Source: a virus
Lineage: Duplodnaviria; Caudoviricetes
IMG/VR virus record: IMGVR_UViG_3300032216_000223
Coordinates: 1-29,566 of that record
Direction: 5' to 3' (one strand)
Length of the DNA: 29,566 nt
The position numbers and the translations under genes were made by a program. The notes beneath the pieces are model-generated. The model saw only the letters and a list, made by a program, of their open reading frames with translations. It was not told the origin of the DNA and did not search any database. Every line of letters starts with the position of its first letter. Positions within the stretch are counted from its first letter, which is position 1. Shown here in pieces: positions 1 to 29,566 of this stretch.

Positions 1-1
1 A

Positions 2-184
2 ACAGTAGGACAGATGCCTTTACCTACAGGATTGGATTACTACATGTGTATAGCACCAGTTAAAAATAGATACGGCAAGGCAGATCAAACAGGTGGCACG
101 TATGTGTCACTATCATTTGATCCTGCTTCTATGTATCTTGAAGATATAGTAAGAGATTACAATCAAGAGGTAATGCCAGTATGA
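2..184 (+). CDS. C-terminal end of a DnaB-like replicative helicase (partial, begins before the window)
   Basis: Frame 2 reads TVGQMPLPTGLDYYMCIAPVKNRYGKADQTGGTYVSLSFDPASMYLEDIVRDYNQEVMPV*. The VKNRYG segment resembles the DnaB/SF4 C-terminal KNRxG motif. The stop overlaps the next start (ATGA), and it sits upstream of resolvase and primase. Confidence 0.7.
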   Translation, partial: TVGQMPLPTGLDYYMCIAPVKNRYGKADQTGGTYVSLSFDPASMYLEDIVRDYNQEVMPV

Positions 185-534
185 GTGGACGTGCAAGCAA
201 AGCTAAAGGCGCACAAGCAGAACGCGATGTAGTTGCATGGCTCAAACAATGGTATCCGTATGTAGATCGTAGGCTAGCGGGTGCCACCCTAGATAAGGGT
301 GACATCTCTGGCATACCGGGAGTTACGATAGAGATTAAAAACCACGCCGGGATGGACTTGGCGGGGTGGGTAGAAGAGTTGAAGGTAGAGATGGCAAACG
401 ATAATGCTTGGACAGGAGTAGTCTTGCACAAGCGTAAGGGCAAAGGTAACCCTGATGATTGGTATGCCACTATGCCCGGCTCAGTATGGATTGAATTACT
501 GAAAAGAGTAACAGATGGAAAAGCACAGCATTGA
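181..534 (+). CDS. Holliday junction resolvase (Hjc-like, PD-(D/E)xK fold)
   Basis: SKAKGAQAERDVVAWL...KGDISG...IEIKN matches the KG..ER...D...E.K pattern of phage Hjc-type resolvases. Replication-module context. Confidence 0.8.
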   Translation: MSGRASKAKGAQAERDVVAWLKQWYPYVDRRLAGATLDKGDISGIPGVTIEIKNHAGMDLAGWVEELKVEMANDNAWTGVVLHKRKGKGNPDDWYATMPGSVWIELLKRVTDGKAQH

Positions 535-892
535 AGATTACTTAAATAGTATTGGTGCTACAGTACCCGCACGTACAGGTGGATGGCGTAAGATGCGTTG
601 TCCATTCCATGAAGATGGAACTGCTAGTGCTACTGTTAACCTAGAAACAAATAGATTCAAATGTTTTGGTTGTGGTGTATCAGGTGATACATACGATTTG
701 ATTATGCATAGACAAGGAGGGACGTTAGGTGAGGCTATCGAATTCGCACAGACAATTTCTCCTCAAAGCAACGGAACATTACAAAGGATACATCAACCAA
801 GCCGAGGCATATCTCGCCACGCGACAGTTGTCGGTAGAAGAAGCTCGCATGTTTCATCTGGGAGTGGTCGTCGATCCTCTTCCGGGTCATGA
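515..892 (+). CDS. DNA primase zinc-binding (CHC2) part
   Basis: CPFHEDGTAS...FKCFGCG zinc finger. The C-terminal ~45 aa are a low-complexity overlap with the next ORF. Confidence 0.85.
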   Translation: MEKHSIEDYLNSIGATVPARTGGWRKMRCPFHEDGTASATVNLETNRFKCFGCGVSGDTYDLIMHRQGGTLGEAIEFAQTISPQSNGTLQRIHQPSRGISRHATVVGRRSSHVSSGSGRRSSSGS

Positions 893-1358
893 ACAGTTTG
901 TCGGTAGGCTTGCTATACCTTATGTTACTCCGAGTGGTGTGGTTGATATCAGGTTCAGGTCAATAGGCGGACAAGAACCTAAGTACATGGGCATGAGTGG
1001 TGCTAAGACCACCATGTTTAATACTCAAGCTTGTTTCGTAGCACAGAAATATATCTGTGTTACTGAAGGTGAGTTTGATTCCATCATGATGTCAGTAAAG
1101 ACTACTCATCCAACGGTAGGTATACCGGGGGCTAACAACTGGAAGTCTCACTACACTAGGATCTTAGATGACTTCGATATGGTTATCATCCTTACTGATG
1201 GTGACAATGCAGGAGCAGAGTTTGGCAAGAAGATACAGCGAGAGCTACCTAATGCCAATGTAGTACCAATGCCCGAAGGCGAGGACGTAAATAGCGTCAT
1301 CGTTAAACTAGGAAAGGACTGGATCAATGAGCGAATCAGAGATTGTATTACCTCTTGA
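729..1358 (+). CDS. DNA primase catalytic (TOPRIM) part
   Basis: GRLAIPY, PKY, VTEGEFD, DGDNAG and EDVN motifs of DnaG TOPRIM. GTG start with GGAGG at 716-720. Confidence 0.9.
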   Translation: MRLSNSHRQFLLKATEHYKGYINQAEAYLATRQLSVEEARMFHLGVVVDPLPGHEQFVGRLAIPYVTPSGVVDIRFRSIGGQEPKYMGMSGAKTTMFNTQACFVAQKYICVTEGEFDSIMMSVKTTHPTVGIPGANNWKSHYTRILDDFDMVIILTDGDNAGAEFGKKIQRELPNANVVPMPEGEDVNSVIVKLGKDWINERIRDCITS

Positions 1359-1638
1359 CGAAACTATATGGACACACATCGAGCACATGGAAGGAAGCAT
1401 TGGTGTACAAGTTACGGACGACAAGACCTTGGATCTTCTTGGTGCTCTGTACGATATCTATCATGTTAGTACTGAAGATATCAAGGAAGCGCAAGAGTTA
1501 ATCATTGGACTAGCAGCACTACTAGTAGCAGCACCACTTGGTCAAGCCGATAAGGTATGGCAGGAACTACAAGTGCGTGAGTCAATGAAGAACTTTGAAC
1601 TACAAGTGAAGGAAGTACTAAGCGATGAGACCAAGTGA
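1327..1638 (+). CDS. hypothetical protein (acidic, helical)
   Basis: 103-aa ORF overlapping both neighbours in an operon. No recognised motif. Confidence 0.6.
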   Translation: MSESEIVLPLDETIWTHIEHMEGSIGVQVTDDKTLDLLGALYDIYHVSTEDIKEAQELIIGLAALLVAAPLGQADKVWQELQVRESMKNFELQVKEVLSDETK

Positions 1639-1930
1639 TGTCGACAATATCCTTGTTGAACTTAAGTCCATCCTCCTTAAGAAGCAGGAAGATTACGGTC
1701 CGCTTAACATCTCACTCGCTCCCGGCGGACCACTCAATGGTCTTAGAGTTAGAATGTTTGATAAACTCCAACGGTTTAGTCACTTGGTCGAGACTGAGAA
1801 CGACACGCCGAATTACGAATCACTACACGATACCTTCGTTGACCTCGCAAACTATGCCATAATAGGCATACTAGTCCAAAACGGACAGTGGGAAGGTTTA
1901 CCTGATGCGAAGAGTAGTAGTACTCAGTGA
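1625..1930 (+). CDS. Nucleotide modification associated domain 1 (Nmad1/DUF1599; MazG-like alpha-helical fold)
   Basis: KKQEDYG...RMFDKLQR...ESLHDTFVDLANYAII is the typical signature of this family. Confidence 0.8.
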   Translation: MRPSDVDNILVELKSILLKKQEDYGPLNISLAPGGPLNGLRVRMFDKLQRFSHLVETENDTPNYESLHDTFVDLANYAIIGILVQNGQWEGLPDAKSSSTQ

Positions 1931-2645
1931 CTTACAGATTCCTTATCACGACCCAGTAGCTCTTAAGAGGGTACTTGCTTTCATCAAATGGTACCGACCT
2001 AATGAGCTCTGGTGCGTGGGGGATGAACTAGATGCACCAGAACCAAGCAGGTGGAACAAAGGTATGGCAGGCGAATACGCACCTACCTTGCAAGACTCAA
2101 TAGATCAGACCTACAACATCATGGCTGATTTCCGAGATGCACTCGGCAGAAACAAACCCTTTATTATTCAGCGATCAAACCATACAGATCGAATCCAAAC
2201 TTACATCCGTAAGTATGCCCCAGCGTTCGGCTCTCTTGAATCACTCAAGATAGAAGAATTGCTGGGGTATTCTTCATTAGGTATCCAGTACTTGCATAGG
2301 TTCAAGGAGTTACTACCCGGCTGGGTAATGGCTCACGGGGACGAGGGACGCTCTGTGCAAGTACCGGGTTCTACTGCTATGAGTCTAGCCAAGAAGCTAG
2401 GCAAGAGCGTTGTCTGTGGTCACACCCACAAGTTAGGACTACAACACGAGACAACGGGTCTCTACGGCAAGAATAGAACCGTTTACGGGCTAGAGGTGGG
2501 ACACCTCATGGACATGCGACAAGCTTCTTATCTCACATCAGGCATTGCTAACTGGCAACAGGGCATAGGTATCTTGGTAGAGAAGAACCGCAAGGTTATT
2601 CCTTATGCAGTACCGCTAACGGATGGAGACATCCTGCTCCCATGA
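1905..2645 (+). CDS. calcineurin-like metallophosphoesterase
   Basis: Metal-binding motifs SDLQIP, GDELD, SNH, HGD and GHTH in the expected order. Confidence 0.9.
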   Translation: MRRVVVLSDLQIPYHDPVALKRVLAFIKWYRPNELWCVGDELDAPEPSRWNKGMAGEYAPTLQDSIDQTYNIMADFRDALGRNKPFIIQRSNHTDRIQTYIRKYAPAFGSLESLKIEELLGYSSLGIQYLHRFKELLPGWVMAHGDEGRSVQVPGSTAMSLAKKLGKSVVCGHTHKLGLQHETTGLYGKNRTVYGLEVGHLMDMRQASYLTSGIANWQQGIGILVEKNRKVIPYAVPLTDGDILLP

Positions 2646-3310
2646 AGCACGAGATAGATGAGTGGTTGCCGTACAAAGAGATGATGTTACGGATTGCTTC
2701 TGACTTCAGGAAGCGGTACCCAATGATTGAGCTGGACGATCTCCAACAGGAGATGTATCTTTGGTTCGTCAGTCACCCCAAGAAGTTCAAGGAGTGGATG
2801 TCCTTAGAGGAAAAGGATAAAGACAAACTAATCGCCAAGTCATTGCGCAATCACTGCATCACATACTGCGAGAAGGAGAAGGCTCGCATTGTGGGATATG
2901 ACTTGGCAGATTTGTACTACTACGACGTGTCTGTTGTTGAAGCATTCCTACCTACGATTATCGTCGAGTCATACGAAATGCCTAGCAAGATCAAAGACCT
3001 CAACCTTAAGTTTGGCAATGGGGAGATTAGTGATGGCATGAACTGGCTAGCACTGCGCTCTGACATAGCCAAGAGTTACTACAAACTATCTGAATCCAAG
3101 CAGAAGATACTCAAGCTGCGCTTTGCTAGTGAGTATGCAGACTGGGCAAAGCTTGGTGAAGAGATGAACACCAGCGCCGATGGCGCTCGCATGAAAGTCC
3201 AGCGTGTGCTGGCATCAATCGTACAAAACCTAGGTGGATGGAGACCCTACCGTGACCAAGACACAACGCTCGAAGAAGCCAACGCAAGTACAACAGAAGC
3301 AGAGGATTGA
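2642..3310 (+). CDS. RNA polymerase sigma-factor-like protein
   Basis: Region-2-like ELDDLQQEMYLWF and region-4-like HTH KLSESKQKILKLRF...AKLGEEMNTSADGARMKVQR. Confidence 0.7.
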   Translation: MKHEIDEWLPYKEMMLRIASDFRKRYPMIELDDLQQEMYLWFVSHPKKFKEWMSLEEKDKDKLIAKSLRNHCITYCEKEKARIVGYDLADLYYYDVSVVEAFLPTIIVESYEMPSKIKDLNLKFGNGEISDGMNWLALRSDIAKSYYKLSESKQKILKLRFASEYADWAKLGEEMNTSADGARMKVQRVLASIVQNLGGWRPYRDQDTTLEEANASTTEAED

Positions 3311-4004
3311 TCCTGATTCCATCATAGTTTGCTGGTGTGACAACGGCACTACTGATGGCAAGTTTACTGAGGGTCTGGTCTATTCGATTCTTAATTCAGG
3401 TGTACCTATCAGGTCAGCCATGCGTGTGCAGGGCAACCAGATCGGACGCCAACGTCAGAACGCATTTGATTACTGGCTAGACCACACAGATTTTCCATGG
3501 GTGCTATGGGTAGACAGCGACATCGTCTTAACCAACGAGTCACTTCAGTTGTTATGGAATGAGTGCGACCCTACTACTAAGCCAGTAGTAAGCGGCACTT
3601 ACTTCATCTCCAAGGAGAATGAACAGTCACTGATGACTCCATTCCCTGCACTGTTTGCCTTTACTGATGACCCATACCAACTGGCATACATCCACCCACT
3701 GCCTGCTAATGCGCTGGTCAAGGTAGGAGCTGCTGGCTTTGGCTTCCTGTTCATGCACCGCAGTGCTGCCCTCAAGATGAGGGAAGTACACGGCAAGGTT
3801 CCGTTCTTTAATGAGACTGGAGTAGGCGAACAGTTTGTATCAGAGGACATCAACTTCTTTAAGCACATGCAAAGTGCAGGTGTGCCACTCTATGCCCACA
3901 CTGGTGCAGTAGTGAAACACATGAAGCGGTTCTCGTTTGACCTAGACTTCTACAAGATGTTTTGGAGCAGTCAGAACCAAGGCGTAGATGAGCTTAAACC
4001 TTAA
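3252..4004 (+). CDS. GT-A fold (family 2-like) glycosyltransferase
   Basis: DxD motif LWVDSDI, GFGFLFMHR, SEDINFF and a terminal H. A GTG start at 3252 is preferred over 3234 because GGAG lies 8 nt upstream. Confidence 0.75.
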   Translation: MTKTQRSKKPTQVQQKQRIDPDSIIVCWCDNGTTDGKFTEGLVYSILNSGVPIRSAMRVQGNQIGRQRQNAFDYWLDHTDFPWVLWVDSDIVLTNESLQLLWNECDPTTKPVVSGTYFISKENEQSLMTPFPALFAFTDDPYQLAYIHPLPANALVKVGAAGFGFLFMHRSAALKMREVHGKVPFFNETGVGEQFVSEDINFFKHMQSAGVPLYAHTGAVVKHMKRFSFDLDFYKMFWSSQNQGVDELKP

Positions 4005-4179
4005 GGGGATACCTTCTATGGCTTGCATCTGCGGGTGCAAGATCTTTAACCTGCGTGTTATGTGGGATGAAGAAACCAGAGAGGTAGGATGGTATGACTT
4101 GGAGCAGTCATGCTTTGACTGTGGTGCACTACTAACTGCGCCCACACCTATTGACGATGAAGGGATGGACTGTGCCTAG
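3988..4179 (+). CDS. small Cys-rich hypothetical protein (putative Zn ribbon)
   Basis: CICGC...CFDCG motifs. Overlaps both neighbours. Confidence 0.65.
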   Translation: MSLNLKGIPSMACICGCKIFNLRVMWDEETREVGWYDLEQSCFDCGALLTAPTPIDDEGMDCA

Positions 4180-4339
4180 ATATGATTTCAAGTGCAGTGT
4201 ATGTGGAAATATCATAGAAGTCTACAAAGAATTTGGTGACGACACCATGCCTGTCTGTTGCCAACAGTCTACGTCTAGAGTATGGTCTGCCACGCCAGTT
4301 CATTTTAAGACTGGTGGCTTCTACTCAACCGGAGGGTAA
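4172..4339 (+). CDS. FmdB-family zinc ribbon protein
   Basis: (M)PRYDFKCSVCG...CC...RVWSATPVHFKTGGFYSTGG is the typical FmdB-like pattern. GTG start at 4172. Confidence 0.8.
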   Translation: MPRYDFKCSVCGNIIEVYKEFGDDTMPVCCQQSTSRVWSATPVHFKTGGFYSTGG

Positions 4340-4450
4340 ATGAAACAAGACGATTACGAGATCATGTTGAGGTGCGTTCACTGCGCTTCACTCTTTAAGA
4401 TTGCCAAGTCAGAAGCAAGGACCCCTTACTACTGCTTGGCTTGCAGATGA
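4340..4450 (+). CDS. 36-aa CxxC/CxxC micro-protein (not in ORF track)
   Basis: MKQDDYEIMLRCVHCASLFKIAKSEARTPYYCLACR*. The ATG directly follows the upstream TAA, with GGAGG at 4331-4335. Confidence 0.65.
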   Translation: MKQDDYEIMLRCVHCASLFKIAKSEARTPYYCLACR

Positions 4451-4527
4451 AGTTAGAATACTTAACACTGTTACAAGGAGCAATAGCTGACCTGCTGTCA
4501 GCTTTACTACACCTATACGGCTGGTAG
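4447..4527 (+). CDS. 26-aa hydrophobic micro-ORF (not in ORF track)
   Basis: MKLEYLTLLQGAIADLLSALLHLYGW*. ATGA overlap upstream, and it ends 3 nt before the whiB ATG. Confidence 0.45.
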   Translation: MKLEYLTLLQGAIADLLSALLHLYGW

Positions 4528-4530
4528 TCG

Positions 4531-4764
4531 ATGGCTAACTGGAGGGAAAGTGCCAACTGTATTGGCATAGATACTGATCTGTTTTTCCCTGACCGAGGTG
4601 AACCTAGCCTTGTTATCCAAGGCATCTGTGCTAGGTGTACTGTCAAGACTGAATGCTTGGAGTTTGCCGTAGCAGATCCTGAGATAGTCGGATACTTTGG
4701 CGGTATGTCTGCTCGGAACAGACAGAGACTGAGAGTTAAGAACAGGCTGAAGATCACCCGCTGA
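4531..4764 (+). CDS. whiB: WhiB-family Fe-S transcription factor
   Basis: W..ANC...DTDLFFP...C.RC.VK.EC...GYFGGMSARNR: four Cys, a G[VI]WGG-like turn and a basic tail. Confidence 0.9.
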   Translation: MANWRESANCIGIDTDLFFPDRGEPSLVIQGICARCTVKTECLEFAVADPEIVGYFGGMSARNRQRLRVKNRLKITR

Positions 4765-4777
4765 CGAGGGTGATCTT
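4750..4777. terminator. perfect 10-bp inverted repeat spanning the whiB stop (possible terminator or operator)
   Basis: AAGATCACCC-gctgacga-GGGTGATCTT, with the TGA stop in the loop. No clear U-tract. Confidence 0.5.
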
Positions 4778-4823
4778 ACTGTACAGACAGTACTGTACAG
4801 GGAAGACACGCCGTAAAATGGCA

Positions 4824-4866
4824 TAAAAAAATAACCCCCGATCAGACAGTAAGTCTGAAAGGGGGT
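4824..4866 (-). terminator. intrinsic terminator of the late (structural/lysis) arm
   Basis: Minus strand ACCCCC-tt-TCAGAC-ttact-GTCTGA-tc-GGGGGT followed by TATTTTTTT, downstream of the holin stop. Confidence 0.8.
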
Positions 4867-4926
4867 ATATCTTTGTACCAAACTAGGTTAAAAGTTGCTC
4901 ATAGCCAATCCTCGAACCGTTTAGGA

Positions 4927-5160
4927 CTATGCTACGTGGGTATCTACCACTGCTGCTGCAGCCTTAACTGAAGCTTGAGGGGCAGGGAACTGATCGCCGG
5001 GGTTTGCCCAACGTAGGATGACAGGGATAACTGACGCAGCTCCTGCTGCGAAGAGAGCCTTGACGCTGGTGTTACCCAGTGTGTATTGAGCGACAACTGC
5101 TGCGATGAACGCACGTGAGTAGGTACCCAGTACTGTCCACACTTTTGGTGAGATGTTCAT
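4927..5160 (-). CDS. holin-like membrane protein
   Basis: 77 aa with two hydrophobic segments and RWANP.D. Lies downstream of the endolysin, with an AAGGAGG RBS. Confidence 0.65.
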   Translation of the reverse strand: MNISPKVWTVLGTYSRAFIAAVVAQYTLGNTSVKALFAAGAASVIPVILRWANPGDQFPAPQASVKAAAAVVDTHVA

Positions 5161-5306
5161 TCTTCCTCCTTAAGGACGTCTTGATGACAAGCCGGGCAGT
5201 AGAACACCCAGCCTCTATAGTTTACAGCACCTAACCTACGACAGCGAAAGCAAGACGCGTGTTCGTAGATTTTATATTCAGGTAATTCTTCAAACTCTTC
5301 GCTCAT
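5157..5306 (-). CDS. 49-aa zinc-finger micro-protein within the lysis cassette (not in ORF track)
   Basis: MSEEFEELPEYKIYEHASCFRCRRLGAVNYRGWVFYCPACHQDVLKEEE*. TAATG overlap with the endolysin and ATGA overlap with the holin. Confidence 0.7.
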   Translation of the reverse strand: MSEEFEELPEYKIYEHASCFRCRRLGAVNYRGWVFYCPACHQDVLKEEE

Positions 5307-5803
5307 TAGGCTGTCCACTTAGGGCGTCCAAAGCCCACTACAAAGACAGTCATCTTGCGCTTGTTGTCTGACCTGTAGGCACGGGTCTTGAGGCAGACTT
5401 GTCCACCGTTTGCTTCACTGCCGGTCTTGCCGTCAGGTGTGGTGTTGCCTTCTATGGTGGTTACTGTGCCGTCACCGTTGTCCTTGACCACGATACCTAC
5501 ATGCTCGGTACCTTTGCCATCAAAGGAGAAGAAAACTATGTCGCCGGGTGCAGGCTTGGCTGTCTCATGGTTAGCCCATCTGCCCTGACCTTGGAATGCT
5601 GTGACCCCAGCAGGGGTATAGACACAGTTAGGCATAGCCTTAAAGCCGATCTCATTGGCACACCACATGACAAAGCTTCCACACCATGGTTGTCCATCAT
5701 GCTTGGTGAATTTGCCATAGATAGTCTTGTTGCTATCAGCTGGTGATTCTTTGACACCCTCTTGGGTGCGAGCCTTGGCTACAAAATCTGCTGCTTGTGT
5801 CAC
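5306..5803 (-). CDS. endolysin, CHAP/amidase domain
   Basis: PWCGSFVMWC (catalytic Cys), PGDIVFF, EHVGIV (His) and TIEGNT. Confidence 0.9.
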   Translation of the reverse strand: MTQAADFVAKARTQEGVKESPADSNKTIYGKFTKHDGQPWCGSFVMWCANEIGFKAMPNCVYTPAGVTAFQGQGRWANHETAKPAPGDIVFFSFDGKGTEHVGIVVKDNGDGTVTTIEGNTTPDGKTGSEANGGQVCLKTRAYRSDNKRKMTVFVVGFGRPKWTA

Positions 5804-6057
5804 TGCTCTGCCTTTGCCTTCATTACTTCTACATCAATCTTGATCAAGTTCTGGTTCTCTATCAACTGGTCTACCTTGTTGATCAGACCTGTGTGTCCAT
5901 CGTTGTACAGTGCGTATTCAATTCTTGCTAGCTTATCCTTTAGTTCATCTGTGTGCTTTTGGATAGTGTGCTTAGCTATGATACTGAGTCCTCCTATGAC
6001 TGCCGCTAGTACGAAGAAGTAAGAGTAAACAATCGTCGCTGTGTCGACGTTAGCCAT
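5800..6057 (-). CDS. single-TM plus coiled-coil protein, lysis-associated
   Basis: N-terminal hydrophobic helix followed by a heptad-like region. Immediately upstream of the endolysin. Confidence 0.55.
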   Translation of the reverse strand: MANVDTATIVYSYFFVLAAVIGGLSIIAKHTIQKHTDELKDKLARIEYALYNDGHTGLINKVDQLIENQNLIKIDVEVMKAKAEQ

Positions 6058-6060
6058 GAG

Positions 6061-8034
6061 TTATACCGTTCTAACCGTGAGGATGATAGTTCCTGCAAAG
6101 TTAGTAAGTCTTTTGTCAGGGGATATCTTATTGATGAAGGCTAGCTCTTCAATTAAACATTGAACAGTTTCGCCAGTGCGGAAGTCTTGCAGTGTTACCA
6201 CGTCACCTGCTGCTTCGATGGTCTCAAGTGCAGCTAGTCGGTCATAGGCATAACCTTCATAACCTACTGTGGCGTTGTACTTGTCAGTATCTACGTCAAA
6301 GCAGAGTAGTGGAATCTTGATGATGCGGGTACGTGGGGTAGCAGGTACCGCCTTGAGCTGGTATCCCTTAAAGATAGGGGACAGGGTGTTATCTGTAGCA
6401 TCCCGGTACAGAGTAAAGCGCAGTGCAATAGCATCTTGGGCTCCTGCTGGTTGAGAGATGGTAGCTTCAGGGGTGCCGATGTTGTTGTCGTAGGAAACAA
6501 TGTCATAGCGATTACCAGTAGCATCTACTGATGCAATAGTCATAGAGCCTTTAGTTAATCCATTTGGGTACAGACTTGAATCAGCAATACCAAAGTCACC
6601 ACGTCCTACCACACGCTTGAAGTTCTTTAACTCTAGGGTGTTATATCTAATAAGACCTGTTTGAACCCAGCCACTAGTCACTACTTTGCTAGCATCTTGT
6701 AGGTACAATCCTAAACCAGATGATGTACCAGCAGCGGTAGTAGCAAGGAAAGCAATGCGGTCTGTGTTGCCTAGGGTAGTTACATCGTAGGCTGTACCTT
6801 CAATGCCATCCGCCCATACGTCCTGAGCTACAGCAAAGCGAAGGGTATCTACCTCATTGGATAGATCAATACGCCATGTGCCAGCATAAGTATCTACGCC
6901 ATCACCGACACCGCTACCAAACCAGATATAAGAATCACGGGCTGCAAAGCCACGCACTGGGGTAGGTGTATTAACAAGCAGTGGACCATAGGTAATGTAG
7001 CCAGTTGCTTGGTCTACTAACGCTACACGCACACCCTTGTTGGTACCAATGATGAGATACTCACCAAGGTGAGAGTACATAGAGTAAACAATTTCACCTT
7101 GAGGTAGCTGTGCTGCAATAATACCTGAAGTAAGTACAGGCATAGTTCCTGCTGTGGTTAAGACAAACATGTAGATAGTCGAGTTACCACCAGCATAGCC
7201 AGATGCATAGATAGCAGGACCAGCTTCTTCAATATCAGTCCATTGCCACGCAGCGTTAGGGTGGGTGTATACAGGGGTAGGCAGAGCACCACCAGTGCCA
7301 CCTACTAATTCATAAAGCTTATTGTTAATGCTAGAGACTAGGCGTTGCTTAACCCAGTGCATAGAAGATGAGGTTACCGAAAGGCTAGATGTGAAGAGGG
7401 CGCTTGATGCACCGCCAGTAAGTGCCTTAGAGTAAACGTTACCGCCGTCAATGTAGTAGACGTTAGTTCCGTCTTGTGCCATTGAGTAGATAGTGTTGAC
7501 ATGCGTTACTAGTGTAGATGAAGTGCTGTCATCTACTACCTTGATGTCACCGTCTAACAATAAAATCTTATCTACTCCGCTTACCTGTACAGATTCAAGG
7601 TGAAGAGCAGCAGTAGTTGTCTTTATTTGGGTAGTGCTATTAAGCAGGGTTACTTGACCAAAGGTAAATGGGTTCACACCAAAGGATGAACCGTATCGGT
7701 ATGAGTTAGAAGCTAGCGATACAGAGAATGGGTTAGCAAATGGGTCATAGAACTTAACGCCTTGACCAGCATGGAAGCTAGACTGAGAACGAAACCACCA
7801 ACCCTGTAGTGATTGCTCACCCGGGTCACGCTGTGTATCAAACTGGTTCTTACGGAAGGGTGCAGTACTGCGCTCGTATGGGTGTGTCTCAGTAGCATCT
7901 AGTAGGAACGGAACTCCACCGATAGCAATGTCGTAATCAACACCAGTGTTTTGCCAGACTGTACCTGTGAGGTTACCAATGTCTACGGCAATAGCTCGGT
8001 TGGCTCTACCTGCGGTTATGTCCTTGCCTGACAT
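6061..8034 (-). CDS. probable tail nozzle / tail tubular protein B-like virion protein
   Basis: 657 aa, rich in beta-strands and aromatic residues (propeller-like). Position in the tail module and an AGGAGG RBS. Confidence 0.6.
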   Translation of the reverse strand: MSGKDITAGRANRAIAVDIGNLTGTVWQNTGVDYDIAIGGVPFLLDATETHPYERSTAPFRKNQFDTQRDPGEQSLQGWWFRSQSSFHAGQGVKFYDPFANPFSVSLASNSYRYGSSFGVNPFTFGQVTLLNSTTQIKTTTAALHLESVQVSGVDKILLLDGDIKVVDDSTSSTLVTHVNTIYSMAQDGTNVYYIDGGNVYSKALTGGASSALFTSSLSVTSSSMHWVKQRLVSSINNKLYELVGGTGGALPTPVYTHPNAAWQWTDIEEAGPAIYASGYAGGNSTIYMFVLTTAGTMPVLTSGIIAAQLPQGEIVYSMYSHLGEYLIIGTNKGVRVALVDQATGYITYGPLLVNTPTPVRGFAARDSYIWFGSGVGDGVDTYAGTWRIDLSNEVDTLRFAVAQDVWADGIEGTAYDVTTLGNTDRIAFLATTAAGTSSGLGLYLQDASKVVTSGWVQTGLIRYNTLELKNFKRVVGRGDFGIADSSLYPNGLTKGSMTIASVDATGNRYDIVSYDNNIGTPEATISQPAGAQDAIALRFTLYRDATDNTLSPIFKGYQLKAVPATPRTRIIKIPLLCFDVDTDKYNATVGYEGYAYDRLAALETIEAAGDVVTLQDFRTGETVQCLIEELAFINKISPDKRLTNFAGTIILTVRTV

Positions 8035-8044
8035 TCATCCTCCT

Positions 8045-8072
8045 AAAAGAAAAGCCCCGCCGAAGCGGGGCT
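8045..8072 (-). terminator. intrinsic terminator with a cUUCGg tetraloop
   Basis: Minus strand AGCCCCGC-TTCG-GCGGGGCT followed by TTTCTTTT. Confidence 0.85.
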
Positions 8073-8076
8073 GGTA

Positions 8077-8166
8077 TTAAACTACTGGGGACTGCTCTAT
8101 CTCATCAATAGCATCATCGCTATTAAAGATAGGTTCGTGGCTGCAAGAGCCACAGTTAATGCACAT
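8077..8166 (-). CDS. 29-aa micro-ORF with N-terminal CxxCxxC (not in ORF track)
   Basis: MCINCGSCSHEPIFNSDDAIDEIEQSPVV*. TAATG overlap upstream, and it ends just before the terminator. Confidence 0.55.
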   Translation of the reverse strand: MCINCGSCSHEPIFNSDDAIDEIEQSPVV

Positions 8167-8399
8167 TACTTAGATAGAGCCGCAATCTCATCGGCTGTTA
8201 GACCGAGAGCCGCTAGTTTAGCCTGACCCGCAGCCTTGTCTGCTGCAACTTTTGCTGCTTCTGCTTCTGCCGCAGCCTTCTGGTCTGCTGCTGCTTGAGC
8301 CGCAACAGCCTGTGCTGCAATTTCGTCTGCGGTTAAATCGCGAGTGGTGACAACACCTGTTTCACAATTTACCTCAATCGCTTGTGGTGTATCTGCCAT
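8166..8399 (-). CDS. putative tail fibre assembly chaperone (copy 2)
   Basis: NCETG...RDLTADEIA, Ala-rich helix, KLAALGLTADEIAAL. Paralogous to 10373-10582. AAGGAG RBS. Confidence 0.55.
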   Translation of the reverse strand: MADTPQAIEVNCETGVVTTRDLTADEIAAQAVAAQAAADQKAAAEAEAAKVAADKAAGQAKLAALGLTADEIAALSK

Positions 8400-8413
8400 T
8401 TGTTTCTCCTTAG

Positions 8414-8938
8414 TTATGAATTGGATATGCCGTAAAGGTAAAAGGTTGAGTATTGAACAAATGAGCCATATAAAGGCGTTAAAGTAATTGAAGTAATTGC
8501 TGCTGTATTACTCCATAAACCAGCATCTAGGCTTAATAAACCATTACTGCTACTGTTGTTTTCATTAACAGAATCAGATGACATAGATTTATAATTACTT
8601 AAAGTGTAATTAGGAATGTATATTTCACTATTGGAAAAAGTATTAGATGTTGAACTAGGACCATTAGCCCAAGTAAAAAGAAAACCACTACCCGAATTAC
8701 TTGCCGAACCAGCCGTATTGTTATTAGAATTCCATAGCAATTTTTCAGAATATCCCGTTGATGTTCCATTAAATGTAATTGCTGGATTAGTTACTAAATC
8801 ACCCGTATAATTGCCACGCATACTAAGTTTTAATACAAGGTCCGTCCAAGTGGCAGGAATAGACGAGAAGGTAACGCTTGACACGCCACCTGAGCCTACG
8901 GTGTTAGAAGCGATAAGAGTCATTGTTGGGTTAGCCAT
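8414..8938 (-). CDS. fibre-tip / receptor-binding-like beta protein, paralogue 4
   Basis: Shared pattern VTFSSIP.T..DL.L...W.NTAAITSITL...F.LYG. Confidence 0.6.
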   Translation of the reverse strand: MANPTMTLIASNTVGSGGVSSVTFSSIPATWTDLVLKLSMRGNYTGDLVTNPAITFNGTSTGYSEKLLWNSNNNTAGSASNSGSGFLFTWANGPSSTSNTFSNSEIYIPNYTLSNYKSMSSDSVNENNSSSNGLLSLDAGLWSNTAAITSITLTPLYGSFVQYSTFYLYGISNS

Positions 8939-9438
8939 TATGCAGCCGCGATTCCGTAGAGGGTAAAGGTGTTTCCAACAGAAAAAGTATTACTTGAACC
9001 TGTTAAGATAGTAATTGAGTTAATTGCGCTAGTGTTTCGCCATAATCCTACAGTCGCATCTGTTCCAGTTGCGGCAGCATTACCACGATTTAATACTGTT
9101 TTATATGTTGTCGTATTTGAATAATTCATTATTTGTGAAATAATTATTGCATTAGATGTGCTAGTCATATACCCGTTGTAATCTGGCAAAATTGATGTTG
9201 CAGATGTTTGACGGCTAGAGGAAGCAGCACTTCCGTTGCCCGTTAAATAAGTAGTTGAGTAATTGCTACCCGTATCGCTATTGAATTGAATTACGGGGTT
9301 TGTTCCTGCGTTTGCATTACCCGTAATAATTAAAATTAAATCCGTATAGGTAGATGGAATAGATGTAAAAGTGTAAGAAGTAGTAGTGCTTCCTAAAGTG
9401 GTGGTAGCAATAGGCGTATATGTTGAGCCAGCAGCCAT
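8938..9438 (-). CDS. fibre-tip / receptor-binding-like beta protein, paralogue 3
   Basis: YTFTSIPSTYTDLIL...YSNTTTYKT...LWRNTSAINSITI...FTLYGI. Confidence 0.6.
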   Translation of the reverse strand: MAAGSTYTPIATTTLGSTTTSYTFTSIPSTYTDLILIITGNANAGTNPVIQFNSDTGSNYSTTYLTGNGSAASSSRQTSATSILPDYNGYMTSTSNAIIISQIMNYSNTTTYKTVLNRGNAAATGTDATVGLWRNTSAINSITILTGSSNTFSVGNTFTLYGIAAA

Positions 9439-9439
9439 A

Positions 9440-10051
9440 TTAGTTCACCCCATAAAGTGCAAAAGATGAATACGCTTTGAAAGCACCACTTTCGGGCGTA
9501 ATTGTAATTGAAGTAATTGCTGAAGTGTTTGACCAAAGACCTGATAACAAGCGCACAGAACTATTGTTACCATCATTATTATCCCAACCCCACAAAGCAC
9601 GAGCAGTTTTATATTTGTTTGTATTTGTGTAATCTAAAATATCTGCTATGGCAATTCCTGGAGCAATCATAGAATTTCTTGTTGCAGACATAATCCATTT
9701 TGCAGTATTTTCTGCGCCAGCACCAGCACTATAACCATCTCCATATAAATAATGATTATAATAATTTGTTTGAGTTGTATCACCATTGAAAAAACCACTA
9801 CAGCGTACATTGCCTACACCACTACCACCAGTATCATTATTATTGGCAAGTAACCTTAATTGTAAATGTTTATATGTTTGTGGAATAGACGAAAAAGTAA
9901 TTGAACTTGCTGTACCACTGGTAACTGTTTGAGTGGCAATAGAAGCAAAACTGTTAGGATTGTAAAAAGCATTACCTGCCAACATATCCGAATAGCGATT
10001 TAATGTAGCGCCCACGCCGCCTGCATTGGACATCTTAAATATGGGTGTCAT
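9440..10051 (-). CDS. fibre-tip / receptor-binding-like beta protein, paralogue 2
   Basis: ITFSSIPQTYKHLQL...YTNTNKYKT...LWSNTSAITSITI...FALYGVN. Start placed at 10051 (TAATG coupling). Confidence 0.6.
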   Translation of the reverse strand: MTPIFKMSNAGGVGATLNRYSDMLAGNAFYNPNSFASIATQTVTSGTASSITFSSIPQTYKHLQLRLLANNNDTGGSGVGNVRCSGFFNGDTTQTNYYNHYLYGDGYSAGAGAENTAKWIMSATRNSMIAPGIAIADILDYTNTNKYKTARALWGWDNNDGNNSSVRLLSGLWSNTSAITSITITPESGAFKAYSSFALYGVN

Positions 10052-10353
10052 TATGCGATTGTTACGCCACAAATAGAAAGGTTAATACCAGTGGTAGAGG
10101 CAGAACCAGCAATGATTTGTGTTGTTGCTACTACCTGTTTGCATTGAATAACAGTTGTATCATAAGCACCAACACTTACAGTAGATGCTATTGCTGTACC
10201 GTTAAGAGTAATAGTAAAATTACCTGTTGAACCAGTGGTATTAGCAACCATAATTTCAGTTACGATTGCTGTTGTAGAAGACGGTACTGTGTATAGGGTT
10301 GTGCTTGACGTAGATGCTGCTCCGCGATAAAGTACTGCTGTTGTTGTAGCCAT
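10051..10353 (-). CDS. small beta-rich virion accessory or adaptor protein
   Basis: 100 aa, Thr/Ser-rich, TTLYTVP motif. Inside the fibre cassette, with an AAAGGTAG RBS-like sequence. Confidence 0.55.
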   Translation of the reverse strand: MATTTAVLYRGAASTSSTTLYTVPSSTTAIVTEIMVANTTGSTGNFTITLNGTAIASTVSVGAYDTTVIQCKQVVATTQIIAGSASTTGINLSICGVTIA

Positions 10354-10372
10354 TAGTTACTACCTTTCGTAG

Positions 10373-10582
10373 TTAGGAGAGTAGGAGTTTTGCTTCATCG
10401 GCAGTGATGCCGAGTTTGCTTAATAGTGCTTCTTTGGTTGCTGCCGCAGCATCTGCCTCTGCTTGACGAGTAGCATTGGCTGTTTGCTGTGCTTCATAGG
10501 CAGCAAATTCTTCATCGTTCATTTCACGGTCAATGACTGTGTCTGTTGATAAGTCGTGTATGCGTACTGTTGGTCTTGTCAT
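10373..10582 (-). CDS. putative tail fibre assembly chaperone (copy 1)
   Basis: MTRPTVRIHDLST..REMNDEEFA...KLGITADEAKLLLS. Start at 10582 by TAATG coupling. Paralogous to 8166-8399. Confidence 0.55.
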   Translation of the reverse strand: MTRPTVRIHDLSTDTVIDREMNDEEFAAYEAQQTANATRQAEADAAAATKEALLSKLGITADEAKLLLS

Positions 10583-11292
10583 TAGTTTACTCCGTATAGT
10601 GTATAGGTTCCAGCAGTCCAAGAAATACTATTACCATCAAGAATTGTTATGCTGGTTATTGCTCCATAATTTGAAGCACTTTCCCAAACACCAAAACCTG
10701 TTTGCGTTGTTGTTCCACCGCCTGGAGCATTTCTAAATGCGCCCACCCACGAACACGCTTTTGGCGTTGTCGTTGAAGCATAAAAAGGAAAAGTAATTAT
10801 TACTTGTTCATTTGAGTTAGTTGTTGCAAAACCAGCAGCACTATAAAGGTTGTAATCACTTGAACCAGTCCAAGAAGAACTACTTAGATAAGTAGAACGC
10901 CATCCCGTTGCATTTACACCATTCCACAAAATGTTTGCTGGTGAACCACCTACTGCATTTTGTATATTAGTAACAACAAGCACTAAATCTTTGTAACTTT
11001 GACTAATTGAAGAAATTGTTACGGTTGAAACGCCTGACATTGAACCTGTTGCTAATTGTGTGTATGAACCAGCAGCAGGAGCAGCAGCCCACTTGATACC
11101 TTGGGTTTGAGTTGAATCTGCATAGAGCATATAGCCATCTGTGCCTACACCTAAGCGAGCAGGGGTAGTGCTGTAAGCAAGTAAGTCACCCTTGGTTGTT
11201 AGCGCAGAAGTTCCAGTTGCACCAGTAGCACCTTGAGAACCATCACCTGCGATAACATCCCAAGATGTCCCGTTATATCTTTTTATTGGCAT
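10582..11292 (-). CDS. fibre-tip protein, paralogue 1, with an N-terminal fibre-like segment
   Basis: IKRYNGTSW, a short G-x-T collagen-like run, TTKGDLL...RLGVGTDG..L.ADS...GIKW, then the shared tip domain (TISSISQSYKDLVL...AITSITI...YTLYGVN). Confidence 0.65.
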   Translation of the reverse strand: MPIKRYNGTSWDVIAGDGSQGATGATGTSALTTKGDLLAYSTTPARLGVGTDGYMLYADSTQTQGIKWAAAPAAGSYTQLATGSMSGVSTVTISSISQSYKDLVLVVTNIQNAVGGSPANILWNGVNATGWRSTYLSSSSWTGSSDYNLYSAAGFATTNSNEQVIITFPFYASTTTPKACSWVGAFRNAPGGGTTTQTGFGVWESASNYGAITSITILDGNSISWTAGTYTLYGVN

Positions 11293-11293
11293 A

Positions 11294-13945
11294 TTAGTAC
11301 GCTCCCATGAGTGTCATTGTTCGTAGGTCTGGGTCTGTTGATGAAGTTGTATCTACCCAAACGTCACCAGTAGTTGGTGATGATGGAGTAGTTGAGCCTG
11401 AGTATATACGCTTACCTGTGTTAGAACCGGTGTTTGTTAGTGGTTGAACACGAACTGTTCCAGAGGTACTGGTATCTGTACCCATACCTAGGAAGTCAAT
11501 GTAGGTGTAAGAAGAAGCAGCACCGCTATCAATCTTTACCTGTGAACCTGATTGAACCTGTGACCAAGTAACACCAGTACCTGTTGTCTGTAGGTAGTAG
11601 CCGTTGGTTCCAGCAGAACCACCAGCTGTCAGGGTTCCTGTAAGGGTTGCGTTATTAAGAGTTCCGCCACTAATAGTAGCCGTAGAGGTAACGGTTCCAG
11701 AGATTGTTGCACCAGCAATGGTTGGTGTTGTAAAAGAATTAGACCATGATGGTGTAGTTCCATCAGTGGTTAGATAGTTACCAGCCTGACCAGTTTGAGA
11801 TGGCAGTGAGGCTGATGTGTATGTACTGAAAGTAATAGAAGTAGTACCAATGGTTACTGGGTTAGTGCTTGTGTTAACAAAGGTAACACCAGTGTTTTGT
11901 GTACCAGCAAGAGTAAATACTACGTCACCATTTGTAACCTCTGCTGTTGTATCGTAGTCAGTAGCACGGGTAAGCACTGCTGCTACTCCACCAGCACCTT
12001 GGTTAGTTACAACATAGATACCATTTTGTAAATCAGTAGTCTGATTCTTAAGAAGCACTCTGTCGTTGGTACTGACATTGCCACCGTCAATACTAAGGCG
12101 ACCAGTGGCTGTTAATGTAAATGTTGCACCTACACCACTAGTGCCATTGTTATATGTTCCAGTAAGGTTTGCTGTAGTAGCACGATTAACTGGAGCGTGG
12201 AAGTTAATAGCTGCAGTAACAGAATCTACGTATTGCTTAGTAGCAGCACCTAAATTTGTGGTTGGGTCAGCAGTAAGAGTTACCGCTGCACTAGTAAGTG
12301 TTACACCATTAAGTGTTGAGTAGGTAGTACCAGAGTTGATGGTAGTAGTACCTAGGGTAGGTGCTGAGTAAGAAGTTGTGGTTGAGATGGCTAACCAAGT
12401 AGAACCACTCCAAGCATACATAAGGCTTGATGTTGTATTAAAGTATGTAGCACCAGTGATAAGCGCATTACCTTGGTTATCAAGGCTAGGTGCAGAGGCA
12501 AAGCTACCTAGGTAGTAAGTCTTGTATGTGTTGTAAGTAGCCAGCGAACTGGATGCTGAAGTAGCTGCAGAGCTTGCTGAAGTAGCAGCAGAGGCAGCAG
12601 ATGTAGCAGCACTGTTAGCCGAAGTTAAAGAAGATGACGCTGATGTGGCAGCGCTATTGGCTGATGTAAGTGCAGCAGATGCTGAAGCAGCAGAGCTGGT
12701 TGCGCTGGTAGCAGCAGCCGTAGCAGATGCAGCAGCGCTTGTCGCTGATGTAGCAGCAGCCGTAGCCGATACCGCAGATGAACCTTGGCTAGTTAAAGAG
12801 GATGAGGCTGATGTAGCAGCCGAAGCAGCAGAAGTTGCTGCAGCCGTTGCTGAGGCAGCAGCACTAGTAGCTGAGGTTGCAGCAGCAGTCTGGCTTACGG
12901 AGGCGCTAGAGGCGCTTGTAGCGGCTGCTGTGGCACTTGCAGCGGCACTGGTAGCCGATGTAGCAGCAGCAGTTGCGCTGGCTGCAGCAGAGGTTGTAGA
13001 GCCAAAGATGGTATCAATGTAGCCCTTGGTTGCTGCATCCGTAGAAGCAGTCGGGGTACCTAGGGTGGTGATCTTAGAGCTACCCATATCAAGAGCACCA
13101 GACATGGTGCCACCTGTCTTAGATAGCTTGCCAGCAAGGTTAGTTGTTACCGTGGTTGAGAACGATGCGTCGTTACCAAGAGCAGCAGCCAACTCGTTGA
13201 GTGTGTCAAGAGCAGCAGGGGCAGAAGCAACTACGTTAGCAACTGCTGTATCTACGTATCCCTTAGTAGCAGCATCTCCTGTAGCCGTTGGTGTACCAAG
13301 ACCTGTAATCTTGTAGCTACCAGCAGCAAGGTTGGTTGACAATGTACCCGAAGCAATGGTTGCTGATGTAACCGTTGCTGAAGATACCGTACCACCATTG
13401 ATGGTAGGGCTGGTCAGAGTCTTGTTAGTAAGAGTCTGTGTGCCAGTTAATGTAACAACTGAAGTAGACAATGAACTTGTGCCAATGTTGGTGAGCGTGT
13501 TGCTAGCACCATCGATTGTCTTGTTAGTAAGAGTCTGAGTAGCAGCAGTACCTACGACAGTACCGTCCGATGTGCCTAGACCATGTAGGGCATGGTTAGC
13601 TATTCCATCGTTGTAGTAACCTGTTGCCTCAATGTGTAGGTTGGCTTCACGTAGGTCACGACCAATAACCATGTGGCGGATGACAGCACCAGCTGAGTGG
13701 TCTTGAGCAGTTGTGCTATCTGCTGCACGAGTAACTGTTAAGTTGTTACCCGAGAAGGCGGTAACATCTACAATTTCTTCAAGAGATGTATCTGGGTCAA
13801 TAACAACCGTAAAGGTTTGACCTGCTGAAATTGTTCCAACAATCAAAGTTGTAGCAGATACCACAGGAAAGACTGTTGCACCAGAAGTAACTGAGGATGT
13901 GAGAGTAGTCTGTTGGGACTTGGACGTATACTTACGAGTTGTCAT
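11294..13945 (-). CDS. long tail fibre protein
   Basis: TQTLTNKT repeats, three (D)AATKxYVD-type necks, APAALDTLNELAAALGND, an Ala/Ser/Thr coiled-coil tract and DRVLLKNQT...NGIY...LTRATD. Confidence 0.85.
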   Translation of the reverse strand: MTTRKYTSKSQQTTLTSSVTSGATVFPVVSATTLIVGTISAGQTFTVVIDPDTSLEEIVDVTAFSGNNLTVTRAADSTTAQDHSAGAVIRHMVIGRDLREANLHIEATGYYNDGIANHALHGLGTSDGTVVGTAATQTLTNKTIDGASNTLTNIGTSSLSTSVVTLTGTQTLTNKTLTSPTINGGTVSSATVTSATIASGTLSTNLAAGSYKITGLGTPTATGDAATKGYVDTAVANVVASAPAALDTLNELAAALGNDASFSTTVTTNLAGKLSKTGGTMSGALDMGSSKITTLGTPTASTDAATKGYIDTIFGSTTSAAASATAAATSATSAAASATAAATSASSASVSQTAAATSATSAAASATAAATSAASAATSASSSLTSQGSSAVSATAAATSATSAAASATAAATSATSSAASASAALTSANSAATSASSSLTSANSAATSAASAATSASSAATSASSSLATYNTYKTYYLGSFASAPSLDNQGNALITGATYFNTTSSLMYAWSGSTWLAISTTTSYSAPTLGTTTINSGTTYSTLNGVTLTSAAVTLTADPTTNLGAATKQYVDSVTAAINFHAPVNRATTANLTGTYNNGTSGVGATFTLTATGRLSIDGGNVSTNDRVLLKNQTTDLQNGIYVVTNQGAGGVAAVLTRATDYDTTAEVTNGDVVFTLAGTQNTGVTFVNTSTNPVTIGTTSITFSTYTSASLPSQTGQAGNYLTTDGTTPSWSNSFTTPTIAGATISGTVTSTATISGGTLNNATLTGTLTAGGSAGTNGYYLQTTGTGVTWSQVQSGSQVKIDSGAASSYTYIDFLGMGTDTSTSGTVRVQPLTNTGSNTGKRIYSGSTTPSSPTTGDVWVDTTSSTDPDLRTMTLMGAY
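12545..13000 (-). repeat. 7-residue Ala/Ser/Thr repeats (SATAAAT/SATSAAA) in the tail fibre
   Basis: Imperfect 21-nt periodicity encoding heptads. Boundaries approximate. Confidence 0.85.
13419..13537. repeat. 20-nt direct repeat GTCTTGTTAGTAAGAGTCTG (13419-13438 and 13518-13537)
   Basis: Exact match encoding the two QTLTNKT motifs of the fibre. Confidence 0.8.
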
Positions 13946-13953
13946 CTATCTAC

Positions 13954-14880
13954 CTATCGGCTGTAGTGGACGCGGGCTGGGAACTGGAGCTTTTGCTTTA
14001 ATGATTCTTCTTCAAGGCGTTGCATGTACAAAGCCTGAAGTTGTTTTGTTACGTTGATACCTGTGCCGTATGGACGCTTAGTTTCATATTCGTCCGCTGC
14101 TGCAGAGGTGATAGATATACGGGCTGGATCTACGAAAGAGGACAGACGGTACATAGCACCGTAAATCACTACGTCTCTCATAGATGAAGGCAAGCCTGTG
14201 GTTGATTCAAAGTTATCTGTTTCATTCACCATCTGAACAGGCATCTTGGCATAGACAGCGTGAACAGTACGTCCCGGTAGAATGTTGTCGTAAAGTGATA
14301 CGGTCTTAGATAGTCCTGAGTTAGGTCCATCTGGAGTCTGTACTCCCCAGTACGCAGTATCTGCGATTGGATCCCAACGCCATTGACGAATAGGCAACCA
14401 CTCACGTGTTGGTCCTACTGTCTGCCATGACATTGAAAGAATCTGGATTGCTTCTGATGGGATCTGGTATGTAGTACGAGAAGCCAAGAAGCTGAAATCT
14501 GTTGATGCTGTTGCAAATACCTTTGGGTATACCGCATTGAGTGTGTCATTCAAAGCACGGGCTACGGCTACGCGTGGGTAGGTAGGGGTGATGATGACCT
14601 TAGTGTTGATAGCATGGTTAACAGCAGTAGTGCTGTTGTAGCCACGACCAAAGGGAGCAATAGTAATCGTGTTAGCCTGACGGTCATAACTGTCTACCCA
14701 CATCATCTCACTGTCGATCTCAATGATTCCTTTACCAATGTTGTCGGTAGAACCAACAGACAGGATCAAGTCACCAGAGGTGCAGGCTTGTGTTAGATAG
14801 GTAGCGCGGTCTTGACGGTAGGTGAAACCTTGAATGTCAAGCTGTACATCGTCAATTAAATTTCCAAGTGTAGTTGCCAT
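13954..14880 (-). CDS. probable head-tail adaptor / tail tubular protein A-like
   Basis: TTLGNLIDDVQ...ALNDTLN...TYQIP...DVVIYGAMYRL...Y..RL layout of podovirus adaptors. Sits between head genes and fibre. Confidence 0.6.
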   Translation of the reverse strand: MATTLGNLIDDVQLDIQGFTYRQDRATYLTQACTSGDLILSVGSTDNIGKGIIEIDSEMMWVDSYDRQANTITIAPFGRGYNSTTAVNHAINTKVIITPTYPRVAVARALNDTLNAVYPKVFATASTDFSFLASRTTYQIPSEAIQILSMSWQTVGPTREWLPIRQWRWDPIADTAYWGVQTPDGPNSGLSKTVSLYDNILPGRTVHAVYAKMPVQMVNETDNFESTTGLPSSMRDVVIYGAMYRLSSFVDPARISITSAAADEYETKRPYGTGINVTKQLQALYMQRLEEESLKQKLQFPARVHYSR

Positions 14881-15212
14881 TAGGAAGCTATAGTCCTTAA
14901 TGCGGTGACCGCTTCTAGGTATTTGTCGGCAGTGGTTGCGGTGCTAGCAAGTTCATTACAAACTGCATTAAATTCTTTGTAGGCTGGCTGTTGACGAGTA
15001 GAGCTGGCTTTGTAATTAAGCGCTCCTACTATTGCCTTGCCTGTTGTACCTGCCCATTTGTTGGCAGCACCTTGAGCGTCAAGGTATGTATCGTAAGTTG
15101 GGTAATTTCCGCCATTAGCAAGACGGTTCAGTTCATCAATGATGGATGAGCCGGGACGTCCATAGAGGGTATAAGTTGTGCCGTTGTAAACGGCTGTACC
15201 ATAGGTAGCCAT
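14880..15212 (-). CDS. hypothetical virion-module protein
   Basis: Coupled by TAATG on both sides. Start placed at 15212. Confidence 0.6.
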   Translation of the reverse strand: MATYGTAVYNGTTYTLYGRPGSSIIDELNRLANGGNYPTYDTYLDAQGAANKWAGTTGKAIVGALNYKASSTRQQPAYKEFNAVCNELASTATTADKYLEAVTALRTIAS

Positions 15213-15472
15213 TACCATTTCACCTTGTCTGCCCAGTATGCGGCACTCATTTTTCCTTTAGCGATGTTCTTAGCATGACGGGCTTTGAATGAAGCCTGAC
15301 GTGCTGTAGGTTTATGGTCACCGACCACGCCTTGTTGTCCAAAGCGAATTGTCTTTACCTTGTCACCATCTTTTGCCACAACAACGTGGGACTTAGTGGG
15401 ATGGCTAGGTGTGCGCTTAGGCTTATTGAAGCCTGATACTCCAGCTTTAGCTAGACGTGGATCGGTTGCCAT
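15212..15472 (-). CDS. small basic protein, possibly Tlr6F/DUF5754-like
   Basis: KTIRFGQQG...R..SFKARH...SAAYWADKVKW pattern. Confidence 0.55.
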   Translation of the reverse strand: MATDPRLAKAGVSGFNKPKRTPSHPTKSHVVVAKDGDKVKTIRFGQQGVVGDHKPTARQASFKARHAKNIAKGKMSAAYWADKVKW

Positions 15473-15476
15473 AATA

Positions 15477-15656
15477 TTACTTGCCGCCTTTTTTCTGTGG
15501 CATAGCCACTTTCTTTAGGTTAGGGTTCTTTGCTTTTGCTTTAGCAGAAGCTGTGCGTGTAGATTCAGCAAGGATTGCCCCAGCGTTCTTCATTGGGATG
15601 CCTTGCCTCTTTGCGATCTTTGCTTGTACGGCTTTGAAGCCTTCGCCTTTAGCCAT
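15477..15656 (-). CDS. 59-aa Lys/Ala-rich basic protein (not in ORF track)
   Basis: MAKGEGFKAVQAKIAKRQGIPMKNAGAILAESTRTASAKAKAKNPNLKKVAMPQKKGGK*. TAATG coupling. Confidence 0.75.
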   Translation of the reverse strand: MAKGEGFKAVQAKIAKRQGIPMKNAGAILAESTRTASAKAKAKNPNLKKVAMPQKKGGK

Positions 15657-15883
15657 TAGTTTGTGTACCCATTAGCATAGCCACCAGTCTTCTTGAAGAT
15701 CTTGTCGCGTTCTGCATCTAGGTTCTTAACTTTTCCTGCAGCCATATCCTGCCTAAGCATTTTTTCTGCTGCTCGAGCTTTAGCATTGTCATTGCTTGGC
15801 AATGGCTTAGCTGCTGGCTGGGCTGACTTAGAGGTCCGTACAGCAGGAGTAGATACTCCCGGTGTTGGGATTCTGTTAGGCAT
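15656..15883 (-). CDS. small basic hypothetical protein
   Basis: 75 aa, Pro/Ala/Lys-rich. TAATG coupling at both ends. Confidence 0.65.
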   Translation of the reverse strand: MPNRIPTPGVSTPAVRTSKSAQPAAKPLPSNDNAKARAAEKMLRQDMAAGKVKNLDAERDKIFKKTGGYANGYTN

Positions 15884-16077
15884 TACTTAGCACGTCCGCC
15901 TTCAGGTTGTACGTAGATACCTTCAACAACTTCTGAAGGACCCATGCCTGTTTGACCTGTGCGTGGAGCTGACATTGGTGCAACAGCCGGAGCCACTCCA
16001 CCAAAGAAGTCTGCCTTGTTTACTGATGAGACATCGGTAGCTGCGCTACGTGTCTTAGGTGACATCATGTCTGACAT
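15883..16077 (-). CDS. small hypothetical protein (probably disordered)
   Basis: MSDMMSPKTRS... Start placed at 16077 after a purine-rich GGAAAAGGAAAAG and the upstream TAA. Confidence 0.6.
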   Translation of the reverse strand: MSDMMSPKTRSAATDVSSVNKADFFGGVAPAVAPMSAPRTGQTGMGPSEVVEGIYVQPEGGRAK

Positions 16078-16078
16078 G

Positions 16079-16210
16079 TTATTCTTTTCCTTTTCCATAT
16101 GGGGGTGGTACATCGAAGCCTTTGATGATTGATGCATCTTGACCCGGTGCAACTCTTACTGGTGCTTTAATAGTGACGAACGTATCGCCACATCCACATT
16201 CTGTGCACAT
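16079..16210 (-). CDS. 43-aa micro-protein with N-terminal CxxCGC (not in ORF track)
   Basis: MCTECGCGDTFVTIKAPVRVAPGQDASIIKGFDVPPPYGKGKE*. Fills the gap between its neighbours exactly. Confidence 0.65.
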   Translation of the reverse strand: MCTECGCGDTFVTIKAPVRVAPGQDASIIKGFDVPPPYGKGKE

Positions 16211-16212
16211 AA

Positions 16213-16389
16213 TTACTTGCCTTTCTTCATAACTTTTTTAGCCAATGCCTTATCCATTTTCATGTCAGCTTTAGCAGATGGCTTCTTAGCATCCATCTTC
16301 TTATCAGCTTTCATAAAGGCAGCCTTTTGCTTAGGCTTCATGCCCTTCATGAGTTTGGCATCTTGTGCTTTATCGTTGTGCATTGCCAT
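16213..16389 (-). CDS. 58-aa Lys/Met/Ala/Asp-rich basic protein (not in ORF track)
   Basis: MAMHNDKAQDAKLMKGMKPKQKAAFMKADKKMDAKKPSAKADMKMDKALAKKVMKKGK*. TAATG coupling and an AGGAG RBS. Confidence 0.75.
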   Translation of the reverse strand: MAMHNDKAQDAKLMKGMKPKQKAAFMKADKKMDAKKPSAKADMKMDKALAKKVMKKGK

Positions 16390-16850
16390 TAGACTGCTCC
16401 TACTTCCTTTAAGACCTCAACGGTCTTTTCGTTTACATGACTGGCTTTCGGCATCTTGCTACCGTTATAAGGTTTGTTAAGAACCTCTGAGGCTTCAAGT
16501 GCTTTCTGTACGGCTGCCCTTGATGTACCTTCAGGCTGTACGCCTTGGGCACGGGCATCCTTATAGAAAGCCAATTCTTTATCCCACTTTTTCTGAGTGG
16601 TGCCAGATGCAACTACTGAATGCTTAGCATCCCCAGCGTTCATCTGTAGTCCTTTGGCTTTACAACCAAAGCAATCAGGTCCACAGGTTGTGTGGTCCAC
16701 AAATATATCTTCGTACTTAAAAGGTTCTGGTGATGTGACATCACACTGTGTACATCCGTACAGGGATGGCTTGTATGCCATCTTGTTATCAAGACCCCAC
16801 TCAAGGATCTTGCTTATATGCTCATGGTGTGTAAGTGATGTAGCTTCCAT
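16389..16850 (-). CDS. hypothetical protein with CxxC motifs
   Basis: GCTQCD and CGPDCFGCK. Start uncertain (ATG at 16850 chosen). Confidence 0.6.
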   Translation of the reverse strand: MEATSLTHHEHISKILEWGLDNKMAYKPSLYGCTQCDVTSPEPFKYEDIFVDHTTCGPDCFGCKAKGLQMNAGDAKHSVVASGTTQKKWDKELAFYKDARAQGVQPEGTSRAAVQKALEASEVLNKPYNGSKMPKASHVNEKTVEVLKEVGAV

Positions 16851-17088
16851 ATCCTGCTGCAATTAGTTCCGCCCTTTGCACGTCGTTAAGTATGTGGTTA
16901 TATCCGCCTCTAAAGAGGAAGCCCGGATCTGCTAGCGCAGTCTGGTCTTCTGTTGGGTAACGAATCTCTTGCCATACCCCCTGTACCCGCATGACAGTTA
17001 TGCCACGGGTTAAACGGAAACGAATGAACAAGCGACCGCCACCAGCAGGACCTTCTGAGGTAGTCGGCGTTGTAAAGATATATGGCAT
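16822..17088 (-). CDS. hypothetical virion protein downstream of the major capsid gene
   Basis: ATG at 17088 with a TAAGGAG RBS. Confidence 0.65.
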   Translation of the reverse strand: MPYIFTTPTTSEGPAGGGRLFIRFRLTRGITVMRVQGVWQEIRYPTEDQTALADPGFLFRGGYNHILNDVQRAELIAAGYGSYITYTP

Positions 17089-17097
17089 GAGTCTCCT

Positions 17098-17150
17098 TAG
17101 TGGACTTACCATAAGGCTGGGAAAGACCCAGCCCTACAGTCAGTCAACTA
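17098..17150 (-). promoter_or_regulatory. long hairpin directly after the capsid stop codon
   Basis: About 24-bp stem (3 G-U pairs, 2 mismatches) with loop UCUUU and no U-tract. Confidence 0.65.
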
Positions 17151-18317
17151 TTAGTAGTCGATTGAAGAAGTTGACTCTACACGGTACAGTGCTTCGTCAC
17201 GGTAGATTGAGAAGCCAAGTACGCCGTACCAGCCGAGTGGGCGGTGACGCATTAACTTATCAACAACCGGTCCGATAACCACATGTGGCTCTTCGGCAAC
17301 TGCTTCAGCAAGAGCTTGTTGTCCTGCGAAGTAAGTGTTGAAGACGTTTGTCTCGTGTGTGAAGGTGATTGATGCACCTGATGTAACAGCACCACTGTGT
17401 GCTGTGTCAAGTGTAACAACTAAACCGCTGATAGATGCAACGTTTGCACCTGTAGCAACACCAGTTCCAGCAACAACGTCAGAAACCAAGATTCCTGAAG
17501 TAGATGTAACAGTAAGTGTGTATGCACCTGAAGCAGCAGAAGCTGTTGTTGTTGTTGTTGATGTTGACTTAGCAGCACCTTTGTAATCGTTGTACATACG
17601 TGGTGATTCTACATAGTAGGCACCTTCGTAAGTTCCAATTTCTCCAGCCCAAATCTCATCATTTGCTTGGTACTCGTGTGGCTGGCGCCATGATCCTACG
17701 CCTGTTTCAGCGCGGAGATCGTGGGCAACCTCTGGGTGAATACCTGCCCAGTACAAGTTACCCTTACGTGGGATAGCCTTGTTGGTGCGTAGCTTAGCAA
17801 CTGCCTTACGGGCTGCTGCTGAGTTGAAAGTATCTGAAGAAGTAATTGTTCCAGTTGATGTACGTCCTCCTGTGTAGAGTACGTTAGCACCTGTCTTAAG
17901 CACGTTCTGTGCAACTGTATCAATAGAATCTGCAAGGTTGAACGCGATGATGTTAGCAACTGCTGGATCTACATCAGCAAGGCTGAAGAGTTCCAAAGCA
18001 CGTGTAACAAGCACTGCGTTACCATACTCAGCAAGAGTAATGGTTGTGTATGTTGGGGTAGCCAGTGCTACTGCATCTGGATCGACTGCTTCAGTCAGAC
18101 TGTTTGTCTGTTGAGTTAGGTCGACGTAGCGTTGCAATACAACTGAGGAACCCGGGATGCTCTGACGAGCAGGGGTCTTATCTGCAACATTGCGGATAAG
18201 AGGCTGAGCACGGAGTGCGAACTCGATAAGACGATCATACGCCTTTTGTACGAGACCTGCACCACCTACTGTACCTCCGAGTGTTGACGACCCGGTGGTT
18301 GTGTATGCGTTAGCCAT
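17151..18317 (-). CDS. major capsid protein (HK97 fold, N4-gp56-like)
   Basis: AYDRL, TLAEYGN, DSID, IHPEVAHDLR, GEIG and DKLMR..PLGWYG motifs. Strong AAGGAGG RBS, downstream of scaffold. Confidence 0.9.
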   Translation of the reverse strand: MANAYTTTGSSTLGGTVGGAGLVQKAYDRLIEFALRAQPLIRNVADKTPARQSIPGSSVVLQRYVDLTQQTNSLTEAVDPDAVALATPTYTTITLAEYGNAVLVTRALELFSLADVDPAVANIIAFNLADSIDTVAQNVLKTGANVLYTGGRTSTGTITSSDTFNSAAARKAVAKLRTNKAIPRKGNLYWAGIHPEVAHDLRAETGVGSWRQPHEYQANDEIWAGEIGTYEGAYYVESPRMYNDYKGAAKSTSTTTTTASAASGAYTLTVTSTSGILVSDVVAGTGVATGANVASISGLVVTLDTAHSGAVTSGASITFTHETNVFNTYFAGQQALAEAVAEEPHVVIGPVVDKLMRHRPLGWYGVLGFSIYRDEALYRVESTSSIDY

Positions 18318-18353
18318 TATTGCACCTCCTTATGAGGATGTTAGTTCGGTTGA

Positions 18354-18839
18354 TTAAAAGTTTCCGGACTGGATCATTGCAATAATTTCTTCAGCCGAAG
18401 CTGCGTCATTAATGCGTTGGGTCGCGTCCATTTGTCTATCGGGTGTCATACCGTTCTGTGTGACTATGTCCTGTTGGCGTAATGCCGCTAGGTCTAGTTC
18501 ACGCTGAGGGTCTGCTTCTTGAGCCTGCTTGGTAAACCCGAAGAGATCTCCGTTATCATCAAGCCAGTGATTAACTGACTCTTCGCTAACATCATCAAGA
18601 TCTTTTAAGATTAACCTTGCTGCTTTAGGATTTACACCCTTTTGATCAAGGACTTCTTTAACGACTCGCTCACGCTGCACCTTGGATAATCCCTCAAGTT
18701 GCTCAGTGAGTTCTTTGATTCGTTTTTCATCTGCACGTTTAGCTTTGCGTAACTTCTTTACTAAGTCGTCACCCATCACTGGTGTATTCTGATCTTCGAA
18801 ATCGAAGTCATCGTCTTCGTCCCAATCGTTTGTTGCCAT
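18354..18839 (-). CDS. capsid scaffolding protein
   Basis: Acidic N-terminus (WDEDDDFDFED) and coiled coil (KKLRKAKRADEKRIKELTEQL). Immediately upstream of the capsid gene. ATG at 18839 with GGGAG upstream. Confidence 0.75.
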   Translation of the reverse strand: MATNDWDEDDDFDFEDQNTPVMGDDLVKKLRKAKRADEKRIKELTEQLEGLSKVQRERVVKEVLDQKGVNPKAARLILKDLDDVSEESVNHWLDDNGDLFGFTKQAQEADPQRELDLAALRQQDIVTQNGMTPDRQMDATQRINDAASAEEIIAMIQSGNF

Positions 18840-18871
18840 AGCAACCGTTCTCCCATTCTGTTTGTTGTATC

Positions 18872-18958
18872 GCAAGCCACAACTCAGCCCGGGGAAGGAT
18901 GAATTGGATCTCACTACCAGTATCTTTTACACCATGTGGGGCTGGTCGGTCCACAGGG
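18872..18958 (-). ncRNA. candidate structured leader RNA (pseudoknot plus hairpin) upstream of scaffold
   Basis: Minus strand pairings UGUGG/CCACA, loop ACCAG with downstream CUGGU, and CAAUUCA/UGAGUUG. Confidence 0.45.
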
Positions 18959-18965
18959 AATCTAT

Positions 18966-20201
18966 TTAGAAGGTGCCTTGAATATTTCTACCCAATGAGC
19001 CAGTGTAAAGACCGGCTTGACTTACATTGGCAGGGGCTATACCAGACCTACCAGCAAATTGCTGTGTCTCTAGTTCCTTCAGTTGTTGCTTCTTACGGGC
19101 AGCTGATGCTGCACCAGTAGTAGAAAATTGTTCTGCTTCTGCTGCTGCTTGATCGTAAGGACCTTGGATCTGTCCATTGTAAATGCTGCTTAACTTAGAA
19201 GCTATAGGAAGTTCTTGACCAATCTTGGCATAGCCAAGTTGTGCTTGATTGTAAGTAACACCTTGTAGAGCAAGAGCCTCAGCAGAGGCTACGTTAGTTG
19301 GGAGTCCTTCACCAACTGCTGCGCTACCAATCTGTGCTGCTGCTGCCTTAGTCTGTAACTTAGGTAGAGTCTCATCAGGGGCAAGAACATAAGCAACTAA
19401 ATCTTTATTAGTAAGGGTTCCGTAGAAATTATTAAAGGTCTTAAGTACTTCTGGGTCAGCATTAGCTATGGTGTCTTCGGCTAGCTTAATGCGGTCATTG
19501 AATTCTACCGCTGACATATCTCCACCAATGTAATTAGCAAACATCTTTTCATTAGCCACGCGGTCAGTGCTAAGCATGTTGCCTAGCCCATAAGATTTCA
19601 ATGTGTCAGCATAGGAGTTTTCTAAATTTATATATGCTGCTTCTGAAATGGCATTAAGCCCAGCGTTAACACGGGCAGTATTGCCTGCAAAGCGGGTGGT
19701 GTATGCATCATTCCATGACTTGCCTGTAACAGGATCAATGGTCTTGTCATACTTAAGTTTAGCCAAAGCCTCATCGCGCGTAAGGCCCATTTTAATCATG
19801 CGGGTTACTGTGTCACTAAGACTGCCTAGTCCATATTCATTAAGCAACATTGTAAGATTAGCAAAAGCATCTGCGTTAGATGTACTAGCCGTTGAAGTAT
19901 TGCCACCAGTAATAACAGGTGTGCCAGCTTTTACTCCGCCAAAACCATCGTTGTAATAAGTAACAGTAGTTGTTACGCCAGTCAATGGATCGGTTGTCAC
20001 AGTAGGGGAGACATCTAAAGCAACAGTTCCTACGCCTGTAGTGCCACCAATTACAGCTTGCCTTGTTCCGGCAACGGAAGATAAATCGGTAGTTGACAAA
20101 CCTAATGCAGCAGCAGAAGCAGCGTAAGGATTTACTTGTTTAGATACAACGGCAGTATTAGTTGATGCTGCTTGATCTACTTGACGGTCCGTTCTTGCCA
20201 T
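18966..20201 (-). CDS. probable internal virion (ejection) protein
   Basis: 411 aa, Ala/Gln/Thr-rich and helical. Third of three large genes between portal and scaffold. Confidence 0.5.
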   Translation of the reverse strand: MARTDRQVDQAASTNTAVVSKQVNPYAASAAALGLSTTDLSSVAGTRQAVIGGTTGVGTVALDVSPTVTTDPLTGVTTTVTYYNDGFGGVKAGTPVITGGNTSTASTSNADAFANLTMLLNEYGLGSLSDTVTRMIKMGLTRDEALAKLKYDKTIDPVTGKSWNDAYTTRFAGNTARVNAGLNAISEAAYINLENSYADTLKSYGLGNMLSTDRVANEKMFANYIGGDMSAVEFNDRIKLAEDTIANADPEVLKTFNNFYGTLTNKDLVAYVLAPDETLPKLQTKAAAAQIGSAAVGEGLPTNVASAEALALQGVTYNQAQLGYAKIGQELPIASKLSSIYNGQIQGPYDQAAAEAEQFSTTGAASAARKKQQLKELETQQFAGRSGIAPANVSQAGLYTGSLGRNIQGTF

Positions 20202-22006
20202 TAGTTACCACCAAATCCAAATGCTTGAAGGAACGTGTTAGTAAAATCAGTAACTGTTTGATGTGCTTCAGGAGTTTTAGCATAATCAGGTAGTCCTTGA
20301 GCAGCCCTATCAAACGTGCCTTTGTCCCAGCCTTGGCTAACTGAATTCATGATGAATGAGTTCTTTGTTGAATCAGGAACTTTAACACCCATCTTTTGTT
20401 CATACCAATTAGCATGAGTATCTGCTATATCTTTAACTGTTCCATTTGCTTTTATGTGATCGGCAAGTGTAGGGTGAATTTTTATTGCTAGTTGCTTTAG
20501 TCTTTCCGTAACAGCCTTGACCGCATCTTGAGGATTCTGTTGCTTCCAAGCTTCACCTAGATACTGCAAAGCCTGTGTTGTGGTAGTAGGCAAAGCGTAG
20601 TCGGTAGCTACTTTCATAACTTCATCAACATAACCAGCTATCTTGCCGGGTGATTTGCTATTAAGAATCTGTTCTGCATTAACATTTTTGAATACAGTCT
20701 GAGCAACCTGTGCTTTTATAACTTCATAATCAGAAGTAGATAAACTAGAACCTGTGTTTACTTGGTCTCTTAAACCTTGACCATCAGGGGTTATCCTGCT
20801 TAGTGTTTTGGCTTGCCGTTCAGCAGCATTAACTTTATTGTAGTAATCATTTCTTTGTTGAACTGTAGCAGGAGAGCCAAAGTTCTCCATCATGTAAGAG
20901 TTTATATCCCGATCTGTGCCGGGACGATCAGTAAAGTTTTGTGTAAGTTTAGTTGTGGTTTTACCAGCACCCGTTGTTGGGGTGTACTTGCCTAGGTTAC
21001 CAAGGAAGTCGTTAAGGGTAGGGAAGTTTGTCTTACCGTTTGTATCAATAAATCCTTGTAAAGAATCTATGCTGTACTTTTGAAGAGCACCCGTAATGTT
21101 GCTATAGATATCTCCTGAAGAATAACCAGCAGCAGCAAGTTTCTTTCTAGCTGCATCAGCTCCGCCTAAAGTTTTAATGATTGCTTGGACTTCACCCTCA
21201 AGGGTGATGGCACCATTATTACCAATTATGCTTAACTTGTCTCCTGATTTAGCAGGTGGCAAAAATAATACTTCACCAGCTTTACCCTTAGCCATAACAA
21301 CGGGGTTACCATTATTAAGTCCAATACTATAATCAGTCAATAAAGCACTTGATCCACCAGTACCAGTTGTGCCAGTACCTGTGGCTACGGAAGTCTTATT
21401 ACCAGCCATAGCATTGGCTTGATCAATAGCAGCTTGTGTAGCAGCAATATCGCTACTGGTATACTTACCTGTCTGTGCTTGCTGACGGGCTAGCTTGTCC
21501 TGCAAAGCAGGCAAGGCTTTCTTGGCATCATTAGCTACTTTAGCGTCAGATACTTTTTGATCTATGTCTACAGTGATAGCACCTAGGCGAGTAGAGTTAG
21601 CGCCTATTGCGTCATACAAGCCTTTAGCAGCAGAAAAAGCAGGGCTATTTGTAGGAACTCTATCTAGAATTGAAGACGCCAAAGTACTGGAGTTACTAAT
21701 TAAACCCTTGATAACGCTTTCATTAATAACAGGTGCCCCTATAGCAACGCCTTGTCCTTCTGGAAATCCAGCAGCTATGCCTTTATTAAACACTTCAATA
21801 AGGTTTGCTTGGGCAGGCATAAGCTTGCTAACTAAGTCAGTAAACCTCTTCTGGTCACTAACGTTACCACCCTGTGCTGCACCTTGTGCACCAAAGATCT
21901 GGTCATTGATAGCAGTATAAGTATTATAAGCCCGACTGTACTGTGCATCCCAGTAGTCTTGAGGTGTTTGGAATCCAGACCAATATGGTTTAGATTTAGT
22001 AGCCAT
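20201..22006 (-). CDS. probable internal virion (ejection) protein
   Basis: 601 aa, Ala/Gln/Gly-rich, no Cys. TAATG coupled. Confidence 0.5.
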   Translation of the reverse strand: MATKSKPYWSGFQTPQDYWDAQYSRAYNTYTAINDQIFGAQGAAQGGNVSDQKRFTDLVSKLMPAQANLIEVFNKGIAAGFPEGQGVAIGAPVINESVIKGLISNSSTLASSILDRVPTNSPAFSAAKGLYDAIGANSTRLGAITVDIDQKVSDAKVANDAKKALPALQDKLARQQAQTGKYTSSDIAATQAAIDQANAMAGNKTSVATGTGTTGTGGSSALLTDYSIGLNNGNPVVMAKGKAGEVLFLPPAKSGDKLSIIGNNGAITLEGEVQAIIKTLGGADAARKKLAAAGYSSGDIYSNITGALQKYSIDSLQGFIDTNGKTNFPTLNDFLGNLGKYTPTTGAGKTTTKLTQNFTDRPGTDRDINSYMMENFGSPATVQQRNDYYNKVNAAERQAKTLSRITPDGQGLRDQVNTGSSLSTSDYEVIKAQVAQTVFKNVNAEQILNSKSPGKIAGYVDEVMKVATDYALPTTTTQALQYLGEAWKQQNPQDAVKAVTERLKQLAIKIHPTLADHIKANGTVKDIADTHANWYEQKMGVKVPDSTKNSFIMNSVSQGWDKGTFDRAAQGLPDYAKTPEAHQTVTDFTNTFLQAFGFGGN

Positions 22007-25000
22007 TAGAATGCCTGCTTAACTGCGACGTAAGTATCGCGGGATAAGGACTTAAGGATTGACTTGAAGATTGCACGGTCAGCCTCAGCAACTGCTAAGT
22101 CACCGTTCATTAGATCTGTCAAGTTAGCCTCAATCTGTTGTCTGCGTTCTGCTTTAAGTTCTGCGGAATTGCTTAGGGATTTAAGTGCAGGATCCTGAGC
22201 AAATGCCATGAAGTCTTTAATCATCTTGATTGCTAGTGCCATACGTGTACGGGTAGCAGGTGGGATGTTTGCTGATGGGTCATTGACTAGCTGGTCTAAG
22301 TTAGATAGCAGCTTTGTTTCTGTTCCAATGTTACTGCCTGCTCCAATAATGGCAGACTTTAGTAATGGGTTAGATTGCATCAAGCCATCACGCGCTGCTG
22401 TTGCTTCAGCAATGATCTGTTGACGTTGTGCTATTGAACTAGTTGCAAGTATTGCAGCCTTTTCATTAGTAGCAATATCATAATAAGCCTGCTTATCTTG
22501 TGCTACAAGTAGGTCATTATAGTAAGTCTCAAGACTCTTATTGGTAACAAGACCAGCAGCCTGTAGGTAGTTGAATGAAGAAGCATTGTACTGCCCTACC
22601 TGTGGAGCAAAGATATAAGCAACTTCACCGTATGTGCTAATCAAACCATTGTTCTCAACAGCCCAGTTGTTTAATGCTTGGGTGTTCTTGACAATCACAC
22701 GGGTAGCCTTAGAATCACGGGATACCGTGTAGACCAACTTACCGGGATTCTTACCAATAAATGCAACCAAAGCCATCTCATATGGGTCCTGTACGTCACC
22801 ATTAGTCTTGGCTGTAATAGCATTTAGTAGGTCAAAGAACTCTGTGCGTAGCCCTGTTACACCCACACGTTGTAGGTAATCGGGTACACCCTGACTCTCT
22901 ACCAAGGTAGGAGTAGCAGGTGAGATAAAGCCTAGAAGGTTACGCATGAAGATAATGTTGTGTGCTGACACACGTACGTTCTTAAGGTATTCAGCTTTCT
23001 CTTTATCAGTAGAGTTAGCAGTTAATGGGCTAACTCCATTAGCAGCATTGTAGGCAAGAGCCTGCATTCCCGCTGTCACTTCCTGACGGCTCTTCTCATT
23101 CATAGGTAACATGTCCCATGCACGCTGTAATGAGGTAGGCATCAGTGCTTTTTGCAGGTTAGTATTGGTACCAAAGTTACCTAAACCAATTGCGCTAGCT
23201 GCATTACCAGCCTTAATAAGATCAGGGTTATGGCTATAGCCAAGCAAATTCTTCATGGCTATTACGCTAAGTCCAGCTATAGGACCAGACAGCATAGGCA
23301 ATCCAGCATCCTGTTGGAACGATGGGTTTACCATGTTTAACTTCATTGTTAGATTGTTAAACATTGGCTGGTGATAGCCTACATCTTTACCTGTTAATGC
23401 ACGAAGGGTAGTATCTGTAGCCTTGAACAAGATGTTATCCATAGGAATGTTTACATACTCGTTGTTTTGTGCATCTGTAAAGATGGATCCGCTAGCAGAA
23501 AGACCTAGATGCGCTAGGCGCATGCGGTATAGAACACGCAAAGGTACTTCTTTTAAGCGGTAGATACGGCGCTGAAAGTCCTCTGTAGCACGGTAGTAAC
23601 GACCTACAGTACGTACTCCATAGGAGAAGTTAGAACGTACAGCAGGGTTATCTGCATACTTAAGAATAGTGTTAGCAGCTTCCTGCATACCGATCTCAGT
23701 AAAGCGCTTCTCTGCTATAGCACGCACTTGTTCGTTTAGAATTTCTGCTGCCTTAGGTGAAGCATATCTTTCAGGATCAGCTTTAACCATAGCCTTGTAT
23801 GTATCTGCAGCAAATTGACGCTCAATAGGAGCATAACTCTTACGAAGTTCTGTGTATGTAACCATCAAAGCAGGCTGACGATAGATAGAATTTATCTGCC
23901 TATCCATCCAACTCATCCACGTATTACCGTACTTACGGAACAAAGACTCTGGATCTTTCAAACCCGGGAACTCAATGCCCGTATTGATCATACCTTGTGG
24001 ACGATGCTTGGTAGTCCAGTTCATAAAGTTATTAAAGTCCACACCACCAGCAGCATCATTCCATGATGGCTTAATTAAGTCCTTGGAATCACGTAGTTGC
24101 TTAGCATGAATGTTCTTTACTGCATTAAATAACTGCTCATTGTAGCCCTCATGGCTACCGTGGAAAGTGGTATACATGTCCGTAAGCATGCGTCCAATTT
24201 GATCTCTGGCAATAGTAGCGTCATCTATTCCTTGAGAAGCAAGCTCAAATGAACGGGCAGACATACCCTTAAGTTCATCAATAGCAGCTTGATCTTTAAC
24301 TATCCAGCCAGTTGATGTCTTCTCTAAGCCAACCGCCATAGACAGTTGATCCATAGCCTTCTCAGCATCCTCTGTAGTCTCAAGCGCCTTGTTAGAAAAG
24401 AACACATGAGCAGGGTTAAGGATACGTCGTTCAGTTAGCTTTACTTTATTACCAGCAAAGGCTCTTACCCACTTATCAAAGTGCGCTAAAGCAAGGTGAG
24501 ATTCAGATATGTTCTGCAAATCTTTAGTTGAAACACTATATGTAGCACCACCAGTTTTAAGTTCAAACTCTTCTAATGCTTTAGTTAAGTTAGTTACATC
24601 AACCATGGCTTTATGAAGCTCAGGTTCAATTTTTCCTGATAGACCAGAACGACCTACTAAAGATTCAGCAAGTGCATTCAACATATCTGGGTGGTGAACC
24701 AACCCTTGGAATAAATATCCACGTGATTCTGCGTTTAGACGCTTGCCGTAGATAGAGTCTACATATTGAAAGATAGCTTCGCGCTTTTGTAGATCGCGCA
24801 ATAATGTAGGGTCTTCAATGCCGTGTGCTTTAGCATAATCTTCAAGCAACTGTTGACGCTTTTCAAATGGTACAGCCTCATGTAGTGCATTTCTGCGGAA
24901 TACTTTTTGAATTCCGGCACGAAGTGGACCTGATGCTTCTGGGCTACCTGTAAAAGCAGTAGACATTCTGCCCATGCGGGTACCTTCACGCCTTGCATAA

Positions 25001-27099
25001 CCAAGAATATCCTTGGCTGGTGCTGTCATGAGGAACATCATTGCTTCATCAATAGTAGAACGAATACCTAGACGTGGTAGTAGGGTCAAGAGAGACCATG
25101 TATCTACCAGTTTCTTAGAGAAAGGACCATTAGCAGCACCCATGGCAGCATTCAATAGGTTTCTTTTAGACTTCATATCTAATACTGCTTCTGAAATCTT
25201 ATCGTAAGGCAGTGCACCAATTCTATATGCTGAATGGTAAGGCTGAATTGAATGTTCGCCTGCAAGGGTAGGTACACCTTGAAGGTTTTTCATGCTTGTA
25301 GCCTCAAGATGAGGAGCCAAAACTTCCGGTACGGCTGTATCTACCATGGTAGCAAAGCCACCTGTGGTACCAAACTTAGTTTGCAAGATCTCATTCATCA
25401 ATGTAGTACCTGATGGTGATGCATGTAAGCCAAACTTGTACATGATTCCTGCATAAAGGTTACGAACAATGATTACTTGCTCATCAGGAGTAGAATCAAG
25501 AAACTTCTGAGTCATGAAATCAGCCATATCACGTGGCATTAACTGACGAGCAACGGTAGTAAAGGTACTTGCAGTCTGTGCTGCGTCTTTACCAATCTTA
25601 ATTTCAGCACCAGCAGGTGAACGAGAAGCCTGTTGACCTATCCAATAACCAAAACGCTTTAATTTACTGATCTCACCAGTAGCTGCATCAATGGTATCAA
25701 CAAGTCCTTTGCTCTGACCTTGAAGCTTGTCGAGCGTGTCTCCTGTTTTTATAGCAGCATTGTAGATTTCTTCGCCTTTAGCCTGCAGTGTCTCTACATC
25801 TCGTCCTACTGTTTTAAGAGCACCAAGTGTTTTGGATGTAGTTGGGTTAAATATGCTGTCCATAAATGACATGATGCCATCTGTATAGTTACGGTGAGCC
25901 TTAGCAACTGCTACTCCGTTACGTGCATAGGTAACACCTTCTACGCGACCAGCCAACATAAGGTGTACGTTCTCAGCCTGTGAGAAGTATTCCTGTGCTG
26001 ACTTGGCATCATAAACTTCTGCTTTAGCAAGGCGTTTAATAATGTCACGGTTGGCATAGCCGGGAACGTCTTGGGTAATCTGACGATAGACCTGTGACTT
26101 TTCAGCTGTTGTCGATGCTTCTGAAAATTTCTTAAGTGATGGACCAAGAGTATCTTGCCATAGGCTATAGACACGTGGCTCTTCAAATGCTTTAGCCACA
26201 CCAACTGGTAGTCCGCCATGGGTTTCTGCTGAATCTTTAATGGTCTGAGCTAAACGCTCACCCATAGTAGCAGCTTTGTCTCCACCACCTGTTAGCCAAG
26301 TAAGTGGATCAATAACAATTTGATAGATAGCATCAAACAAACCTGAAACATTCTTACGGGTACCGTTAATAAGGTCACCGTGGACTCCACCGTTAGTAAC
26401 AATCTTGTCATCAGTCATACGGGTTATGTCACGACCCGGACTTACCTGAGCATACTTAACGTAGTCTAGTGTAGGTCTAAAATCATTTGGCTTGTTGTAG
26501 GCTTTTTGAATAGATTCAAGAATACCTTGATCAACTTTTCCATGAGCTTGAACAATCTCACCGGGTGTCTTACCCGCTAGCAAACCTTTGGCTACTTCTA
26601 CATCAGATGAACCATAAATCTGTACTGCTTTATCAAGAGCGCCGTTATCATAAACTGAGTTGCCGTCCCAAGCAGCCTTCCAAATCTTTGAATTAAATAC
26701 ACTACCGTCACCTTGAGCGACTTCACGGGCTACCAAGTATGGCGCATTGATGGCGCGGTTATAAGCGCCTGCTACTTTGAAAATACCAATGATAGGGCTG
26801 GCTGCTACAGTGCCTGCCCATTTAAGGGCACCCATAATCTTCTGACCTTCAGATGCTGGACCCTGCATGTAGGGAGCATTCTTAAACATAAACTTAAGAC
26901 CCTCTTGAATTTGTGGGTCCAACTTGGCATAAGCATCATGCCCTAAATTAGTATCCATAGCCATGAGCTTCTTATGCTGGTCAAGGGCATAGCTCATCTG
27001 TTCAACTTGGTTTACGCTCTGGTTAGATAGGTTTGCGTTCTTAGCAGCAGCGTAGATGTTGGGAGATGCTTGAGCAACAATCGGATCTACTTGTTGCAT
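22006..27099 (-). CDS. large probable internal virion (ejection) protein
   Basis: 1697 aa, largely helical, DPLTWL motif. Size and position resemble podovirus ejectosome proteins. No catalytic motif recognised. Confidence 0.55.
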   Translation of the reverse strand: MQQVDPIVAQASPNIYAAAKNANLSNQSVNQVEQMSYALDQHKKLMAMDTNLGHDAYAKLDPQIQEGLKFMFKNAPYMQGPASEGQKIMGALKWAGTVAASPIIGIFKVAGAYNRAINAPYLVAREVAQGDGSVFNSKIWKAAWDGNSVYDNGALDKAVQIYGSSDVEVAKGLLAGKTPGEIVQAHGKVDQGILESIQKAYNKPNDFRPTLDYVKYAQVSPGRDITRMTDDKIVTNGGVHGDLINGTRKNVSGLFDAIYQIVIDPLTWLTGGGDKAATMGERLAQTIKDSAETHGGLPVGVAKAFEEPRVYSLWQDTLGPSLKKFSEASTTAEKSQVYRQITQDVPGYANRDIIKRLAKAEVYDAKSAQEYFSQAENVHLMLAGRVEGVTYARNGVAVAKAHRNYTDGIMSFMDSIFNPTTSKTLGALKTVGRDVETLQAKGEEIYNAAIKTGDTLDKLQGQSKGLVDTIDAATGEISKLKRFGYWIGQQASRSPAGAEIKIGKDAAQTASTFTTVARQLMPRDMADFMTQKFLDSTPDEQVIIVRNLYAGIMYKFGLHASPSGTTLMNEILQTKFGTTGGFATMVDTAVPEVLAPHLEATSMKNLQGVPTLAGEHSIQPYHSAYRIGALPYDKISEAVLDMKSKRNLLNAAMGAANGPFSKKLVDTWSLLTLLPRLGIRSTIDEAMMFLMTAPAKDILGYARREGTRMGRMSTAFTGSPEASGPLRAGIQKVFRRNALHEAVPFEKRQQLLEDYAKAHGIEDPTLLRDLQKREAIFQYVDSIYGKRLNAESRGYLFQGLVHHPDMLNALAESLVGRSGLSGKIEPELHKAMVDVTNLTKALEEFELKTGGATYSVSTKDLQNISESHLALAHFDKWVRAFAGNKVKLTERRILNPAHVFFSNKALETTEDAEKAMDQLSMAVGLEKTSTGWIVKDQAAIDELKGMSARSFELASQGIDDATIARDQIGRMLTDMYTTFHGSHEGYNEQLFNAVKNIHAKQLRDSKDLIKPSWNDAAGGVDFNNFMNWTTKHRPQGMINTGIEFPGLKDPESLFRKYGNTWMSWMDRQINSIYRQPALMVTYTELRKSYAPIERQFAADTYKAMVKADPERYASPKAAEILNEQVRAIAEKRFTEIGMQEAANTILKYADNPAVRSNFSYGVRTVGRYYRATEDFQRRIYRLKEVPLRVLYRMRLAHLGLSASGSIFTDAQNNEYVNIPMDNILFKATDTTLRALTGKDVGYHQPMFNNLTMKLNMVNPSFQQDAGLPMLSGPIAGLSVIAMKNLLGYSHNPDLIKAGNAASAIGLGNFGTNTNLQKALMPTSLQRAWDMLPMNEKSRQEVTAGMQALAYNAANGVSPLTANSTDKEKAEYLKNVRVSAHNIIFMRNLLGFISPATPTLVESQGVPDYLQRVGVTGLRTEFFDLLNAITAKTNGDVQDPYEMALVAFIGKNPGKLVYTVSRDSKATRVIVKNTQALNNWAVENNGLISTYGEVAYIFAPQVGQYNASSFNYLQAAGLVTNKSLETYYNDLLVAQDKQAYYDIATNEKAAILATSSIAQRQQIIAEATAARDGLMQSNPLLKSAIIGAGSNIGTETKLLSNLDQLVNDPSANIPPATRTRMALAIKMIKDFMAFAQDPALKSLSNSAELKAERRQQIEANLTDLMNGDLAVAEADRAIFKSILKSLSRDTYVAVKQAF

Positions 27100-27533
27100 T
27101 AAACATTACCAGAATTAAGCATTTGATTATAAATCATCTCTGTATCCCCTGATGGGTCAAAGTTAACTAAATGACGAAGTGTGTCTATAATCGTAGGAGC
27201 CTTATTAGGAAGCTGCATAGCCTCTGTGCCGGGTCCGGGACCCATGTTAATACCAGAAGTTATTGGCTCGTTAGGACGCATTGTAGGGGCAGATAGGGGT
27301 ACTGGAGCAGGCATGCTAGGAACTGGATTACCAGCCAAAGCAGCAGCTTGCTGGTTAGCCATGTTCTCTCCACCTTTGCCATACCCAAGACCGGGCATGT
27401 ACTTAGGTCCTTGAGTTTGAGCAGGTTGCATTCCATCGATGGCTCCGCCATCTGTACGTTCTGAAAGAGATCCCGGTCCTGAAACTGGAGCAGGATTACT
27501 TGGTTGGCGGTATCCGCCTCTTGCATCTGCCAT
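27099..27533 (-). CDS. Pro/Gly-rich hypothetical virion protein
   Basis: RGGYRQPSNPAPVSGPGSLSERTDGG...PT.RPNEPITSG...GPGPG. TAATG coupled. Confidence 0.65.
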   Translation of the reverse strand: MADARGGYRQPSNPAPVSGPGSLSERTDGGAIDGMQPAQTQGPKYMPGLGYGKGGENMANQQAAALAGNPVPSMPAPVPLSAPTMRPNEPITSGINMGPGPGTEAMQLPNKAPTIIDTLRHLVNFDPSGDTEMIYNQMLNSGNV

Positions 27534-27772
27534 TAGTCTTCGTCCTCATCTAATAAATTCTGAATGTCTTTTTCAGTAGGAGCTTTATAGCTCACCCAAT
27601 CAGGGAAAGATTCTTTTGTAGCAACAAGCCATAGTGCATCGTCGTTATTAAAACCTGCTTTACGCAAAGCTTTCTTGTATTCATGTAACCAAATACAGTA
27701 CATCTCAAGCGGGCTGTAAGATTCATCGGCAACTGTCCTAGGTTTTGCTATTCTTTTTCTTGGGGTTGCCAT
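27533..27772 (-). CDS. hypothetical protein
   Basis: 79 aa with an AGGAG RBS, basic N-terminus and acidic C-terminus. Confidence 0.65.
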   Translation of the reverse strand: MATPRKRIAKPRTVADESYSPLEMYCIWLHEYKKALRKAGFNNDDALWLVATKESFPDWVSYKAPTEKDIQNLLDEDED

Positions 27773-27780
27773 GATTACTC

Positions 27781-29565
27781 CTATCCGACTACGCGACGAT
27801 TAACGGTTCTTACGCTTGCATTGCCTCTTCCACTTACATTGAGACTACTTAAAAGACTCTGTAGTTCTGGTCGTGGACTTACTATTCCAGCCCCACGTTC
27901 TGGAGCTGGTGGTTGACCGGGTCCACCCATAGGTGAAGGAGCGCCTCCTACTGGAGCTCCGGGAGCAGAGGGGACGGGTTGCTCAACCGATTGTTGAGCC
28001 CCAGCAGGAGGATTCTCAGTTATGAAGATGTCTTGAATAGCATCTTCAAGCACTCTTCCTTTTTGACGCGCTTTAATTACTTGCGCGACTCTCTTGATAA
28101 TCTCTGATGGATCTTGTCCCTGTGCTGCCATTTGTGGAATGGCTTGTGTGTAAGCCTGAAGAGCACCCATTAGGGATGAGCGTAGATCTTCAGTTTCAAT
28201 CTTTTCTTGTTCTAATGTTACGTTGACATTGAAAGGCATTTCTCTCATTGCCATGTCCTTGGAGATTAGTTTTCCGCCAAGGGCTTGAAGCATAAAGATT
28301 AATCCCTGCGCCGGGTTGAGACCAGCCAGCATGCCGTACCGCACGTCCGCCGAGTAATCGCCTTTAATATCCTTCGATGGCGTATAGGTGATGGCATAAG
28401 GAGAACCTGCATCGGTACCACGAATAGTTTTCTCGACATTGAATATCTTCTCATCTACTTCGAAGCAAAGCGAAATAACGTCCCGCAATGCTGTTGTAAA
28501 TATTGATTGTGCAGATTTGATCTGGCTGTCGAAGGCGCCCATTAGGGCTTCAACTCCGGCACCAGTTACGATAGAAGCCTTCATGTTTCCTGTACGTGAT
28601 TCTGGGTAACGAGCACCTACACGTAATTCATCATTAAGGATTTGTTGTTCATTGAATGCACCCTGTGGGATTTCCAAAGCCACGCGGCGTACGCCTTGTG
28701 GGTTGGCTGTGCGGATAACCGCATCTCCACCAAGCTGCAATTCTTGTACATCGTTAGGTAGAACGATTGGTGCTTGAACGGACTTCTCTGCGGCTTCCAT
28801 AGCCATCAGAGCAAATCGGTTGCGCAGCAACTGAATGCCTAGCACATCATCGAACTGCCCACGTAGCTCACCATCTGGGCTTGGACGCTTTGCAATGACA
28901 ACCATCATCTTACCCAGTGGGTTAGGTGCTTGGCTGAGTACAAAGTTCGTACGAGATGGTAAGTAAATAACGCTTTGATCTTTGTCGTAATAGCGGATCA
29001 TTTCGATCATGCCATTAAGGTCTTGCTTGTACCCCTCAGGTCCAAGGATCTGGCGTTCGTAATCAGGGAACTGTGCGACCAGTTCTCCTAGCGTCATTGA
29101 GTAACGCTTGACAAAGGCTATGCAACGTCCGTAGCGATCAAATTCCGGATAAGCTCCGACTGGATTTTCTAGGCGTATGCGTGGCAGCTTTGCTTCCTCG
29201 TCCAGTTCAATAATGAAAGGGAGGAATCCATATGTAACGAACATGTCCGCACCATTGAACATGTTAACTTCCAGCTCAGAAAGACGGAAGTAGTTAGACG
29301 CAATGCGGGTACGCTTATCTGCAAAGATACGAGCACGGTCTGAGGTTTGGTTTACAGCCGAGCAGTTAATAGCCGGCAGTGGTGCAATCATTTCCGCAAG
29401 GTCACGTGCGACAACGTCAATAAAGTTGGCGACTACGTTCTGGTCAATACCATCTGGGAAGAAGTTAGGGTAGACCTGTGAGATCTTGCCCTGACGTACC
29501 ATCTGGACGTCACCATTACGCATGTCACGAGAGGTATTGCGATAACGCAACGCCTGTACACGTGA
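27781..29565 (-). CDS. portal protein (5' end truncated by the window edge)
   Basis: More than 589 aa, first gene of the head module, with a Pro/Gly/Gln-rich C-terminal tail. The frame stays open to the window edge (SRVQALRYRN...), so the TTG at 29550 is probably not the start. Confidence 0.75.
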   Translation of the reverse strand, partial: SRVQALRYRNTSRDMRNGDVQMVRQGKISQVYPNFFPDGIDQNVVANFIDVVARDLAEMIAPLPAINCSAVNQTSDRARIFADKRTRIASNYFRLSELEVNMFNGADMFVTYGFLPFIIELDEEAKLPRIRLENPVGAYPEFDRYGRCIAFVKRYSMTLGELVAQFPDYERQILGPEGYKQDLNGMIEMIRYYDKDQSVIYLPSRTNFVLSQAPNPLGKMMVVIAKRPSPDGELRGQFDDVLGIQLLRNRFALMAMEAAEKSVQAPIVLPNDVQELQLGGDAVIRTANPQGVRRVALEIPQGAFNEQQILNDELRVGARYPESRTGNMKASIVTGAGVEALMGAFDSQIKSAQSIFTTALRDVISLCFEVDEKIFNVEKTIRGTDAGSPYAITYTPSKDIKGDYSADVRYGMLAGLNPAQGLIFMLQALGGKLISKDMAMREMPFNVNVTLEQEKIETEDLRSSLMGALQAYTQAIPQMAAQGQDPSEIIKRVAQVIKARQKGRVLEDAIQDIFITENPPAGAQQSVEQPVPSAPGAPVGGAPSPMGGPGQPPAPERGAGIVSPRPELQSLLSSLNVSGRGNASVRTVNRRVVG

Positions 29566-29566
29566 T

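Follow-up and report, generated by a model that had tools for sequence, protein, structure and literature searches.

A tail-fibre module divided between two neighbouring phage genes: a candidate docking joint for a separately encoded tip

The locus considered here raises the question of why a phage tail fibre should end in one half of a motif, the other half of which opens the next gene, and whether the two gene products might be joined at that point. The window (i.e. the whole stretch of DNA analysed, 29,566 nucleotides in length) is a section of a tailed-phage genome, in which profile searches detect a portal, a major head protein, an SU10-type adaptor, a 657-aa tail-region protein and a CHAP endolysin. 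Reads related to the window come from aquatic metagenomes, with no RNA dataset among those listed, and we infer a short-tailed morphotype and an actinobacterial host for this phage. The fibre gene (11294..13945; 883 aa) comes after an SU10-adaptor-like gene (13954-14880) and matches phrog_38058, tail fiber (E 2.9e-66). On the minus strand, on which the fibre gene and all features described below lie, the fibre cluster runs in the order fibre (883 aa), tip (236 aa), then proteins of 69, 100, 202, 166, 174 and 77 aa. The fibre carries one contiguous copy of the module, a half module (half A) and a C-terminal tail, while the tip protein (10582..11292) carries the complementary half (half B), a short Gly-X-X stretch, a TTKGD fibre module and a C-terminal domain of ~160 aa. 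The 69-aa protein (10373..10582) is of a type often found after tip genes in relatives, and is possibly a chaperone. Beyond it lies a 100-aa eight-stranded β-sandwich (10051..10353), which is likely a fibre adaptor. Further downstream come three genes (8414..10048) whose stand-alone products (202, 166 and 174 aa) are paralogous to the tip domain and lack the B half.

A module divided between two genes

The C-terminus of the fibre reads GKRIYSGSTTPSSPTTGDVWVDTTSSTDPDLRTMTLMGAY up to the stop codon, and is made up of half A (KRIY..P..P..GDVWVD) and then the tail DLRTMTLMGAY. Half A, the putative “socket” (KRIYSGSTTPSSPTTGDVWVD; 11351..11413), comprises predicted strands β1 and β2 flanking a Pro loop. 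Between it and the tail plus stop (11294..11329), a likely docking peptide for the 100-aa protein, lies a polar linker, TTSSTDP (11330..11350), the length of which varies among relatives. The stop codon occupies 11294-11296 and, after a single base (11293), an ATG (11290-11292) starts the 236-aa gene with MPIKRYNGTSW. Half B is the KRYNGTSW at this start, and the putative “plug” as a whole (MPIKRYNGTSWDVI; 11251..11292) is a predicted β3-β4 hairpin. A Shine-Dalgarno-like GGAG (11302..11305) lies within the Gly-Ala codons of the tail, 9 nt ahead of the tip-gene ATG. These coordinates confirm the original prediction that the fibre ends in half a motif and that the next gene opens one nucleotide past its stop, and the contiguous version of the module that it had placed earlier in the same fibre is found at 12389..12502, by alignment and by PHROG tail-fibre matches.

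When a profile of 22 contiguous modules was compared with the two proteins by HHalign, columns 2-22 aligned to the fibre end (probability 96) and columns 24-36 to the start of the tip gene (probability 94). The profile columns matched by the two do not overlap, and the likeness of the divided halves to the intact module is not a matter of chance. Half A also aligns with the C-terminal A motifs of unrelated phages (profile alignment, probability 98). A natural intact copy close in sequence to the two halves in the window (L402), modelled as a single chain with AF2 (pLDDT 93.9), has four strands at positions 2-5, 17-20, 25-29 and 34-36. On this model, the gene boundary corresponds to the turn separating strands β2 and β3. 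Halves A and B are complementary, non-overlapping parts of one domain encoded by two genes, and the split module is a real, conserved and widespread feature.

A search with the fibre end recovered 53 loci, of which 24 are clear relatives; the weak matches (L185-L213) were set aside (of the eight inspected, seven were unrelated proteins and L185 was informative). Half B begins one base past the stop in all 23 clear relatives that have downstream sequence. Stop and start are kept in each of the 38 distinct junctions found in relatives; in 32 of them the gap is a single nucleotide (T, C or A), and six show a TAATG overlap. The MGA motif uses GGA as its Gly codon, and thereby creates GGAG, in 11 of 11 loci with a further gene inserted behind the fibre, and in only three of 26 where the 100-aa gene comes straight after it. 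This codon pattern, together with the variable register of the junction, favours separate initiation over a fixed recoding register. The stop, the start and the GGAG indicate that fibre and tip are probably translated separately, and the split between them is conserved.

The window is a metagenomic assembly, which leaves room for the reading that the two ORFs are a single gene broken by an assembly error, as already raised alongside the original prediction, or by recent decay. However, three runs, belonging to two studies, have Logan contigs that pass gap-free through the junction (X1 record 4, X3 record 19, X5 record 29), and no indel is present at the junction among the differences listed for them; the X1 run may itself be the source of the window, and X5 is from another study. 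These contigs and the 38 distinct conserved junctions, in two frame registers, contradict such a break and leave it a negligible probability. A programmed bypass or frameshift could instead join both ORFs, yielding as an additional product a fused fibre in which the module is intact, and would fit the occurrence of stop and start within one base of each other in 38 of 38 junctions. We nevertheless consider this very improbable: there are two registers (+1 and -1) with a variable spacer base, the selected GGAG site indicates separate initiation, ~14 extra residues would fall in the turn of the module, and other A/B gene pairs are not adjacent.

Occurrence of the two halves in other phages

Co-occurrence of the halves was assessed in three DNA scans, each of which picked one half and then sought the other in the flanks. 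In the B-only scan (first 80 of 96 loci counted; 56 distinct matches), half B lies at the start of an ORF in 55 of 56 cases. Single-B genes are accompanied by an A plus tail in 30 instances (which represent a single lineage), by an internal orphan A in 11, and by no A in view in four, the last of which count against a joint; for triple-B genes, nine are accompanied by a gene ending in A and one has none. Wherever both halves are present, the B-unit count agrees with where A is placed (50 of 50 cases), such that C-terminal sockets pair with three tandem B hairpins (9/9) and non-terminal sockets with one (41/41). At one of the 11 internal-orphan loci (L283), the only A lies within the B gene itself.

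The tandem-B scan (first 80 of 94 loci counted; 73 distinct) recovered three units in 62 of the 73 loci, two in ten and four in one, although the pattern demanded only two. Among the 61 tandem-B loci with at least 3 kb of upstream sequence, the upstream gene ends in A in 21 under the strict pattern and in 53 under a pattern that was widened after inspection, once ND in place of GD had been noticed; eight of the 61 have no A within 4 kb. No gene ending in A was found downstream of tandem B or on the opposite strand, or in any of 155 control loci. In the A-only scan (first 80 of 120 loci counted), 11 of 19 loci with a C-terminal A have tandem B downstream, against none of nine with a contiguous module and none of 28 others; the eight C-terminal A loci without tandem B are so by the strict pattern, and some of them show degenerate or N-terminal forms. 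For comparison with the B-only scan, 145 of the 155 control loci hold neither half, five hold both, three B only and two A only.

The pairing is also present in cultured phages (RcPutin gp12/gp14, RcZahn gp39/gp41, Che8 gp24/gp25 and HINdeR gp6/gp7), and recurs across unrelated hosts, including with genes in between. The original prediction had suggested a survey of related phages for A at fibre C-termini together with B at the start of the next gene, and such co-occurrence is seen above background, unrelated phages included, in counts over loci that are phylogenetically non-independent, so that the Fisher p-values are overstated. Mutual information across 77 intact modules reveals no clear coupling between A and B residues at this number of sequences.

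The tail, the tip and the proposed joint

The 100-aa protein is modelled by AF2 as a single-chain eight-stranded β-sandwich (pLDDT 94.6). Its family numbers 895 relatives in one search, and 258 viral structural matches were found at E≤0.001, several of them annotated as virion proteins. A named PDB identity for this protein was sought and rejected, with Foldseek returning generic jelly rolls only (KHP30 cement, Ena3A; TM ≤0.60), and PDB sequence searches with the adaptor, the intact module, half A, triple-B and Acadian gp40 returned nothing beyond chance-level or spurious repeat matches. A fibre-adaptor fusion (P0121, one of 23 longer matches) was not counted, being one sequence on one contig that may reflect a lost stop or an error, and P0142 looks chimeric.

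Of 56 distinct adaptor loci, an MGAx-like tail closes an upstream gene in 48 (directly adjacent in 34), and eight have no such tail by the pattern used, which is loose and was composed after inspecting adaptor loci; its background is 2 of 1168 ORFs in unrelated loci. Half A is present in only a few of the 56 (the L011 group and L080). Among 31 split loci, 26 have the adaptor gene 0.8-2.4 kb downstream, and the remaining five had ≤2.5 kb of sequence. In phiCAM a Sipho_Gp37-type protein ends in DDQILRIMGVW directly ahead of an adaptor homologue, phiHau3 has the same arrangement with the tail DDIMAIMGVW, and the tail-adaptor pairing reaches Streptomyces siphophages on proteins unrelated to the fibre. 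Adaptor paralogues are moreover accompanied by tail variants of their own. As judged from sequence, the MGAY tail is probably a separate joint, and a commoner one than the putative A-B joint. Given that the tail is the default fibre end in this group, usually located directly before the 100-aa gene without an A, the socket and tip gene appear to be an added side branch. The original prediction had regarded the tail as an extra, free to dock the 100-aa protein; gene context backs the docking, but the tail is not an extra. Contigs of four runs link the body of the fibre with the beginning of the 100-aa gene, with intervening letters unknown, and are consistent with relatives that lack the tip cassette.

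The tip's C-terminal domain is paralogous to the products of 8938-9438 (E 1e-11), 9440-10048 and 8414-8938. Profile searches assign it to no named family and it has no match among GenBank phages; host binding is our guess for its role. Behind this joint sit 31 distinct tips of 163-461 aa, and their 14 clusters represent diversity rather than 14 folds, because the clustering over-splits related domains. Where joints are at least 85% identical, 34 of 42 pairs have C-terminal domains of different clusters, and in two pairs (L165/L166 and L173/L174) identical joints are followed by C-terminal domains in different clusters. Tips were originally proposed to be swappable parts, and they do differ behind near-identical joints; however, tip residues 1 to 16-20 stay with the fibre among relatives, and so exchange happens further inside the tip gene and not at the B end. 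The split is consequently better read as permitting a branch than as required for swapping.

Taking sequence and models together, we think it likely that the tip docks by completing the fibre module in trans and that the MGAY tail binds the 100-aa adaptor. Under this mechanism, the fibre gene would supply strands β1 and β2 of a four-stranded module and its neighbour the missing hairpin, with the separately translated tip docking on the fibre through completion of the module. With the adaptor bound by the MGAY tail, the fibre end would branch two ways. Fibres are generally trimeric, and this, together with the Gly-X-X and TTKGD repeats, suggests a trimeric state for both fibre and tip. A socket that closes a trimer would leave the axis free and could be capped by one chain with three hairpins, while a socket with chain beyond it, as in the window, would be filled by one hairpin from each of three chains. 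The in-trans completion put forward originally has good, if indirect, support in reciprocal co-occurrence, in the position of the cut in a predicted turn, and in the three B copies opposite C-terminal sockets. Two partners on one three-fold end pose a steric problem for the branch-point reading.

The halves might instead not bind each other's product, each completing itself in its own homotrimer or binding a third protein, with the genes simply travelling as a cassette. Orphan halves do occur with no visible partner, and tandem-B units could fold alone, but the match between B-unit count and A position in every one of the 50 cases where both halves occur, and the recurrence of the pairing in unrelated hosts and across intervening genes, make this quite unlikely in our judgement. 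It is also conceivable, if rather unlikely, that the A-B joint is real but the 100-aa protein is not the tail's binding partner, the tail serving only as a trimer-closing helix or being kept for the ribosome-binding site of the next gene. The GGAG that the Gly-Ala codons supply whenever the next gene is an inserted one (11/11), and the eight of 56 adaptor loci without an upstream tail by the pattern used, would be expected under this alternative. Yet in 23 of 26 loci at which the adaptor gene comes next, M-G-A is retained on a GGC or GGT codon, and the constraint therefore acts on the protein; furthermore, the tail ends unrelated proteins beside the same adaptor family in Streptomyces siphophages, and adaptor paralogues have their own tail variants.

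A wider reading and comparison with known systems

A broader generalisation, over which we are evenly divided, is that one split module underlies a valence-coded plug-and-socket grammar common to phages of different hosts. In this grammar, a terminal socket would be capped by one three-hairpin chain, a socket with chain beyond it would take three single hairpins to give a side branch, and a D-x-x-L-x-x-M-G-A-aromatic tail would recruit a large unnamed family of jelly-roll adaptors. If true, fibre architecture could be read from gene ends, and the parts could be used as portable connectors. Separately encoded tips and branched fibres are already known, and the docking parts described so far are whole domains. 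Here, a 20-residue socket and a 12-residue plug would explain how freshwater, Rhodobacter and mycobacterial phages fix many of their “hypothetical” proteins to the particle, partner stoichiometry would be predictable from sequence, and the 100-aa family would gain a role. No published description of the A/B motif pair was found in the literature searched, which was judged mostly from listings.

The fibre-adhesin cap gp37-gp38 of T2 and S16 is likewise a separately encoded tip on a trimeric fibre end, but has a helical attachment domain and is not known to have a split module or a branch. The nearest solved analogue is gp40-gp41 of mycobacteriophage Mysterious, which seems to work alike, with no homology detected between the two. 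There, according to the accessible text of a cryo-EM preprint, the short C-terminal β-α-β end of the gp40 trimer engages the triangular three-lobed β N-terminus of gp41 (PMC13252515). As in the joint proposed for the window, a trimeric fibre C-terminus meets the N-terminus of a separately encoded partner. In that same text, however, the Mysterious joint caps the fibre end at 3:1, has neither a tail nor a second partner, and is not presented as a split module or as a general joint (PMC13252515); a helix also stands in place of the Pro loop of half A. For Acadian gp40, the Mysterious orthologue, five of six residue numbers checked agree; it ends in a PF24243 Phage_tail_C-like motif, below cut-off, and Acadian gp41 opens with three short repeats. 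Profile comparison gave no similarity between half A and this type of C-terminus, and profile searches found neither a C-terminal β-α-β Phage_tail_C motif nor detectable PF24243 homology in the window's fibre. The window's tip has one B unit rather than Mysterious-style three repeats, and three units occur in other phages with a C-terminal A.

Other systems share parts of this arrangement. In the neck fibre of Anabaena phage A-1(L) (gp82-gp81-gp80), the N-terminal β-hairpins of one trimer are modelled as docking on the preceding trimer (PMC10966104). As described in the accessible text, it resembles the putative joint in being a multi-gene fibre with N-terminal hairpins between trimers, and differs in forming a linear bead chain of ~14 repeats, the interface being a model fitted at 6 Å (PMC10966104); we found no sequence link between it and the window's proteins. 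Branches in the Klebsiella phages KP32, K11 and KP34, and in CBA120 and RaK2, dock via T4 gp10-like (XD) domains and tailspike head domains (PMC8262889, PMC10253068). Going by the accessible text, these also involve a second, separately encoded host-binding protein docking on a first, and specificity parts that vary behind a conserved anchor (PMC8262889, PMC10253068), whereas the proposed joint consists of two halves of one 35-residue module, and Pfam and PHROG profile searches of the window detected no gp10-like XD domain, tailspike head domain or depolymerase β-helix.

Two uncharacterised Pfam families touch on the module. The window's own proteins have no match to DUF2510 (PF10708), and none above the Pfam cut-off to DUF7360 (PF24059), a family not named in the literature searched. 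In other phages, DUF7360 matches eight of 22 intact modules (best E 6.5e-7) and DUF2510 matches 32 of 37 triple-B stretches at E≤1.

Adaptor paralogues and tail variants

Three loci encode adaptor-like paralogues (L016 3522-3851, L069 3356-3703 and L078 2854-3420), each preceded by a gene with its own variant of the C-terminal tail that, in the fibre, is the putative docking peptide for the adaptor (the variants being PTALMTMGA, QPILAAQIFG and INPLIVGGM). Because these paralogues follow genes with distinct tails, the arrangement suggests that a single genome can carry several tail-adaptor specificities. Among the adaptor homologues, P0123-P0143 are longer, at about 262 aa, and carry an insert of two repeats behind the first strand.

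Module order, inserted genes and small proteins

In five loci (L078 6151-6399, L311, L316, L237 and L254), the plug half-module (B) is N-terminal and an orphan socket half (A) lies further along the same protein; these may be circularly permuted modules or head-to-tail chains. Genes lacking both halves are inserted between fibre and adaptor in L016, L032, L038, L039, L050, L061, L073 and others, and frequently begin with MT[KR]ARDLA, MTRSRDVA or MTKARSNA, candidates for a third N-terminal docking motif. Small proteins ending in LG(I/L)T.DE...L, encoded in the window at 10373-10582 (-) and 8166-8399 (-), often come after tip genes in relatives and are possible chaperones. Within the fibre, about 150 aa form a low-complexity repeat rich in Ala, Ser and Thr, and GC is raised there (12530-12990, -).

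Primase and large genes

Between portal and capsid lie three large genes, of 1697 aa (22006-27099, -), 601 aa (20201-22006, -) and 411 aa (18966-20201, -), whose products are possibly ejection proteins; the first two had no family match in Pfam/PHROG profile searches. DNA primase spans two overlapping ORFs in different frames (515-892 and 729-1358, +), one carrying an N-terminal part and one a TOPRIM part, possibly a natural split or a frameshift.
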